Virus record (IMG/VR): IMGVR_UViG_3300050821_010639 | Location: 1-64,000 of that record | From: a virus | Strand: one strand, 5' to 3' | DNA: 64,000 bases | Shown: positions 1-64,000 of the stretch, piece after piece | Position numbering within the stretch: the first letter of the stretch is position 1 | Layout: every line of letters starts with the position of its first letter | The notes under the pieces: model-generated | The model's database searches: none | Told to the model about the DNA's origin: nothing | The model's input: the letters and a program-made list of their open reading frames with translations, nothing else | Translations under genes and position numbers: made by a program

Positions 1-2
1 AC

Positions 3-299
3 CGAGATCGTCACGCCGTCAAGCGGGCTTCCGGACTTGAGCGCCCAGGTCACATGGCGGTCGGTGCCCGGCCCGAAGCCGCCCTCGTCGCCCAGCAGCC
101 CGGACACACGAACCCCGCTGCCGGAGTTCACCGCCACCGCAGTCCCGGTGATGGTGTGCTGCGCGACGAACGACGCCTGCAGCGACGTGTCGGCGAAGCC
201 GTCAGCGTGCGCGCCGCCGACAGCGGCCAGGGCACCCGCCCCGGCCAGCGCCGGCACCACTACCGCGGTGAGCAGCCGCTTGCCATACTTCATACGCAT
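3..299 (-). CDS. Secreted protein, N-terminal part (runs off window)
   Basis: Manual translation MRMKYGKRLLTAVVVPALAGAGALAAVGGAHADG...: signal peptide with AHA-D cleavage site, GAGGGAG RBS; not in ORF track. Confidence 0.65.
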   Translation of the reverse strand, partial: MRMKYGKRLLTAVVVPALAGAGALAAVGGAHADGFADTSLQASFVAQHTITGTAVAVNSGSGVRVSGLLGDEGGFGPGTDRHVTWALKSGSPLDGVTIS

Positions 300-526
300 C
301 TCCCTCTTCAGGCTCCCGAATACTCCACGGGAGAAACAGTCAACTATGACGCAGGGAATCGGTTTCTTACCACGAGTTAACCGAACTGTGACCCAACCGG
401 GACGCCGGGGTCAGCCGGAACAGTGTGACGAATGTACCCTGGCGTGGCGGGGGCCGGCCCGTTCTCGCACCCGCGAAGCCGAGTTCACGTACCCGGCCCC
501 CGCCCCACCCTAGTAGGCAAGGCGAA

Positions 527-622
527 GGCCCTGCGGGGTGCCGGTGAGCTATCAGGGTCCTCTGCAAGGGCCCCAGGATTCGAACCTGGGAAAGAAGGAA
601 GCTCACCGATGGCCGCAGGGCC
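527..622 (-). ncRNA. Y-RNA-like ncRNA copy 4 (with T-arm)
   Basis: GGCCCUGCGG-CCAU-CGGUGAGCU-UCCUUC...CCAGG UUCGAAU CCUGG...AU-AGCUCACCG-GCACC-CCGCAGGGCC; ends pair; motif shared with 3 neighbours. Confidence 0.7.
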
Positions 623-636
623 AGTGCGGTATTCGT

Positions 637-738
637 CAGGCGGGAAGCCGGGACTCTATTCTTTGGCAGCCGGGCTTCGCCCCCGAGGGGGCAGCCGCCG
701 GCTAGAGCGATAGAAGGAAGACTCCCGATGGCCGCCTG
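637..738 (-). ncRNA. Y-RNA-like ncRNA copy 3
   Basis: CAGGCGG-CCAU-CGGGAGUCU-UCCUUC...AUAGAGUCCCG-GCUUC-CCGCCUG; same bulged terminal stem, different apical domain. Confidence 0.65.
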
Positions 739-747
739 TTGAGTTGT

Positions 748-891
748 CAGCGCGAGGAAGGCAAGCCAGCTATTTTCAAGGCCGGTGCTCTGCCGCTGAG
801 CTACCAGGGGCTTTCGCCCCCGGGCGGGATTCGAACCCGCGGCCCCCGGCTCCGGTTTGAGGGAAGGAAGCTGGCCTATGGCCTCACGCTG
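748..891 (-). ncRNA. Y-RNA-like ncRNA copy 2 with YrlA-type permuted tRNA domain
   Basis: Shared stem encloses T arm (GCGGG UUCGAAU CCCGC), GAAA-capped acceptor stem and D arm (GCUC AGCGGCA GAGC) in T-acceptor-D order. Confidence 0.8.
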
Positions 892-907
892 TTTGAGTTG
901 TGAAGTT

Positions 908-986
908 AGGGGGCGAGGAAGGCGAGTCAGCTATTTTTCATCCGTATAAGGGGTGTAGAAGGAAGCTAACCCATGGCCTCGCCCTT
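908..986 (-). ncRNA. Y-RNA-like ncRNA copy 1 (minimal)
   Basis: AAGGGCGAGG-CCAU-GGGUUAGCU-UCCUUC...AUAGCUGACUC-GCCUU-CCUCGCCCCCU, starting 5 nt after the TROVE-like gene stop. Confidence 0.7.
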
Positions 987-991
987 GAATA

Positions 992-3232
992 CTACGCCGG
1001 AATCAGGTCACCCAGGTTCGCCAGCGTGATGACCGAGGAGCCCTCCGGCAGGCCCTCCGGCAGGCCCTCCGGCTCCTCCACGCCGACGTAGGTCACCGGC
1101 ACGGTGGCCTGCTCGCGCCACTTGCCGGCCTTGTCCATCAGGACGACGGTGTTCTCCGCCGACCACGCCTCGTACAGGTACCGGACCGTCAGGAACTTCC
1201 GCGCCATGAAGTGCCGCGCGAGCAGTTCGGTCGTGGCCCGGTTCTCCTCCACCCGGTGGCCGCCGCCCCAGGACTGCATGTGCGCCCTGAGGCCGAGGTG
1301 CAGCCACTTGGCGTACCACGCGCCGTCGTCACCGCGGTAGAACACCACCGGCATGACGCAGACGTGCTCACCGGTGAGCACGGTCTTCATCCGCACCGTG
1401 CGCGGCTCGAAGGGCAGGCCCTTCTGCTCCGCGCTCCGGGTCATGTAGCCGAAGAAGTTCTCCGCCAGGGCGTCGAACGACTCGCCCGAGCTGTCGTAGG
1501 CCCCGTGGTTGTAGAGGTACAGCTGCGGGATGACGGTGTAGCCCTTGGCCACCTGGTCCAGGCGGACGTTGATGAACTCGGTCGCGCCGTGCGGGGCCGG
1601 GGCACTGGTGAGGTCGCCAGAGTGCTCGCCGTGGCCGTTCCTGAGCTGGGTGTAGCTCAGGTAGCTGCCCGTGCGGAACGTCTCGTCAACAAACAGCGCC
1701 GACAGGTCGTAGTCCGTCCGGTTCCCCTTCTCCACCCAGTGGAAGTAGAAGCGCAGCCAGTCACCCGGCTCCAGCTTCGACACCGAGCCACGCGGCCACA
1801 CTCCCAGCCCCCCGGACTGGTTCTTGCCGGTCAGCGGCAGCGCCGCGCCGAGGATAGCCGGGTCGAACACGAAGGTGCCGCCCTCGCCCAGCCGAGTCTT
1901 CAGCTCGAAGTCGATGATGCCGTTGACGTCCCGCACCAGGCCCGGGTCAAGCAGCGAGCGCTTGTCCTGCGTCACCCACGCCCGGCCACCACGGCCCGGG
2001 AAGAGCCGCGGCCCGCCCTCGGCCACCCGGTTGAGCAGGTGCTGGCGCACGCCGAGCAGCACACGAGCTGACACGTCAGGAGCGGTGCCGCCGAGCGCGG
2101 CGCCCAGCCGGGCCAGGTCAGCCGGGCCCGACGCGCGCAGCAGCCGGTCGGCGGAGCGCCACAGCTCGCCCGGGGCCAGCCGCGTGGCGGCGTGCCCCGG
2201 CTTGCCCAGCTTCATCAGCGCCTCGAACTGGCCGAGCCGGCTCTGGACGTCGGTCTCGCCGCGCGCGACGGCGAACACGTACTGGGCCCGGTCGAACTGG
2301 CCGAACTCGTGCGGGTGCAGCCGCTCGCCCAGGCGCTTCCACATCTCGGCCCGCGGCGGGATGTCCGCCGACTGCTCACGATGCGCCGTCATGACCTCAT
2401 GGAGCGCGGCCATCAGCACGTAGCGCACCCGGCGCGGCAGCGACTTGAACTTCGGCGCGGTCGCCAGCGTAACGTCCGCGCCGGACAGCTCAGCGGCCAC
2501 GCGCAGGATGTCGGTCAGCGAAGTCACCTGCAAGGCGAAGCCCAGGCGGACCCGCTGCGCGTTGATGACCGCCAGGTTCTCCCGCACCGGGATGTCCATG
2601 GCGAGCGGGCCGACGGGCGAGTAGCCGTGCGCGAGGAAGCGCAGCTGGTCCAGCTTGTCGCCGGACAGCGGCACCCGCGAGCCTGCCAGCGACCGGAACA
2701 GCGCCTGGCCCTCGGCGTCGGCGCCCTGGCCCAGGTGGATGACCGTCAGCCTGTCACTGAGCAGTGCCTCGAACGCCTGATGGTGCTCCAGCAGGTCCGC
2801 GTAGGCGTGCTGGTAGGTGCCGTAGCCCGGCAGGGACAGCAGGTCGAGCGCGAACTGGCCGTCCGGGCCGAGCGCCGCGCGGACCTCCGCCCTGCTGCCC
2901 CCGGTTGCAGCGTGAACCGCGTCCGTCAGCAGCTGAGCCCAGAACGCCTCCGCCTCCGGCACGTTAGCCGGGAAGTCGATGAAGTAGGCGTTGTGCTGCC
3001 GGTGCGCGCCGACGGCCTCGCGAGCCCAGCCGAGCACTTCCACGGCCTTGTCGATGACGTAACCGCGGTCCAGCGTGCCCAGCTCGGCGAGCAGGCGGCC
3101 GGAGAGCTTGAAGCCCAGGCTCATGAGCACCGCGTCAAACTGGCGCGCGACGACCTCGCTGTCGCCCGTGGCGCGGGCTCCGTCCAGGGACACCCGGCAC
3201 CGGGTGTCGAAAACCAGCTGCTCAACGTTCAT
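992..3232 (-). CDS. ROT/TROVE-like repeat protein with C-terminal TerD domain (SCO0854/MXAN_6230-like, RING-less)
   Basis: 746 aa; motifs YFIDFPANVP, IPVRENLA, TDILR, WKRLGERLHPHE, PGELWR; TerD-like DYDLSALF...HSGDLTSAP...GATEFI. Confidence 0.75.
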   Translation of the reverse strand: MNVEQLVFDTRCRVSLDGARATGDSEVVARQFDAVLMSLGFKLSGRLLAELGTLDRGYVIDKAVEVLGWAREAVGAHRQHNAYFIDFPANVPEAEAFWAQLLTDAVHAATGGSRAEVRAALGPDGQFALDLLSLPGYGTYQHAYADLLEHHQAFEALLSDRLTVIHLGQGADAEGQALFRSLAGSRVPLSGDKLDQLRFLAHGYSPVGPLAMDIPVRENLAVINAQRVRLGFALQVTSLTDILRVAAELSGADVTLATAPKFKSLPRRVRYVLMAALHEVMTAHREQSADIPPRAEMWKRLGERLHPHEFGQFDRAQYVFAVARGETDVQSRLGQFEALMKLGKPGHAATRLAPGELWRSADRLLRASGPADLARLGAALGGTAPDVSARVLLGVRQHLLNRVAEGGPRLFPGRGGRAWVTQDKRSLLDPGLVRDVNGIIDFELKTRLGEGGTFVFDPAILGAALPLTGKNQSGGLGVWPRGSVSKLEPGDWLRFYFHWVEKGNRTDYDLSALFVDETFRTGSYLSYTQLRNGHGEHSGDLTSAPAPHGATEFINVRLDQVAKGYTVIPQLYLYNHGAYDSSGESFDALAENFFGYMTRSAEQKGLPFEPRTVRMKTVLTGEHVCVMPVVFYRGDDGAWYAKWLHLGLRAHMQSWGGGHRVEENRATTELLARHFMARKFLTVRYLYEAWSAENTVVLMDKAGKWREQATVPVTYVGVEEPEGLPEGLPEGSSVITLANLGDLIPA

Positions 3233-3265
3233 CGTGCCTGCCCTGACTTTGCTCTAGCGGATTTG

Positions 3266-3305
3266 CTTAACTTGAGTCTAATGCACTTCCTTGACAAGAG
3301 TCAAG
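3266..3305 (-). promoter_or_regulatory. Promoter (TTGACT-18-TAGACT) with CTTGAC-N4-GTCAAG palindrome
   Basis: CTTGACAAGAGTCAAG at 3290-3305, degenerate second copy at 3266-3281, upstream of the TROVE-like gene. Confidence 0.6.
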
Positions 3306-3316
3306 GAAAGAACTTA

Positions 3317-3333
3317 CCACAGCGTGAGCATCG
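3317..3333 (-). repeat. tRNA-array trailer, complement of leader at 8318-8334
   Basis: + CCACAGCGTGAGCATCG is the exact reverse complement of + CGATGCTCACGCTGTGG at 8318-8334. Confidence 0.85.
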
Positions 3334-3337
3334 AAGG

Positions 3338-3411
3338 CGGCCCTGGCTGGATTCGAACCAGCGGTACCTCGCTTAGGGGGCGAGTGCTCTGTCCGGCTGA
3401 GCTACAGGGTC
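3338..3411 (-). tRNA. tRNA-Arg(CCT)
   Basis: Cloverleaf; anticodon loop CC-CCT-AA (C33). Confidence 0.85.
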
Positions 3412-3412
3412 A

Positions 3413-3487
3413 TGGAGGCGGAACGGAGAATCGAACTCCGGTTGCGCGTTTTGCAGGCGCGCGCCTATGCCACTCGGCCATACCGCC
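3413..3487 (-). tRNA. tRNA-Cys(GCA)
   Basis: Cloverleaf; loop CT-GCA-AA; encoded CCA. Confidence 0.9.
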
Positions 3488-3499
3488 ATTGAACTTGCG

Positions 3500-3573
3500 T
3501 GGTCTCAGAGGGACTCGAACCCCCGCCAACCCGCCTCCGGAGGGCGGTGCTCTGTCCACTGAGCTATGAGACC
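3500..3573 (-). tRNA. tRNA-Arg(CCG)
   Basis: Cloverleaf; loop CT-CCG-GA. Confidence 0.9.
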
Positions 3574-3574
3574 T

Positions 3575-3660
3575 TGGAGGCGCGTGCAGGATTCGAACCT
3601 GCGAAGGATCTACCGGCCGCTTTACAGGCGGCTGCCGTTGGCCACTTGAGCTAACGCGCC
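3575..3660 (-). tRNA. tRNA-Tyr(GTA)
   Basis: Cloverleaf with long variable arm; loop CT-GTA-AA; CCA. Confidence 0.9.
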
Positions 3661-3661
3661 A

Positions 3662-3737
3662 TGGGGTAAGTAACGGGGCTCGAACCCGCCCGCCTGGGAC
3701 CACAACCCAGTGCTCTGCCGTCTGAGCTATACCTACC
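3662..3737 (-). tRNA. tRNA-His(GTG)
   Basis: Cloverleaf; loop TT-GTG-GT; G-1; CCA. Confidence 0.9.
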
Positions 3738-3743
3738 ACGAGA

Positions 3744-4106
3744 CTAATCCGGCAGAACGAGATTCAAGACCTCGAACGCTGCACGGATCTGCCCTTGCCG
3801 CCGAGAGCCCAGATGCGGGTACAGGACCCGCATAAGTGCCTCAGCGTCAGCTTTCCTGTTGACGAAAAACCGCCAGTACGGCTTCCGGTTCGACTGAGTG
3901 CGGGCGGTGTAGGGGCCTCCAACAGTCCCCACGCCTGACCACGCATGCAGCTTACGGATGACGTCCTCGTCGGTCATATTGCACTCGATGCGTAGCTGGA
4001 CGTACTCCTTCTTGCGCCCACCGCAACCCGCCTTACGGCGGTTGATGCCGAAGTGACCCTCACCTTCGAGAACTCCGACCACCCACATCAACTTTGCGTT
4101 GTCCAT
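3744..4106 (-). CDS. Free-standing single-motif LAGLIDADG homing endonuclease
   Basis: N-terminal WVVGVLEGEGHF motif, NMTDEDVI, LYPHL..RRQ.QI; lower GC than flanks. Confidence 0.8.
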   Translation of the reverse strand: MDNAKLMWVVGVLEGEGHFGINRRKAGCGGRKKEYVQLRIECNMTDEDVIRKLHAWSGVGTVGGPYTARTQSNRKPYWRFFVNRKADAEALMRVLYPHLGSRRQGQIRAAFEVLNLVLPD

Positions 4107-4119
4107 GTCAACTACTACG

Positions 4120-4194
4120 TGGTCGATGAGGGATTCGAACCCCCGACAGCCCGCTGTGTGAAAGCGGCGCTCTACCAGGCTGAGCTAAACGACC
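4120..4194 (-). tRNA. tRNA-Val(CAC)
   Basis: Cloverleaf; loop TT-CAC-AC. Confidence 0.9.
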
Positions 4195-4205
4195 TCGTAC
4201 TTGCG

Positions 4206-4278
4206 TGCCCCCCGGGAGACTCGAACTCCCACCCTCCCGGTTCGTAGCCGGACGCTCTATCCGTTGCGCTAGAGGGGC
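4206..4278 (-). tRNA. tRNA-Arg(ACG)
   Basis: Cloverleaf; loop CT-ACG-AA. Confidence 0.9.
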
Positions 4279-4291
4279 ATTGGGTCTTGCG

Positions 4292-4363
4292 TGGGCGAGG
4301 CAGGGATCGAACCTGCGGCCTCTTCCGTGTCGGGGAAACGCGCTTCCGCTGCGCTACACGCCC
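4292..4363 (-). tRNA. tRNA-Val(GAC)
   Basis: Cloverleaf; loop CC-GAC-AC (C33). Confidence 0.85.
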
Positions 4364-4369
4364 AAGTTT

Positions 4370-4398
4370 GTTGACGCCGGTCAAGCAACGGGTACCGT
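4370..4398 (+). promoter_or_regulatory. Palindromic operator/promoter (TTGACG...TACCGT) for two antisense micro-ORFs
   Basis: GTTGACGCCGGTCAAG at 4370-4385; -10-like TACCGT 6 nt before GTG at 4405. Confidence 0.5.
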
Positions 4399-4404
4399 TA
4401 GGTC

Positions 4405-4545
4405 GTGGGATTTTTCATCGGCCTCGGCATCGGCCTCGCAGTCGGCGGCTTCTACGGCCTCAGGTGGGGCGGCGTCCGTGCCTTCTACCGACTCGGCCGG
4501 TACGAGCACACTGAGCGCATGCGCCGCTCCGGGCTCGGCAACTGA
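4405..4545 (+). CDS. Small membrane protein (46 aa)
   Basis: MGFFIGLGIGLAVGGFYGLRWGGVRAFYRLGRYEHTERMRRSGLGN; high GC3; TGATG coupling to next ORF. Confidence 0.65.
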   Translation: MGFFIGLGIGLAVGGFYGLRWGGVRAFYRLGRYEHTERMRRSGLGN

Positions 4546-4706
4546 TGAAGCGGGGTTCGGCCTTCTTCATCATCGGCGCCGTCATCGGCCTTGGCGTCAG
4601 CGTCACGCTGGACGCAACCGGGCTGCACTGGCTGACCTGGCCTATTGCCGGACTGTTCGCACTAGCCGCCCTGGCCATCACCGTCACTATGCGTAAGCGC
4701 TCCTGA
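4545..4706 (+). CDS. Small two-TM membrane protein (53 aa)
   Basis: MKRGSAFFIIGAVIGLGVSVTLDATGLHWLTWPIAGLFALAALAITVTMRKRS. Confidence 0.65.
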   Translation: MKRGSAFFIIGAVIGLGVSVTLDATGLHWLTWPIAGLFALAALAITVTMRKRS

Positions 4707-4773
4707 CGGGATTCGAACCCGCGATTTTCTGCTTGACGGGCAGACGGGGACGGCCTGACTCCCCTACAGGTGC
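4698..4773 (-). tRNA. tRNA-Asp(GTC)
   Basis: Cloverleaf; loop CC-GTC-AA (C33). Confidence 0.85.
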
Positions 4774-4785
4774 ATGTGTACTGCG

Positions 4786-4858
4786 CTCCGGCAACTGGGA
4801 TCGAACCAGTGCGCTTCCGCTTAACGGGCGGCTGCTCTGCCGTCTGAGCTATGCCGGA
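4786..4858 (-). tRNA. tRNA-Asn(GTT)
   Basis: Cloverleaf; loop CC-GTT-AA (C33). Confidence 0.85.
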
Positions 4859-4863
4859 TCGAT

Positions 4864-4940
4864 TGGAGCCCCCGTCAGGCTACGTACCTGACACTCATCG
4901 CCCGCCACGCGGCGGGCGAGTCCCCTGCGCGGGAGGGGGC
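4864..4940 (-). ncRNA. Atypical tRNA-like RNA ending in CCA
   Basis: GCCCCC...GGGGGC-U-CCA acceptor with three hairpins, T-like loop UACGUAG, no standard anticodon loop. Confidence 0.45.
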
Positions 4941-4943
4941 GCA

Positions 4944-4991
4944 GTTGCGGAGTATGAGTCCAGCGGGGACACCGAACTCCCCCACTCCGCA
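4944..4991 (-). pseudogene. Internally deleted tRNA-Met(CAT)-like remnant
   Basis: UGCGGAG-D arm-CUGGA-CUCAUA joined directly to CUCCGCAAC; 3' anticodon strand and T arm missing. Confidence 0.5.
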
Positions 4992-5022
4992 TCGTGCCTC
5001 CAGGGTAACCCGGAGGTCTTCG

Positions 5023-5095
5023 CTCCCCCAACGGGATTCGAACCCGTGCTCTCGCCTTGAAAGGACGGCGACCTCGGCCGCTAGTCGATAGGGGC
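5023..5095 (-). tRNA. tRNA-Glu(TTC)
   Basis: Cloverleaf; loop CT-TTC-AA. Confidence 0.85.
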
Positions 5096-5100
5096 TTGCG

Positions 5101-5175
5101 TGGTCCTGGCGGGCTTTGAACCCGCGTCACCGACTTGAGAGGCCGGCGTCCTGAGCCTGACTAGACGACAGGACC
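5101..5175 (-). tRNA. tRNA-Glu(CTC)
   Basis: Cloverleaf; loop CT-CTC-AA. Confidence 0.9.
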
Positions 5176-5186
5176 GTGTTCTTGCG

Positions 5187-5259
5187 TGTACCAGGCGGGG
5201 ATCGAACCCGCGGCCGACTGCTTAGAAGGCAGCTGCTCCTTCCGCTGAGCTACTGGCAC
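5187..5259 (-). tRNA. tRNA-Arg(TCT)
   Basis: Cloverleaf; loop CT-TCT-AA. Confidence 0.9.
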
Positions 5260-5263
5260 CCGG

Positions 5264-5335
5264 TGCCTCCCGAAGGGGTCGAACCCTCATCCCATGGCTT
5301 AAAAGGCCCGGATGCTCCCGTTGCACCAGAGAGGC
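5264..5335 (-). tRNA. tRNA-Lys(TTT)
   Basis: Cloverleaf, imperfect anticodon stem; loop CT-TTT-AA. Confidence 0.8.
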
Positions 5336-5336
5336 T

Positions 5337-5415
5337 TGGTAGCGCGGGTGGGATTCGAACCCACGTACGGCAGGTTATGAGTCTGCTGCTTGAAACCTGA
5401 CTCAGCTACCGCGCC
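5337..5415 (-). tRNA. tRNA-Met(CAT) (elongator; Ile2 not excluded)
   Basis: Cloverleaf; loop CT-CAT-AA; CCA. Confidence 0.85.
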
Positions 5416-5416
5416 G

Positions 5417-5492
5417 TGGGTCCAGGTGGATTTGAACCACCGCGTCTTCCGGTTATCAGCCGGATGCCTTCACCAGACTTGGCCACAGACCC
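5417..5492 (-). tRNA. tRNA-Ile(GAT)
   Basis: Cloverleaf; loop CT-GAT-AA. Confidence 0.9.
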
Positions 5493-5631
5493 ATGTGACT
5501 CGACAGCAACAAGTAACTGTGTGTATGCTGTCGAGTGCTCGTAGTAATGAAACTGCGTGCACCGTCGTTCGACGGCAGGCAGAGTTGAGGCGGTTCCTTC
5601 AGCGGCCCGAGGGGACCGCCTCAGTCATGCC

Positions 5632-5718
5632 TGGAGGAGACGGTGGGATTCGAACCCACGGGGCCGTAACCCGCTGGTTTTCGGGACCAGAGCCTTAATC
5701 CACTCGTGCCACGTCTCC
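5632..5718 (-). tRNA. tRNA-Ser(CGA)
   Basis: Long variable arm; loop CC-CGA-AA (C33); CCA. Confidence 0.85.
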
Positions 5719-5722
5719 AGAG

Positions 5723-5808
5723 AGGAGCGAGCGGGATTCGAACCCGCGGAGGTGTTACCCCCGCCGCGCTAGCAACGCGGTGCCATAAGCCTCTCGTGCC
5801 ATCGCTCC
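5723..5808 (-). tRNA. tRNA-Ser(GCT)
   Basis: Long variable arm; loop TT-GCT-AG. Confidence 0.9.
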
Positions 5809-5812
5809 AGAG

Positions 5813-5893
5813 TGGGCGGGGAGGGAGTCGAACCCTCACGTCCGAGGACACACGGGCCTGAACCGTGCGCGGCTGCCATTACGCCACTCGCCC
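5813..5893 (-). tRNA. tRNA-Leu(CAG)
   Basis: Long variable arm; loop TT-CAG-GC. Confidence 0.9.
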
Positions 5894-6059
5894 TTGCTCC
5901 CCGGGCTGTTCTCCCTTTGCTGGGCCAGGCCCGGGGGGCTGGCAGGGAGCCAGGTCAGCGCTCTCGCGATGAGCTTCCCGGCCGGTGCACCGGCCAGTCT
6001 GCCTGGAGGTTGTCTGGGGTCCCCTCTTGGGCGCGTCCGCCCGCCAGTTCACCCCATAG

Positions 6060-6131
6060 AGCCGACGACGGGATTCGAACCCGCGACCTTCACCTTGGCA
6101 AGGTGGCGTGCTACCGCTGCACTACGTCGAC
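6060..6131 (-). tRNA. tRNA-Gly(GCC)
   Basis: Cloverleaf; loop TT-GCC-AA. Confidence 0.9.
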
Positions 6132-6132
6132 A

Positions 6133-6209
6133 TGGAGCCGGCACGCGGGGTCGAACCGCGGGCCTCGCCCTTACCGAGGGCGCGCTCTAACCGCCTGAGC
6201 TATACCGGC
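6133..6209 (-). tRNA. tRNA-Thr(GGT)
   Basis: Cloverleaf; loop TC-GGT-AA (C33); CCA. Confidence 0.85.
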
Positions 6210-6210
6210 A

Positions 6211-6286
6211 TGGTTCCGGGGGCTGGGCTCGAACCAGCGTGCCCCGGCTTCAAGGGCCGGGCGGGATGCCGTCAACCCACCCCGGA
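6211..6286 (-). tRNA. tRNA-Gln(TTG)
   Basis: Cloverleaf; loop CC-TTG-AA (C33); CCA. Confidence 0.8.
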
Positions 6287-6357
6287 TCGGGCACCGGACT
6301 TGAACCGATCACCCGCTGCTTACAAGGCAGCCGCTCTGCCAGATGAGCTAGCCCGGC
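6286..6357 (-). tRNA. tRNA-Thr(TGT)
   Basis: Cloverleaf; loop CT-TGT-AA; 3' end abuts or overlaps the next tRNA. Confidence 0.8.
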
Positions 6358-6361
6358 GAAG

Positions 6362-6446
6362 TGTCCGAGGCGGGACTTGAACCCGCAGCGCCCGTAGCGG
6401 GCACCAGCACCTCAAGCTGGCGCGTCTGCCATTTCGCCACACGGAC
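6362..6446 (-). tRNA. tRNA-Leu(GAG)
   Basis: Long variable arm; loop TT-GAG-GT. Confidence 0.9.
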
Positions 6447-6574
6447 AAGTAGGAAGACCCGGAGACCGGACCCTGACGCGCACCAGGGCGGCTGCCCTCG
6501 CTCCGCCTCCGTCACTGCCCTGCGCGGGACAGCTTCCAGCGGCGAGTCTCCTGGGGATGTCGCACGTTTTCCCG

Positions 6575-6647
6575 AGCCCCGAACCGGCATCGAACCGATG
6601 ACCTCGCCATTACGGGTGGCGCGCTCTGCCATCTGAGCTACCGGGGC
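6575..6647 (-). tRNA. tRNA-Thr(CGT)
   Basis: Cloverleaf; loop CC-CGT-AA (C33). Confidence 0.85.
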
Positions 6648-6680
6648 ATAAGGCCGCCTGCGCAAGCGCTGACAGCCACG

Positions 6681-6756
6681 CTGCGGTACCTGGGATCGAA
6701 CCAGGGTGACTCCGGGTTCAGGGCCCGGCGAGTTTGCCAGCGTCCTCCATACCGCA
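6681..6756 (-). tRNA. tRNA-Gln(CTG)
   Basis: Cloverleaf; loop CC-CTG-AA (C33). Confidence 0.8.
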
Positions 6757-6853
6757 TCGTTGCCGGGGCTCTTTGCTGGCCCCGGATTAACGGACCTGTT
6801 CCTCCCGCAGAGGGGACCGGGCAAGGATTCGCAGGACGGCCTTGCCAGCCGCG

Positions 6854-6930
6854 TAGGCGAGGCGGGACTCGAACCCGCAGGAAGGCACGGATTTTGAGGC
6901 CGCCGCATATACCGGTTCTGCTACTCGCCC
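6854..6930 (-). tRNA. tRNA-Leu(CAA)
   Basis: Cloverleaf with short variable region; loop CT-CAA-AA. Confidence 0.8.
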
Positions 6931-7012
6931 AAGAAGAGGAGGCGGGCCCGCTGACAGCAGGAGACCTGTACGTCGTTGTCAGCCACGGGCGCGGTCTCCG
7001 GACCGCCTCCAG

Positions 7013-7085
7013 TACGCCGCCCGGGACTCGAACCCGGAACCCCCTGATTAAGAGTCAGGTGCAGTGACCATTGTGCTAGCGACGC
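7013..7085 (-). tRNA. tRNA-Lys(CTT)
   Basis: Cloverleaf; loop CT-CTT-AA. Confidence 0.9.
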
Positions 7086-7187
7086 ATAACCAGGCTCGCG
7101 GGCTCAGTGTCAGCTGTCCCGCCCCGCCTGGCCGCGGTCTGACAACCGCTTGCGCGACCCGCGGATTAGCGGTCCGCGTCCGCACCG

Positions 7188-7259
7188 AGGGGATGACGGG
7201 AATCGAACCCGCATCTGCTGATTGGAAGTCAGTCATCCTTGCCGTTGGACGACATCCCC
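7188..7259 (-). tRNA. tRNA-Gly(TCC)
   Basis: Cloverleaf; loop CT-TCC-AA. Confidence 0.9.
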
Positions 7260-7463
7260 ATGTCCCGAGGCCCCGCCGGTCCAGAGCAAGGTACGACCCG
7301 CTTGCAGCAGGTCTCCCAGGGTGCCGGCGACGTTATGAGGTGCCTCGGGCGGCGCGAAGTCCGGCCCATTGCAATGGGCCGGCTTACCCGGAGGAGCGCT
7401 ACTCTCCGGGCCGTATCCCCCCGGGTAGCCTATGGCTGGGCAGCCGGGCGGGGCGTCGTGCCG

Positions 7464-7539
7464 TGGTGGCTGCGGAGGCGATCGAATCCTCGACCTGTCC
7501 CTTTTCAGGGGACCGCTCTCCCAACTGAGCTACACAGCC
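7464..7539 (-). tRNA. tRNA-Phe(GAA)
   Basis: Cloverleaf; loop CT-GAA-AA; CCA. Confidence 0.85.
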
Positions 7540-7550
7540 ATGAACTTACG

Positions 7551-7622
7551 TCGGGACACAGGGACTCGGACCCCGTCTGCCTGCTCCCAAAACAGGCGCG
7601 CTAACCCTTACGCGATATCCCG
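7551..7622 (-). tRNA. tRNA-Pro(TGG)
   Basis: Cloverleaf; loop TT-TGG-GA; T loop variant TCCGAGT. Confidence 0.8.
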
Positions 7623-7630
7623 TTGTTTCC

Positions 7631-7705
7631 GCAGGTGTCTTAACCAGGCCTAGACGATCCCGCCCCAACCGGGACAGGGGCGGGACTTGAACCCGCTTCT
7701 CCTGC
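7631..7705 (-). ncRNA. Circularly permuted anticodon-less tRNA mimic 1
   Basis: GCAGG-T arm(GCGGG UUCAAGU CCCGC)-closed acceptor hairpin-D arm(GUCU..AGAC)-CCUGC. Confidence 0.7.
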
Positions 7706-7784
7706 TGGTCGGGGTGGTGAGATTCGAACTCACGACCTCTGCGTCCCGAACGCAGCGCGCTCGACCAAGCTGCGCTACACCCCG
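7706..7784 (-). tRNA. tRNA-Pro(CGG)
   Basis: Cloverleaf; loop TT-CGG-GA; CCA. Confidence 0.9.
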
Positions 7785-7788
7785 AAAC

Positions 7789-7856
7789 CCGGCGCTCTTC
7801 CGTTGAGCTACCTGGCCCACGAGTGGACCCGGCAGGAGTCGAACCTGATCTACCGG
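7789..7856 (-). ncRNA. Circularly permuted anticodon-less tRNA mimic 2
   Basis: CCGG-T arm(CAGG UUCGACU CCUG)-closed acceptor-UA-GCUC AACGGAA GAGC-G-CCGG. Confidence 0.7.
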
Positions 7857-7858
7857 TG

Positions 7859-7932
7859 TGGAGAAGATCGGATTTGAACCGACGACACCCCGGTTGCGGG
7901 CCGGGTGCTCTTCCGGGCTGAGCTACATCCCC
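7859..7932 (-). tRNA. tRNA-Ala(CGC)
   Basis: Cloverleaf with G3:U70; loop CC-CGC-AA (C33). Confidence 0.85.
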
Positions 7933-7937
7933 ATGTT

Positions 7938-8015
7938 CAGGAAAGGTGTCCTGCCGTTAAACGAGCCGGGCGGATAAGCCCGGCCTCCCGAGTCGAACGG
8001 GAGACCCATTTCCTG
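7938..8015 (-). ncRNA. Circularly permuted anticodon-less tRNA mimic 3
   Basis: CAGGAAA-T arm(CUCCCG UUCGACU CGGGAG)-GCCGGGC UUAUCC GCCCGGC-D arm-UUUCCUG. Confidence 0.7.
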
Positions 8016-8017
8016 CG

Positions 8018-8090
8018 TGGAGCCTGCGGGACTTGAACCCGCGACCTTTTGCATGCCATGCAAACGCGCTTCCAGCTGCGCCAAGGCCCC
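8018..8090 (-). tRNA. tRNA-Ala(GGC)
   Basis: Cloverleaf with G3:U70; loop AT-GGC-AT. Confidence 0.9.
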
Positions 8091-8317
8091 GTGGAGGCCG
8101 GCCCCTTGCCCGGTGTGAACAGGCGGAAGGCCGGCCATCGCCCCCGTGGCCCTGGCAGAAGCACTCCGCACCAGGGCGTCAGGGAGTCTAGCTGGCACAG
8201 TGCCCGGTACAGGAACGTCTTGCGACGCCCCCAGCCTTTAACGGCTGCTGCTCCCCGGGAGTAGCTGCATTGTCTTTCACCGTGCCGAAAACTCGCGGCG
8301 GGTTGGCGCCCGCCGCA

Positions 8318-8388
8318 CGATGCTCACGCTGTGGAGTTCTCAAGATTCATTGACTTGCGCCGCCGTTGGCTTTCGCCGCGGGCGGCGG
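8318..8388 (-). promoter_or_regulatory. rrn-like leader: GAAA hairpin (boxB-like), boxA-like UCUUGAGAACUC and processing-stem 5' strand
   Basis: Minus strand GGC-GAAA-GCC hairpin then GAAUCUUGAGAACUCCACAGCGUGAGCAUCG, resembling actinobacterial 16S leaders (CUUGAGAACUCAACAGCGUG). Confidence 0.65.
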
Positions 8389-8391
8389 TCG

Positions 8392-8466
8392 CAGGGGAGG
8401 AGGGATTCGAACCCGCGCTGGCGTGGTTTTGGAGACCACCGCTCTGACCTTCTGAGCTACACCCCT
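8392..8466 (-). tRNA. tRNA-Trp(CCA)
   Basis: Cloverleaf; loop CT-CCA-AA; first tRNA of the array. Confidence 0.9.
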
Positions 8467-8485
8467 ATGTTCAGTTGTCTCACTG

Positions 8486-8519
8486 AAAAACCGCCCTGCC
8501 GAGAGTCTCGGGGGCGGTC
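8486..8519 (-). terminator. Intrinsic terminator (attenuator) upstream of the tRNA array
   Basis: GACCGCCCCCGAG-ACU-CUCGG-CA-GGGCGG-UUUUU. Confidence 0.75.
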
Positions 8520-8538
8520 TGCTGGTGCAGGTTGGCCG

Positions 8539-8655
8539 CTACACAACGACCGCCTTGTTCGTCGGGATGCAGTTGTCTTCGGGCAGCGTGGCGGCTGCGG
8601 GGGCGTGGAAGTACCACCCTCGGAGCTGCTGCTTGCTCGGTGACCTTGACATCAT
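8539..8655 (-). CDS. 38-aa leader peptide containing all 20 amino acids
   Basis: MMSRSPSKQQLRGWYFHAPAAATLPEDNCIPTNKAVVV*; its 3' end forms an antiterminator with the terminator 5' arm. Confidence 0.7.
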   Translation of the reverse strand: MMSRSPSKQQLRGWYFHAPAAATLPEDNCIPTNKAVVV

Positions 8656-8723
8656 GGTCCTCACGGTAGCGGAGCGGGCCTTCCCGCGCCAGTTCTTTGC
8701 GCCCCCGGAGGGGCCATGTCTCC

Positions 8724-8753
8724 AAGGTACTACCCTGCTTGACTGGTGTCAAG
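8724..8753 (-). promoter_or_regulatory. Sigma70-type promoter TTGACA-17-TACCTT overlapping palindrome CTTGACTGGTGTCAAG
   Basis: -35 at 8747-8752, -10 at 8724-8729. Confidence 0.7.
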
Positions 8754-9030
8754 CTAAATCCAGGGGGATTTCTGGCTGGGTAAAGAAGCTGGTCACAGCC
8801 CCGCTGGCCACCCCGCTACGGTCGGCGTCCACCGCCCGGCGCACGGCCGGGTGCATGGACGCGCGGATCTCGACCGGGCTCAGCCGCACCAGCCTGGCGG
8901 CCACCATCGCGTCGGCCAGGCGCTCGGGGAAGGTCCCGGCGCGCGCAGCCAGGTGACCCATGTCCTCCTGGAGGTCTTCCTCGGTGAGGCTGGCCGCGTA
9001 CTCAACCAGGACCTCGAACGGGACGCTCAC
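8749..9030 (-). CDS. Hypothetical protein
   Basis: GTG start with GGAG RBS (MSVPFEVLVEY...). Confidence 0.6.
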   Translation of the reverse strand: MSVPFEVLVEYAASLTEEDLQEDMGHLAARAGTFPERLADAMVAARLVRLSPVEIRASMHPAVRRAVDADRSGVASGAVTSFFTQPEIPLDLA

Positions 9031-9172
9031 CGTTTTTCTCCGTACAGTCTCGTTCGGAATCGTTCGCGAGGGCGACAGCACGCCGCCGACACGGCACACT
9101 GGAAGTGCCTCGTCTGGAGCACGGATGGGCGGACGGTAATGCGGAGGGGCCGGGATGCAGCCTGGCCCCTCT

Positions 9173-11140
9173 TTACTGTGTGTAGTCCCCGCTCATCGTG
9201 CCCCAGTCGTCCAGGTAGCTGCTGCCGTACTCCATGCCGGGGCGGTCGGGGGGCATGAACTGGTCGGGGCCGAGCGCCGACATGCCGGCCGGCATCCCCG
9301 CCGGAAGGGGAATCTCGGCGGCCGGGCCGTAGAACGAGATCTGGCCGGGGTAGGCCCGCTTGCCGGCCGGGTCCTCCATGCCGCCGATGCTCAGCGCGCC
9401 GACCACCGCGCCGGCGAGGCTGTCGGCCTCGTCCTTGGAGGAGTCTCCCAGGTGGTCGATCTTCCCGTTGGGCAAACGGGACAGGCCGAGCAGCTCGATG
9501 ACGGTCAGCTCGCGGGCGGGCATCTCCAGGCGGCCCTCGTACATGACGTCGCGCAGCGTCCTCCAGCCCTCCTCAGAGACATCTGTAGAAAACCTGTCCG
9601 TCTCAATGCCGTGGCTTTCGAGTATTTGCATACTATCTTTCGATTGCCATTGATCAAATGAGAAGAACGTCACCGGGAAGCCCATCCGGCGCAGCTCCAG
9701 GCACAGCATGCGCGCCCAGCGGATCTGGATCTCCATCGGGGGCCGCGCGCCGGCGTCAGCCTCGTAGCTGATGGTGAAGTCGACCTTGACGACCGGGCGG
9801 CGCTCCTGCACCTTGATCTCCAGGCCGTCCTCGTCGTTGCCGGTCAGCGCGTGGTCCTGCCAGCGCTTGACGTGCGCCATGGTAATGCCGGCGCGGTCGC
9901 CGGTAGCCGCCAGGTCGGCGTGCATGGCGTAGAGCGCGCCCTTGACCGGGTAGCACTCGGGGCTGAAGGTGTAGACCGGCTTCCAGGACGCGCCCTCGCG
10001 GATGTAGCTCACCGCCAGGGGCGGCTGGGCGTACTCGGTCAGGCACTCGCGGATGGCTTCCTCGTTGGCGAAGTACGGGTTGATCGCCCGGCGGGGCTTG
10101 CACTCGTACTTGGCCTCGGCCAGCGCCGGGTCCTTCTCGTAGTCCTCGGCGAACGCCTCCTTACCGGAGATGCGCGGGTTGGCCTCCCAGGTGGCCAGCG
10201 GGCCGGACACGTAGTACCGGCTCTTCTCGCCGCGTGCCTCGTTGTCCGCCTTGCCCCTGGCGACCAGCTGCTGGATGGTGCTGCCCAGGTAGCGCGGGTA
10301 GGAGATGTGGACGTTCTTAAAGCACTCGGGGAACCGGGTGGTGGCCGAGGTCCGGATCATGTCGAGGATGGCCTCGGCGCTGCTGCTCGACTCACGCTGC
10401 TTGGCGGAGGAGTTACGGGCCAGCTCGGCCGCGGACCGGAACGCGTCGATCTCGTCGGCGATGCCGAGGATGAGGTTGAGGCCCTCCTGGCTGTCGGCGT
10501 CGGAGTGACCGGAGACGGCCTCGATGTTGTGCTCGAACCGGATGGTGTCCAGCAGGGTGACAGTGCGCTCCCCGCGGGCGCTGCGCTGCTGACGGGCGGA
10601 GGCGTCCAGGATGTCGATGCCGGCGTTGCGCTGGAACCAGCAGCCCGACCGCTGCACGGCGCGGCGCATCGGGGCGAAGAACGCGCGCTGGGCTTGCTTC
10701 GACGATGATGCGACATTCAGGACGTGGATCGAGTCCTGTTCGGGCATCTGGTAGTAATCCTGCGGGGACTTCAGGCACAGCAACAGGTAGCAGACCCGCA
10801 TGGCGATCATCCGGCAGGTGTGGTCCTTGCCCCCGCCCTTGCCCCACTCCAGCTCCAGGAAGTTGACCATGCGGCACGGCGCCGACCAGTAGTCGCGCAC
10901 CTTCTTGTCCGCGCTGGCCGCCAGCAGCTCGTAGGTCGGCAGGTAGAAGACACGCTCGGCGTGCCGCACCGCCTCGTACTGCACGTCTGACAGCGGCGGG
11001 TTGGCCAGGTAGGCCCGGTCCCGCACGAACACGTCAAGCGGGACCGGCTCCTCCTCGAAGATGCCAGTCCCGCTCGCCGACGTCCCCGTGCCGCCGGACC
11101 GCCCAAGCAGGGCCGCGGCGGCTGCGCCAGCAGTGGCCAC
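9173..11140 (-). CDS. Phage terminase large subunit
   Basis: Walker A WGKGGGKD, Walker B LGIADEID, RNase H-like nuclease HADLA..GD, FDQWQS, KIDH...SKDEADS. Confidence 0.85.
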   Translation of the reverse strand: MATAGAAAAALLGRSGGTGTSASGTGIFEEEPVPLDVFVRDRAYLANPPLSDVQYEAVRHAERVFYLPTYELLAASADKKVRDYWSAPCRMVNFLELEWGKGGGKDHTCRMIAMRVCYLLLCLKSPQDYYQMPEQDSIHVLNVASSSKQAQRAFFAPMRRAVQRSGCWFQRNAGIDILDASARQQRSARGERTVTLLDTIRFEHNIEAVSGHSDADSQEGLNLILGIADEIDAFRSAAELARNSSAKQRESSSSAEAILDMIRTSATTRFPECFKNVHISYPRYLGSTIQQLVARGKADNEARGEKSRYYVSGPLATWEANPRISGKEAFAEDYEKDPALAEAKYECKPRRAINPYFANEEAIRECLTEYAQPPLAVSYIREGASWKPVYTFSPECYPVKGALYAMHADLAATGDRAGITMAHVKRWQDHALTGNDEDGLEIKVQERRPVVKVDFTISYEADAGARPPMEIQIRWARMLCLELRRMGFPVTFFSFDQWQSKDSMQILESHGIETDRFSTDVSEEGWRTLRDVMYEGRLEMPARELTVIELLGLSRLPNGKIDHLGDSSKDEADSLAGAVVGALSIGGMEDPAGKRAYPGQISFYGPAAEIPLPAGMPAGMSALGPDQFMPPDRPGMEYGSSYLDDWGTMSGDYTQ

Positions 11141-11143
11141 CCG

Positions 11144-11311
11144 CTACCAGCGCCGCCCGTCCGGCGCCCAGACCCGGAACGCGGCCCAGGCGGCGAGGAA
11201 GACCAGGCCGACGAAGCCGATGGACAGCAGGTGGCTGACCGAGATGGTCTTGTCCACCCAGCCGAGGATGGCGGCGATGAGGAAGATGACTCCCGCGATG
11301 ACTGCGAACAT
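11144..11311 (-). CDS. Small two-TM membrane protein (55 aa)
   Basis: MFAVIAGVIFLIAAILGW...; fills the gap between neighbours. Confidence 0.65.
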   Translation of the reverse strand: MFAVIAGVIFLIAAILGWVDKTISVSHLLSIGFVGLVFLAAWAAFRVWAPDGRRW

Positions 11312-11313
11312 GA

Positions 11314-12108
11314 CTACCAGTCCCTCCTGGGCTCGGAGCCCGGCCGGTGCAGCGGGCCGCCGCTGTGGCTGTTGTCGCCGAAGTGCTGGTGGTCGTGCTC
11401 GTGCGTGGCGCCGACCGCGTGCGCGTGGCTGTGGGTGCCGGTCATCGGCGCGTGGTGCATCGCCACCCCGCCAGCCGCCTGCTTGGCCAGGGCCACCATC
11501 GACGCGGCTGCCTTCTCGTGCCCCTCGTCGGTCCCGCCGAAGCCGGGCAGCGACTTGACGTCCACGCCCAGTTCGCGGGCCCGCTTGCGGATCAGGGCCT
11601 TGGCCGCGCCGGCGTCACCGTGCCCGGAGGCGGCCAGCACCGCAGCCGAGTGCAGGTGCTTCTTGTCCTCGATCGGGTAGCTGCCGTCAGCCAGCGCGTG
11701 CCCCTTGCCGGCGGCCTTTTTGCGCCCCTCGGCGGTCTCGCTCTCCGGAGTCAGGGTGACCAGGGCGATGTCCTGCCCCGGGCGCCCGGCCAGGATGACC
11801 GCGATCGACTCCGCCAGCTGCGTGGCCTTGATGTTCTTGTCGCTTTTCGCGCACATCGCGGCAGCGCGCTTGGGCGGGACGTTCCGCTTCACCATCGCCT
11901 TGTAGGTGGCGTGGCCCGTGTGCTCACCGCCGTCGCCCCCGTCATCGTCGCCGGAGCCGCCGCCCTTGGACTTGCCGTCCTCGTCATCGGCGGCGAGCAG
12001 CAGGGCCAGTTCCCCGGAGGCGACCTGGACGGCGAGCAGCAGCCCGGCGTCCAGGTCCGGGGCCGACGGGACGGCCCCGGACAGTTCAAGGATCTTCTCC
12101 AGCGACAC
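11314..12108 (-). CDS. Hypothetical phage protein, His-rich C-terminus
   Basis: Contains ALADGSYPI...AKALIRKRARELG segment seen in phage proteins; GGAGG RBS before GTG. Confidence 0.65.
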   Translation of the reverse strand: MSLEKILELSGAVPSAPDLDAGLLLAVQVASGELALLLAADDEDGKSKGGGSGDDDGGDGGEHTGHATYKAMVKRNVPPKRAAAMCAKSDKNIKATQLAESIAVILAGRPGQDIALVTLTPESETAEGRKKAAGKGHALADGSYPIEDKKHLHSAAVLAASGHGDAGAAKALIRKRARELGVDVKSLPGFGGTDEGHEKAAASMVALAKQAAGGVAMHHAPMTGTHSHAHAVGATHEHDHQHFGDNSHSGGPLHRPGSEPRRDW

Positions 12109-12230
12109 CGTGCCTCCCGGGAGCAAGCGGATTCCGCCCGGGTAATCGGACTGCCGCTAAACTGAGCGACGGCTGACTCGGCAGCCTGTCCCGGCCTGGC
12201 CGGGCAAGTGCGGCTCAGCCCACCCGGGGC

Positions 12231-14048
12231 CTACTTCTTGACGGTCTTGCCGGCGGTCGTGGCGTGCGTGGCCGGGCCGGGGGCCTTCTTAGGTGGCGCG
12301 GCCGGGTGGGCGGCCAGGTGCTGCAAGTGCTCCAGGTGGAGCGCGTGAAGGTGCTGCAAGTGCTCCAGGTGGAGAACGTGCATCTCGTGCAGGTGGTGTG
12401 ACTCCGGGGTCGGGTGCCCGGCAGGCGGGTGCGCGGAGCCAGGGTAGGCCCTGGGCCTGGCCGCGCCCGTGCTGTGCCCGGCGCTGGTGCCCGCTGACTT
12501 GCCCGCGGCCACGGCCAGCTCCAGCCGCTCGACCGCGCTCAGCCTCGCGGGCCCGTTCGGGTTGTCACTGCCGGCCTGAGCGTAGACGTGCGAGCTGACC
12601 GTCTTGCCGCCAGCCTGCATTCGCGACGCGGCGTCCGCCGTGACGGTCATGTTCCCCATGTCGGCCAGCGCCCGCACGTGCGCGTGGATGTGCCGGGCCA
12701 GGTGGTGCGCCCCGGCCTCGCGCGCGATCATGACGGCCCGCAGCGCGGACTGGGCGGCCCCGCTGCGGTTGGTGCCCAGCATGTCCCGTGCCCGGTTCAG
12801 GTAGGCGTCCAGCCGGGCCTTGTCGAGCGCGGGCATGGCGTTCAGCTCGGCCGCCGCCCGCGACTCGGTGACGTTCATCAGGTCCTCGGGCGGCTGGATG
12901 AGCGGCGTCGCGCCCGAGGTGTCGGACTCCGCGGGCTCGGACACGTCCTTGCCCGTGACCACCGCCAGCGCGAGGCGGTCCAGTGCGCTCATGTCACCCT
13001 CCGTCATCCGGGCCATCTGGCTCGGGCCGTTGAAAACGCCGTGGAAGTACCGCTTGCGGATGCGGTCGGACAGCGCGCCCAGCGCCTGCTCCGCCTTCCG
13101 CCAGGCCATGGTCTTGTCATAGCCCTGCTTCATCGCCGTCGTAGCCGAGGACTGCCCTGCCGGCGGGATGCGGGTGAACACGTTGGCGGTGTAAGCCGAG
13201 GGCAGCATGTTCCCCAGGTCAGCCTTGTGCGCCGCGTACATGGCCGCCTGGGCGCTGCGCATCATGCCCAGTGCCTCCAGCGGGTTGTCCTTGTTCAGCT
13301 TCCAGGCGGCCTGCTCCAGGAACTTCCTCGCGGTGTCGCTCAGGTCCTTCTGGCTGCACTCGGGAACCAGCGGGATGACCGCCTTCACCTCGGCCGCGGT
13401 CGGCAACGCCACGACCGGCGGCAGCGGCGGGCTCGGGCTGATGGCCTGCACCGGGTTCTGGTAGAGACCGTACTGGGAATACCGCCCGCCAGGTGGCGGC
13501 GGCACGAGGAACGGGCGCGCGCCCGGGGCCGTCGCCACCGCCAGCCCGACGGCTGAGGCGGCAGCGTGGTGCTCGTGCGCCTCGGCCTTCTCCTTCTCCC
13601 ACTCGGCCACGTTCTTCGCCGCGGCGGCCCGCACGTCCGGGTGGGTGCGCTTGCCCTTGCCGCTCTTGGTCTTCCAGCCGCCCGGGTTGACGCCCGCCGC
13701 CCACTTCTTGACGATGCCGACGGCGACCCCGTACGCGTCGTGCTTGCCGTAGCGCTCCACCAGGTGCGGGTACAGGTGCTCCACGTACGGGGGGAGGTGA
13801 TGGCCCTTCATGTGGAACAGGCCGGGCCCGCCCGGGGGCACCGTCGGCTTGACGACGGTCGACGCCTCGGGCGTGTGCGGCGTGAACTTGACTAGTGCCC
13901 CGCCGCCCGTTGCCGGCCTGCAATGCAGGTCAGGGTGGTCACGCCCGCCCTTGTCCACGTGTCGGTACCACGGGCACTCGCGCAGCAGGTGGTCATGCGC
14001 CTCGCGCTCATCGTGCGCCGCCTCCAGCAGCTCCAGGGCTCCCGCCAT
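12231..14048 (-). CDS. Hypothetical phage protein (605 aa)
   Basis: Long ORF with typical codon bias; LEHLQHL repeats near C-terminus. Confidence 0.7.
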   Translation of the reverse strand: MAGALELLEAAHDEREAHDHLLRECPWYRHVDKGGRDHPDLHCRPATGGGALVKFTPHTPEASTVVKPTVPPGGPGLFHMKGHHLPPYVEHLYPHLVERYGKHDAYGVAVGIVKKWAAGVNPGGWKTKSGKGKRTHPDVRAAAAKNVAEWEKEKAEAHEHHAAASAVGLAVATAPGARPFLVPPPPGGRYSQYGLYQNPVQAISPSPPLPPVVALPTAAEVKAVIPLVPECSQKDLSDTARKFLEQAAWKLNKDNPLEALGMMRSAQAAMYAAHKADLGNMLPSAYTANVFTRIPPAGQSSATTAMKQGYDKTMAWRKAEQALGALSDRIRKRYFHGVFNGPSQMARMTEGDMSALDRLALAVVTGKDVSEPAESDTSGATPLIQPPEDLMNVTESRAAAELNAMPALDKARLDAYLNRARDMLGTNRSGAAQSALRAVMIAREAGAHHLARHIHAHVRALADMGNMTVTADAASRMQAGGKTVSSHVYAQAGSDNPNGPARLSAVERLELAVAAGKSAGTSAGHSTGAARPRAYPGSAHPPAGHPTPESHHLHEMHVLHLEHLQHLHALHLEHLQHLAAHPAAPPKKAPGPATHATTAGKTVKK

Positions 14049-14068
14049 GCCCTGGTAATCGCCCGCGG

Positions 14069-14455
14069 CTACCCGGGCGTGCCCAAGGTGACGTCCTTGA
14101 AACCGCTCTTCTCCCAGTACCGCAGGTTGGCGCGGCGCATGTCGTCGGGGTAGTGCGCCAGCAGCGCCACCGCCGCGGCCTCGTACGGCTCGAACACGGC
14201 CATGCAGCCCTCAACAGGGTCCTCAGCGGTCCCGCACACCCGGCAGGGCAGGAACTGCGCGTCCGACTCGCGCTCCCACTCAGCCTTGCGCTCCGGGTCG
14301 TTACGGTACTTACGCAGCTCCTCGCGGAACTTTTCCTCCAGCGGGGCCAGCTGCAGGTCGCGGATAGCGGCCTGCAGCATCTCGGACGGGCTCAGGCCGT
14401 GGCCCTTGAGGAACTTGTACTGGTCACCAGGCAGGTAGACAGAGACATTCGGCAT
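14069..14455 (-). CDS. Small protein with RHH-like N-terminus
   Basis: MPNVSVYLP...SPSEMLQAAIRD; CxxC; promoter TTGACG-18-TAGTGT just upstream. Confidence 0.55.
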   Translation of the reverse strand: MPNVSVYLPGDQYKFLKGHGLSPSEMLQAAIRDLQLAPLEEKFREELRKYRNDPERKAEWERESDAQFLPCRVCGTAEDPVEGCMAVFEPYEAAAVALLAHYPDDMRRANLRYWEKSGFKDVTLGTPG

Positions 14456-14515
14456 GCACATACACTATGCGTGTACTTGTACCCCCGTCAAGCTCCTGGG
14501 TCCAGGTGTCCGCCA

Positions 14516-14956
14516 TCAGGCCCCGCTCAGCGCCTCAACGAACTTGTCCTGCAGCAGCGCGCGCAGCGCCCCGTCGTCCACCTCGTCCAGCACCGCCAGG
14601 AAGACGTCGCGGACCTTCTCCGGGGCGAGGCCTCCGGGGTCAGTGCGCTTGCTCTTCAGCCGCACGTCGTCCCAGGTCTTGGCGATGGCCTCCCAGGCGA
14701 GGATGGCGTCCTTCTCCTGGCCCGGGTGCTGGTAGCCGTCGTCGGTGCCGTAACCGCGCCTGCTGACCTGCTGGTGCTTGAAGAACCAGTTGAGCATCAC
14801 CGACGTGCGCATGATCTGCGCGACCGACATGTCCAGGCCCTCGCACTCGCGGCGCGCGGTCGCGTAGAACTCCTCGTACCCGGTACGAAGGTCGGCGTCC
14901 TCTACGCTCTTCGGGCAGGTGAACAGCCCGTCGAACTTGTCCCAGTCACTAGCCAC
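14516..14956 (-). CDS. Hypothetical protein
   Basis: 146-aa ORF in operon context. Confidence 0.65.
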   Translation of the reverse strand: MASDWDKFDGLFTCPKSVEDADLRTGYEEFYATARRECEGLDMSVAQIMRTSVMLNWFFKHQQVSRRGYGTDDGYQHPGQEKDAILAWEAIAKTWDDVRLKSKRTDPGGLAPEKVRDVFLAVLDEVDDGALRALLQDKFVEALSGA

Positions 14957-15143
14957 GCACGGATAATCGGGCGGCCCCGTGGTGCGGGCAGTCAGGCTCC
15001 GTCGTCAGGCGCACCCAGTCCTTGCCCATGCCGACCCCGTAAAGCCGCCCCAGGCTCTTGAACTCGTACTCGCACGGGCAACGGTCATCGCCCTGGTAGA
15101 AGATGACCGACTGCCGCAGCACCTCGTCCTCACGAGCCTTCAT
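14949..15143 (-). CDS. Small hypothetical protein
   Basis: 64-aa ORF overlapping the next start. Confidence 0.5.
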   Translation of the reverse strand: MKAREDEVLRQSVIFYQGDDRCPCEYEFKSLGRLYGVGMGKDWVRLTTEPDCPHHGAARLSVRG

Positions 15144-15244
15144 CAGGCGGCTTGTCGCTTCCCGAGCACGCAGTACCCTCGCCGTGCCGGTAGAGATTCC
15201 CGGTCAACGGCCGGACCGCCACGCCGCAGCGGCACACCGGGCAC

Positions 15245-16033
15245 TCAGCTAGCCGGGTCGTCCACAAGACGGTAGCTCACGTGCTCGCGGTGCTCGCGGA
15301 ACGAGGCCGCCTGCTGCAGCGGGAAGATGCCCGGAGTGGAGTAGACGCCGGCGTACTCGCCGATGGTCTGGCTGCGCGCGGCATCCGGAACAAGGTTCCG
15401 CCACGGGCCGATCGCGGACAACCGCTGCAGGTTCCAGTCGTAGCCGGACTCACCTGCCCCGCCGCTGTCGCAGTCCCAGTCCCACACCGGGCGGATCGTG
15501 GTCCTCCAGGTGCGCCGCCAGGTGCACCACACCCAGGGGTTGAAGTACGGCAGCAGCCGCACTGCGGCCTGGTCGGCGCCCTCGTCCTCGCGTGGCGCGG
15601 ACAGGCCGTCCCAGCCGGCCCCGCCCTGGTTGTGCGCGCAGATGCACAACGTGACGTCATCGAAGTGGCCCTGAGCCCAGTCCATGTAGGCCAGCACGTC
15701 ACTGGAGACGATGACGTCTTCCTCGCCGCAGAGCACGAACTCCGGGGCGAAGCCGTCGAACAGCCGGTCAATAGCCTCGCCGAGCGCGCGGTGCATGCCG
15801 GGGCCCGCCTGCGCTCCCGGGCTGTCGGGGAGGACCACGATCTTGCGGGACAGGGCGTCCTCGGCTTCCCTGATGACGTCCATCTGGTCATCGAGCCGGT
15901 GCGAGGGCCCAAGCGCGACGGCGACCATGCGCAGCTCATCGACCCGTGCCGCGGCTGCCCACGAGAGGAAAGTGCGCCGCAGGTAGTCCGGGCGCTTCCA
16001 CGCGGTGATGACCAGCGCGGTGTCGTTCAGCAT
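15245..16033 (-). CDS. GT-A fold glycosyltransferase
   Basis: VITAWKRPDYL, EEDVIVSSD, FNPWVWCTW, ARSQTIG. Confidence 0.8.
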   Translation of the reverse strand: MLNDTALVITAWKRPDYLRRTFLSWAAAARVDELRMVAVALGPSHRLDDQMDVIREAEDALSRKIVVLPDSPGAQAGPGMHRALGEAIDRLFDGFAPEFVLCGEEDVIVSSDVLAYMDWAQGHFDDVTLCICAHNQGGAGWDGLSAPREDEGADQAAVRLLPYFNPWVWCTWRRTWRTTIRPVWDWDCDSGGAGESGYDWNLQRLSAIGPWRNLVPDAARSQTIGEYAGVYSTPGIFPLQQAASFREHREHVSYRLVDDPAS

Positions 16034-16881
16034 GCGCCCTCCCTCGGGCGGAACCAGATGTCAGGAGCAGGGCCGACCGGGCGCTGCCGGCCGGCGTCCC
16101 AGCTGCGCGCGATCCACTCCGGCCAGGTCGAGTCGACTTCCACGGCGGTGAACTGGGTCTCGCCCGCCCGGCCGCTGCCCGGCCACCACAGGCCGTCGCG
16201 GTAGTACCGGCCGGCCGCCAGCCCGGCCTCGGTCTCGGGGATGGCCTCAGCGTGGCTGAAGGCGTGCACCTTCTCGCGTGCGGCCAGCTCACCGCCCAGC
16301 CAGGTCAGGTGCCAGCCGGCCGGCCGCACGTCCTCGTAGACGGGCCAGCCGGTCTCGCGCAGCTGGGTGAAGCTGCCGACCTGGCCGTAGCGCATCACCG
16401 ACGGGGCGTGCCAGGGCCAGGGCACCTCCCAGTCAACGGCGAACATGAAGAACCGCAGTTGCAGCTTGCACGGGGTGACCGACCTGCGGTTAATCCCGAG
16501 CGACAGGATTGCCTCACGCGAAGGAATCTCGTCCGCGTCACCGTGCAGGATGAGGTCGCCGCGCCGTGCGCCCGCGCGGTCAAGCCCCCCGAACACCGCC
16601 TGGCGGGAACTGTGCTCGCGCGCCCAGGTGTCGCCGGCCTCCTTGCCGACGTGGCTGGTCGACGGGTGGTGGCGGACGTAGGTGATGCGCCGGGCCCAGG
16701 GCGCAAACCGCTCACGCTGCTCCTCGAACGTGAACGGCTTGGGCTGGCCCTGGAAAGTCAGGTCGCCCTCCACGACCACGTGGTGGACCCCGATGCACTC
16801 AAGCTCGCGCAGGCGGCACTCCAGCAGGTCGGGCTCAGTGCCGATGCCGCTGTAGAGGAGCGTGTCGTAGATCCTGGTCAC
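16027..16881 (-). CDS. Glycosyltransferase family 17-like (MGAT3-like)
   Basis: VVVEGDLTFQGQPKP, REHSSR, ILHGDADEIP, AGWHLTW, FSHAE; GTG start at 16881. Confidence 0.8.
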   Translation of the reverse strand: MTRIYDTLLYSGIGTEPDLLECRLRELECIGVHHVVVEGDLTFQGQPKPFTFEEQRERFAPWARRITYVRHHPSTSHVGKEAGDTWAREHSSRQAVFGGLDRAGARRGDLILHGDADEIPSREAILSLGINRRSVTPCKLQLRFFMFAVDWEVPWPWHAPSVMRYGQVGSFTQLRETGWPVYEDVRPAGWHLTWLGGELAAREKVHAFSHAEAIPETEAGLAAGRYYRDGLWWPGSGRAGETQFTAVEVDSTWPEWIARSWDAGRQRPVGPAPDIWFRPREGAC

Positions 16882-17444
16882 AGGACCACCCACCAGAGCT
16901 TGTCGAACTGGGTGTTGACCTGAACGACGTCCTGGTCGGCAGGGAACACCTGCCGGACCCCGGCCGCTACCGTCGGCCAGTTCCAGTCGTCGCCGGCGAA
17001 GACCGCCCCGGGCACGGCGTACGGCAGCAGCGCGGTGATGTTGTCGGCCACTTCCTGCGTCGTGTGCGCGGCGTCCAGGTGCAGGAACCGGATCGGGTCT
17101 TCCCACTGGGCGGCGAACTCGCGCCAGCCCATCTTCCAGACGCAGACGTTGCCCTCGGTAGCCTCGGCGATGTTGGCCATGAAAATGCCGTAGTTATCAC
17201 GCTTGACCAGCTCCGGGTCAATGCCGATGCCGGCCGCAGCCGACTCCGGGCCGTCGCCCAGCCAGTGGTCCACGACATGCAGGAGCTTCGGGCAGATCGC
17301 GTTAGCGACGGGGATAGCACTGCGGCCCTGCCAGGTGCCGACCTCGATGGCCTCGCCGGCCAGGTAGTCCGTGGACTGGGCCAGGGCCGCCAGCACGTCC
17401 AGCTGGCCCTGGCTCATCCACTCCTCGTCAAAGCAAAGGACCAC
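16878..17444 (-). CDS. Class I SAM-dependent methyltransferase (Methyltransf_24-like)
   Basis: IEVGTWQGRS, VDHW, FLHLDAAH, GDDW. Confidence 0.8.
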   Translation of the reverse strand: MVLCFDEEWMSQGQLDVLAALAQSTDYLAGEAIEVGTWQGRSAIPVANAICPKLLHVVDHWLGDGPESAAAGIGIDPELVKRDNYGIFMANIAEATEGNVCVWKMGWREFAAQWEDPIRFLHLDAAHTTQEVADNITALLPYAVPGAVFAGDDWNWPTVAAGVRQVFPADQDVVQVNTQFDKLWWVVL

Positions 17445-17680
17445 TAGCCCTCCGCGTCGGCGATGGCCTGGCGGACCGCCGCGTCCTTGGCGTCAACCAG
17501 GTGCCGCAGGGCCACGGTGAACTCAGGGCCGTCGCCGACCAGCTCAAGCAGCCGGTCCCGGGTGTCGCACATCACAGCGGCAACAGTAGCGGGAGCACCC
17601 TCCGGAAGGCGGGGGTTCGGCGTAAGCCACCGGGCTACCTGCTGGGTGGACGGGTGGCGGGCGGACAGGTTTGCGCTCAT
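17444..17680 (-). CDS. Small helical-hairpin protein, possibly Acb2/Tad1-like
   Basis: GPEFTVALRHLVDAKDAAVR motif. Confidence 0.45.
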   Translation of the reverse strand: MSANLSARHPSTQQVARWLTPNPRLPEGAPATVAAVMCDTRDRLLELVGDGPEFTVALRHLVDAKDAAVRQAIADAEG

Positions 17681-18831
17681 ACGGACCCCAGCGTCTCTCT
17701 CATGAACTCGACGGAGGCCCTCTCGCCCCCGCCCGGTGCGATCGGCGCGGCCTGCTCGCGCGGGGCCAGCTTCCGGGCGACCATCGCCAGGGCCAGGGTC
17801 AGCGCGGTATCGCGGTCATCGAGCCGGACCCTGGCGTGCAGGTCCCACAGCACGGCCATGGCGGCGTGCGCGCGAGCCCCCCCTAGCCGGGCGGCCAGGG
17901 CCTGCCGGGCGGCCAGGGCCTCGCCCTGGGCGGCAATGCAGCCTCCGCACGACAGCACCAGCAGGTCGCGCAGGGCGAGGACAAGCTGGCGGGCCACGTG
18001 GCCCGCGTCCCCGTACGACACCAGGGCGCGGGCCAGCGCCTCGTACATGGCGGGGTAGTCGCCGTCAGCCGCCGCGGTCAGCAGGGCCGGCGCGAAGTCA
18101 GTCTCCCCGGTCAGCTCGCGCCACAGCTCCAGGCTGGAGATGCCGACCGAGCTGACCTGGTCGAGCCGCATCACAGCATCGCGCATGCCGCCCCCGGCGG
18201 CCTCGGCGACAGCGGTCAGCAGCGCGGGCTCAGCCGCGAGCCCCTCGGCCTGGCAGATGCTCACCAGGCGGTCGCGGATGACGCCAACGGGCAGCGGGTC
18301 GAACCGGAACGGGCTGCAACGGGAGCGCACCGTGCGGGGGATGGAGGCGAACTGGGTGGTAATCAAGATGAACACCACGCCAGGCGGCGGCTCCTCCAGG
18401 ATTTTCAGGATGGACTCGAATGCCGCAGCGGACAGCCCGTGCGCCTCATCGATGATGTAGACCTTGCGCCCGCCGCCGACGGCGCCGTAATAGGCGCGGG
18501 TGCGGATGGCCCGCACCTGGTCGACGGTGCCATTGCTCGCGGCGTCCAGCTCCTCCACGTCCGGGCTGGTGTCGTTGTCGACCGCGAGGCAGCTCACGCA
18601 CGTCCCGCACGGCCAGCTGGCCGCCGGGCCGGGCCGGGCCTCGCAGTTGAGCGCCTTGGCCACGATCCGGGCCATGGTGGTCTTGCCGCAGCCGCGCTCG
18701 CCGTAGAAGAGCATCCCGCCGGGCACCGTGCCCCGCTTGCACATCAGGTACAGCAGGGCCACGGCTGGCTTCTGCCCGGCGACATCGCCGAACACGCGCG
18801 GCCTGTAGCGCAGTGCCAGCTGCTCGCTCAT
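17677..18831 (-). CDS. dnaX: DNA polymerase III gamma/tau (clamp loader)
   Basis: LALRYRP, GERGCGKTT, PCGTCVSC, ELDAAS, IIDEAH, LEEPP, SRC. Confidence 0.92.
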   Translation of the reverse strand: MSEQLALRYRPRVFGDVAGQKPAVALLYLMCKRGTVPGGMLFYGERGCGKTTMARIVAKALNCEARPGPAASWPCGTCVSCLAVDNDTSPDVEELDAASNGTVDQVRAIRTRAYYGAVGGGRKVYIIDEAHGLSAAAFESILKILEEPPPGVVFILITTQFASIPRTVRSRCSPFRFDPLPVGVIRDRLVSICQAEGLAAEPALLTAVAEAAGGGMRDAVMRLDQVSSVGISSLELWRELTGETDFAPALLTAAADGDYPAMYEALARALVSYGDAGHVARQLVLALRDLLVLSCGGCIAAQGEALAARQALAARLGGARAHAAMAVLWDLHARVRLDDRDTALTLALAMVARKLAPREQAAPIAPGGGERASVEFMRETLGSV

Positions 18832-19091
18832 GCGAACGTCCTCGTCTCGCCCGCCACGACCGCGGCCATGCACTCGCCCAGGTCCAGCCCGAGCTTGCTG
18901 CCCAGCTCGAACAGGGCGAGGCCGACATCTCCGTACTCCTTCGCCACCTCCCCGGCAGGACGGCCCTTGAGAACGGCCCCGGCCAGCTCCCCCAGCTCTT
19001 CCAGCGCCTTAAGGGCCTGCTGCTCTACAGCGGGGTACCGGTCGGTACCGTGCTTCGCGATGATCTCGCGGGCCAGCTCGTGTCCGTTCAC
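18828..19091 (-). CDS. MazG-like NTP pyrophosphatase
   Basis: KALEELGELA...KEYGDV. Confidence 0.7.
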   Translation of the reverse strand: MNGHELAREIIAKHGTDRYPAVEQQALKALEELGELAGAVLKGRPAGEVAKEYGDVGLALFELGSKLGLDLGECMAAVVAGETRTFA

Positions 19092-19327
19092 TCGGGTCTC
19101 CTCATGCTGATGGTGGTCGCGATAACCGGGGGGCCGGGCTCCGGCCCGGTCACGGGCAGGCCCGCCGCGCAGAACGCGCCCGAGCTGAGCTTGCGGTGGC
19201 CGAACTCGCCGCCGCACTCCGGGCAGGCGAGGTACGTGACGTCGCCGTCCTGCTCAGGCTCAGCGGGGCCGCCGCAGTAGATGCAGTCGGCGCCCTCTTC
19301 GACCAGCGGCTCAGGCGGGCTGCTCAA
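19088..19327 (-). CDS. Small zinc-ribbon protein
   Basis: CIYCGG...CPECGG; start codon uncertain. Confidence 0.5.
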   Translation of the reverse strand: MSSPPEPLVEEGADCIYCGGPAEPEQDGDVTYLACPECGGEFGHRKLSSGAFCAAGLPVTGPEPGPPVIATTISMRRPE

Positions 19328-22300
19328 CGGGCTCCAGGACCTCCGGGGCGGGCTCTTCGGCATAGCCGTCGCCCGCCCAGTTCTCGTCAGGCGCGGTGTC
19401 CGGGCTGGTGCCGAAGGACTGGCCGTACTGATGCGTCTTGCCGAATCCGGGACTTTCCACAGGTTCCTCCACAAGGTGTGCGGCTACCTGTAATACGCCG
19501 GAGCCCGCGAGCGCCGCAATGACCTTCCCTTCGGCCTCGTCGCCACAGCGCGGGCAGAACCTCATCCCCCAGGGCGCGTCCAGCAGAGTGGAGGGGACCG
19601 GCAGGCCGCACCCCTCGCACGGCTGGCCGCCGCCGTGGAAGAACTCCAGCCGACGGGCGGTGTAGCGCGCGGCCTCGACCGGGCTGGCCTTGCCGGCGAG
19701 CGCGGCGTAGGCCTGGTAGGGACCGAGGCGGCCCTTGAGCAGCATGCGCAGCACGGTCCGCTGCCCCTCGCGGGCCAGCCAGAGGTCGCGGACGTGCTCG
19801 CGGGCGTCGCCCTCCTCGGCGGTCGCCCCGGCGTAGAAGCTCTCCGCGCGAATCAGCACCGGCACTGCCTCTGCCTCGTCCCACCACCGCAGCCGCCGGG
19901 CCAGGGCCGCGGGGTCGTCAGCTACCTCCAGCTCCCACAGGCCGGTCGGGCGCGCGGGGAACTTCCCCGCGGCCGGGAGCACAGCGAAGTTCCCGCCCCA
20001 GCGCAGGTACGGGTACAGGTGCACCGCCATCTTGATGAGGTAGTCGCCGATGTCGAGGCCGTCGGCGACGCGGGTCAGGCCGAACTCGGCGTAGTCCACC
20101 CCGGCGCTGCGCTCGCGGTAGCCGGTGCCCGAGGACGCCAGCCTCACCGACTCCACGGCCAGGTCGGGGAACGGCGGCCGGCCGGACCTGCTCATCCGCC
20201 CGGCGATGTCAGCCCGTGCCCGGTAGGCGGCCCGGCGGATGATGTACTCCAGCGACGTGCCGGAAACGAACCGGTACTCATCCGGGCGCTCCACCTTCAT
20301 CCGGACGCGCTGCGCGACGGTGGACTGGTCGAGCGGGCGCACCGGCTCAGCGACCAGGTCGCGGTCGACGGCCTGCACGTACCTGCGGCGCAACTCCAGG
20401 TCCTTCCGGTCGCACACCCCGCAAGCGGTCCCGCTGCACTGCTGGTCGCAGCGCGGCACCCACTCATTGCCGTGATATCCCTCGGGGATATCACTGTCGT
20501 AGCCCTCGGCGGTGGTCCCCTCCAGGAACTCCACCATGTCCCGGTACACCCGCCACAGCAGGGACCGCGGCACGCCGGTGTCGATCATCTCCCAGCCGAG
20601 CAGGTCCTCGTAGAACCGCTCGCCGAAGATGTCGTCCAGCCCGTTGCGGAACCCGTGAACTTTCATCGCCTCATCGAGCTTTTCCCGCATGTCCTTCGGG
20701 AAGCCGCCCCACGACGCGGTGCCGTAAGCCTCGATGACGTCCACGACGGCCTCGCCGACGTCCCGGCTCGCCCGCTGGCACGCTTGGAAGAACGCCAGCT
20801 TCGGCGGGGAGGCCTTGCTGCCGATCTTGATCCAGATCCGGTGATCGCGAAGTTCGCCGAGCGCCTGCTGCAGCATGTAGTCCGGCGGGGTGACCTCGAA
20901 CCACTGCAGCGGAGTCTGCGCCTCGATGAGCAGCGGGGTCCAGGAGAAGATGATCTGCACCCCGGCCGCGGCCTCGCCGAACCCGTTGCGGATGTCGGCC
21001 AGCCGGCGGCCCAGCTCCACGACCCTCATCACGTCGGCTTGCTCCTCACCGGGCCAGTTGGTGATGAAGTAGAGCTTGATCTTCCTGATGCCCGCGCGGA
21101 TCGCCCGGGTGACCGCCTCGGCCACGTCGTCGTCACTGGTGCCCTTGCCGGCCAGGTCGCGCATCCGCTGGCTGTTGCCCTCCAGGCCGAGAGTGAGCGA
21201 CGTCGTGCCGGAGACTTGCAGCAGCAGGGCGAAGCCGGGGTCGGCGAGGTAGTCATCGATCCGCATCGAAGAGGCGTCCACCCGGCCGGCGACGTTCTCC
21301 AGCAACCCGGCGATCAATGCCTTCTTTCGCGTGTGCATGGGCGGGTCCGGGGCGACCAGGCTGATGTCGGTCGAGCCCATATTGTCCCGCCACGCCTTGG
21401 CCCGCTCCACTGAGCGGCCTGTGCCCTCCTGCCGGTAAGGCTTGGTCACCCACGAGAGCCTGCAGAAGCTGCACCAGGCCGGGCAGCCGCGCGCTACCTC
21501 AACGTCCCCCGAGCCCATGCCGGGATCGGAGAACAGCACCGGCGCGCTGGTCATCAGGCTGGCCTTGTTCAGGTCAGCGACGCGCCGGGCCTTGAAGATC
21601 GGGCCGATGCCCTCAGCCAGACTCCGGTAACCGGACACCATCTTGGTCAGCTCGGGCAACCCGCGGTCCTCGTACTTGTAAGCGACCTCAGTGAAACGCG
21701 GGAAGTACAGGAAGGGAAACTCCCTGGCCAGCATCTGGTAACACCACAGCCGGTCATTCTGCCAGGACCGCGGGCCATTGCTCTTGAACTGCGCGATGCG
21801 CTCACAGACTGCGGAGATGCCGGGGTTGCCCTCCTCGTCCTCGGCCTCTCCCAGCCACACGGCATCGACCACCGGGGCCATGAACTCGGGCGCGCAGTAC
21901 GCCTGGCCGCCAACCAGCACCATCGGGTAGTCCTCGGCGCGCAGCGTCCGGTCGGCCCAGCGCAGCGGGATACCGCTCATGGAGAGGGTCTTGCAGAAGT
22001 TCATGAAAAGAACTGTGTACGAGATAGACGTGCCCACCACGTCGAAGTCGCTCAGCTGGTGCCTGCTCTCGATGCCGAACGCCGGCACCTGGCCGCGCTC
22101 CAGCAGGTCCATGTCACGCGGGGTGGCGGGCAGGTAAAAACGGTCAGCGAGCGTGTAAACCCCGGCCTTGTGCAGCGCGTCGTACACAGCGGGGATCGCC
22201 ATGTTGCCGGCCGCCTGACTGTAGGGCCAGCTCGCGACGAGCAGCCAGCGCACCTGGGCGGCACCCCACGGGCGGCGGGCGGCGTTGGGCTCGGTGCCCA

Positions 22301-22379
22301 AGAACTGCTGCGGTCCGTCAAAGCGGAACAGGTTTCCGTCTAGCCACCGGGCAATCGACTCAGGACTGCGGCCTGTCAT
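19311..22379 (-). CDS. B12-binding-type radical SAM protein (TIGR03960-like) with C-terminal extension
   Basis: EVARGCPAWCSFC (CxxxCxxC), LSDFDVVG, EGNSQRMR, KLYFI, TPLQW. Confidence 0.85.
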   Translation of the reverse strand: MTGRSPESIARWLDGNLFRFDGPQQFLGTEPNAARRPWGAAQVRWLLVASWPYSQAAGNMAIPAVYDALHKAGVYTLADRFYLPATPRDMDLLERGQVPAFGIESRHQLSDFDVVGTSISYTVLFMNFCKTLSMSGIPLRWADRTLRAEDYPMVLVGGQAYCAPEFMAPVVDAVWLGEAEDEEGNPGISAVCERIAQFKSNGPRSWQNDRLWCYQMLAREFPFLYFPRFTEVAYKYEDRGLPELTKMVSGYRSLAEGIGPIFKARRVADLNKASLMTSAPVLFSDPGMGSGDVEVARGCPAWCSFCRLSWVTKPYRQEGTGRSVERAKAWRDNMGSTDISLVAPDPPMHTRKKALIAGLLENVAGRVDASSMRIDDYLADPGFALLLQVSGTTSLTLGLEGNSQRMRDLAGKGTSDDDVAEAVTRAIRAGIRKIKLYFITNWPGEEQADVMRVVELGRRLADIRNGFGEAAAGVQIIFSWTPLLIEAQTPLQWFEVTPPDYMLQQALGELRDHRIWIKIGSKASPPKLAFFQACQRASRDVGEAVVDVIEAYGTASWGGFPKDMREKLDEAMKVHGFRNGLDDIFGERFYEDLLGWEMIDTGVPRSLLWRVYRDMVEFLEGTTAEGYDSDIPEGYHGNEWVPRCDQQCSGTACGVCDRKDLELRRRYVQAVDRDLVAEPVRPLDQSTVAQRVRMKVERPDEYRFVSGTSLEYIIRRAAYRARADIAGRMSRSGRPPFPDLAVESVRLASSGTGYRERSAGVDYAEFGLTRVADGLDIGDYLIKMAVHLYPYLRWGGNFAVLPAAGKFPARPTGLWELEVADDPAALARRLRWWDEAEAVPVLIRAESFYAGATAEEGDAREHVRDLWLAREGQRTVLRMLLKGRLGPYQAYAALAGKASPVEAARYTARRLEFFHGGGQPCEGCGLPVPSTLLDAPWGMRFCPRCGDEAEGKVIAALAGSGVLQVAAHLVEEPVESPGFGKTHQYGQSFGTSPDTAPDENWAGDGYAEEPAPEVLEPVEQPA

Positions 22380-22526
22380 CGGGCCTCCTCCGGAGGTGTA
22401 CCACCGGGCGCGTGCCCTCTTCGGCCTCACGCCGGACACGGCGGGCCAGCTCCTCGGGAACCGGGACCCTCGCCACCCTGCGGTACCGGGTAGCTGCCCG
22501 GTGCTCGCGGAACCTCCACCAGCGCC

Positions 22527-23198
22527 TCATTCGCTCTCCCCCTCAAACACCCTCGTCACCCCGTCCGGCCCGAGCGCGAAGCGGACCCGGGCGTCCGCGT
22601 ACGCGCTGTACGCCCGGTCGTGGGTAATCATAACGACCTGGACGCCAAGCTCATCGGCCACCTGGCGGACGAACTCGCCCAGCCGGTCGGTGTAGCTCTC
22701 GCTGACGAACCGGAAGGTCTCGTCCAGGAACAGGGCCTTCCGGGCGCCGGGCGTGAGCCGCACCATGACCAGCCGCAGGACGAAGGCGACCACCTGCACC
22801 ATGCCGCCGCCGCGGGCGTCAAGCACAGGAGTCTCCAGGACCTCGCCACCGTGCCCCGACCGGATGACCGGCTCCAGGGTCACCTGGCCGCCCACCTCAC
22901 CGGGCACCAGGCGGAAGGACAGCTCCTCCTCGAAGATGTCCCGCAGCGCCCGGGTGGTCAGGTCCTCGAACATCGCGCGGGCGCTCTCCTGCGCCTCCTC
23001 ACCGATCCTCGTGAGCAAGGCGGCGACCTGGGCGTACAGCGCGGACTGCTCCTCCGCGCGCGTGATGTCCGCCTCCGCCCGCTTGCCGGCCTTGACCACC
23101 TGCTGGGCACGCCCCGCCTGGCGGTCCAGGTCACGCCGTGTGGCCCGGACCGCCGTCGCGAGGGCTGCGAGATCGGTCAAGGGCGGACCCACTGCCAC
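22527..23198 (-). CDS. Rad50/SbcC-like ATPase C-terminal half
   Basis: Signature-like GGGMVQVVAF, Walker B LFLDE, H-loop ITHD. Confidence 0.8.
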   Translation of the reverse strand: MAVGPPLTDLAALATAVRATRRDLDRQAGRAQQVVKAGKRAEADITRAEEQSALYAQVAALLTRIGEEAQESARAMFEDLTTRALRDIFEEELSFRLVPGEVGGQVTLEPVIRSGHGGEVLETPVLDARGGGMVQVVAFVLRLVMVRLTPGARKALFLDETFRFVSESYTDRLGEFVRQVADELGVQVVMITHDRAYSAYADARVRFALGPDGVTRVFEGESE

Positions 23199-23332
23199 CG
23201 GGACATGTCCGTCCCCGGGTACTCGAACAGCCAGTCGGCAAAGTCAGACGGCGTGTCGAACGTGATCTTCCGCCCGCCGTCGGTGATGGCCGCCTTGTCG
23301 CCGGTGACGAAGTTCTCGGTCGTCCTGGCCAT
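23177..23332 (-). CDS. Small hypothetical protein (51 aa)
   Basis: MARTTENFVTGDK..., coupled to the upstream stop. Confidence 0.45.
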   Translation of the reverse strand: MARTTENFVTGDKAAITDGGRKITFDTPSDFADWLFEYPGTDMSRWQWVRP

Positions 23333-23868
23333 CAGGCCCGCCGCCCCCCGTGCCGGTAGTCGCGAGTGCGGTTATACGCCATTTTTCTCTCGTACTCGGC
23401 CATGAGGTCGATGCCGTAGAGCTTGCAGAGCTGCCGCAAGAACGACAGAATCCCGGCGAACGCTGAGCTAGGACTCTCGTAGGATGCCTCCTGCGCCATT
23501 GTCACGCGGGCGATGAGGCCGTGCAGGGTGTTGATGTTCACCAGGAACTCGTCGTCAAGGACGAAGATCTCCTCGTCTGGCTCCAGGCACTCTTCCAGGT
23601 CCCACCCGAACAGATCCGCATCATCCAGCAAGCGGATCAGGACGTCCGCGAACTCGCTGCCGACGCCCTGCGGCTTAGGATTCAGCCCGACGCCGAGACG
23701 CTCGGTTACGTCTTCCAGGCCCCAGTCACGCCACGCGTGCCCGGCCTCGGCGGCCTCCTCGTGCAGCAGCGCCATCGCCTGCCCGAGCGGGCACGGGCTC
23801 TCCCGCCACCCCTTCTCCTCGCAGTAAGCCGTCACCTCGGCCTGCATTTCCTTCAGTGTCTTGGGCAT
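23332..23868 (-). CDS. MazG-like/all-alpha NTP pyrophosphatase
   Basis: ALLHEEAAEA, SEFADVLIRLLD, KMAYNRTRDYRHG. Confidence 0.75.
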   Translation of the reverse strand: MPKTLKEMQAEVTAYCEEKGWRESPCPLGQAMALLHEEAAEAGHAWRDWGLEDVTERLGVGLNPKPQGVGSEFADVLIRLLDDADLFGWDLEECLEPDEEIFVLDDEFLVNINTLHGLIARVTMAQEASYESPSSAFAGILSFLRQLCKLYGIDLMAEYERKMAYNRTRDYRHGGRRA

Positions 23869-23882
23869 CTCGTGCCTCTCTG

Positions 23883-25055
23883 CTAGTAGCCGACCGAGTT
23901 GGGCGGCATCTGCGGGCAGGTACCGGTGACCTGCTTGTCCTTGTCGTGCAGCAGCAGCGGCGCCCGGACTTTCCCGCGGTCCTTGCCCACCTTGAACTCG
24001 CACGTCGGCGAGGGGTGGGCGGCCAGCATGGCGGACAGGAACACCGCGTTCACCACCAGGAGGTGCTGGCCATGACCCCAGGAGGCCGGGATGACCTCCT
24101 CGGCGCTGTTGCCGTCCTTGTCGCGGCCGGTAACCGTCAGCCGGGCGCGCTTCCCGTTGTCACTGTCAGCGATGAGCGCGACCGCTGACGTGCTCGCCTC
24201 GGTGTTGATCTTCACCCGGCGCAGCGCGGCGGTCAGCTCGCCCTTGTCGACGCCCAGAGTCATGTCGTTGCCCTTGGCCGGATCGAGGAACAGCTTCTCG
24301 ACGTCGGGGAAGGGCGCGGCCATCCGCAGCGCGGCCAGGGTGACCGGGCCGACGCGGAACACCGAGTAAGGGCCGGCCTCGGCCACCTCGGCGTCCTCCA
24401 CCGGGTTCTTGGCGAGCAGCTTGAGCAAGTCGTCCAGCGCGGCCCCGGGGATGAGCATGTCACGCGGGAAGCCGGGCACCGGCGCGCAGGCGAACTGGGC
24501 GGCGTCGGCCGCCCAGGCGAGCATCCGCCCGGTAGCGTCGCCGCTGATGCGGACCTGGGTGAAAGCCGGGCGGCCTGCTTCCCTGCCCACCGCGTGCCGC
24601 ACCGTGTCCAGCGCGGCCCGCAGCGCCTCGCGGCCGACCGGAGCGAACCCGGCAGCCGACAGGTCGGGCATTCCCGTGTACCCGTCGGGGTTCGGCAGGC
24701 GCAGCTGCCAGGTCGCCGAGCCGGCGGTCACCAGGGCGGCCCCGCCCTTGACCGTCACCGTAACATCCCCCTCGGGAGCTTCGGCGAGGATCGACTTCAG
24801 CTTCTTGGCGGGCAGGTAGGCCTGGCCGCCGGACTGAGTGAGCACGGCGGGGATCTCGGCGGAAACCGCGGTCTGCTGGTCGGTGGCCGCCACCCGCAGG
24901 CTCTCCGGGCTCACCGTGACCTGGAAGCAGCCGTTGACCGGCAAGGTGGCGCTTGACGGCACGGCGGGCAGCGCCCAGTCAACCAGCTGGGCGAGCACCG
25001 CCCGGCGGACCGTGAACTCCAGGGAGCCGTAGTCGGCCCCGGCCTCGTTGCTCAT
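23883..25055 (-). CDS. dnaN: DNA polymerase III beta sliding clamp
   Basis: 390 aa; LRVAATD, FPDVEKL, NAVFL, C-terminal QMPP. Confidence 0.8.
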   Translation of the reverse strand: MSNEAGADYGSLEFTVRRAVLAQLVDWALPAVPSSATLPVNGCFQVTVSPESLRVAATDQQTAVSAEIPAVLTQSGGQAYLPAKKLKSILAEAPEGDVTVTVKGGAALVTAGSATWQLRLPNPDGYTGMPDLSAAGFAPVGREALRAALDTVRHAVGREAGRPAFTQVRISGDATGRMLAWAADAAQFACAPVPGFPRDMLIPGAALDDLLKLLAKNPVEDAEVAEAGPYSVFRVGPVTLAALRMAAPFPDVEKLFLDPAKGNDMTLGVDKGELTAALRRVKINTEASTSAVALIADSDNGKRARLTVTGRDKDGNSAEEVIPASWGHGQHLLVVNAVFLSAMLAAHPSPTCEFKVGKDRGKVRAPLLLHDKDKQVTGTCPQMPPNSVGY

Positions 25056-25303
25056 GCCGTTCCTCCCGCGAGTTCGAGCTGCCGCTGTACCTCGGCCGCC
25101 TCGGCTTCTAGCTGCCGGTCCAGCTCAGCCAGCTTCTCCCTGGCCTGCCCGGCAGTGGTGACGCCGAACTCGGCCTCCAGGTCCTCGCGGACCGCAGCGG
25201 CGCGGGCGCCCGCCTGCTGCGCCTGCGCGTCGGCGCTGGCGTGCCGGCGCTGGGCGCTGGTGATGTCCTTCTGCAGTGCCGCTACCGTTTCTTCGATGGC
25301 CAT
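25052..25303 (-). CDS. Small coiled-coil protein
   Basis: MAIEETVAALQKD...LEAEFGV. Confidence 0.65.
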   Translation of the reverse strand: MAIEETVAALQKDITSAQRRHASADAQAQQAGARAAAVREDLEAEFGVTTAGQAREKLAELDRQLEAEAAEVQRQLELAGGTA

Positions 25304-25310
25304 GCCCTTA

Positions 25311-26135
25311 CTACGCCGCCGTGAGCGACAGGCGGCCGGGCCTGCCGCCGAGGCTGAACTTGGGGCAGGCGTGCTTGACAGGGCAGTACGCGCAGCCCGC
25401 GTTATCAGCTTTTGGGGCGAGGCGGCCCGCCCAGATGTCCTGGGCGGTCTTGGTGATCCGGCCCGCCATCTGGGCCACCGCGTCACGGTTCACCGTGACC
25501 GGGAGGACCCGCGTGTCGCACATGGGCTGGATGAGCCCGCTCATCGCCGGGAACTGCCCTTTCAGCACCTTGACCGCGATGGCGTAGAACGCCAGCTGGC
25601 CGAGCACCTTGCGGTAGTAGTTATTGTCGCGGGTGGCCTTCAGGTCCCAGACCGCGATGCGGCCCTCGCAGTCCCGCACCATGAGGTCCATCTCCCCGAT
25701 GAGGAGGACCTCGCGCATTGACCCGTCCAGGTACGGCACCATGATGGGCACCGAGAACCGCACCGCGGGCTGCCACTCGAACGGGATGGCGTACCTGAGC
25801 AGGATGGGCTCCAGCCGGCCGACCAGTTCCCGGCAGAAGTCAAGCGTCTCGCCCTTGTCGGTCAGCGACTTCCACCGGACGATGCCGTCGCCGGTGTCCT
25901 TCGCAATCTGCGCCGACTCCTCGAAGATCGCGTCCACCTGGGCAGCCATCCACCCCGGCTCGGGCTCCTCCTGGCTCAGCCAGCGGCGCATCGCGAGGTC
26001 GACCACGTTGCCGTGGAAGAAGTTCCGCACGTCCTGGACCGGGGACTTGTGCCTGCGCAGCAGGTCACCCTTGGCCGGGCACTCGTCGTGGTTTCGAATC
26101 CGGCTCCAGGAGATCCGCAGCGCCTGGTCGCTCAC
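25311..26135 (-). CDS. PD-(D/E)XK RecB/Cas4-like exonuclease
   Basis: GEMDL..WDLK, QLAFY, CAYCPVKHAC. Confidence 0.85.
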   Translation of the reverse strand: MSDQALRISWSRIRNHDECPAKGDLLRRHKSPVQDVRNFFHGNVVDLAMRRWLSQEEPEPGWMAAQVDAIFEESAQIAKDTGDGIVRWKSLTDKGETLDFCRELVGRLEPILLRYAIPFEWQPAVRFSVPIMVPYLDGSMREVLLIGEMDLMVRDCEGRIAVWDLKATRDNNYYRKVLGQLAFYAIAVKVLKGQFPAMSGLIQPMCDTRVLPVTVNRDAVAQMAGRITKTAQDIWAGRLAPKADNAGCAYCPVKHACPKFSLGGRPGRLSLTAA

Positions 26136-26647
26136 AGGCCGCCGCCCATGCCGTCGTGCCGGCCGCGCCGGAACTTCTCCTCGTCCTCGGGATAGCGGGG
26201 GTTGACCACGATGACCGGCGTGCCGGTCTCCTTCTCGATGTCGGCCGCGACCTCCGGGTGATCCTCGTATCCGAACAGCACGTCGATGCCGAGGGCCTGC
26301 AGCTCACGGATGTACCCGATCTTGATCTCGGCGTTGTTCCGCCTGTCGCCCGGCGGGCGCTGCCGCAGGCTGTCGTACGGTACCCGGTGCCGGTCCAGCC
26401 ACTGCAGGGAGACCTGCCGGGAGGATTCCGCGCTACCGGAGAAGACGTGCACCTGATGATGCAGGTAGTGCACCCGCGCGGCGGCCACGGGGCCGGCAAT
26501 GGGCGTGTCGCCGGTCCGCGCGGCGCAGTAGGCGTCCCAGGTCGAATCCGGGTCGGCCATCGGGCTCAGGTGCCACCTGTGCCGGGTGTGCGCCAGAGTC
26601 GAGTCAAAGTCGAACCAGACCGCGGTCCTCAGCTCCAAGCGGTTCAA
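26132..26647 (-). CDS. HAD-family phosphatase (PNKP 3'-phosphatase-like)
   Basis: FDFDSTL, FSG, R..GDRR..AEIK, YEDHP. Confidence 0.75.
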   Translation of the reverse strand: MNRLELRTAVWFDFDSTLAHTRHRWHLSPMADPDSTWDAYCAARTGDTPIAGPVAAARVHYLHHQVHVFSGSAESSRQVSLQWLDRHRVPYDSLRQRPPGDRRNNAEIKIGYIRELQALGIDVLFGYEDHPEVAADIEKETGTPVIVVNPRYPEDEEKFRRGRHDGMGGGL

Positions 26648-27624
26648 CGCGTTCCTCCCTGCTGGGCCATCAGAAGCTCCTCGGCCTTGTCTGCGACCTC
26701 GCGGTCGGCCACCGTCTCGCGGATGTGGCTGACCACCGACTCCACGGACAGCAGCCCCAGCACCGCAGCCTCCACCCCGGCCCGGAATCCGTTCAGGCGG
26801 AGTTTCCTGGTGGCCTCCTGCGCATGCTCCTGCAGCCGGAACACCTCCGACGCGGGCTTCGCCTTCAGCGGCACGAACTCGAATCCGCCGACAGCGCTGT
26901 CCCACAGCGCGCACCCGACCTGGCGCTTACGGTTGTACTCGTCCAGGCTGCCCCGGCTCAGTGCCCCGAAGTTGCAGAACGTCACGCCCGTGCCGGTGCC
27001 GTAGCGCCAGACCCCGTGCGGCTCGTGAATGTGACCGTAGACAATGCTCCCGCACACGTCCATCGAGCCCGACCACCACTCCGCCGGGGCGTACTCGGCC
27101 CCGGCGTAGCCCGGCTCAGACCCCGGCGGGTAGATCGGGGCGTGCGTGACGATGAGCCCGCCATGCTGGGCGTACTCATCCTCGCGGTACCCGCGCAGGG
27201 CCTCCCGAACGCCTTCCGCGCTCCACGACTGCTGCCACGGGACGCCGTACAGGTGCGGGAACTCAGCGCTCCGGCCCTCCAGGCGACGCGCGCCGGCCAG
27301 GTAGAGCACGCCGAGCGGCTGAGTGGCCTCGATCGTGTCAAGCCGGTCATACTGGATGTCGTGGTTGCCCGGCACAATGAACAGCGGGCACGGGTGGGCG
27401 CTGATGACCTCGATGAGGTCCTGGACCACGCCGTGGTCGGTTCTCGCCGGGGCCTTGTGGTGGAAGACGTCACCAGCCCACACCACGGCGCGGACATCGC
27501 GGTCGCAGGCTACGTCGACCGTCTGGTGCAGCAAGTCCAGCAGGTCGGGCCAGTAGGTCTCGGTACAGCTGCTCGGCGGTCGCCTGGTGGCGTGGATGTC
27601 GTTGACGATCAGGTACTTGGCCAC
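26644..27624 (-). CDS. Mre11/SbcD-like metallophosphoesterase nuclease
   Basis: DIH, GDVFH, GNHD, GHIH. Confidence 0.85.
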   Translation of the reverse strand: MAKYLIVNDIHATRRPPSSCTETYWPDLLDLLHQTVDVACDRDVRAVVWAGDVFHHKAPARTDHGVVQDLIEVISAHPCPLFIVPGNHDIQYDRLDTIEATQPLGVLYLAGARRLEGRSAEFPHLYGVPWQQSWSAEGVREALRGYREDEYAQHGGLIVTHAPIYPPGSEPGYAGAEYAPAEWWSGSMDVCGSIVYGHIHEPHGVWRYGTGTGVTFCNFGALSRGSLDEYNRKRQVGCALWDSAVGGFEFVPLKAKPASEVFRLQEHAQEATRKLRLNGFRAGVEAAVLGLLSVESVVSHIRETVADREVADKAEELLMAQQGGTR

Positions 27625-27639
27625 ACCCCTTACTACGGC

Positions 27640-28644
27640 TCAGGTCGTGCTGAACGTCACCGGCACCCACGGGCCCGCGTGACCGTCGTCCGCGGCGAGC
27701 CTGGCGCGCACCCCGGCGGTGTACTGCGTCTTGCGCGCCAGCGAGCCGCCCTGCCACACCTCAGGGTTGGCCCCTTTCGCCGGGTGCCGCGGGTAGCTCC
27801 CCACCTCCGGCCCGGCCAGGCTCGGCCCCAGCGCGACAGCGACGTCGTACTCCTCGATCCCCGGCATCGGGGCCTGGTTCGGCACCGGCGCGGGGGCGGT
27901 CCACGTCAGCTTCACGCTGGTGTCACCGCCATCCGCCGTCAGCGCGCGCACCGGCGGGTACACCCAGCCGGGCGGAAGCGGCGCGGGGGCGGGGTTCGCC
28001 CAGCGGGCCAGCGCGGCCTCGTCGCCGGCGAAGTAGTCCATGTCCCCGCCGCCGGCCCCGGTGGCCCCGTTCTGCCAGAACGTCCACGACTTCCACGGGG
28101 AGACACTGGCCGGCGGACTGCCCGCGTAGAACGCGATGAACAGCGGGTAGCCCGAGCACGGCGTGAGCAGGTTCTGCGCCATGAACAGGCTGCTGTAGAG
28201 CAGCACCTTGCACTGCGGGGCGGCAGCCGCGACGTCCTGCAGAAACTGCAGCGCTCCGGAGCCGACGCCGCCAGCGGTGAACCCCGGCGGGAGCGCCTTC
28301 AGCTCCGTGTGCATGCGACGGGCGGCGTTCTCGGTGCCGTGGCCCTCGAAGCCGTCGGCGCCGACCGAGATCTCCACGTCCGCGATGAGCACCCGCGGCC
28401 GGTGAGGCTGGGCGTTCACCACCGACATGAAGAACTGCGCCTGGCGGGCCGCGCTGTCTGCCGGGTGAAAGAAGTGGTAAGCCCCGAAGACCTTGCCCTC
28501 AGCCGCCGCGTTGGCCGCGTTGGCCGCGTACGTGGGGTCCGACCAGCCGGCCCCCTCCGTGGCCTTGGCGAAGGCAAAGGCGTCGCCGCCCCAGCCCTGT
28601 ACCGCCTGAAAGCTGCTCCGGTCTTCTCCGACCGCGTTGGACAT
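27640..28644 (-). CDS. GH25 muramidase (endolysin) with C-terminal FN3-like domain
   Basis: DRSSFQ, KATEG, GAYHFF, ADVE, WTFWQ, DMDYF. Confidence 0.85.
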   Translation of the reverse strand: MSNAVGEDRSSFQAVQGWGGDAFAFAKATEGAGWSDPTYAANAANAAAEGKVFGAYHFFHPADSAARQAQFFMSVVNAQPHRPRVLIADVEISVGADGFEGHGTENAARRMHTELKALPPGFTAGGVGSGALQFLQDVAAAAPQCKVLLYSSLFMAQNLLTPCSGYPLFIAFYAGSPPASVSPWKSWTFWQNGATGAGGGDMDYFAGDEAALARWANPAPAPLPPGWVYPPVRALTADGGDTSVKLTWTAPAPVPNQAPMPGIEEYDVAVALGPSLAGPEVGSYPRHPAKGANPEVWQGGSLARKTQYTAGVRARLAADDGHAGPWVPVTFSTT

Positions 28645-28680
28645 CCTGGCCTCCTGCCTCTCGGCAGGGGGAATCGGGAG

Positions 28681-29640
28681 CTAGGCGACGGCCTGCCTGC
28701 AGACCGGGCAGTGCCCGGCGTCGGCAAGGGCCCGGTGGATGGCAGCCTCTGCCGCCACCTCGTCCCGGCGGGCCTGCCCGGCCTGCGACCGGAAGCGGAT
28801 CGCGTCGCCCTCAGCGGCGGCCAGGCCGCCGGCCAGCTCGCGCAGCCGGGCACGGCGAACGGCCAGCTCCTCCAGGCGGCTGGTCGACGGCGGAGCGCGG
28901 CGGGCAGCCTCGGCCCTGGCTGCGGCAGCTGCGGCCTCAGCTACCTCCAGGCGGCCCAGCAGGGCCCGCAGCCGCTCGGCCCTGGCCGACGTGGCCTGAG
29001 CAACGGCCAGGGCCTCCTCAGCCGCGGTACAGGCCGCACGGCGCTCTCTGATCCCGGCGAACTCCTGGGCTTCCTCCAGCAGGGCCTTGCGCCGGGACCG
29101 GGCCGCGTCCAGCTCCCGGTCCGCCTGCTTGCGGACCCGGCCAGCCTCGGCAGCGGCCCCGAGCACCAGGGAGACGTTGGTCAGGTCGCCCAATCTCCTG
29201 GCAATCTCCGTGCCCGGCAGGCTCAGCAGGTAAGGCGGGTCGAGCTGGCGGGCGAAGTTCAGCTCGGTCAGCCCCAGCAGCTCGGACACCTGCGGCGGCA
29301 CCTGGCTGTTCAGCTTGGTGTACGTGCAGGCGGTCCAGCCCTCACCGTCCTTGACCGGGGTCGGCACCAGCCGGGCCACCCGGTACTCGTTCTTCCCGCC
29401 CCGCGCGGCCGAGCGGGTGACCCGCGCGATGAACCGGCCGTCGCCGGCCGACACGCTGCACGACGCCTGCCCGCGGCTGACGTAGGAGGTTCCCCGGGCG
29501 TTGCGGGCGAGTAGCAGCACGGCGCGGAACAGCGCGCTCTTGCCCGAGCCGGTCGGCCCGGTGATGACGGTGAACTTACCGAGCGCGATGTCCGCCTGGC
29601 GCAGGCTCTGGTAGTTGCGGACCTCGATGCGGTTCAGCAT
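28681..29640 (-). CDS. Rad50/SbcC-like ATPase N-terminal half with zinc hook
   Basis: IEVRNYQS, GPTGSGKS, NFARQ, coiled coil, terminal CPVC. Confidence 0.85.
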   Translation of the reverse strand: MLNRIEVRNYQSLRQADIALGKFTVITGPTGSGKSALFRAVLLLARNARGTSYVSRGQASCSVSAGDGRFIARVTRSAARGGKNEYRVARLVPTPVKDGEGWTACTYTKLNSQVPPQVSELLGLTELNFARQLDPPYLLSLPGTEIARRLGDLTNVSLVLGAAAEAGRVRKQADRELDAARSRRKALLEEAQEFAGIRERRAACTAAEEALAVAQATSARAERLRALLGRLEVAEAAAAAARAEAARRAPPSTSRLEELAVRRARLRELAGGLAAAEGDAIRFRSQAGQARRDEVAAEAAIHRALADAGHCPVCRQAVA

Positions 29641-29806
29641 GCTTACCAGTACGCCCTCTCTCGAACCGGACCGGGAGCATCGGGACGATGACCAGGTAGC
29701 TGGCGCCCTCGCCGTGGAAGTAGCCGAGCCACAGGTCCCTGGGCTCGAACCACAGGGAAACCCGCCTGTCCGGGGACAGGCGGGTCTTCAGGTCCCAGAA
29801 GCTCAC
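29576..29806 (-). CDS. Small hypothetical protein
   Basis: FEPRDLWLG motif. Confidence 0.5.
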   Translation of the reverse strand: MSFWDLKTRLSPDRRVSLWFEPRDLWLGYFHGEGASYLVIVPMLPVRFERGRTGKHAEPHRGPQLPEPAPGGHRAR

Positions 29807-30144
29807 CCGTCGTCGCTCACGTGGGAGCTGACGTGCGAGGTGTGCCCCTCGTCGTCGCTGCCCCCGCCGAAAACGCCGTGCGAGACACGCGGGTCGTCGT
29901 CAGCAGACCCGTAGGTGGCGCGCGCGCCCTCGTCGTAGTAGCCGCCGACCCTCGCCCGCCGCCACACCGAGTAGGGCACGTACTGCGGCTGCTGGCCGGC
30001 GATGCACAGCTCGTACCTGACGGCTCCGGCAACCCCGGTCTGCCTCACGCAGGTGATGTTGTCCCGCGTAGCGGTGGCGTCGTTGAGCCAGAAGAGCCCG
30101 AGGATAAGGCCGATGACAATGAGGGCTGCGGCCAGCCTGGCCAT
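29803..30144 (-). CDS. Membrane-anchored hypothetical protein
   Basis: N-terminal TM MARLAAALIVIGLILG. Confidence 0.6.
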   Translation of the reverse strand: MARLAAALIVIGLILGLFWLNDATATRDNITCVRQTGVAGAVRYELCIAGQQPQYVPYSVWRRARVGGYYDEGARATYGSADDDPRVSHGVFGGGSDDEGHTSHVSSHVSDDG

Positions 30145-30146
30145 TG

Positions 30147-31172
30147 TCAGGCCCCCGCGCTGAAGTAGGGAACGGCGATGCCGGCCGAGCCGATGAGGTA
30201 GTGGCCGATGAAGCCGACGACCACGAGCACGAGCACCACGAAGCAGACGAAGGCGACAGCCCGGCCGTGCGCGTTGTGCACGCTGACCTCGGTGTTGGAC
30301 CTCCACAGCTTGGCGAACCGCTCGCGCATCACCGGCGGCGTCAGCGGCAGCCTGATGACCCACGGGATGATGTGCCAGCCCTTGCGGTCGAACTCGACCG
30401 CGGTCATCGGGCTCACCCCGCAGTCATTGACGATGCCCTGCTTGCGGTCAATGGTCCGGTCAAGGATGCCGCCCTGCAGCGTGGCCCCCACCGGCGCCCA
30501 GTACGCCTGCACGATGCGCTTGATGACGAAGGCGGGCAGGAGGACGCCGAGGCTCCAGCGGCCCAGCCAAGCCGAGTGCTTCAGCTTCCACGCCGGGTGC
30601 CCCTGCGCGGAGACCGCCCAGTGCCAGATGTCGGGGAAGGCGAAGTCGACCAGCCAGACCGACAGCGCGCCAAGGGCGAAGGTCGCGAAGACGATGACCA
30701 CCGGCGAAACGATGATCCGCCGCGTGGACACCGGCTTGTACCTGTCCTTGGCGAGCAGGGTCTGCACGGCCAGCAGGGCGAACACCGGCTCAGGGATGTC
30801 GCGGAAGGCGGCGTGCCGGAACGCTGGCCACACGGGGCCGGGGAACAGGTTGTCCCACCAGCCCTTGAGCGACCCGCCGCCGTGCACCCCGAACCAGCCG
30901 AACGGCATGTGCCAGTAGACCTCGAACAGGCCGAAGTACACCCCGGCGATAGCGCACGCGCCGACAAAGCCGGCCGCAATACCCCAGTACGTCATCTGGA
31001 TGAACCGGAGGCGAACGTTCTCCCCGGTCAGCAGCGTGTGCTCAGACTCACCCAGTGCCTCGCGAGCGGCCCTGATGTCCTCGCGCCACAAGTGCCAAGC
31101 CTCACGCGGGTGGCGAGCGCGGTAGAGCCAGCCGGGCCGCTCCCCGGCAACCGGGCTGAGCAGCGCGGTCAC
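30147..31172 (-). CDS. Multi-pass membrane protein
   Basis: Several hydrophobic helices. Confidence 0.7.
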   Translation of the reverse strand: MTALLSPVAGERPGWLYRARHPREAWHLWREDIRAAREALGESEHTLLTGENVRLRFIQMTYWGIAAGFVGACAIAGVYFGLFEVYWHMPFGWFGVHGGGSLKGWWDNLFPGPVWPAFRHAAFRDIPEPVFALLAVQTLLAKDRYKPVSTRRIIVSPVVIVFATFALGALSVWLVDFAFPDIWHWAVSAQGHPAWKLKHSAWLGRWSLGVLLPAFVIKRIVQAYWAPVGATLQGGILDRTIDRKQGIVNDCGVSPMTAVEFDRKGWHIIPWVIRLPLTPPVMRERFAKLWRSNTEVSVHNAHGRAVAFVCFVVLVLVVVGFIGHYLIGSAGIAVPYFSAGA

Positions 31173-31576
31173 GACTGGTTCGCTTCGATGATCCTCGGCA
31201 GGGTGACCTCGAAGTAGGTCACCCTGGCCGGGTGCCCGCCAGATACCATGTGCGCCTTCTCGAACGCGGCCAGTGCCTGGGTCTCGACCACCGGGCGCCT
31301 GGCCTTCGGCACGCCGCACTTGGCGAACAGCGCGGCCCGGCCGACCTTGGAGGTCATGTCCTTGGCCGCGGCGATCTGCCCGGCCGCGGTCGTCGTCCCG
31401 CACTTGGCGGAGATGACCGCCAGGTTCGCCTTGGCCACAGCGGCAGCCGATCCGGTAGCCAGTGCCGAGGCTTTCGCCGCGTCAGCTGACTTGTGCCCGC
31501 CGCACCCGGCCAGCGCGGCGGGCAGGGCAATGCCTGCCACCGCCAGCGCGGTAAGTCTCCTGCCGTTCTTCCCCAT
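31169..31576 (-). CDS. Lipoprotein
   Basis: Signal peptide with lipobox LAG-C. Confidence 0.7.
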   Translation of the reverse strand: MGKNGRRLTALAVAGIALPAALAGCGGHKSADAAKASALATGSAAAVAKANLAVISAKCGTTTAAGQIAAAKDMTSKVGRAALFAKCGVPKARRPVVETQALAAFEKAHMVSGGHPARVTYFEVTLPRIIEANQS

Positions 31577-31629
31577 CCGTTTTCTCCCGTCCGAGTTATC
31601 AGAGAATGGTCCTGCACCCACTGCTACGG

Positions 31630-31842
31630 CTAGCCCGCCTCAGTCCGAAACGAGTAGCCCGGCCACGAGGCCGTAAAGACGTGCCCGCCCTCCGGGCACA
31701 ACTGCACTGAGTCCTCGGGAGACTCTTCCATCGGGTCCTGGGGCTCTTCCCAGGTGCCCTCGAACTCGAAGCCGCACGCCTGCCCGTCCCGCCCGGGACA
31801 GGCGATGACGGCGACCAGGATCTTCGCCTGCTCAGCCGGCAT
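31630..31842 (-). CDS. Small Cys/His protein
   Basis: MPAEQAKIL...CP..CG...CPEGGH. Confidence 0.5.
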   Translation of the reverse strand: MPAEQAKILVAVIACPGRDGQACGFEFEGTWEEPQDPMEESPEDSVQLCPEGGHVFTASWPGYSFRTEAG

Positions 31843-32044
31843 GGCCGACTCCGTGGGCCAGGGCGCTGCGCACGTCATCGCGCAGCCTGGTCTTGAGAAC
31901 CGGCATGCGGATATCCGTGTTCTGCACGCATTCAAACAAGTAGTGCTTATCCGAGCCAGTCCGGTAAACACGCCAGCGGAAGCCGTGCGCGCCATTGACC
32001 TCAGCCACGTACTGCTTAACCTGCAATTCCGGCGGAAACACCAT
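31832..32044 (-). CDS. Hypothetical protein
   Basis: 70-aa ORF in operon. Confidence 0.5.
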   Translation of the reverse strand: MVFPPELQVKQYVAEVNGAHGFRWRVYRTGSDKHYLFECVQNTDIRMPVLKTRLRDDVRSALAHGVGHAG

Positions 32045-33121
32045 TCACCTCGCCACTCGGTAGACGGTCTCGGGCACAGCCTTGAGCGGTGCGCCCGACG
32101 GGCCCTTGACGTAAGCCCGCACCCGCGTGATGCGGGTGCGGCAGACCGCGCAGTGCCCCTTGTCGCCCTCCATGGGTACCGCGTGGTGGGGCCCGTGCGC
32201 GGCCGAATAGTCCTCCAGGTGACGAGAATGAGCCTGGACCACCCACTGGCAGCTCCAGTCAATGTCCCGGTGGGCTACCTCGCGGTCATCGATCCGGATG
32301 CGCCGCAGCGTCACCACGTTGACCGCGGAACCGCCGATCGAGCGAGCCGCCCGCCGCCGGGCCGGACGCTCAACCTGCGGCTGGGCCGAGGCAACGATCT
32401 CGGTCCCCATGAACATCCACAGAGTGTGGGCCCAGCGGGTGATGTCGTCCGCGGTTACGTCATCAGCTTCGATACGACGCCGGCCCAGCGGGTAGTCAAA
32501 CGGCACGAACGCTGAGTGCGAGATCGACAGCGGCATGCCCATGGAGCGCAGCCGGCTGGCCATCTCCGGAACCGTGTTGGAGTCAGCGTCATCAACGTGC
32601 GAGTACGAGGTGAGCCGTACGCCGTCCCGGCTGGAGCCGGTCTCCGGCGGCGGCCAGTCACCGCCCAGGAAGTCTTCCGGTATGTGCTGCGGGCCCCAGG
32701 ACAGCGCCCTGGTGGCGATGCTGTATCCCCCGGCGTCGGTCAGGACGATGGGCGAGTCCAGCCAGGCGAAACCTGCGGGTGACGGCACGTCCCCGGCCCG
32801 CAGGTTCACGGTCTGGTGAGCTGTCGCCTCGTAAGTGGCCATGACCGCAGCCACGATGTCCGCCGACACCTGGTAGGTCGGGGCCCCGTACAGCGGGCGG
32901 CGCACCATGGCCAGGAAATCCGCCTCGTCATGTGACGGCGCGAACATCTGCAGCCATCGGGCGAGCAGGTCCCGGTCTCCGTTGTCAGCGCCCTCCATCG
33001 AGCGGAAAGCGCGCTCAGAGAAGAACGACCGGTAAAAGTCGACAACCGGCTGCGGCGGGTACTTGAGGCGCTCGTACAGCGTCGTGTGCGCGTCCAGCAC
33101 CTCGCGAGGGGCGGTCACCAC
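32045..33121 (-). CDS. Hypothetical phage protein
   Basis: 358 aa; C-terminal WVVQAHSR...YVKGP. Confidence 0.7.
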   Translation of the reverse strand: MVTAPREVLDAHTTLYERLKYPPQPVVDFYRSFFSERAFRSMEGADNGDRDLLARWLQMFAPSHDEADFLAMVRRPLYGAPTYQVSADIVAAVMATYEATAHQTVNLRAGDVPSPAGFAWLDSPIVLTDAGGYSIATRALSWGPQHIPEDFLGGDWPPPETGSSRDGVRLTSYSHVDDADSNTVPEMASRLRSMGMPLSISHSAFVPFDYPLGRRRIEADDVTADDITRWAHTLWMFMGTEIVASAQPQVERPARRRAARSIGGSAVNVVTLRRIRIDDREVAHRDIDWSCQWVVQAHSRHLEDYSAAHGPHHAVPMEGDKGHCAVCRTRITRVRAYVKGPSGAPLKAVPETVYRVAR

Positions 33122-33296
33122 TCCCCGTTCGCGTGCTCGTCAAGATGCCGCTGCTTTGCTTCCTCGGCCGACACCCGATCCCAGAACTCCTCATCAGGCT
33201 CAACACCTGCTCCGCACACGTTGCAGTCAACGAGGTACTGACGCCGGATGACTACCCTCACAGCAGGAATCTTCACACTCCGACTCTACTCACTCT

Positions 33297-33312
33297 CTTG
33301 ACTAGGGTCAAG
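33297..33312. promoter_or_regulatory. Palindrome CTTGACTAGGGTCAAG
   Basis: Intergenic copy of recurring operator. Confidence 0.65.
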
Positions 33313-33374
33313 CAATAGAAATGGCTCGGCGGGGCCCCGGACGCGTCGTTCGCGCCAGGGCCCCGCCGCGTCTC

Positions 33375-34562
33375 TCAGGAAGCCTCGGGAGCTTCCCAGT
33401 CCTCGGGCAGCAGGCGGCGGCACCCGTTCCTGATGGAGCCGTCACACATGCCGCCGCCCTGGTGAACGATGAACCCGGCCAGGTCGTGCACGGTACGCAC
33501 GTCCCGCCAGGTCGAGCCGTCCAGGTTGGCGGCCTCAGCCGACACCGCGGCCAGGTCGTACATGGACACGTCGGCGACCGGAGTCTCCTCCAGGTCGGTG
33601 ACGATCCGCAGCTGCAAGTCCCTGCTGACCGGGGACAGGCGGAAATACTGCTCCATGACCGAGCCGTACTCGCCGTCCACGATGTGGTCGGGCAGCGCCC
33701 GCAGCCCGGCGAACGCCGACTCGATCCCGCCAAGGATCTCCTCAGCCGCCTCGCCGGCCCAGTTGTAGGCAGCCTGCGGCGTGGACCCGCGGCGGCTGAA
33801 CCCGGCGCCGGCACGGTCCCAGTCGACCAGGCCCGCCAGGGTCGCGAACCGGAACAGGTACCCGGACACGGTGGTCTGCTTCAGCCCGATGAGGCTGTTG
33901 CTGACCTCGATGCCGAAGCACCAGGCGTCATCCTCGGTGCCCGTCCCGATGACCACCTGCTGGGCCAGCGGGATGACGACCCGGAAGCTGGTGTGCTCCA
34001 GGTCGTGGAACAGCTTGTAGTCCACCAGCGCGCTGTCAGCGGCCTCGCTGCCCAGCTTGGCCCGGACGGCCAGCAGCACGACGTTCAGCAGCTCCACGTT
34101 GGAGAACGGCTCGACCGTGGCACGGGCCTGCGCCACGGCCAGCGGGACGTCCTCGGTGTCTCCCTCGTCGCGCCCAGTGCCGGCGACCAGCATCTTCAGC
34201 TCGATGCCGTCGCCGCTCTTCTTGCGCAGGCCCTCGGTGAGCGCCCAAGTGACGTTGGCCGACAGCATCTCGGGCGGCAGCCACTCGGCGTACTTCTGGT
34301 TGACCCGCGCCACCGAGCCGATGTGCGAGGCGCACTGGCGGGTGAGCTGGTAAACCGTGCCGTCGGGCACCGTGAGCCACGCCGACGACGGGCCGGTCAG
34401 CTCGCCGTCGGGCCACCCCTTGCCGTAGTGCATCTCGATGCCCGGCTCGCAGGTGTAGAAGGTGATGAAGTCAAGCGGCTCGGTGACCGCCAGGCGCTCC
34501 CGGGCCTCGTCCACGGTGAGCATCTGGTCGGCCGCCGGGAAGGGGACGGTGGTGAAGTCCAC
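33375..34562 (-). CDS. DUF932-like phage protein
   Basis: FGIEVSNS..G...VSGYLFRF; GTG start with GGAGG RBS. Confidence 0.6.
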   Translation of the reverse strand: MDFTTVPFPAADQMLTVDEARERLAVTEPLDFITFYTCEPGIEMHYGKGWPDGELTGPSSAWLTVPDGTVYQLTRQCASHIGSVARVNQKYAEWLPPEMLSANVTWALTEGLRKKSGDGIELKMLVAGTGRDEGDTEDVPLAVAQARATVEPFSNVELLNVVLLAVRAKLGSEAADSALVDYKLFHDLEHTSFRVVIPLAQQVVIGTGTEDDAWCFGIEVSNSLIGLKQTTVSGYLFRFATLAGLVDWDRAGAGFSRRGSTPQAAYNWAGEAAEEILGGIESAFAGLRALPDHIVDGEYGSVMEQYFRLSPVSRDLQLRIVTDLEETPVADVSMYDLAAVSAEAANLDGSTWRDVRTVHDLAGFIVHQGGGMCDGSIRNGCRRLLPEDWEAPEAS

Positions 34563-34618
34563 CTCTTTGCCTCCTCGTGTTGGTCTGACTCCACCTACTA
34601 CGGCCGGAGCGCTTTTTA

Positions 34619-35719
34619 TCAGGTCACCGCCGGAACCTCGTCCGTTTCCCACGGCGCGCGCACGTCCACCGGCTCGGCCTTTCCGGCAGGCAGCACCTTC
34701 ACGCTGTCGCTCCCGGTGAGGATCTTGATCTCGATCTCCAGGGCCGTCTCCGGGTTCTCCCGCAAGTACTGAGCCGCCTTGTCCTTGCCCTGGCCGAGCT
34801 GCAGCGGGCCGTAGTTGTACCAGGCGCCGGACTTCTTGACCACGCCGGCGGTCACGCCCATGTCGATGACCTCGCGGACACGCGAGATGCCCTCGCCGGC
34901 CAGGAAGTCGAACTCCGCGGTCTTGAAGGGCGGGGCCATCTTGTTCTTCACGACCTTGACCCGCACCCGGTGCCCGGTGACGTCGAGCCCGTCCTTCAGC
35001 GCCTCGATCCGCCGGATGTCCAGCCGGATCGACGCGTAGAACTTCAGCGCCTTGCCGCCCGTGGTGGTCTCGGGCGAGCCGAACATGATCCCGATCTTCT
35101 CGCGCAGCTGGTTGATGAAGATGATCGTGGTCTTGGTCTGGCTGCACGCGCCGGTGAGCTTGCGCAGCGCCTGGGACATGAGGCGGGCCTGGAGGCCGAC
35201 GTGGCTGTCGCCCATCTCCCCCTCGATCTCGGCCTTGGGCACCAGCGCCGCCACCGAGTCGATGATGATGAGCGCGAACGCGCCCGACCGCACCAGCGTG
35301 TCCGCGATTTCCAGCCCCTGCTCGCCAGTGTCCGGCTGGGAGACGAACATCGCGCCGCTCTCGTGGTGCACGCGGTCCTCGCCGACGTCCACGCCCAGGG
35401 TCTCCGCCCAGGACGGGTCCAGCGCGTGCTCGGCGTCGATCATCGCGACCCGGCCGCCGCCCTTTTGCACGCTGGCGGCGGCGTGCAGCGCGAGACTGGT
35501 CTTGCCGCTGCTCTCCGGGCCGTAGATCTCCACGATCCGGCCGCGGGGCAGCCCGCCGATGCCGAGCGCGTTGTTCAGGGCGAACGAGCCGGAGTCGATG
35601 ACCTCGATGGCCACGCGCTCCTCGTCGCCCAGGCGCATGATCGCGCCCTGGCCGTGCTCTCGCCTGATCTTGGCCAGCGCCTCTTCAAGCGGGTCCTTAC
35701 CTGGTGCCTTACCTGGCAT
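34619..35719 (-). CDS. recA: RecA recombinase
   Basis: [33 protein letters not shown]. Confidence 0.97.
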
Positions 35720-36341
35720 CGACGGTTTCCTTCCGGAGCACGGGCCAGACGATGGCCGGGTGAGCGGGCTTGTTCTTCTTGGCGGGCACGATCCTGGTCA
35801 GGACCGCCCGCCGGTCGGCAGGCATCCGGGCCGGGGCGAAGCCGAGCCAGTCCGCGCCCATGTGAGCCAGGGTGTAGGCGTCGGCGTCGTCGGTGCCGGT
35901 GAAACCGATGTCCGGCCAGCGCCGCTCGGCCGCCAACAGGCACTCTTCCTTGGGAACCCGCCCCTTGCCGGTCAGGTACAGCATCCGCAGGGACGGCTGA
36001 ACGACGGCACACGGGAGGCCGAGCTGGTAGAGCCGGTGCCGGATAACCCAGTGCAGGCCGGCCAGCTCCAGGTGCGCCTCCACGCCCAGGACGCCCGAGC
36101 CGGCGATGCCCTCGATAAGCACCAGGTCGCACCCCTCGGCCGCGCGGACCATGTTGTCCAGGTGCCAGGCCATGCGCTCGGGCCCGCGCAGCTTCGCCGG
36201 CGGCTTCCAGCGGTACAGCGCCGCCGGCTCGCCCAGCGGGCCGATCTTGGCCCCGCCAGACAGGGTGAGCGAGGGGTCAAGGCCCAAGACCCGGAGGCCC
36301 GCCAGGCCAGCCTGGCGGGCCTCCGGCACGGCGTCAGTCAC
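35709..36341 (-). CDS. RuvC-like Holliday junction resolvase
   Basis: [16 protein letters not shown]...K, DDADA. Confidence 0.8.
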
Positions 36342-37480
36342 TAGTCGGCCAGGATCTCATCGAACGACTGGGCCGGCCTGCCGCCGCCGTTGCTAGCCGC
36401 CGCAGGCGCGCCAGCCATGGCCGGCTCCTCGGCGAACGGGTCAGCCGCCTGCTCAGCAGGGGCGGGCTCCCGCGTCGCGGCGGGCGGGGCGGCGGGCTCG
36501 CCGAACAGGTCATCGTCCACGGCCTGGTCCGGCGCGGCCTTGCTGCCCTGCGGCGCGAACTCGTCCAGGCCGCCAGGGTGGTCGGCGAGCAGGTCGTCCA
36601 GGCTCTTGTCCAGGTCCTGGCCCGGCTGGCCGCTGGACAGCGCGCTGTCGCTGATCGGGTCGGGAACCGGAATCCCGTTCTCGAAGCGTTCGAGCTTCGC
36701 CCACGCGGCCTCAACCGTGTCCACGTCAGTGGTCATGAAGTCGCGGTCCGGCTCCTTCCCGCAGGCGACGCGCAGGTGCGCCTCGGTCGGCCGGTTGGAC
36801 TTCGTTCCCCACAGCGCCTTAACCAGCTCCGCGACCTTCGGGTCACGGTGAGCGGGCCGGAGAGGCGACTTGAACAGGTGCCGCTTGAAGTTATCGTCCT
36901 CGCACCAGACCACCACGTCGGCAGCCCGCCACTCGAACGCTGCTCCCGGCGGAAGGTCCAGCAGGTTCTGGATCTCCGGGCGAACGTCCAGCAGGTTGTT
37001 GTACTGCCGCTGCGTCATCGACCAGACGAGGATCTCCGCCATCGGCGGGACCTGCAGCTCAGTGCTCCCCCGGCTGGTGCACTTGTAGCGGATGACCGGG
37101 ACGGCCCACCGGCGGTCCGGGGACATCCCCCGGGTGCCCTTCACGGCCGAGGCGCAGGCCGGGCACCGGACCGGGTCCAGGCCGTTGCCCGACCCTTCGA
37201 TGACGGAAGGGTCACCCAGGCAGATCTGCCCGCCGACGAACGTCGTGGCGTAGACCTGCTTGTAGACGGACCCGTCCTTGCGCTTCTTGTCCTCCATGAC
37301 GGGCGAGCCGTCCTCGTTGAAATAGGGGGCACGGAAGGCGTGGACCCACTCGTACCACACCTCGTCCCTGTTCCCCGGGATGAGGAGGCGGGCGTACTCC
37401 CCGGTCACCAGCGTGAGGCTGGGGAACTGGTCCGCCTGGCCGCCGGTGCGGAAACCCTCGTCAAGCGATGCTCTCGGCAT
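36341..37480 (-). CDS. Putative gp32-like single-stranded DNA-binding protein
   Basis: WVH, ICLG...CPAC, acidic tail FDEILAD; replication context. Confidence 0.6.
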   Translation of the reverse strand: MPRASLDEGFRTGGQADQFPSLTLVTGEYARLLIPGNRDEVWYEWVHAFRAPYFNEDGSPVMEDKKRKDGSVYKQVYATTFVGGQICLGDPSVIEGSGNGLDPVRCPACASAVKGTRGMSPDRRWAVPVIRYKCTSRGSTELQVPPMAEILVWSMTQRQYNNLLDVRPEIQNLLDLPPGAAFEWRAADVVVWCEDDNFKRHLFKSPLRPAHRDPKVAELVKALWGTKSNRPTEAHLRVACGKEPDRDFMTTDVDTVEAAWAKLERFENGIPVPDPISDSALSSGQPGQDLDKSLDDLLADHPGGLDEFAPQGSKAAPDQAVDDDLFGEPAAPPAATREPAPAEQAADPFAEEPAMAGAPAAASNGGGRPAQSFDEILAD

Positions 37481-37534
37481 ACTGTCTCCCTGGTCGGATT
37501 CTCTGCCCACCTACTACGCCCGGCGCCCGCAGCC

Positions 37535-37696
37535 TCAGTGATCAGTGACCGCCCTGATTGCCTGCGCCTCGGGAACGACCTCAAGCCGGTCCACCGGGTA
37601 GTTCCAGCGTTCGATCGGGTCGGGAACCTGCAGCTCGAAGTCCCCGAACTCGTGAACGACGCGCGTCAGTTCCTCGATGGCCTCTGTGGCTTTCAT
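37535..37696 (-). CDS. Small hypothetical protein
   Basis: MKATEAIEEL... Confidence 0.45.
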   Translation of the reverse strand: MKATEAIEELTRVVHEFGDFELQVPDPIERWNYPVDRLEVVPEAQAIRAVTDH

Positions 37697-37709
37697 GCCG
37701 CCACGATCG

Positions 37710-38198
37710 TCAGCGTTCGAGCGAGGACGACCACGGGATGTAGTGCTGCAATGTGGTGAGCAGCTCGGCGCGGATGTCGCGCAGGCCGAAGAACATGCCC
37801 TTGGCGGCGTCCTCGGCCTGCTCGATGAGGTCGGCGGTAGCCTCGGCGGCCCGCTGCTCACGGCGCTGGGGCGACGACGTGACGCGCGCCTGGACCTCGC
37901 GGTCCTTGACGCTCTCGTACTCGCGGGCCATGGCCGCCTTCGCGAACTTCACCAGCGCCTCGTCATAGGCGTCGGACGTGACGGCGGCGGCCCGCTTCGC
38001 CTCGCGCCGGGCACGGCGCCGGTACCCGGCCACCTCGGCCATGATGACCTCGGCACGGTCCAGCCGGGGCCGCAGCACCTCGCGCAGCACCCGGTGAACC
38101 TCCGCAGGGTCCGCGTCGTGCGCGGGCACCTCGAAAGCGCGCAGCCCGGCCATCTCGTTGAGCAGGTCGGTAACCTGCTGACGGGCGGCCTCAGTCAC
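37710..38198 (-). CDS. Helical hypothetical protein
   Basis: 162-aa coiled-coil ORF. Confidence 0.6.
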   Translation of the reverse strand: MTEAARQQVTDLLNEMAGLRAFEVPAHDADPAEVHRVLREVLRPRLDRAEVIMAEVAGYRRRARREAKRAAAVTSDAYDEALVKFAKAAMAREYESVKDREVQARVTSSPQRREQRAAEATADLIEQAEDAAKGMFFGLRDIRAELLTTLQHYIPWSSSLER

Positions 38199-38500
38199 TC
38201 AGCCGACTTCTTTGGCGCGTACTTGTCGAGCAGCCGGTTGCGCTCCGCGCGGTGCTTCGCCACTTCCGTCATGTGGGTCTCCCGCTGGGCTGGCTCCTGC
38301 TTAGCCAGGGAGACGTGCCTGAACGCTGCCGCCTCAGCGGACATGATCCCGAAGACATCGCCGGTCGTCATCCGCGCGGCGCACGCTGCCGGGTCTTCCA
38401 CCCCGCGGGCTGCGAGCATGCGAAGCAGGTCGGTCTCCTCCACGAGTACGTCGAACCTGACCTTGCCCCAGTCAGTGGCCCAGCCATCCTTGATTTCCAT
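38195..38500 (-). CDS. Hypothetical protein
   Basis: 101-aa ORF. Confidence 0.6.
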   Translation of the reverse strand: MEIKDGWATDWGKVRFDVLVEETDLLRMLAARGVEDPAACAARMTTGDVFGIMSAEAAAFRHVSLAKQEPAQRETHMTEVAKHRAERNRLLDKYAPKKSAE

Positions 38501-38508
38501 GCCGTCTA

Positions 38509-41007
38509 CTACAGCCGAAGACCAGCGGTCAGCGCGGCGGAATCCACCGAGTCCGCGGCGTAGCGCACCGACGCGCTGCCGAGGATGACCGAGACGTGCG
38601 GCTCGTAGGCCGGCGACAGCCCGCAGGGGAACTTCACCGGCACGCTGCCGCCGGGCAGCCGCAGCTCAACCGAGTTCTGACCGGGCAGCGCCCGCATCAG
38701 CTCGGCCAGCCTGGTCACCTGCTCGCGCGTCGGGTCCTCGCGCACCACTACGACCACCTTCCGCGGCGGCCCCGGCTCCGGGGCAGGGACCGCAGGCAGC
38801 TCCGAGTCCCGGGGAGACTCGGCGGTTTCTGGGACTTGCGGCCTCGGCCCGGGTGCGACGTGGCAGCGCTCGCACTTGTCCTTCTTGCCGACCACGACCT
38901 GGCCGTCCTCGACATGGATGTCTTTGACCGAGCCCCAGGACTTGCCCATGTGCCACTCGGCGACCATCTCCGGCCAGGGCTCGCCCGGCCCGGTGACCGG
39001 GTAGGCGACCGCGGGCTGCAGCAGGCGGATGACCTCGACCGGGGGAACGTCCTTGCGCACCTCGAACATCAGGGCGTCGTGGACGTTCATAATCAGGCGG
39101 ACCTTATCAGTCAGCCCGGCCCTGGCCAGGGCGCGGATCGCACGGACCATGGCCACCTTCACGTAGTCGCCGGTAGCCGGCCCCTGGATAACCGCGTTGC
39201 CGGCCGTCATCTCCTCGGCTGCCCGCACCCTGGGGTTCTCGTCCCTGATGCGGTGCAGGGTAATCCGGCGGCCGAACTTCGTGATGACGTACCCGTCGCG
39301 CCGGGCCCGCGCGATGGCCCTGCGGCGGTACGGCTGCATGTGCGGGTAGGCCGCGTTGTACTGCGCGTCCTTCTCCTGGGCCTGGTCGATGGTCAGGCCC
39401 AGCTGGTCGGCCAGCGCCCGGATGCCCTGGCCGTAGACCGAGGCGAAATTCCTGGTCTTGCCTATCTGCCTGTCCGCCTTGGTCACGTCCTCGACGGCGA
39501 TACCGAGCATTAGCGCGGCGGTGCGGCTGTGCACGTCCTGCCCGCTGGCGAACGCCTCCAGCAGGGCCGTCTCGCCGGCCTCCGCCGCCATGACCCGCAG
39601 CTCGATCTGGGAGTAGTCGAACCCGAGGAAGTAGTAGCCTAGCTCCTCCGGCTCGGGCGTGTCCGGGCAGCCGGCCTCTTCCAGCACCAGGTCATACCAG
39701 GGCCGCGAGCCCGGCAGCGTCGCGGCGAGGACGTCACGGAAGTTAAAGTCGAACACCGTCCCGTCACGCAGCTCGTAGTGGTAGTAGCCCGGTGACTGCT
39801 GGTAGTTCATCGACTCGCAGGAGAACCGGCCGCCGATGGTGCCGTGCTGCAGCAGCGAGGGGTGGGCCCGGCCGTCAGCCGCCCAGCTGTACTTGTCCTC
39901 GTAGATATCGAGGAAGTTGGCGCGCAGCGTCAGCAGCCGGGCCCACCCCATGTACTTCCTGACCACGGGGTAGTCCTTGGCCAGGCCGGGCAGCGCGTTC
40001 TTGGCGTCCACGCTCGGCTTGCCGCCCGGCGTCTTGTGCAGGACCGGCATGCCGCACTTGTTGTAGAGCAGGTCCCCGAACTGGGCGCTGCTGTTGAAGT
40101 TGAAGGACGGCGGCAGCTTCTCGCCGGTCATCTCCTCGAAGTCCCCGATGATTTCCGCCATCAGCCGCTCGGCGAACTCGCGGGCCTCCGCCGACTTGGC
40201 CCGCATCAGGTTCCAGTCGTAGCGAATGCCGACGTCACTCATCGAGCAGATGACCGGCAGCACGTTCATCTCGACCTTGTAGATGAACGCGCCCTTCACC
40301 CGCGGCCAGCGGTCCAGGTGGTGGCGCAGGCACCACACCGCGTCCTCGCACGCGTAGGCGATGACCTCCGGGTCGGCCGGGTTGAAGACATTGAACCGGA
40401 CCGACTTCTTCTCCTTCTCCGTCGGCGGCCGGCCGAGGATGGCGGCTTGCAACTCAGCCAGCTCGCGCATCTTGTGGCCGTAGTTGTCCAGCGTGGAGGC
40501 CTTGAGCGCGTGGCTCTTGTTCTTGCCCTCGGAGTAGCTCTCCAGCATCGTGCAGGACCGGACCGGGTAGTAGCCGTGCGAGGCCCGGACCTGACGGCCG
40601 AACAGCGGGTGGTCCCACAAGTTGCGCAGGAACCACCGGGCAGCCCACCGGAGTTCGGCAACCGCGCCGTGCGCCACCCCGAGCGGCAGGCCCTCGTCAT
40701 CGACCGCGTGCAGCAGCTCCCACAGCAGGGGAGCGACCGCCTTGTTGTCGACGTTGGCGCCTGAGTCGAAAGCCAGCGGGATCATCCGGGCCCAGGCGAG
40801 GGAGTTGGTGAGCTGCCAGGAGACCAGGAAGTTCTCCTCCGGGTGCAGCGACGCGCCCTCGCGCGAGTCCCCCAGGTAACCGGTCTCCACGTCGAACCCG
40901 AACGGCAGCTTGGCCGCCATCAGCGCGAGCACGCGCTCGCGGATCTCGCCCAGGTCGGTGAGCAGGTCGTAGCTCGGGGCTGCCGGGACATCGGTGACCG
41001 CGGTCAC
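38509..41007 (-). CDS. polA: Family A DNA polymerase with 3'-5' exonuclease
   Basis: FDVET, YACEDA, DYSQIELR, RQIGKTRNFASVYG, NVHDAL. Confidence 0.92.
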   Translation of the reverse strand: MTAVTDVPAAPSYDLLTDLGEIRERVLALMAAKLPFGFDVETGYLGDSREGASLHPEENFLVSWQLTNSLAWARMIPLAFDSGANVDNKAVAPLLWELLHAVDDEGLPLGVAHGAVAELRWAARWFLRNLWDHPLFGRQVRASHGYYPVRSCTMLESYSEGKNKSHALKASTLDNYGHKMRELAELQAAILGRPPTEKEKKSVRFNVFNPADPEVIAYACEDAVWCLRHHLDRWPRVKGAFIYKVEMNVLPVICSMSDVGIRYDWNLMRAKSAEAREFAERLMAEIIGDFEEMTGEKLPPSFNFNSSAQFGDLLYNKCGMPVLHKTPGGKPSVDAKNALPGLAKDYPVVRKYMGWARLLTLRANFLDIYEDKYSWAADGRAHPSLLQHGTIGGRFSCESMNYQQSPGYYHYELRDGTVFDFNFRDVLAATLPGSRPWYDLVLEEAGCPDTPEPEELGYYFLGFDYSQIELRVMAAEAGETALLEAFASGQDVHSRTAALMLGIAVEDVTKADRQIGKTRNFASVYGQGIRALADQLGLTIDQAQEKDAQYNAAYPHMQPYRRRAIARARRDGYVITKFGRRITLHRIRDENPRVRAAEEMTAGNAVIQGPATGDYVKVAMVRAIRALARAGLTDKVRLIMNVHDALMFEVRKDVPPVEVIRLLQPAVAYPVTGPGEPWPEMVAEWHMGKSWGSVKDIHVEDGQVVVGKKDKCERCHVAPGPRPQVPETAESPRDSELPAVPAPEPGPPRKVVVVVREDPTREQVTRLAELMRALPGQNSVELRLPGGSVPVKFPCGLSPAYEPHVSVILGSASVRYAADSVDSAALTAGLRL

Positions 41008-41222
41008 AGCCCGGCCTCGCAGAGCCTGCAGACGTCCATCGAGAACATCGCCTCCTCAGGGAACAGGCACCCGCACAGCGAGCACCAGTAGATGCTTGAC
41101 TCGCGGGCCTTCTTGGCGCAGCACGACCCGTACATCAGGCCGCCCACCTCGGTACACGACACCCGCGCCGCCCACCGGCGGCAGCCGAAGCACCGGACGT
41201 AAGGAGACGGAAGGGCCTGCAC
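41004..41222 (-). CDS. Small Cys-rich protein
   Basis: Multiple CxxC. Confidence 0.4.
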   Translation of the reverse strand: MQALPSPYVRCFGCRRWAARVSCTEVGGLMYGSCCAKKARESSIYWCSLCGCLFPEEAMFSMDVCRLCEAGL

Positions 41223-41224
41223 AG

Positions 41225-41404
41225 CTATACGGCGCTATCTCCGCCGGCGTCGTGCTCGGCGATTTTCACGCGCATCGCGGCAAGCTGACCGGGGTCCATG
41301 ACCTTCATGGCCGCGCCCACGATGACCAGCAGCTGGTCACGCTCGGTTGTCATGTCTCTGAGTTCGCGCCTGGCCAGTGCCAGGTCGTCCGCGTCGCAAC
41401 CCAT
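41225..41404 (-). CDS. Small hypothetical protein (59 aa)
   Basis: MGCDADDLALARRELRD... fills the gap. Confidence 0.45.
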   Translation of the reverse strand: MGCDADDLALARRELRDMTTERDQLLVIVGAAMKVMDPGQLAAMRVKIAEHDAGGDSAV

Positions 41405-41405
41405 G

Positions 41406-42344
41406 TCACCAACGAGCTACGAGCGACTCGGCGACGCCAGCCCGCGTGCCGCTGCGCCAGGCGGACTCGGCGACGGCGAGCGCCCGGCGGCAGCGGCCGA
41501 TGCGGTCGGCAGTGTACGCGCCGATGTAGGGGATGACCCGGCTGGCCACGAAACGGTCGACCCGCTCGCGGGACGCGGCCTCGCGCGGGTGCATGCCGTC
41601 GCGGACCCCGGCGCTGATCTGCTCGGCAGCCACCAGGCGCGAGGCCAGCAGGCCGATGACCGCGCCCAGGTCCGGGGCGCTCAGCTGGCCGGCCACCGCG
41701 ACGGCGGCCCGCTTGTCCCCGCTCATGAGCAGGTCGGCGAAGTCACCGCCGGGCTCGGCCGGGCAGACGACTGCGGCCATCTCCCGGCCCGGTGCCAGCC
41801 CGGCCATTCGGGCCTGCTCGCACGCCAGGTAGGCCCGCTCCAGGCTCCCGCACCGGGCGAGCACGTCGTAGGCGAAGTTGGGCGTCGCCCCGGGCCACCA
41901 GGACGCCACCAGCGCAGTCCGGTCCTCCACCTTGCTCGGCTCGCAGCACCGGACCAGCTGGGCGGCCTTGGAGGCCTGCAGCGCGGCCAGGTGCGGCACC
42001 AGCGCGGTGCCGTCGCGGGCGAAGTCGGGCTCAGCGGAGACGAGCACCGTGTACGTGGCGTCCAGCCCGCCGTCCGCGGCCACCAGGGCCGCGTTCCCGG
42101 CGTTCTTCAGCTTCTCCGCCCCGTAGACCACGGTCCTCCGGCCGCCCGGCGGCGGGCTGGACAGCAGGGCGTCCCAGACCTCGCGCTCGGGCACCTCCCC
42201 GGCGAACAGCGCACCGCACTGGTCAGGCGGCGCCCCCTCACGGTGCGCCGCCACCACCTCCCGTACGAGCACGGGCTCCGGGCCGCACACCCAGGTGACC
42301 TTGCGAAGGGGCTTCTTGCGCTGCCACTGCCAGTACGTCGCCAT
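41406..42344 (-). CDS. DNA polymerase III delta (HolA)-like
   Basis: WVCGPEPVL N-terminus, RTVVYGAEKL, size and context. Confidence 0.6.
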   Translation of the reverse strand: MATYWQWQRKKPLRKVTWVCGPEPVLVREVVAAHREGAPPDQCGALFAGEVPEREVWDALLSSPPPGGRRTVVYGAEKLKNAGNAALVAADGGLDATYTVLVSAEPDFARDGTALVPHLAALQASKAAQLVRCCEPSKVEDRTALVASWWPGATPNFAYDVLARCGSLERAYLACEQARMAGLAPGREMAAVVCPAEPGGDFADLLMSGDKRAAVAVAGQLSAPDLGAVIGLLASRLVAAEQISAGVRDGMHPREAASRERVDRFVASRVIPYIGAYTADRIGRCRRALAVAESAWRSGTRAGVAESLVARW

Positions 42345-42349
42345 GCCCC

Positions 42350-42844
42350 TTATTGCGCCCGGCGGCGGAACGTCCCCGTCTGGGCAGCCAGGGCGCGAAT
42401 CATCTCCGGCGTGTAGCGGCCCCCCTCGGCCAGCTGCATGCGCCGCGTGGCGGGCCCGGCCTGGGCCAGCTCGGCCGCGATGTACTTCTCGAACCCGAGC
42501 CGGGTCACGGCGGCCCAGCGCGGCCCGTTGGGGCCGGTCGCCTGCGCGATGGCGTCGATCAGGTGGTTGATCCGGGCGTGCACCAGGAAGAACGGGTCCG
42601 GCGCGGTGCCCGCGGCGGCGAGTTCGGCGAACTTAGCCTGGTTGTCCGCCACCAGCCGCTCGAACTCGGCCGCTACGCCCTCGATCGAGGGCGGGGCAGG
42701 CAACTGAGCGTCGCGGGCCGCCTGCGGCGGGCCAGACGGGATGCGGCCCTGCGCGACCGGCCGCCCCGGCGGCGAGCCGGGCACCTGGCCATCGCCGTTC
42801 TGCGTGCGGTTCGTCTTACGGGGCTGGCCGTTCGGGCTGGACAC
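42350..42844 (-). CDS. Hypothetical protein
   Basis: 164-aa ORF. Confidence 0.55.
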   Translation of the reverse strand: MSSPNGQPRKTNRTQNGDGQVPGSPPGRPVAQGRIPSGPPQAARDAQLPAPPSIEGVAAEFERLVADNQAKFAELAAAGTAPDPFFLVHARINHLIDAIAQATGPNGPRWAAVTRLGFEKYIAAELAQAGPATRRMQLAEGGRYTPEMIRALAAQTGTFRRRAQ

Positions 42845-42911
42845 GGAGGCTCTCCTGACGCGACGGGGGCAATGTCACGTCCAATCGGGCGGCGGAATCT
42901 CCCCCGCCCAA

Positions 42912-43568
42912 TCACTCCCCGGAGAAAACCGCCTCCAGCGCGACCCGCGTCCCCAGCCGGGCGCCGGGGTAGCGCGCCAGCTCGGTCAGCAGGCGCAGCG
43001 CCTGCTCCGGGCTGACCCCGGGCGCGATGTCGGGGCCGAACACCTTCCACTGGCCGGAGACGGCCTCGGCCGCCCACACCGCGAGCAGCTGCGCCTGGGC
43101 CGGCAGCCAGCCGCGCAGGTTCTGCGCCAGTAGCGCGGCCTGGCCCGAGCGGGCGGCGCGGACGACGGAGGCGACCGCGGCCTTGTCCCGGGAGTCGGCG
43201 GGCTCCGGCCCCGCTTCCCGGGCGGCCACCAGCACCCGGCAGCGGGAAACGACGGTGGGCAGCGGGCGGCGGGCGGCGGCGAGCACGAACCGGGTACAGT
43301 CCGGGGGCTCTTCCAGGGTCTTGAGCAGCATGTTCTGAACCTGGGCCGACGCGCCATCCAGGTTCAGGGCCGTAACCCGCGCCCCTCGCGACGCCCACCA
43401 GGCGTTGTCGCGGATATCGCGTGCAGCGGCGGCATTCAGGTCAAACCGGAACGGCCACCCGTGAACTGCGCACGCCCCGAGCACCAGGGCCCCGGCACCA
43501 GGGCCCAGCACCAGCGTGGCCGGGGGCAACTCGCCCGCCAACTCGGCGAGCACCTGCTCAGGCGTCAC
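42912..43568 (-). CDS. DNA polymerase III delta-prime (HolB)-like
   Basis: QNMLLKTLEEPP, LPTVVSRC. Confidence 0.75.
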   Translation of the reverse strand: MTPEQVLAELAGELPPATLVLGPGAGALVLGACAVHGWPFRFDLNAAAARDIRDNAWWASRGARVTALNLDGASAQVQNMLLKTLEEPPDCTRFVLAAARRPLPTVVSRCRVLVAAREAGPEPADSRDKAAVASVVRAARSGQAALLAQNLRGWLPAQAQLLAVWAAEAVSGQWKVFGPDIAPGVSPEQALRLLTELARYPGARLGTRVALEAVFSGE

Positions 43569-44010
43569 GCTTCTCCACCTCAATCCAGGCGTCGTACTCG
43601 GTTCCGATCCAGTCCATGCTGGTGTACTTCTCTACGTGCAGGCCGACGATAACCGGGCCCCGCCAGCCGTAGGTGAACAGGCCGTAGCTCTCCTGGCCGT
43701 TGACCTGCACTCCGCCAGCCCGGAGGCCGAGCACGTAGCCGGGAAATACCTCGAACTCGCCAGTCAGCATGCCGATGCCGTCCGGGTAGAGGTCATCGAC
43801 GCCCGCACGGCAGCGCCGGCACGTCAGCCACACCCCGTCATCCGGGTCGATGTGCAGGTACCAGAGGTGACCGCCCTGCCCCTTGTCGCACAGGTGAACG
43901 GCCAGGGCGTGCCAGGCGCCCTGCACGCCCTCCCGGGCCCGGTGAGCCCGCAAGACGGCATCGCGCTCCGCCGCCTCGTCATCAGTCAGGATGCGCCACT
44001 CAAGCTTCAC
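43558..44010 (-). CDS. Hypothetical protein
   Basis: Operonic ORF with CxxC. Confidence 0.55.
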   Translation of the reverse strand: MKLEWRILTDDEAAERDAVLRAHRAREGVQGAWHALAVHLCDKGQGGHLWYLHIDPDDGVWLTCRRCRAGVDDLYPDGIGMLTGEFEVFPGYVLGLRAGGVQVNGQESYGLFTYGWRGPVIVGLHVEKYTSMDWIGTEYDAWIEVEKRDA

Positions 44011-44201
44011 TTCGCGGCCTCCAGGGCCAGGCGCTGGCGCAGGCCGCAGGTGAGGCACAAGAGCCGCCCTTCCTCGTCCGGCTCGGGCAGGCACGGGTTA
44101 TAGGGGTGAACGTGCGAGATCTCGCACGGGGGGACGAACTGCCGCCACTGCCAGAACAGGCGGCGGATCTCCTGCAGCTGGTCGTACCTGAGCTGCCTCA
44201 T
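44007..44201 (-). CDS. Small hypothetical protein
   Basis: Overlapping start/stop coupling. Confidence 0.5.
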   Translation of the reverse strand: MRQLRYDQLQEIRRLFWQWRQFVPPCEISHVHPYNPCLPEPDEEGRLLCLTCGLRQRLALEAAK

Positions 44202-45364
44202 GCCGCCGCCAGCAGACGGACCGCTTCCAGCGCGGCCTCCGTCGACTCGGCGTCGAAGCCGGGGATGCGGCCGAGCACCGACTCAAGTTCCGCCCACAGG
44301 TCCGCGCTCGGAACCACAGGAACGTCCACAGCCTCGGTCACAGGCTCAGCCACAGGAACGTCAGCGACCAGCAGCTCCAGGCCGAAGATGAGCGCCTGCT
44401 TCACCCGGCCGAAGTGGCCGTCGGCGTGCCGGCGCACCGGCGTGCGCAGCTCCGGGTTCTGCCGCATCGCCTCGTCGGCGAACCCGAGGTACCAGGTCTT
44501 GCCGGCCCCGGCCAGCCGGTGGCCGGTGCTAGTGAAGGCAGGCAGCACGCGGTTGCCCTTGGCGGCCCGCAGCGCCGCGACCGCGGACCGGACCTCGGCG
44601 GCCGACAGCCTGACGCCGCCCAGCTCGAACGTCGCCTCACCCGAAGCGGCCTCGCGCAGCTCGGCGAGCCACGGGTCATCCGCCAGGACGACAGCAGGCT
44701 CCGGCTCCGCGACAGGAACGGGCAGGGGCGGCGCCTGGGAGCCGACGACCTCGCGCAGCGCGCCGCGCAGCTCGGCCATCCACTCCTCGGCCTCCTCGCG
44801 GGTCTTGCCGAATTTCCTGCGCACCGCGGCGGCCGATACGGTCCGGCCCGAGGCGAACTGCCCGGCCAGCGCGTCGAACAGCGGCAGCACCGGCTCGCTG
44901 CCGGGCACAGGGGCGAACGCGGACAGCGCGTCGCGCAGCCGGGCCATCGCCTCGGTGTCGGCGAGCGACGGGTACTCGTCAGCCGTGCCGCCCAGCAGGT
45001 CGAGCCACGGCATCGAGCCGTCCTCGCCCACGCGGGTATCGACCAGCAGAAGCTCGCGCCCGGCCCGGCGGCCGAGCGACTCGCGCAGCCCCCGGCAGTA
45101 GAGCGCCACCTTGGCCATGATGAAGGCCTTGAAAGTGACCGGCCGCTGGTTGAAGTCGCTGACGTGGTCCGGCCGGTACTGGGCGATCACGTCAGCGTTC
45201 ATGAACTGCTGGACGATGTACTGCACGCCGTCATCGACGTCGGCCGGGCGGGCGACAGCGCCTAGCTGCTTCCAGACCACCCGCCGGATGTCGCTTCCGT
45301 ACTCCAGGAAAAGCTCTCCATAGTCCGCGGGTGCGACGCAGACAGCCGAACGAGAAAACGCCAC
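44198..45364 (-). CDS. Hypothetical protein with sigma-factor-like N-terminus
   Basis: DVDDGVQYI...TFKAFIMAKV resembles sigma region 2. Confidence 0.5.
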   Translation of the reverse strand: MAFSRSAVCVAPADYGELFLEYGSDIRRVVWKQLGAVARPADVDDGVQYIVQQFMNADVIAQYRPDHVSDFNQRPVTFKAFIMAKVALYCRGLRESLGRRAGRELLLVDTRVGEDGSMPWLDLLGGTADEYPSLADTEAMARLRDALSAFAPVPGSEPVLPLFDALAGQFASGRTVSAAAVRRKFGKTREEAEEWMAELRGALREVVGSQAPPLPVPVAEPEPAVVLADDPWLAELREAASGEATFELGGVRLSAAEVRSAVAALRAAKGNRVLPAFTSTGHRLAGAGKTWYLGFADEAMRQNPELRTPVRRHADGHFGRVKQALIFGLELLVADVPVAEPVTEAVDVPVVPSADLWAELESVLGRIPGFDAESTEAALEAVRLLAAA

Positions 45365-45417
45365 ACGGAACTCCCCATTGAAGCCAACCTCACCAGTACG
45401 TAGAGGCTAGTCCTCTG

Positions 45418-45433
45418 CTTGACTCGCGTCAAG
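45418..45433. promoter_or_regulatory. Palindrome CTTGACTCGCGTCAAG
   Basis: Intergenic copy of recurring operator. Confidence 0.65.
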
Positions 45434-45444
45434 TTAAGCGGGGA

Positions 45445-45861
45445 TCACCACACGGCGCTGAACTCGGTGCGGGCCCGGCTGACCGCGGCCTCGCCGACCG
45501 CGATCCGCGATCCGGGGATGTCCCGCGACCCGCTGGCGTTCGTCTCCACCAGCAGCACGCCGCGCCGGCCGAGATTGGTCGACAGCAGCGAGCGGTAAGC
45601 CACGCCGACAGGCAGCTCAAACCGGCCCCGGGTAAACGTCGCCGGGTAGCCGCGCTCGGCCACCACGCCAGTCACCTCCTCGGCGACGCGCCACTTCCGG
45701 CCGTTGCCGAACAGCTCCTGCCACTGGTTGGTCGTGCTCACGCGTGGAACCTCCGCCAGTGCCGCCGGTACGCTCGGGGCGTCCGGAACCGTGTGCCAGC
45801 CGCCCGGCCGACGCGGGGGACACCGCAGGCCGTAACGCCGCCGGGAACCTTTTCGCGCCAC
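45445..45861 (-). CDS. Hypothetical protein
   Basis: ORF; true start probably near 45741. Confidence 0.5.
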   Translation of the reverse strand: MARKGSRRRYGLRCPPRRPGGWHTVPDAPSVPAALAEVPRVSTTNQWQELFGNGRKWRVAEEVTGVVAERGYPATFTRGRFELPVGVAYRSLLSTNLGRRGVLLVETNASGSRDIPGSRIAVGEAAVSRARTEFSAVW

Positions 45862-45917
45862 GGGCAGTAGACGAACGTGCCGCCGCGCACGGGCGGCGGC
45901 GCCGCAACCAGGCTCAC

Positions 45918-46187
45918 TCAGTCCTCCAAGGGGTCCGCCTTCTGGAACCGGGCGACCGATCGCGCCCTGCGGGCCTGGGTATCGTCAATCCGGCGGTCCA
46001 GGTCGGCGCGCTGCTCGCCGGCGCGCTCCTCAGTGGCCCAGCGCTCGTACTCCTGCGCGGGCGCGAGGGCGGCGGCCGGGTCCGCACGGTACAGCGCGGC
46101 CCACTTCGGGCACGTCATGACGTGGAAGACGATCTTCTTCAGCTCGCCCGTCTCCTGGCAGCCGGGGCAGCGGCCCTGCTCCCTCAC
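45918..46187 (-). CDS. Hypothetical protein
   Basis: CPGC...H..C. Confidence 0.55.
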   Translation of the reverse strand: MREQGRCPGCQETGELKKIVFHVMTCPKWAALYRADPAAALAPAQEYERWATEERAGEQRADLDRRIDDTQARRARSVARFQKADPLED

Positions 46188-46486
46188 GACCAGCTGCTCC
46201 CCTGGTCACGCCGACGGGCGATGCCCTCCGCCACGCGAATGCGGCCCATGCGGGCTGCGGCCGGGTCCTTCTGGTTGCACAGGCGGTGCGCTGCGCGCAT
46301 ATTGCCCATCCGGTCGCGCCCGCCCAGAGTCCTCAGCACGATGTGGTCGACGGTGGGGGCCCACTCAGAATCCGTCCCGCGCAGCTTCCGATCGATAGCC
46401 CGGCCGTCCGGGCACAGGCACGTCGGCATCTCGCACTTCCAGCCGTCCCGGCGGTAGACCGCGCTGTGCACATGGCGGTTGCTCAC
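46184..46486 (-). CDS. HNH endonuclease
   Basis: RRDGWKC, TVDHIV....GG.D...N...AHRLCN. Confidence 0.85.
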   Translation of the reverse strand: MSNRHVHSAVYRRDGWKCEMPTCLCPDGRAIDRKLRGTDSEWAPTVDHIVLRTLGGRDRMGNMRAAHRLCNQKDPAAARMGRIRVAEGIARRRDQGSSWS

Positions 46487-46728
46487 GGCTCAGCCCCCGC
46501 CGGGGCCCCGACCAGCCCGGCGGGCATCGGCTGATGCAGCACGAAGTCCGGCCGCCGGCCGCCCCCGATGTCCTCCAGGCGGGCCTTGACGCAGGTCGTC
46601 AGGCCGGCCGGGTCCTCCCACAGCTCGCTCGCAGCGTTCAGCTGCCGGATCGGGATACTGCATCCCCGGCAGTAGGCCGGGAACTCCCGTGTGCCCGGCG
46701 GGTCTTCAGCCCAGGGAAAGATGCTCAT
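46483..46728 (-). CDS. Hypothetical protein
   Basis: 81-aa ORF. Confidence 0.5.
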   Translation of the reverse strand: MSIFPWAEDPPGTREFPAYCRGCSIPIRQLNAASELWEDPAGLTTCVKARLEDIGGGRRPDFVLHQPMPAGLVGAPAGAEP

Positions 46729-46743
46729 GTTCGTTCCTACGCC

Positions 46744-46995
46744 TCAGCACAGCAGGAACGCGAGCGTCAGGCGGCGCTCGCGCTCTTCCCTCACGAAGTC
46801 GATGTGCCGGCACTGCCCGTCGGCCCGTGCCCCGTAACCGTAACCCCGGCAGGTGCACGCCCAGATCCCGTCGGGGAGCAGGGTTACCCGGTACTCGACG
46901 TCGGGGTAGCGGGACGAGGTGACGTAGCCCTCGAACGCTACGTCCAGGACCGCACGGTGCGGGATCGGCTGCCCGGCCAGCACCGAAACCCTCAC
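46744..46995 (-). CDS. SWIM zinc-finger protein
   Basis: WACTCRGY...CRHI; start uncertain. Confidence 0.65.
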   Translation of the reverse strand: MRVSVLAGQPIPHRAVLDVAFEGYVTSSRYPDVEYRVTLLPDGIWACTCRGYGYGARADGQCRHIDFVREERERRLTLAFLLC

Positions 46996-47273
46996 GCGGG
47001 GGAATTCGGGATGACAGGGAACCCGCGGGTGAGCGTCGGGGCGTAAGAGAAGCTGCCACCCCCGACAGATCCCGAGAACTGCCCGACGCCGGGCACGGTG
47101 ACGTGGATGACAGGCGGCTGCGAGGCACGCTCGACGTCCATGCGGTGCACCAGCGTGCGGTAGTGCCTGGCGGTAGCCCGGTCGGGCCACGCCTCCGTCA
47201 TCCACTCGAACCACGGGGCATGGTCATCCAGGGCTACCGGCGCGGCCTTGTCAAGCGGGTCAGGTGCGAGCAT
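46992..47273 (-). CDS. Hypothetical protein
   Basis: 93-aa ORF. Confidence 0.45.
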   Translation of the reverse strand: MLAPDPLDKAAPVALDDHAPWFEWMTEAWPDRATARHYRTLVHRMDVERASQPPVIHVTVPGVGQFSGSVGGGSFSYAPTLTRGFPVIPNSPA

Positions 47274-47282
47274 GCCGCCACC

Positions 47283-47660
47283 TTACTGCGCGGCGGCGAC
47301 ACCAGCCGGGGTCAGCGAAAGAGCCTCCGGGCCGGCGTAGGCGCGGTGCGTCCCCTGCCCCGGCGCCTTACCGGTATCCGGGTTTACCACGAGGCCGTCC
47401 TTGTCCAGGGGGGTGCCCGTCTCGTCGTGCCCGGCGATGGCCGCCCGCTGCACCTCCAGCAGGGCATCGATTTCCGCGGTCGCCACTACGTAGGCCGCCG
47501 GCCGGTCTCCCGCGCCGGGCAACTTGTGCAGCGACTTCAGCTTGTGCTCTTCCGTGCCCATCTGGAACAGCCGCTGGCGCTTGACGCGCAGCCGCGCCGC
47601 GGCGAACGGCAGGCTCTCCCAGCCAGGCAGGTCCGGAACAGGGAACTTTTCCTTAGCCAT
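47283..47660 (-). CDS. Putative HTH DNA-binding protein
   Basis: SLPFAAARLRVKRQRLFQM; AAGGAG RBS. Confidence 0.55.
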   Translation of the reverse strand: MAKEKFPVPDLPGWESLPFAAARLRVKRQRLFQMGTEEHKLKSLHKLPGAGDRPAAYVVATAEIDALLEVQRAAIAGHDETGTPLDKDGLVVNPDTGKAPGQGTHRAYAGPEALSLTPAGVAAAQ

Positions 47661-47696
47661 GTCATTCTCCTTAAGCCCTCCGCTGAGGGCATTGCT

Positions 47697-47757
47697 TGCT
47701 GTCTCAGGTATATAGCTTAACCCGAGTCAAGTCTATTCCGCTAGACCTGAGACAGCA
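47697..47757. promoter_or_regulatory. Operator CTTAACCCGAGTCAAG nested in a 13-bp inverted repeat
   Basis: TGCTGTCTCAGGT...ACCTGAGACAGCA flanking the palindrome at 47716-47731. Confidence 0.5.
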
Positions 47758-48271
47758 CGCGCCCCATGACCGTTTTCGAGACCGCGAGCCACTTACGGCA
47801 GTCCTCTTCCGTCCGTACCGCGTGCAGCAGCCCGAGGCAGCGGGCCATCGCGCCGGACACAGCCTCGTCGTACTGCCGGGACGCCCAGTCCGGGCAGGCC
47901 CGGCCGCAGTACAGGCGCAGCGCGGTCGCCAGGTCGTCCAGCGCGGGCTCTGGCTCACGCCGCGCGTCCTCCCACAAGTGGGCGTAGCCGACCGGCACGT
48001 AGCCGATCTTGCCCAGTGCCCTGATGGCGGCCGGCTCCTCGTCCATGTTCCAGGCCCTGGCCAGCAACCCGACCGGTGAGAAGTACTCCTGCTCGGCGAA
48101 GCACCACCCGTGGTCCGGGTAGACGCGCAGCGCGCCAGCCTCGCCGCAGGACGGGCACGTCACCTTGACCCCGCGCTCACGAGTGCCCGCGCTGGCCGCT
48201 CCGGCCCACGCCATCGCCCTGTCGAACGAGATCCGCTCGTTGGCGATGGCGTACAGCGACTTGACGCTCAT
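47741..48271 (-). CDS. Primase zinc-binding-domain-like protein
   Basis: VTCPSC...VYPDHGWCF, downstream of DnaB; no TOPRIM domain. Confidence 0.6.
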   Translation of the reverse strand: MSVKSLYAIANERISFDRAMAWAGAASAGTRERGVKVTCPSCGEAGALRVYPDHGWCFAEQEYFSPVGLLARAWNMDEEPAAIRALGKIGYVPVGYAHLWEDARREPEPALDDLATALRLYCGRACPDWASRQYDEAVSGAMARCLGLLHAVRTEEDCRKWLAVSKTVMGRVLSQV

Positions 48272-49716
48272 TCGAAGTCGATGGACTCCTCGTCCGGCGG
48301 CAGGTCCTGGTCAGCGAAGTAGCTGGTGGCGTAGTCGGCGGTCAGCCGGAACCGGCCCCCGCGCGCGCCGTTGCGGTTCTTCTCGACCGTGAGGGCCAGC
48401 GGCACGGCCCGGCCCCGGGAGGTGTCCTCCTCGGAGAGGGACAGGGAGATAACCGTCGCCGCCGTCTTGCCCGCCTCCGAGGACTGCGACATGTGCTGGT
48501 CGATCGAGAACCCGCCGCCCCCGCCGCGCAGGGCCTGCGAGCCGCCCTGGTTAGCCTGCCAGGGCGACACGAGGGGAACCCCCCGGCCGTGGAACGCCGT
48601 CTGGGCCCAGCGGTGCGCGCTCTTGACGATGCCGGACTGGTTCTCGTGCTCCCTGGAGTCGCGGCTGCGCTGCTGGGGGTCGCACAGCTGCAGGTAGTCG
48701 AACACCATCAAGTCGGGCACCAGGCGCCGGGCCATCGCCTCGGCCCGGCCGGAGAAGACCGGGACCGTGCAGTGCTCGGGCATCTGCACAACCTGGAGTT
48801 CGCCGTACCCGCCGGCCTTCAGGTCAGCGGTGACGGCGGCCAGGGCCCGCTCCTCTTCCTCGCTGAGCCAGCCGGAGGAGATCTTCAGGCTGTCGATCCC
48901 GCGGGCGAGGCCGAACTTGGGGTGGCGCGAGTGCCGGGCCACCAGCTTGACGCGCACCTCGTCGCGGTGCTGCTCAGTGGTGAAGACCAGGACGTTGCGC
49001 CCCTCCATGACCGCGTTGTGCCAGGCGAGCTGCACGCACAGGCTGGACTTGCCCACCGTCGTGCCGGCCACGACCAGCGAGAGCCCCTTGCCGAGGCCGC
49101 CGCCCAGGTAGCGGTCCACGTCCGGCAGGCCGAACTGGATGCCGGCCGGCTTGCCGGAGCGGCGCATCTCCTTCGCGCGGGCGTAGGCGGCCAGCACCTC
49201 GTCGCCCTCGGCGGTGACATTCCCTTCCGGGGTGTCGGACGTGCTGGCGAGCTGCTCAGCCTCGGCCAGGGCCACCTGAACGAACTCGCGCGCGTCGGCG
49301 TGCCCCGCCAGCTCCCGGCCGTCTTCCCCCCGCAGCCCCTCGCGGACAATCTGCATGCCGGTGGCCAGCGCGTCGCCGGTGGCCCGCTCGGCTGCCAGCT
49401 CGCGCAGCTGGTCGACGGAGTGCCGGAACTCGTGCAGCTCGGGCAGGACCGCAGCCAGCGCGTCGTAGGCCTCCTCGTACATCTGCACGGTACCGGGCTT
49501 CCGGCCGCGCAGCAGGTCGCTCAGCGCGTCACGGCTCATGACACCGCCGGTCTGGCCGGCGTACCGCGTCAGCAGCAGGAACAGGGCCCGCTGCACCGGG
49601 TCGGTGAAGTGCTCGCCGCCGACCCGGGCCGACACGTAGTCCAGCGCCCGGACCGACCTGCCGCCCGCCAGGACGGCCGACAGCACCACCTTGCCGTGAG
49701 CTACCGCGTCAGCCAT
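48268..49716 (-). CDS. dnaB: DnaB-like replicative helicase
   Basis: AGTTVGKS, FTTE, FDYLQL, PWQAN, EKNRNG. Confidence 0.85.
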   Translation of the reverse strand: MADAVAHGKVVLSAVLAGGRSVRALDYVSARVGGEHFTDPVQRALFLLLTRYAGQTGGVMSRDALSDLLRGRKPGTVQMYEEAYDALAAVLPELHEFRHSVDQLRELAAERATGDALATGMQIVREGLRGEDGRELAGHADAREFVQVALAEAEQLASTSDTPEGNVTAEGDEVLAAYARAKEMRRSGKPAGIQFGLPDVDRYLGGGLGKGLSLVVAGTTVGKSSLCVQLAWHNAVMEGRNVLVFTTEQHRDEVRVKLVARHSRHPKFGLARGIDSLKISSGWLSEEEERALAAVTADLKAGGYGELQVVQMPEHCTVPVFSGRAEAMARRLVPDLMVFDYLQLCDPQQRSRDSREHENQSGIVKSAHRWAQTAFHGRGVPLVSPWQANQGGSQALRGGGGGFSIDQHMSQSSEAGKTAATVISLSLSEEDTSRGRAVPLALTVEKNRNGARGGRFRLTADYATSYFADQDLPPDEESIDFE

Positions 49717-50372
49717 AACGCCGCCTCCCTGCTCAGGTAGGCGGCGGCGTGCGCGGCAACGTAGGCGGTCATGTAAGCAGGCGCGGCCTCGGTCAGCATC
49801 TCGCGCGGCACGTGCCGACTGACGCCCATCAGCTCGCGGGCCATCCCGATCGGGGCGACGTGCCCCGCGATCGACATGACGGTGCCCGGCTCCCAGTGGC
49901 CGGCCTTGCTGGCCCGCTTCACGTGCTCCGGGTGGCCAAGCGGCGGGATAGCCAGGCCGTTACCCGTCTCAAACCCGCGGTGGCGGTACAGCTCCTTGCC
50001 GAACATCAGGCCGCACAGCCAGGTGGGGCCGATAAGCGGAGCGCCCTCCACGTTCTCGATGACATAGGGCACACTGGACTCGATGAGCACCGGCCGCAGC
50101 GGCTCGATGAGGTCGATGTACTCGTCACGCAAGCCGGGGCGGCACGACATCATCTTGCTCCACGGCTGGCACGGCCCCCCGAGGTGCACCATGTCGAACT
50201 CGCGCAGGTCGTCAGCCGTCAGCGCCAGCGCGTCGCCAAGGCGGAAGTCGTACGGGTAGAACTTCCCGACCTTAGGGTCGTTGTCGATACCGGTGACGTC
50301 CAGGTAGTTGGCGTAGCCGTCGGAGGAGATGCCGGCTCCGCAGCCGATGTCCAGGACCCGCCTGCGGCCCAT
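49701..50372 (-). CDS. DNA cytosine methyltransferase (short phage type)
   Basis: LDIGCGAG, GPCQ, IENV, LCGLMFG..LYRHR.FE. Confidence 0.8.
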   Translation of the reverse strand: MGRRRVLDIGCGAGISSDGYANYLDVTGIDNDPKVGKFYPYDFRLGDALALTADDLREFDMVHLGGPCQPWSKMMSCRPGLRDEYIDLIEPLRPVLIESSVPYVIENVEGAPLIGPTWLCGLMFGKELYRHRGFETGNGLAIPPLGHPEHVKRASKAGHWEPGTVMSIAGHVAPIGMARELMGVSRHVPREMLTEAAPAYMTAYVAAHAAAYLSREAALWLTR

Positions 50373-50914
50373 AACTCCGCCAGGCGGAAGGCCCTGACGT
50401 TGGAGCCGGGCTCGAACGCGACCCGGTTACCGGCTATCCCGGTGATGATGACCTTCATGCCTACTGCTACGTCCGGTACCCCGGCGACCGTCTCGTACCT
50501 GAGCACGTGCTCAACCGCAGCCACCCGGAACGACGTCCCGTCGACCGCCACCATGTCGCCTTGCTCCACGTCGTCAGCCCGGCAAGTGGTCCAGTCGCGC
50601 CCGTGCCGGTCCAGGTCGAACCGCGGGCGCCGGAACGGCGCGGGGATAACGCGCCTGGTCGCCGGCGCCCTCGGCAGGTGCTCGCCGTCGAAGGCGGTGC
50701 GCCGCGCGGCCTCGGCCTTGGTGATGGCCACCAGGTCCTCAGCGTGCACCGGCGCGGCAGCGGCGGCGGTCTGCGCGTCCACCTGCTCAAGGGCGGCATC
50801 AGACATGAACGCCTCGATAGGCGGGGCGTCCTTCAGCTTCCCGGCCCGGTAGGCGTCAACGTCACGCCCCAGGGACTCGGGGATCTCCAGGATATGGGCC
50901 GGCTTGTCCGCCAT
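50219..50914 (-). CDS. Hypothetical protein
   Basis: MADKPAHILEI...; 3' end overlaps the methyltransferase. Confidence 0.5.
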   Translation of the reverse strand: MADKPAHILEIPESLGRDVDAYRAGKLKDAPPIEAFMSDAALEQVDAQTAAAAAPVHAEDLVAITKAEAARRTAFDGEHLPRAPATRRVIPAPFRRPRFDLDRHGRDWTTCRADDVEQGDMVAVDGTSFRVAAVEHVLRYETVAGVPDVAVGMKVIITGIAGNRVAFEPGSNVRAFRLAELWAAGGSWTSAAEPASPPTATPTTWTSPVSTTTLRSGSSTRTTSALATRWR

Positions 50915-51332
50915 GTGTCCTCCCGTGCTCGGCGAGGCGATCGGCGGTAACGACGAAGCGCCCGGCCCTGGTGCGGACGGCCAGCCCGCACCCAGCTCCG
51001 GAGCACTTCCCCTCTTTCCATATGAACGCGAACCGGCCGACCGCAGCAACGACCCTAGCGCCCTCACAGCCCGCGTGCGAGGCCAGCGGCGGGCCCCAGG
51101 TGGACACCACCCCGCACCGGCAGGCCCAGTACTCCGGGCTCGGCTCGCAGGTCTCCCGCAGCGTGATGCCGATGCTGGCCCCGCCCGCGGCCGGGCACTC
51201 GTGACGCACGACGCGCCAGAGCGGCAGCACGAACACGCCCGGCGGGTCCAGCTTGTTCAGGGCGTCGAGCAGCGCCTGCCGGGCGCTGCGGAACGCGCGC
51301 CCGGCCTGCTTCTCCTCAGCTGTCAGCGGCAT
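50862..51332 (-). CDS. Cys-rich hypothetical protein
   Basis: 156-aa ORF. Confidence 0.5.
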   Translation of the reverse strand: MPLTAEEKQAGRAFRSARQALLDALNKLDPPGVFVLPLWRVVRHECPAAGGASIGITLRETCEPSPEYWACRCGVVSTWGPPLASHAGCEGARVVAAVGRFAFIWKEGKCSGAGCGLAVRTRAGRFVVTADRLAEHGRTHGGQAGPYPGDPRVPGA

Positions 51333-51334
51333 CG

Positions 51335-51679
51335 TCAGTTGAACAGACGGTCCTTGACACCTTCGATGTAGTCCGCAGCCGCGACCGCCGCGCTCGACCC
51401 GAGCAGGCTGCCGGCCCGCTCGGGTTCCGTCAGGAAGCCGGAGGGCTCCTCGTTCTCGCTGTCCGCCTCCCCGGTCAGCGGCACCACCTTGAGGATGTCC
51501 AGGTCAGCCTCCTGGTGGTCGAACTCGCGCTTAAGGCTGTCGATGTAAGCCTCAGCATCTTCCCGCGACGTCCAGGTCAGCGGGGAGCCCTGCCCGTGCT
51601 CATCGCGCCGGTACTCCAGCTCGTAAGTCAGGGGATTCGAGCAGACCTCAACCTCTACCGCCCACAGCTCGTACCTCAT
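51335..51679 (-). CDS. Acidic hypothetical protein
   Basis: 114-aa ORF. Confidence 0.55.
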   Translation of the reverse strand: MRYELWAVEVEVCSNPLTYELEYRRDEHGQGSPLTWTSREDAEAYIDSLKREFDHQEADLDILKVVPLTGEADSENEEPSGFLTEPERAGSLLGSSAAVAAADYIEGVKDRLFN

Positions 51680-52404
51680 GCGACCACCTTCAGCATCTCA
51701 GCGTGACACTCCAGTATCACGACCTGGTGAAGCCGTGCGGCCTCATCTGGTGTTACGCCGGCGTAGGGGGCCAGCTCGGGCAGGGTCATTCCGTGGTAAT
51801 AGCGGAGCACCAGAATCACCCGCTCGCGGGCGCTCAGGCGGCCGATCGCCCCGGACATGGCGGCCAGCACCTGCGACACCACGGCCTGGCCCTCCACGTC
51901 GTCAGTCCCGGCCACGTCGTAGGGCTCGGCGTCCATGCTCACCGGGCGGGCGGAGACAGCGGCGGCGGTGGCGCGCACCTCGTCAATGCCCATCCCGGTG
52001 GCCTTCGCCAGCTCAGCGTCGGACAGCCCGCGGTCCTGCCCGGCCTCGCGCAGCATCTTCGCCTTGGTGCGGGCGCTGCGCGTCACCCAGTCCTGGCTGC
52101 GCAGGTAGTCGAGCATCGAGCCGCGCATCCGCCGCAGGGCGTAGGCGTAGAAGTACTCGAACCGCGACGGGTCGTGGCCGTGCTTGGCGCAGTAGGCAGG
52201 CCAGCGCGCCGCGGCGGCGGCCAGGCCCGACAGGGCGAGCGCCTCCAGTTCGTCTAGCTCCAGGGCGTGCGGGGCTCGCTGCCACACCCGGTAGGCCTCC
52301 GACCGGGCCGCCGGGAAGATTTCAGCGGTCAGCTCACCGATCCGCGCCCGGACCTCCTCCTCAGTCACCGAGCTGCCGCTGCGCTTGCCGGCTGGCCGGG
52401 TCAA
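51676..52404 (-). CDS. FliA/WhiG-like sigma-70 factor
   Basis: YALRRMRGSMLDYLRSQDWVTRSAR; LSARERVILVLRYYHGMTLPELA. Confidence 0.85.
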   Translation of the reverse strand: MTRPAGKRSGSSVTEEEVRARIGELTAEIFPAARSEAYRVWQRAPHALELDELEALALSGLAAAAARWPAYCAKHGHDPSRFEYFYAYALRRMRGSMLDYLRSQDWVTRSARTKAKMLREAGQDRGLSDAELAKATGMGIDEVRATAAAVSARPVSMDAEPYDVAGTDDVEGQAVVSQVLAAMSGAIGRLSARERVILVLRYYHGMTLPELAPYAGVTPDEAARLHQVVILECHAEMLKVVA

Positions 52405-52564
52405 CCTCGTCCTGCTCGATTTCCTGCCGGGCCGGGCGGATGATCTCGTCAGTGACGGCGAGCGGGATACCGCAGTGATTTGCGACCTGCTCGTCTGTCC
52501 AGTCCCGGTGAGCGCGCAGCGCCTTCTTGGCTGCCAGGAACCATTCGACCCTCGTTGATGCCAT
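52361..52564 (-). CDS. Small hypothetical protein
   Basis: MASTRVEWF... HTH-like. Confidence 0.45.
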   Translation of the reverse strand: MASTRVEWFLAAKKALRAHRDWTDEQVANHCGIPLAVTDEIIRPARQEIEQDEVDPASRQAQRQLGD

Positions 52565-52641
52565 GCCCCGCGTGATCGTCACGCATCACCGACGGCGCGG
52601 GCCCGCTACGATGACGGTCACAATCTGACCAAGGGGGAGCA

Positions 52642-53025
52642 GTGGCGAAGATGAGCAGCACGGACCTGATGGACGCCTTCAGGGAGATGACCGTGCTGGA
52701 GCTGGCGGAGTTCGTGAAGGACTTCGAGAGCACGTTCGGGGTCACCGCCGCCGTGTCGGTCAACGGCACGCCGCCCGCCGTCAACGACACGCCAGCGGGG
52801 GAAGAAGACGAGCAGACGGAGTTCGATGTCGTCCTCACCTCCGCCGGGAGCAAGAAGATCCAGGTCATCAAGGAAGTCCGGGTCCTCACGAGGCTGGGCC
52901 TGAAGGAAGCCAAAGACCTGGTAGAGCACACGCCGGCTACCGTGCTGGAGCACGTCGACCGGGCAACCGCCGACAAGGCCGCGGACCTGCTCGAAGCCGC
53001 CGGGGCCGCGTTCGACGTCCGCTAG
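52642..53025 (+). CDS. rplL: 50S ribosomal protein L7/L12
   Basis: [50 protein letters not shown]. Confidence 0.95.
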
Positions 53026-54716
53026 AACTTCCCGTAAGCGACCAGGCGCATGATCTCGCGCGGACTCAGCGTAGTGAACAGGCTCTGCTTCTCGTCCCAC
53101 ACCACGTCGGCGATCTCACCCTCCTGCCGCAGCATCGGCAGGTAGGCATCCTCCTGGGTACCCCGGGCCAGCAGGTGGTGCGCGTACACCGTCGGGAACT
53201 GGCTGCCCACCCGCGCGCACCGGCCGACGATCTGGCTCATCCGCGCCGGGTTGAGGATGGTGTCCACCAGGGCCACGTGACGGGACACCTGCAGATTGAG
53301 GCTCGCCTCGATCGTGGTGGTACCGACCAGCACCCGGCACTCCGGGTCCTCACGGAACCGCGCCAGCCGACGGGCGCGCTCGCGCTGGTCGGTCTCGCCG
53401 CTCCACATCAGCACCCCGTCGATGCCCTCGGCCTTCAGCCGCTGCGCGAGCGCGGCCACGTTCTTCCTGAAGTAGACGAAGCAGACCGCCTTCTCGTCAG
53501 CGATGTCGCCGGTGAGCAGGTTCATCAGCCAGTCGAACTTGCACGAGTCGTCAGCCCCCGGCCCCTCGTCAAGGGCCGCCAGGCCGCTGCAGATCTGCCA
53601 GCCGTAGTTGAACGCGGCGGCAGCCTCGGCCTTGGACACCACCTCGCCGGTCTCCTTCAGCCGCCGCAGCGTCCCACGGCGCAGCTCCTCGTACCGCGTC
53701 CGCTGGCGCGGGTTCAGGTCAAGGAACACCGGGTTGTACTGGACCGCCGGCATGGCCACGTCGCCGTCGATGTCCTTGGCGGTGCGGCGCAGCACCAGGG
53801 GGCGGATCTTCGCGCGGAACTCGGCGGCCTTCCTCGGGTTGGTGGTGATCCCGCCGCCGCTGCCCAGCTGAACCTTCTTGCGGACCCGGCGTCGTCCAGT
53901 AGGGTCGCTCCGGTCCCGGGTGAGGATGGTCTTGGAGGACGGCCCCGAGTACTTCGCCTCGAAGAAGTCGAGCGACCCGAGCGCGGCCCGGCCGCCGACC
54001 GGCTGCAGGAAGCACCACAGCTCCTTCAGCTGCTTCTGCGTCGGCGTGGCGTGCGCCCCGTGGACCCTCTTGCACTGGGCGGCGAGCCGGTTGATGGCGA
54101 TGCTGGTCTCGGTGAGGTGGTTGCGCAGCGCGTCAAGATCGTCGTAGATCAAGATCCCGACCGGGAAGCTCTCCAGCAGGGCGACGTCACCCTCACGGGA
54201 CTGCTTGGACCCGTGCGCGCCGGCGAACGTGCGGTCGCTCACCACCGCGATTTCCCAGTTGCCCATGTAGCCGCGCAGGCGCTGGTCCTTGTCGCCGTCG
54301 GCCACGAAGACGGAGATCCCCGGTAGCAGGCGCTTCAGCTCGTTGCCCCAGGGGTCCCAGACCGCAGCCGCCCGGCAGACGATGACCGCCCGGTTGTGCA
54401 GCCCCAGCTCCCCGTTCTGCTTGCACATCGCCAGCATGGCGCATATCTGCGCGGTCTTGCCCGACCCCATCGTGTCGCTCAGCAGGTCAGGCAGGCCCAG
54501 GTACATCCACGAGGCCCCGATCCGCTGGTGCTTGCGCAGCCTGATGCCGCACCGGCGGCACAGGATGTTCAGGCTCTCGTGGCGGTCGCACGGCTCGGAG
54601 TTGAACCAGTCCAGCCCGGGGAAGGGCTGGATGTCCTCCAGACGGCGGATGCGCTCCGCGTACTTGCGACGGTCGTCACGGGACATCAAGGCAGCATCGG
54701 GCAGGGCCAGTGTCAT
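53022..54716 (-). CDS. SNF2-like SF2 helicase
   Basis: [37 protein letters not shown]; Walker B reads YDDLD. Confidence 0.8.
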
Positions 54717-54724
54717 GCCTGTTG

Positions 54725-55168
54725 CTACGCCGCCGGGGGAGCCACCTTCGCCTCCAGGGCCGTCAGCCGGTCCAGGACCTCGGTCAGGCCGCCCTCGGTC
54801 CTGGTGTCCAGCCGATCGATGATGACCTCGGTGTCCTCGAACGTCTTCGCGGCGCGGGCGTCGGACGCCACGGCCTGCAGATTCTGGCCGACCATGATGA
54901 CGGAAAGCAAGACCAGCTGCAAGAAGAACGAGGCGACCCACTGGACGATCCCGTACAGCCCCTGGTGAATGGCGGTCGGCAGGGCCAGGCAGTCGAACAC
55001 CGCGAACAGGTAGGCGCAGTACATGGTCCCGACTACACGGGTCGTCCACACCGCCAGCCACGCGTTGAAGCGCTCGACCGCGTTACGCCGGGGCAGGTGG
55101 TCGCGCACGTGCAGGTGCACAGGCAGGTCGCCGTGCCGGGTGCGGCCGAAATGCGGCTGGTCGCTCAT
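54725..55168 (-). CDS. DUF1003-like membrane protein
   Basis: VGTMYCAY, FLQLVLLSVIMVGQN. Confidence 0.7.
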   Translation of the reverse strand: MSDQPHFGRTRHGDLPVHLHVRDHLPRRNAVERFNAWLAVWTTRVVGTMYCAYLFAVFDCLALPTAIHQGLYGIVQWVASFFLQLVLLSVIMVGQNLQAVASDARAAKTFEDTEVIIDRLDTRTEGGLTEVLDRLTALEAKVAPPAA

Positions 55169-55181
55169 GCCCCTGCGATCG

Positions 55182-55610
55182 TCACGCGGTCAGCAGGCCC
55201 GCGCCGATGCACAGCCCGGCTGCGGCGGCGGTGATCCCGTAGCTCAGCGCCCACGCCCTCCAGCCGGCGTCCTCTCTTATCACAGCGACGGCAGAGCACA
55301 GGGCAAAGGCGGCGAGGCCACTCGCAAGGAGAGCAGCGCGTCCTGACGCAACTGCGAAAGGAAGTGCGACCAGCACTGACCCGGCAGTTGTAGCTCCACC
55401 GCACACGACCGCGCCGCCGATGCCGTCGCCCGGGTCCGACTGGTACCGGCCGCTAGCCATGCCAGGAAACGCGGCCAGGCCCCCGGACAGCCCTGCCAGC
55501 CACACGGCCAGGTGCGGCTCGCCAGCGATATACAGGGCCAGGGAAAGCCCGATGCCGGTGGTGGTGCCGTCGGCAAGGCCCATGATGGCAGCCGCACGGG
55601 GGACCCTCAC
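55182..55610 (-). CDS. VIT1/CCC1-like membrane protein
   Basis: MGLADG, GMASGRY, several TM helices. Confidence 0.55.
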   Translation of the reverse strand: MRVPRAAAIMGLADGTTTGIGLSLALYIAGEPHLAVWLAGLSGGLAAFPGMASGRYQSDPGDGIGGAVVCGGATTAGSVLVALPFAVASGRAALLASGLAAFALCSAVAVIREDAGWRAWALSYGITAAAAGLCIGAGLLTA

Positions 55611-55891
55611 TCAGGCGGCGTGAGGCCAAACAGCGACTGCATCCGGCTCAGCAGGTCCTGCAGAACGGCCTCCACCGCAGCCACCAGCTCGGGGCCGTAC
55701 TTTTCCGCGAGCGCGATGAGCTGCGACCGGTCGGTCAGGATGACCGAGAGGACCTGTGCCTCGGCGCCCTTCGCCTCAGCGAGCAGCCGCCGGGCCTCGG
55801 CCAGCGCCTCCCCGTCCAAGTCCTCGACCTTGGCCTCCACCTCGCGAAAGACCTTCTCGGCGGCCTGCTCGGCATCAGTAATTAGTGACAT
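55607..55891 (-). CDS. Helical hypothetical protein
   Basis: MSLITDAEQAAEK... Confidence 0.55.
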   Translation of the reverse strand: MSLITDAEQAAEKVFREVEAKVEDLDGEALAEARRLLAEAKGAEAQVLSVILTDRSQLIALAEKYGPELVAAVEAVLQDLLSRMQSLFGLTPPE

Positions 55892-56031
55892 GCCGGGGCA
55901 ATCGGACTCGTCCAGCACCCGCAGCAGCAAAGCCCGCTGGTCAGGGGCAAGCAGCATAAGGCCCTTCACCAGGGACACGCGGTCGTGCCTCAGCAGCTCC
56001 CGCAGGCCCATCGCGGCGCTGACGGCGGGCC

Positions 56032-56709
56032 TCACGCGGCCTCGCCGGCCGCCAGGGCGTCGGCGTCCCAGACCTGCACGCCCTGGCTGGCTGCTCCCCG
56101 CGTGACCAGCTCGGCCGCAGCCCCGGCCTCGGTGAACGGCCGGCCGGCGTCCGCGTGGTTGGCCGGCCGGGTGAACCGGCCGGGCGCGGCCGGGGCGATG
56201 ACCAGCCGGTAGGCGGGCACGGCGAACCGGCACGTGCCGGTTCCGCACGCCGTGGCGGCCGAGCACGAGAACTGCCCCGCCACGGCCCCGCAAGCGGCCA
56301 CAGAGCGGGCGACGGCACTGCGGACGGCCGAGCGCACCCCGGCGGCGTACGAGCGCTCCCTGGCCTCCGTGGCGGCCCTGGCGATGGCGACCGCGTAGCG
56401 CTCATCGCCGCCGAACGCGTCCAGGGCGTCGGCGATGTCCCGCTCGCGCGCGACGGCCAGGGCCATGGCGACAGCTTCGAGGAACGCGTTCTTGGTGACG
56501 TGGCGGCCAGCGGCGCCGGCGCGGCCGGTCTTAGGGGCCAGCCGCGCGGCGGCGAGGTAGGGCGCGGCGGCGGCGAGGTAGTCGCACCCGGCCAGCGGCG
56601 AGCCCGCGGCCCGCAGCACCGGGGCGATGGCCGACGTCCTGCTATCTCGCAGTACCTCCGCCGCGCGCAGCGCCTCAGCGAACGGCACGCGGACGCCGCC
56701 GACGATCAC
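56032..56709 (-). CDS. Ala-rich hypothetical protein
   Basis: GTG start with GAGG RBS; Cys cluster. Confidence 0.5.
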   Translation of the reverse strand: MIVGGVRVPFAEALRAAEVLRDSRTSAIAPVLRAAGSPLAGCDYLAAAAPYLAAARLAPKTGRAGAAGRHVTKNAFLEAVAMALAVARERDIADALDAFGGDERYAVAIARAATEARERSYAAGVRSAVRSAVARSVAACGAVAGQFSCSAATACGTGTCRFAVPAYRLVIAPAAPGRFTRPANHADAGRPFTEAGAAAELVTRGAASQGVQVWDADALAAGEAA

Positions 56710-57103
56710 CTCACGCGCGGCGAGCGACGGCCAGGGGGGCCCGAGGTTGGAATATAGCAGCTCGTAAGGCAAACTGGACTCGCATGCGTGTTTTAGCGCG
56801 CCAGGTGCGGTGGCGCTGGCACCGACATGACAGGCACCCGGTTCCCTCCCCGCCAGCCTCACCAGCCAGGCACGGAACCGGGTGCCTTTTAATCACGGCC
56901 CGAAGGCTCCAGCTCAACGCGGTACGGGCAAAGCGCGAGGCCAGCCGCCACCACTTACGGGCTACAGCTGGCCTCATGGTTGCCTCCTGCGGACGGAGGC
57001 GGGGACCGGGGCACCCGTCCTCCGCCGGCTCGCGCCGGGTGCGGACTAAGGCCTCTCGGGCTCTTCGGCAGAGGTTAGACCCCTGCCGGAAGAACCGTCA
57101 ATA

Positions 57104-57730
57104 TCACGTCCGGGTTGCGCGCGGGCGCGAGGTACGCTCGCGCGGCTCGCGCGCGGTGCGGCTGCCCGCTCGCGAGCGCGAGGGAACAGTACCGTACCCG
57201 CCCGCTCGCGAGCGGGCCACGGGCTTCCGGCCGGCTCGGGCCGTGCGGCCGGCTCGGGCCTGCGCCCTGGCCGGAAGCGAGAGCAGCCAGGTCCAGAGCC
57301 CGCCGCCGCGGGCGCGGGCGCCCCGGGCGGCCTTACCGCCAAGCTCGCGGGCCCGCTCGACGGCCCGCACCCGCTTGAGCGCGGCGAGGGTGCGCTTCTG
57401 AACCTGGTGAACGATTTCGCGCACGAGCTGCTGCTGGACGCGCACGTCACGAGTTTCCAGCAACTGCCGCAGCAGGGAGCGCAGCTCGGGGCCGAGCATG
57501 ACGCGCACGCCAGGAGAGTGCCGGTCGCTGTCCGGGTGCAGCCGGCCCGGGTGCTCGCGCAGGTTGACAGCGCTGTCGAGCTGCCTCACGTGCACCTGCA
57601 AGACACTGGCGCGCGTGGCGGTGCGGAGCTTGAGCACCTGCCTGGCAAGGTGCCGGGCGTGCCGTGGCAGCCGGCGGTGGTGCGGGTGCCCTCCGGGCAC
57701 GCGCTCCGGGTGCGGGTTGGGAAGGGACAA
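57104..57730 (-). CDS. Basic hypothetical protein
   Basis: Follows the coupling-protein gene; frame ambiguous at 3' end. Confidence 0.45.
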   Translation of the reverse strand: MSLPNPHPERVPGGHPHHRRLPRHARHLARQVLKLRTATRASVLQVHVRQLDSAVNLREHPGRLHPDSDRHSPGVRVMLGPELRSLLRQLLETRDVRVQQQLVREIVHQVQKRTLAALKRVRAVERARELGGKAARGARARGGGLWTWLLSLPARAQARAGRTARAGRKPVARSRAGGYGTVPSRSRAGSRTAREPRERTSRPRATRT

Positions 57731-57733
57731 GGC

Positions 57734-59500
57734 TTACTCCTCTGTAGTGTCGGCCGGGGCAGGGGGCTCCGGCGCGTCCGGGTGAAGCGTGAGGCGATCG
57801 GGGAATCGCGCCCCCGGCTCCGGTTCGTCGGTAATGACGACTTCCTGGTGAGCGGGGTGCTCCCAGACGGGCGTGATGCGGACCTGGACAGGCTTGGCGT
57901 TGCGCTGGATGACCAGGGCGTTGAACAGGGGAAGCTGGCGGATGCGCTCCGGCGGGAAGGTGCGCTCCTTAGTGCGGACCCTGGCGCCGCCCTCCTTGTG
58001 CCAGGAGTCGTGCTCACCGCAGATGACAGCCAGCCGCTCCAGGGTGGCCGTGCTGGTGAAGCCGCCGGCGATGACCTTGGTCGACAGCATTTCGAGGATG
58101 GTCTCCGCCTCGGCGGGGCCGCCCCACCCGGTCTCGATCTGGCTGACCGCCTGGAAGCCGGCCACCACCGTGATGTTGTAGCCGGCCGTGACCGCGAGCC
58201 ACCGCTTGAAGTCGATCCTCGCGGTGGTGGCGGCCTCATCGGCGGCTACCAGCAGCGGCATCCTCAGCCGGCCGCCCTGCTGCTCAGCCAAGATGCGGGC
58301 CTGCTCCATGAACTCAGTGACAAACGCCGAGAAGAACGGGGTGAGCGAGCCGTAGGGCCGCTCGGCGCCGATGAGGTAGACAGTCCCGTTCCCCTGGCGC
58401 AGGAACTCCGCGATGCCGAGCCCCTGGCCCGGCCGCGGGCACGCCACCGCGGCCAGCTGCGGGTCGTCCATCCAGCCAAGTGCCGCCTCAGCGGAGGAGA
58501 CGGCGGCGGACAGCAGGTCGCCCTCCATCGCCAGCATCGACTCCAGCCCGTCGGCCCAGCCGGGGGCGGCGCGCTCGCCGCGCAGGGCCTTGGCGAACGC
58601 CTCGGCCTCCGGGTTCAGCACCCAGGCCCGCACGTCGAACATGCTGCCGCCGGTCAGGGCGGCAGCGTGCAGGGCCCAGCGCAGCAGCTTCGCGCCGCGG
58701 TCCTCGTGCCACCTGTCCTTGCCGCCCGGGTCTTTCGGCGAGGCGTCCATGAAGTCGCCCGCGCGGCGCATCGCCACCGCCGGGTCGCGGCAGTCGTCCA
58801 CCGGCGACCAGGAGAACGTGGTGCCGGGACCGTAGCCGTCAGCGTCAAGCGTGAGCACCGGGCCCAGCTTCTCGCGCTCGGTGACGGTGTGCCGGTACTG
58901 GTCACCGCGGGAAGAGGTGGCGAGCACCGGGCCGGGCGCGTCGAGAATCCAGCCGGAGATGAGCGCGGTCTTGATGGACTGCGGCACGCCGAAGACGCCG
59001 ACCGACTCCGCGCGAGAGACGGCGACGGCCTGGTGCGGCCGGTGCACGGTGTACCCGAGCGACAGGTACGACCGCTCGGCGGGCAGGCCGGGGGCGAGCC
59101 GGGCCATCTTCTTCGCCGCGAACGCGGGAGACAGTGCCTGGTGCACCTCCAGCGGGTTCGCCTCGCCCTGGTACTTGCGGCGGCGGCGCTGCGCGGCGTA
59201 GCCGCCCCGGAGGTACCACGACCAGCCCTCCCAGGCGCGCTGGGTGACGTGGTAGGCGCATGCGCCTACCACCGCGAGGTCGTACATCGGGTTGACGCCG
59301 AGCAGCGCGCAGGTACCGAGCCCGGCCGCAGCGGCGACCCCGTACCCGCCGCCGTTGACGACAAGGGCACGGCCGACCGAGGCCAGCGAGCGGTTCAGCG
59401 CGCTGTCGGTGACAGCCAGCCTGCCCGGGTCAGGCAGGTCCCGCCCCGCCGCGCCCTCAATGTCACCCGAGAAGACGGTCATCTTGCTGAGCGCGCTCAC
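57734..59500 (-). CDS. VirD4/TraG-like type IV coupling protein
   Basis: N-terminal TM, GVPQSIKT, VLATSSRGD, WSPV, AADEAA, GFQAVSQI. Confidence 0.8.
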   Translation of the reverse strand: MSALSKMTVFSGDIEGAAGRDLPDPGRLAVTDSALNRSLASVGRALVVNGGGYGVAAAAGLGTCALLGVNPMYDLAVVGACAYHVTQRAWEGWSWYLRGGYAAQRRRRKYQGEANPLEVHQALSPAFAAKKMARLAPGLPAERSYLSLGYTVHRPHQAVAVSRAESVGVFGVPQSIKTALISGWILDAPGPVLATSSRGDQYRHTVTEREKLGPVLTLDADGYGPGTTFSWSPVDDCRDPAVAMRRAGDFMDASPKDPGGKDRWHEDRGAKLLRWALHAAALTGGSMFDVRAWVLNPEAEAFAKALRGERAAPGWADGLESMLAMEGDLLSAAVSSAEAALGWMDDPQLAAVACPRPGQGLGIAEFLRQGNGTVYLIGAERPYGSLTPFFSAFVTEFMEQARILAEQQGGRLRMPLLVAADEAATTARIDFKRWLAVTAGYNITVVAGFQAVSQIETGWGGPAEAETILEMLSTKVIAGGFTSTATLERLAVICGEHDSWHKEGGARVRTKERTFPPERIRQLPLFNALVIQRNAKPVQVRITPVWEHPAHQEVVITDEPEPGARFPDRLTLHPDAPEPPAPADTTEE

Positions 59501-59718
59501 CGGGACCCCCGGCGGCGCTGGGCGGCGCGCGAGCGCCGGTGCGGCCGGCCGCCCTCGTCAGGGACGTCCCAGAAGTCCTGCCGCGCCGTGAGCCGCTTGG
59601 CCTGCAGCCGCTGACGGCGGTTGCGGTCGCCAGCGGAGCGCGAGCGGTCGCCGCTTTCAGCCATGAGTGTGCCCCTCCCTGTACTCGGTTGCCCTCTTGT
59701 CCCGAGTTTAGAGAGTTA

Positions 59719-59734
59719 CTTGACCAGAGTCAAG
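59719..59734. promoter_or_regulatory. Palindrome CTTGACCAGAGTCAAG
   Basis: Intergenic copy of recurring operator. Confidence 0.65.
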
Positions 59735-60145
59735 TCAGGAACGGAGAATCTCGTCCCCGTTCACGGCCCACCACGTACCGAGCACGGGCGCCAGGGAGTG
59801 CCCGGGGCGCAGAGGGTAAACCTGTACCCGGCCGGCCACCTGGTCCTCACAGGGCGGCAGGACCAGTTGCACCTCGTCGCCAGGCCACAGCTCCGCCATC
59901 CCGAACGGGTCACCGTACTTCTCCGCCAGGCACCGCCAGGCGTCCCCGGTCACCGCCAGCGCCCCGATTCCCGGGCGACGGGCCGGCGCGGTAACGACAG
60001 CGAAGAACCCGCCGTCCCAGGTCTGCCACACTCGCAACCGGGTCCCTTCGGGCAGCCAGGGCCTCCACGGCTGCCGGTCGAGTACCCGCTCGCCCAGCGC
60101 GGGCAGCCACAGGCCGCTGTGCCGGCGGGGCAGCGGCTCAGGCAC
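59735..60145 (-). CDS. Hypothetical protein
   Basis: 136-aa ORF. Confidence 0.5.
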   Translation of the reverse strand: MPEPLPRRHSGLWLPALGERVLDRQPWRPWLPEGTRLRVWQTWDGGFFAVVTAPARRPGIGALAVTGDAWRCLAEKYGDPFGMAELWPGDEVQLVLPPCEDQVAGRVQVYPLRPGHSLAPVLGTWWAVNGDEILRS

Positions 60146-60539
60146 CGGCAGCCTCCACGACCAGCTCGGCAGTGGTGGTGACGGTCACCTTGTGGCCGGT
60201 CTCCCGGCTGTGCTGCCAGGCCAGGTCGCGAATCTCAGCCAGGGCCCCGGGGTCGTCGCTGACCTCAGTGCGGTGCAGGGCACAGCCCGAGCACCGCATC
60301 ACCGCGGGCAACTTGGTGAACGACTTCTTGACCCTGTGGAGCTTAGCCTCCTGCTTCGCCCGCCAGGCCGGAACCCAGTCCGGCACGTGACCCGGGCAGA
60401 ACGCCCCCTCGGCCTTGCTGTGGAACCAGCCCTCGCGGTCCGCTGCCATGGCGTCCCACCGGCTGCCCGGGTGGCTGGCCGTGCAGCCCAGGTCCGCACG
60501 GCGCGCGCAGTAGACGGGGTTCTCGGACGCGTGGCTCAC
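60138..60539 (-). CDS. Cys/His-containing hypothetical protein
   Basis: 133-aa ORF. Confidence 0.55.
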   Translation of the reverse strand: MSHASENPVYCARRADLGCTASHPGSRWDAMAADREGWFHSKAEGAFCPGHVPDWVPAWRAKQEAKLHRVKKSFTKLPAVMRCSGCALHRTEVSDDPGALAEIRDLAWQHSRETGHKVTVTTTAELVVEAAGA

Positions 60540-60826
60540 CGCTTCACCAGCGTCCCGTTCGGCAGCGCGGTGTACGCCCTGGCCTCGTTGACCGCCAGCT
60601 TGGCGTCCACCGCCGCGTCCAGGTCGACGCCCGTCATCTGCGCGAGGCCGTACAGGTACACCGCGACGTCAGCCAGCTCGGCGCCGAGGCCCGCGCCTCC
60701 CGTTCGCCACGCGGCGAACGCCTCGGCGACCTCGCCCTGCAGCAGGCAGAACTCCAACGGGACGTCCGAGGTGTTGAAGCCGTGCGCGACCTTGTTGCCC
60801 CACACGCGCTGCTGGACGCCAGTCAC
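60536..60826 (-). CDS. MazG-like NTP pyrophosphatase
   Basis: LLQGEVAEA...ELADVAVYL...KLAVNEARAY. Confidence 0.8.
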   Translation of the reverse strand: MTGVQQRVWGNKVAHGFNTSDVPLEFCLLQGEVAEAFAAWRTGGAGLGAELADVAVYLYGLAQMTGVDLDAAVDAKLAVNEARAYTALPNGTLVKR

Positions 60827-60829
60827 CTG

Positions 60830-61255
60830 TCACCGCTCCCGGCGCCAGACGTCCAGGCCGTCAAGGGCCTCGCCGGTCTTCGTGTAGCCGTTCGTGGTGT
60901 CGCCGACGGCGGCGCGGGCCATGAAATTGGTCTCCGGCACCTTCATGGCCCCGGACGGGTCCTCCGCCCACGCCTCACGGCCGGTGTACTCCCCTAGCCA
61001 CTCCTGCCAGGCTTCGGGTGTGCGCAGCCGCTCGGCGCGGTCGACGCGCCCGAAGTCCTCGGCGGTGGCCGGGGGCAGCTCGAAGACCCGGCCGATGAAC
61101 GGCTCGGGCCACTGCTCGATGTCGACCGGGTGCTCACCCGTAGGACTGCTGAGCAGCAGCCGCCCTCGGCGAGACGACCCGTCAGCCTCCCGGTGCCGGA
61201 AGTCGTCAAGGGCCCGCTGCTGCTCAGCCGGGGTTAGTCCTCCTTCAGGTGCCAC
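60830..61255 (-). CDS. Hypothetical protein
   Basis: GTG start. Confidence 0.5.
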   Translation of the reverse strand: MAPEGGLTPAEQQRALDDFRHREADGSSRRGRLLLSSPTGEHPVDIEQWPEPFIGRVFELPPATAEDFGRVDRAERLRTPEAWQEWLGEYTGREAWAEDPSGAMKVPETNFMARAAVGDTTNGYTKTGEALDGLDVWRRER

Positions 61256-61536
61256 GTCATCACCTTCCCGTCCTCCACCCAGCGCCCGTAGGAGTGCGCG
61301 GGCACGCAGTAGTTCCAGGGGATGCGCCTGCTGATGCCACGCGTCAGCACCACGCCGGCCTCGGCACCGCAAGAGTGCTCGGCCGGGCCGCGGTACCGGC
61401 ACTTCTTGCCGGGCTCGGCGACGCCCCACTCGGAACCCTCCTGCACGGCCTCCCAGTGGTGCCCGGCTTCCGCCGCGTGCGGCGGCTCCGGCCGGGTGAA
61501 CCCGCCCGTCACGGTGACGGCAGCGTCGTTGCTCAA
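61234..61536 (-). CDS. Hypothetical protein
   Basis: AGGAGG RBS, TTG start. Confidence 0.55.
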   Translation of the reverse strand: MSNDAAVTVTGGFTRPEPPHAAEAGHHWEAVQEGSEWGVAEPGKKCRYRGPAEHSCGAEAGVVLTRGISRRIPWNYCVPAHSYGRWVEDGKVMTWHLKED

Positions 61537-61554
61537 GTGAGCCTCCTATTTTTA

Positions 61555-61570
61555 CTTGACCAGAGTCTAG
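61555..61570. promoter_or_regulatory. Palindrome variant CTTGACCAGAGTCTAG
   Basis: Copy of recurring operator at a gene boundary. Confidence 0.55.
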
Positions 61571-61929
61571 TGTTTCCCGTTACCCTCGTCAACAGCGCCG
61601 GGACTGCCGACGACCATCAGCTTCAGCCGTCGCAGGGGCACGCCGCAACGCGGGCAGGGCGGCACCTCGTCGCCGTCTACGTCGTCCCACCAGCACGACG
61701 CGCCAGCCTCGGAGCAGGGCTTGCAGCGCAGCAGCCTGAAGACTTCCTTGCGGCCCTGCACGCGGCGCTCCAGTTCAGCCTCGGCGCAGGGCCTGGCGGT
61801 CACCGGGCTGGCGTGCACGTGCGCGCAGGTCCAGGTCGGCCTTGCCCGGGGACCGGGGCGCAGCGCGCCATGCCAGCCGCCGGCAGCCCCCTTGATGCCG
61901 ACGTAGCCGGCGACCAGGTCAGCGCTCAC
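61567..61929 (-). CDS. Zinc-finger hypothetical protein
   Basis: CxHxH and two CxxC. Confidence 0.5.
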   Translation of the reverse strand: MSADLVAGYVGIKGAAGGWHGALRPGPRARPTWTCAHVHASPVTARPCAEAELERRVQGRKEVFRLLRCKPCSEAGASCWWDDVDGDEVPPCPRCGVPLRRLKLMVVGSPGAVDEGNGKH

Positions 61930-62308
61930 GGGAAGCCTCGCGCCGCGCCAGCTCGGCCATCGCGCAGGCACGGGCCTCGTCCTTGCGGGCGTACTCGTCC
62001 AGGCAGCGCCACACGATCCGCCGGCTGGCGGAAAAGCGCGGGTCGTCCGGCGCGTCGGCCAGCAGGGCCAGCCAGTACCCGCCGTTCAGGGCCGGGGCCG
62101 GGAACAGCAGGCTAGGCGGCGGGGCCTCGCCGTACCCGGCGGTACGGACCATCACCCCGCCGCCCTCAACGGACTCGAAGGTCACCAGGGACAGGCACAG
62201 GCTGCCATTCGGGTGCTCTAGCCACGCCTGGAGCCGCTGGCGCTCAGCGAGGGACAGGCAGGCGGCGTGCTCACCCACGGAGAGCCTCCGCCGTGTCGGT
62301 CTCGTCAA
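61919..62308 (-). CDS. Hypothetical protein
   Basis: Operonic ORF. Confidence 0.5.
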   Translation of the reverse strand: MTRPTRRRLSVGEHAACLSLAERQRLQAWLEHPNGSLCLSLVTFESVEGGGVMVRTAGYGEAPPPSLLFPAPALNGGYWLALLADAPDDPRFSASRRIVWRCLDEYARKDEARACAMAELARREASRER

Positions 62309-62561
62309 AGAACGGGGGCAGGCCCTGCTCCTCGCGCATCACGTTCAGCGCGCGGGCGCACACCGGGCAGTACGGCGCCTTCCGCACCCGGGCCAGCGCC
62401 CCGGCCGAGGGCTCGAAGCGGTTCCCGTGCTCGTCCACGTCAACCGGGCGCTCGGTCACCGGGTCGATAAGGACCGTCGGCACCCTGTCCGGGTCGAAAG
62501 CGAAGATCCCGCCGTGCACGAAGCACGGGCCGAGCGCGACGGTGACAGCGGGCTCGCTCAC
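62271..62561 (-). CDS. Hypothetical protein
   Basis: CxxH...CPVC. Confidence 0.55.
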   Translation of the reverse strand: MSEPAVTVALGPCFVHGGIFAFDPDRVPTVLIDPVTERPVDVDEHGNRFEPSAGALARVRKAPYCPVCARALNVMREEQGLPPFFDETDTAEALRG

Positions 62562-63136
62562 AGGGTGTCCCGCCAGTCGCCGGTTTCCCGGGCCTGTGCC
62601 GTGAGCGGCCTGGAGCCGGACAGGCCCGCGGACTCGAAAGCCACCTGGATGGCCGTCAGGGCCTTAGCCAGGTCGCTCACGGTGCTCAGGCGGCCCCGGG
62701 CCTCGTCGGCTGACATCATGCCGAGGCGGACGGCCTCGGACATCTCCCCGGTCGCCGAGACAGCGCGGCTAAGGGCCTCGTCCCGCACCCGGGCCCCGCA
62801 GTCAGCGGCCTCGCCGGGAGCCGGAACCCCGGTGCGGCGGGGAAGAGCGGACTTCCCCGCCGCCCAGGCCGGGACCGGGGAGGTGCCAGGACCGCGCGCG
62901 GGCAGGCCGGGCACCCTCGCCTTCTCCGGCCGCCGCGGGGCCGGCCTCAGCGCGGCGGCGCGGCGGCGCGCGCAGATGGCGCGCAGCAGCCGGCGGTACC
63001 GCCGGCCGGCCAGGAGGATGAGCGGGAGCCGCAGCAGCTCCGGGGCCGTCAGGTACCGGTACCAGGGCCGGGCCACGGCCAGGTGGACCACCCAGAAGAA
63101 GAAAACGATGACGGCCAGGCCGAGGAACGTGCTCAC
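62558..63136 (-). CDS. Membrane-anchored hypothetical protein
   Basis: N-terminal TM. Confidence 0.5.
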   Translation of the reverse strand: MSTFLGLAVIVFFFWVVHLAVARPWYRYLTAPELLRLPLILLAGRRYRRLLRAICARRRAAALRPAPRRPEKARVPGLPARGPGTSPVPAWAAGKSALPRRTGVPAPGEAADCGARVRDEALSRAVSATGEMSEAVRLGMMSADEARGRLSTVSDLAKALTAIQVAFESAGLSGSRPLTAQARETGDWRDTL

Positions 63137-63681
63137 GAGGCGTCCAGCATGGCGATGACGCGCTCCAGGGCCTCGGTGTCCCGGTGAGCCATGCCGCCCG
63201 GCTCGCCCTCCCGGGCTGCCAGCAAGCCGACCAGGTGGCCGCGGGCAGCCTCCGCCGCGGCGGAGGCATCCGGGCCGTCCTCGCAGCGCAGGTAGTAGCC
63301 GGCCGCGTGCGCGGCGTTCACCAGGTCGACAGCCGAGCGGGGCAGCTGGCCGGGGTGGTACTCCCAGTTGACGTCCCCCAGGTCCCGCGCCCGCCGACGC
63401 AGCTCCTCCAGGCGGGGAGCCAGGCCGCCTGCGGCGGCGAAGAGCGCCGGCCGGTCAGCCGGGGCGACCCGGACGCGGGTCTCGGAGTTGCCGCGCGCGA
63501 AGCAGAGGTCGACGTCCTCGGGGTAGTCCTGGTTCGGCCGGGCGTAGATCCGGTCCTGGGGGCCGCCCGAGGACGGCAGGGCCAAGCCGGGCCCGTCGTA
63601 CGGGAGCGGCTGGCCGCCGGCTACCTGCATCGGGCTCCGGCGCAGGTGCCGCCTCCCGTTGCCTGGTCCCATGTGGTCCAT
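63133..63681 (-). CDS. Hypothetical protein
   Basis: 182-aa ORF. Confidence 0.55.
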   Translation of the reverse strand: MDHMGPGNGRRHLRRSPMQVAGGQPLPYDGPGLALPSSGGPQDRIYARPNQDYPEDVDLCFARGNSETRVRVAPADRPALFAAAGGLAPRLEELRRRARDLGDVNWEYHPGQLPRSAVDLVNAAHAAGYYLRCEDGPDASAAAEAARGHLVGLLAAREGEPGGMAHRDTEALERVIAMLDAS

Positions 63682-63754
63682 CGTGCCTGCCCTTCACTAG
63701 GGTTCCGGGGAAAGAGTAAGCCCCGCCAGCTGACAGTCCCAGCGTAGCGGGGCT

Positions 63755-63770
63755 TTTGACTTGAGTCAAG
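63755..63770. promoter_or_regulatory. Palindrome variant TTTGACTTGAGTCAAG
   Basis: Intergenic copy of recurring operator. Confidence 0.55.
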
Positions 63771-63773
63771 AGA

Positions 63774-64000
63774 ATCAGGAGTAGGCCAGGTCGCTGGCCC
63801 TGTCGTAGACGCGCCGGCGCAGCGCGTCAGGGTCGCCCCCGAGCCGGCGCACCTCCTCCGCCAGCCGGCTGGCGACCGCCAGGGCGGCCACGAAGGTCTC
63901 GCCGGGAGCCTCCTCGCCCATGGCCAGCAGCTGCTCCGTGCCCAGGCTGCCGCCCTCGTAGGCGGTCAGGCCGGCCAGCGCGGTCAGCAGCGCCTGGCTC
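63774..64000 (-). CDS. C-terminal part of a hypothetical protein
   Basis: Open frame from the window end to a stop at 63774. Confidence 0.5.

Follow-up and report, generated by a model that had tools for sequence, protein, structure and literature searches.

A candidate ribosome-mediated attenuator with near-complete amino-acid coverage in front of the tRNA array of a high-G+C soil phage

In attenuation of the trp, his and thr type, the stalling of a ribosome on a translated leader frees an antiterminator. The tRNA sets carried by phages have been explained by codon usage, by the replacement of degraded host tRNAs, and by escape from tRNA-cleaving defences. In the whiB7/wblC upstream ORF (uORF) of Actinobacteria, efficient translation leads to termination and stalling leads to read-through (PMC10274678; Lee, Lee and Roe 2022, cited there). 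This uORF, which in M. smegmatis holds 19 of the 20 amino acids, senses depletion of the amino acids it contains; a single Trp codon is enough, and a uORF deprived of that codon no longer responds to Trp starvation (PMC10274678). In addition, no transcript is induced more strongly than whiB7 upon cleavage of a tRNA by the VapC5 toxin (PMC10287673). This precedent indicates that one codon can suffice, and that in Actinobacteria such a switch can be set off by the loss of a tRNA.

Here we describe a locus in a high-G+C soil phage at which a short ORF and two competing hairpins precede a large tRNA array. The window, the whole stretch of DNA that was analysed, covers the opening 64 kb of an IMG/VR virus record that is 152,046 bp long and rated complete; its G+C content is about 69% and its genes run on the minus strand. 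We think it reasonably probable that the locus is a ribosome-mediated leader-peptide attenuator that gates the array according to how well nearly every amino acid can be decoded; the phage would then probably produce its tRNAs only when decoding runs into trouble. An original prediction made from this sequence, that of a pan-amino-acid attenuator gating the array, gains support from a conserved cassette, a conserved reading frame, a maintained peptide composition and a switch that can be modelled. The surroundings of the leader are as follows.

9173-11140, minus strand: terminase-like gene (phrog_17415), upstream of the leader
8749-9099, minus strand: 116-codon ORF between the terminase-like gene and the leader
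8467-8481, minus strand: conserved box GACAACU-AACAU between terminator and tRNA-Trp, found in nearly all relatives
8466-8391, minus strand: tRNA-Trp, first gene of the array
3336-8466, minus strand: 35-tRNA array covering all 20 amino acids, downstream of the terminator

Judged by terminase, the closest isolated phage is Microbacterium phage Magritte (47%), followed by phages of Streptomyces and Gordonia (about 30%), so an actinobacterial host is likely. A search with the terminase returned 13 distinct contigs (TerL 74-93% identical) with the same cassette ahead of the same array; promoter, Shine-Dalgarno (SD) sequence, ORF, antiterminator, terminator and tRNAs are kept in 13/13. Further lineages were added by a profile search of 1.84 billion proteins, which yielded 10 representative leader peptides, all of this family; four of the loci encoding these library peptides show the same synteny of terminase, small ORF, leader, terminator and tRNA-Trp. 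Altogether the cassette is present in the phage and about 20 relatives, whose contigs are designated by L-numbers below. Homologous arrays that retain the terminator but lack the ORF or its composition had been feared as a counter-case, and the 13 contigs instead keep all of these. Of two isolated actinophages examined, neither has an analogous leader: Magritte lacks an array after its terminase, and Streptomyces phage Satis has only 92 nt between a gene and its Trp-first array.

The phage and its relatives carry 33-37 tRNA genes, with gene order unchanged and 19-20 amino acids covered in the relatives' arrays. Unusual tRNAs were called by ARAGORN in these relatives (including L082, at G001:C1:88100-96500): SeC(tca) occurs in the L002 phage where others have Met(cat), and His(atg), Ser(aga) and Ile(tat) are also found, while the arrays of L004 and L007 are without a called tRNA-Tyr. 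Within the array of the phage itself, a 120-codon ORF (3744-4106, minus strand) resembles LAGLIDADG endonucleases, though weakly (E = 0.0018, short of the Pfam cut-off). In L004, a 130-codon ORF (L004:6519-6911) with an HNH-endonuclease-like Cys/His pattern, judged by eye, is inserted between terminator and tRNA-Trp; there the GACAACU-AACAU box remains beside the terminator, split from tRNA-Trp by the inserted gene. This box may be a 5' processing signal. Elsewhere in the window, a 1042-codon protein with radical SAM and Radical_SAM_N2 domains (19311-22439, minus strand) represents unusual phage cargo; lying 11 kb from the leader, its gene is therefore not linked to it.

Transcription of the leader would start from a promoter of the form TTGACA-17-TACCTT, which had been proposed earlier and is present upstream, followed by a 5' UTR and an SD-led ORF.

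8738-8753, minus strand: palindrome CTTGAC-N4-GTCAAG, including the -35 TTGACA
8752-8747, minus strand: -35 element TTGACA, inside the palindrome
8729-8724, minus strand: -10 hexamer TACCTT, after a 17-nt spacer
8656-8718, minus strand: 5' UTR of about 62 nt with local hairpins
8662-8658, minus strand: Shine-Dalgarno sequence GAGGA, 5 nt ahead of the second ATG (8652)
8655-8539, minus strand: leader ORF, 38 codons from ATG 8655 or 37 from ATG 8652, with all 20 amino acids
8575-8644, minus strand: P1, a long imperfect hairpin at about codons 3-27 of the leader ORF
8541-8539, minus strand: leader stop codon TAG

The palindrome occurs nine times in the 64-kb window (at 3290, 4370, 8738, 33297, 45418, 47716, 59719, 61555 and 63755) against 0.1 copies expected, and most copies are followed at promoter spacing by TAnnnT on the minus strand. 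The copy upstream of the leader is kept in 13/13 homologs, in a variant form in L078, and the -10 position reads TAnnnT in all 13. We regard the palindrome as probably a phage-wide promoter/operator motif, an early promoter combined with an operator. One copy (4370-4385) adjoins tRNA-Val within the array without a -10 element and could be an operator or a relic.

The UTR varies in length among homologs, the distance from -35 to ATG being 72-153 nt. A leaderless start from a TACCGT element had been considered possible, and this idea is not borne out by the relatives: an SD-like AGGAG, GAGGA or GGGAG lies 5 nt ahead of the second start codon in 13/13, and in L050 the first ATG is replaced by ATC. 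Because the first ATG is lost in L050 and the SD is conserved in all relatives, the SD-led second codon is the consistent start, and ATG 8652, giving 37 codons, is the probable true one.

An indication that the leader is read by ribosomes comes from its pattern of length change. Distances between successive anchors (the start, an internal CGA, CUGCC and GGYGG) are 27/24/21, 36/33/30/27 and 38/35/32/29 nt, with all steps being multiples of three, and GGYGG stands 13 nt from the stop in 13/13. By an estimate from these distances, with three or more changes counted for every segment, the frame has come through at least 10 changes of length, each by a multiple of three; the chance of at least 10 in-frame changes in a non-coding RNA is estimated at roughly 1e-5. 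Since lengths change only by multiples of three and the SD and start codon are kept, the leader ORF appears to be translated.

These observations bear on the possibility that the leader is a structured non-coding RNA, acting in tRNA-precursor processing or stability or in the binding of polymerase or another protein, with its open frame a by-product of high G+C. We consider this quite unlikely. Open frames are indeed common at 69% G+C, P1 is a strong conserved hairpin, and the leader shows no more synonymous change than TerL does; but a non-coding RNA would not account for in-frame length changes in three separate segments, for the retention of SD, start codon and stop position, or for selection on the composition of the peptide (below), and ORFs in the other frames of the region show no conservation among relatives. 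Moreover, an Rfam cmscan of 8300-9200 at E-values up to 10 returned only tRNAs and chance-level matches, with no leader family, T-box or Ms1/6S RNA; direct tRNA sensing of the T-box kind and an Ms1-like RNA were rejected as candidates for want of Rfam support.

While the frame is kept, the peptide sequence is not. Pairwise dN/dS for the leader is 0.7-1.8, compared with 0.12-0.45 for TerL in the same genome pairs, and a ratio near 1 implies that the peptide sequence is free, with amino-acid replacements seemingly as unconstrained as synonymous changes, which argues against a conserved micro-protein. An alternative of that kind would combine a functional micro-protein with an ordinary terminator of the small gene or of the upstream late operon, the tRNAs being expressed from other promoters or through a leaky terminator. 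Profile searches do recognise the peptides as a family (the 10 library matches), and a few columns are conserved, such as G, L-P and E. These columns, however, coincide with RNA pairing segments in P1 and the antiterminator; the stop lies in its fixed 13-nt register with the RNA arm that competes with the terminator; a ratio near 1 is unlike that of a folded or binding peptide; and the phage promoter motif has no further copy between the terminator and the head of the array. A micro-protein is in our judgement very unlikely. As a separate candidate, a RiPP precursor was rejected, given the 11-kb distance of the radical SAM gene and the leader dN/dS of about 1.

What the leader does conserve is its amino-acid alphabet. 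That the 38-codon frame at 8655-8539 contains every amino acid, as first reported, is borne out by its conceptual translation. The probability of finding all 20 residues in 38 amino acids is about 1e-3 given the phage amino-acid composition and 8e-4 for real 38-residue windows of phage proteins, figures that supply the chance estimate called for at the outset; none of 123 six-frame ORFs of 30-40 amino acids in the window has more than 17 distinct residues. The composition is flat, with most residues occurring one to three times and rare ones exactly once, and lacks the tandem-codon enrichment typical of leader-peptide attenuators. Leader codons are not enriched for those matching phage tRNA anticodons (86% are phage-read, versus 94% in phage genes), and the codon adaptation index falls in the lowest 10-17% of gene windows, a weak signal with a null gene set contaminated by wrong-frame ORFs.

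Near-complete coverage recurs throughout the family. The 23 leader peptides contain 17-20 distinct residues in 30-39 amino acids, seven having all 20 and eleven having 19. In 16 non-redundant peptides, no two of which reach 85% identity, distinct residues number 19.12 on average, versus 17.22±0.22 after shuffling within alignment columns, where the maximum was 18.06 and 0/20,000 shuffles reached the observed value; a smaller test with 10 peptides gave 19.0 versus 16.98±0.30. W and H are single-copy in 16/16 peptides, each in five different alignment columns, C is single-copy in 14/16 across six columns, and I and D in 15/16; overall, single-copy W, H, C, I and D are spread over four to six different columns, so that a rare residue lost at one leader site is regained at another. 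When conserved columns were fixed and the rest redrawn, P ranged from 1e-4 to 0.14 per lineage, with the lowest values in the most divergent lineages. Neutral drift from a 20-residue ancestor would retain all 20 with a probability of 3.5% at 60% identity, and at least 19 with a probability of 0.4-1.6% at 25-45% identity. The leader sequences are related, so these composition P-values are not independent; even so, at least six separate lineages show the signal. Some leaders fall short of full coverage, Y or T being absent from several, and residues missing from leaders do not correspond to tRNAs missing from the relatives' arrays. Coverage is also less significant without the last nine codons than for the whole peptide (P = 7e-4 to 0.23).

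Taken together, these comparisons suggest that selection keeps the composition of the leader and not its sequence, retaining the reading frame and the amino-acid alphabet. If so, this is an unusual form of selection on a coding sequence, in which frame and alphabet are held while the sequence itself is free. The homologous arrays to which the original prediction had directed attention keep the ORF, the antiterminator register and near-complete coverage while the peptide sequence drifts.

Composition also weighs on a further alternative, that what the leader reports is the capacity for translation in general, be it through ribosome supply, initiation, antibiotics or elongation rate, and not individual amino acids or tRNAs, with its even composition being incidental. 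Such a sensor would have the same architecture as one that senses amino acids, uORFs of the whiB7 and toiL type do respond to general translation stress, and the leader has one codon per amino acid without tandem codons. We nevertheless find it unlikely, as it leaves unexplained both the coverage of 19-20 residues despite sequence drift and the single-copy W, H, C, I and D, which shift yet are not lost.

Inside the ORF, P1 is a conserved hairpin that had gone unmentioned in the earlier description of the locus. It is a single hairpin with the same architecture in 13/13 contigs, and its stem sequences differ between lineages. Z-scores range from -1.2 to -5.3 in the 10 sequences tested, and in 6/10 of these none of 200 shuffles was as stable. 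P1 was documented sequence by sequence; RNAalifold, run on MAFFT or codon alignments, finds the antiterminator and not P1, as indels misalign the latter. By analogy with known leaders P1 may be a pausing, synchronising or insulating hairpin: like the trp 1:2 hairpin it may pause polymerase until a ribosome has begun translating, or it may prevent interference of the leader with the antiterminator.

Downstream of P1, the end of the ORF enters a pair of alternative structures.

8539-8554, minus strand: antiterminator 5' arm, comprising the last five sense codons and the stop
8513-8530, minus strand: antiterminator 3' arm, of which 8519-8513 doubles as the terminator 5' arm
8489-8519, minus strand: terminator hairpin, -20.8 kcal/mol, with a G+C-rich core stem at 8517-8491
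8486-8490, minus strand: U5 tract after the terminator hairpin

The intrinsic terminator postulated after the leader is thus recovered in the predicted fold together with its U5 tract. The antiterminator hairpin (-24.2 kcal/mol) takes 7 nt of the terminator 5' arm, and because of this overlap, which is 7-9 nt across homologs, the two hairpins are mutually exclusive, again in agreement with what had been proposed. Both are kept in 13/13 contigs, at -20 to -30 kcal/mol for the antiterminator and -21 to -28 kcal/mol for the terminator, and the antiterminator helix is the RNAalifold consensus structure. Pairing is retained in 96.7% of antiterminator cells and 93.5% of terminator cells, compared with 26-63% and 36-61%, respectively, in slid controls. 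Covariation is thin, with one double-changed pair per helix and other pairs either invariant or changed on one side, so the helices appear to be supported by conserved pairing more than by covariation. A run of four to six U follows the terminator in 9/13 homologs, and L050 has a U-rich tract; the distant relatives L017, L018 and L078 have CUCUC in its place.

Folding models describe how a ribosome might act on this switch. For a transcript ending before the terminator 3' arm, the antiterminator is predicted to form with a probability of about 1 unless the ribosomal A site is within the last 8-9 codons. In RNA truncated just ahead of the U-tract, the two states are separated by 0.3-6 kcal/mol in 11/12 homologs modelled; the exception is L007, in which the terminator state is predicted to be 14 kcal/mol more stable. 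With a ribosome modelled at the stop, the probability of the terminator is at least 0.93 in 12/12 homologs. In the full transcript at equilibrium, the terminator is predicted to be favoured at every ribosome position, and kinetic trapping of the antiterminator must therefore be assumed; the decision is likewise kinetic in other attenuators. In L089/L090 a local hairpin competes with the antiterminator. A conserved anti-antiterminator was not found among the homologs, and an entirely untranslated leader is accordingly predicted to give read-through.

The placement of residues is consistent with this geometry. Single-copy residues are under-represented in the last eight codons of the peptides (17 observed versus 35 expected), leaving some 16-19 amino acids where a stall could be sensed. 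Val, and often Ile at the boundary, is confined to these last eight codons, the masked tail, where a stall should go unsensed according to the model; Val is thus usually not sensed, much as had been suspected when Val codons were first seen to lie only inside the antiterminator.

The sequence therefore holds an ORF led by a ribosome-binding site between promoter and tRNAs, a terminator hairpin, and an antiterminator that, by modelling, a ribosome could mask, and the attenuator that we favour would work as follows. Host RNA polymerase would initiate at the promoter (8752-8724), and a ribosome would load at the SD and translate the leader of about 37 codons, with close to one codon per amino acid. 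Were decoding smooth, the ribosome reaching the stop would cover the last five codons, which form the antiterminator 5' arm; with the antiterminator masked, the terminator 20 nt downstream would fold and transcription would stop before tRNA-Trp. Were the ribosome to stall for want of a charged tRNA within about the first three quarters of the leader, or fail to load, the antiterminator would form first and hold the terminator 5' arm, and polymerase would read into the 35 tRNA genes. New phage tRNAs could then restore decoding and shut the switch again, a negative feedback. We infer termination at this site, its relief by stalling, the role of P1 and the physiological trigger, the last being starvation, tRNA loss during infection, or host tRNA nucleases.

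More tentatively, and as a possibility on which we would not yet insist, the leader may serve as a self-test of decoding, in which loss of any single tRNA species would call up a full replacement set from a self-regulating array. The loss could arise from host anticodon nucleases, toxin tRNases, tRNA decay during infection, or starvation.

Structure beyond the leader bears on whether the array is made as one transcript. An inverted repeat of 17 nt, perfectly matched (8334-8318, minus strand, and 3317-3333, plus strand), brackets 34 of the 35 tRNAs, leaving tRNA-Trp outside, and its 5' copy sits in a strongly conserved block after tRNA-Trp in the relatives. The repeat looks like a leader-trailer processing stem of the kind found in rRNA operons, and suggests that the 34 bracketed tRNAs derive from one long precursor.

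If the proposed attenuator is real, a sensor that turns on the array only at decoding failure would provide a direct regulatory logic for large phage tRNA sets, and attenuation, known for amino-acid and resistance genes, would reach the tRNA genes as well. A part this compact (about 37 codons) and able to signal a shortage of any amino acid or tRNA would also suit biosensors in high-G+C bacteria. The statement that no described attenuator samples all amino acids has to be qualified, since the whiB7 uORF, with 19/20, is a partial precedent; it holds for the target, in that we found no paper in the literature describing an attenuator in front of tRNA genes or arrays.

The whiB7 system shares with the phage leader a promoter-proximal uORF of diverse composition, a Rho-independent terminator and an antiterminator, as well as a host phylum that matches the one suggested for the phage by its nearest isolated relatives. 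It differs in controlling a transcription factor where the phage leader controls tRNA genes, and its uORF has more codons, a surplus of Ala and a coverage that changes from species to species, whereas the phage leader has 30-39 codons and a nearly flat, one-of-each composition, with Ala occurring 2-6 times per peptide, close to the 13% of the phage proteome. The leader is also phage-encoded and without sequence homology to the whiB7 uORF. By analogy, then, it would work like whiB7-type attenuators without being a member of the group.

Classical leaders (trpL, hisL, leuL, thrL and pheL, with ilvGMEDA and thr being multivalent) resemble the phage leader in having a short translated leader, mutually exclusive antiterminator and terminator, a ribosome that at the stop masks the antiterminator 5' strand, and a hairpin in or beside the coding region that is a potential pause hairpin. 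Unlike them, the phage leader has no tandem runs of regulatory codons, is predicted to read through and not super-attenuate when untranslated, regulates tRNAs, and matches no Rfam leader family. A single codon for each amino acid also makes for a weaker response than the tandem codons of those leaders.

Antibiotic-sensing leaders (ermC/erm, ARE-ABCF and E. coli toiL; PMC12121999) are similar in that a ribosome stalled on a uORF switches downstream expression in answer to general translation trouble. They require particular arrest peptides or drug-specific stall sites, however, and many act through translation or Rho, whereas the phage peptide is free in sequence (dN/dS about 1) and kept in composition alone. 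Relative to the known attenuators, then, what appears to be new at this locus is a tRNA array as the target, a phage origin, and a compact leader with a selected, near one-of-each composition.
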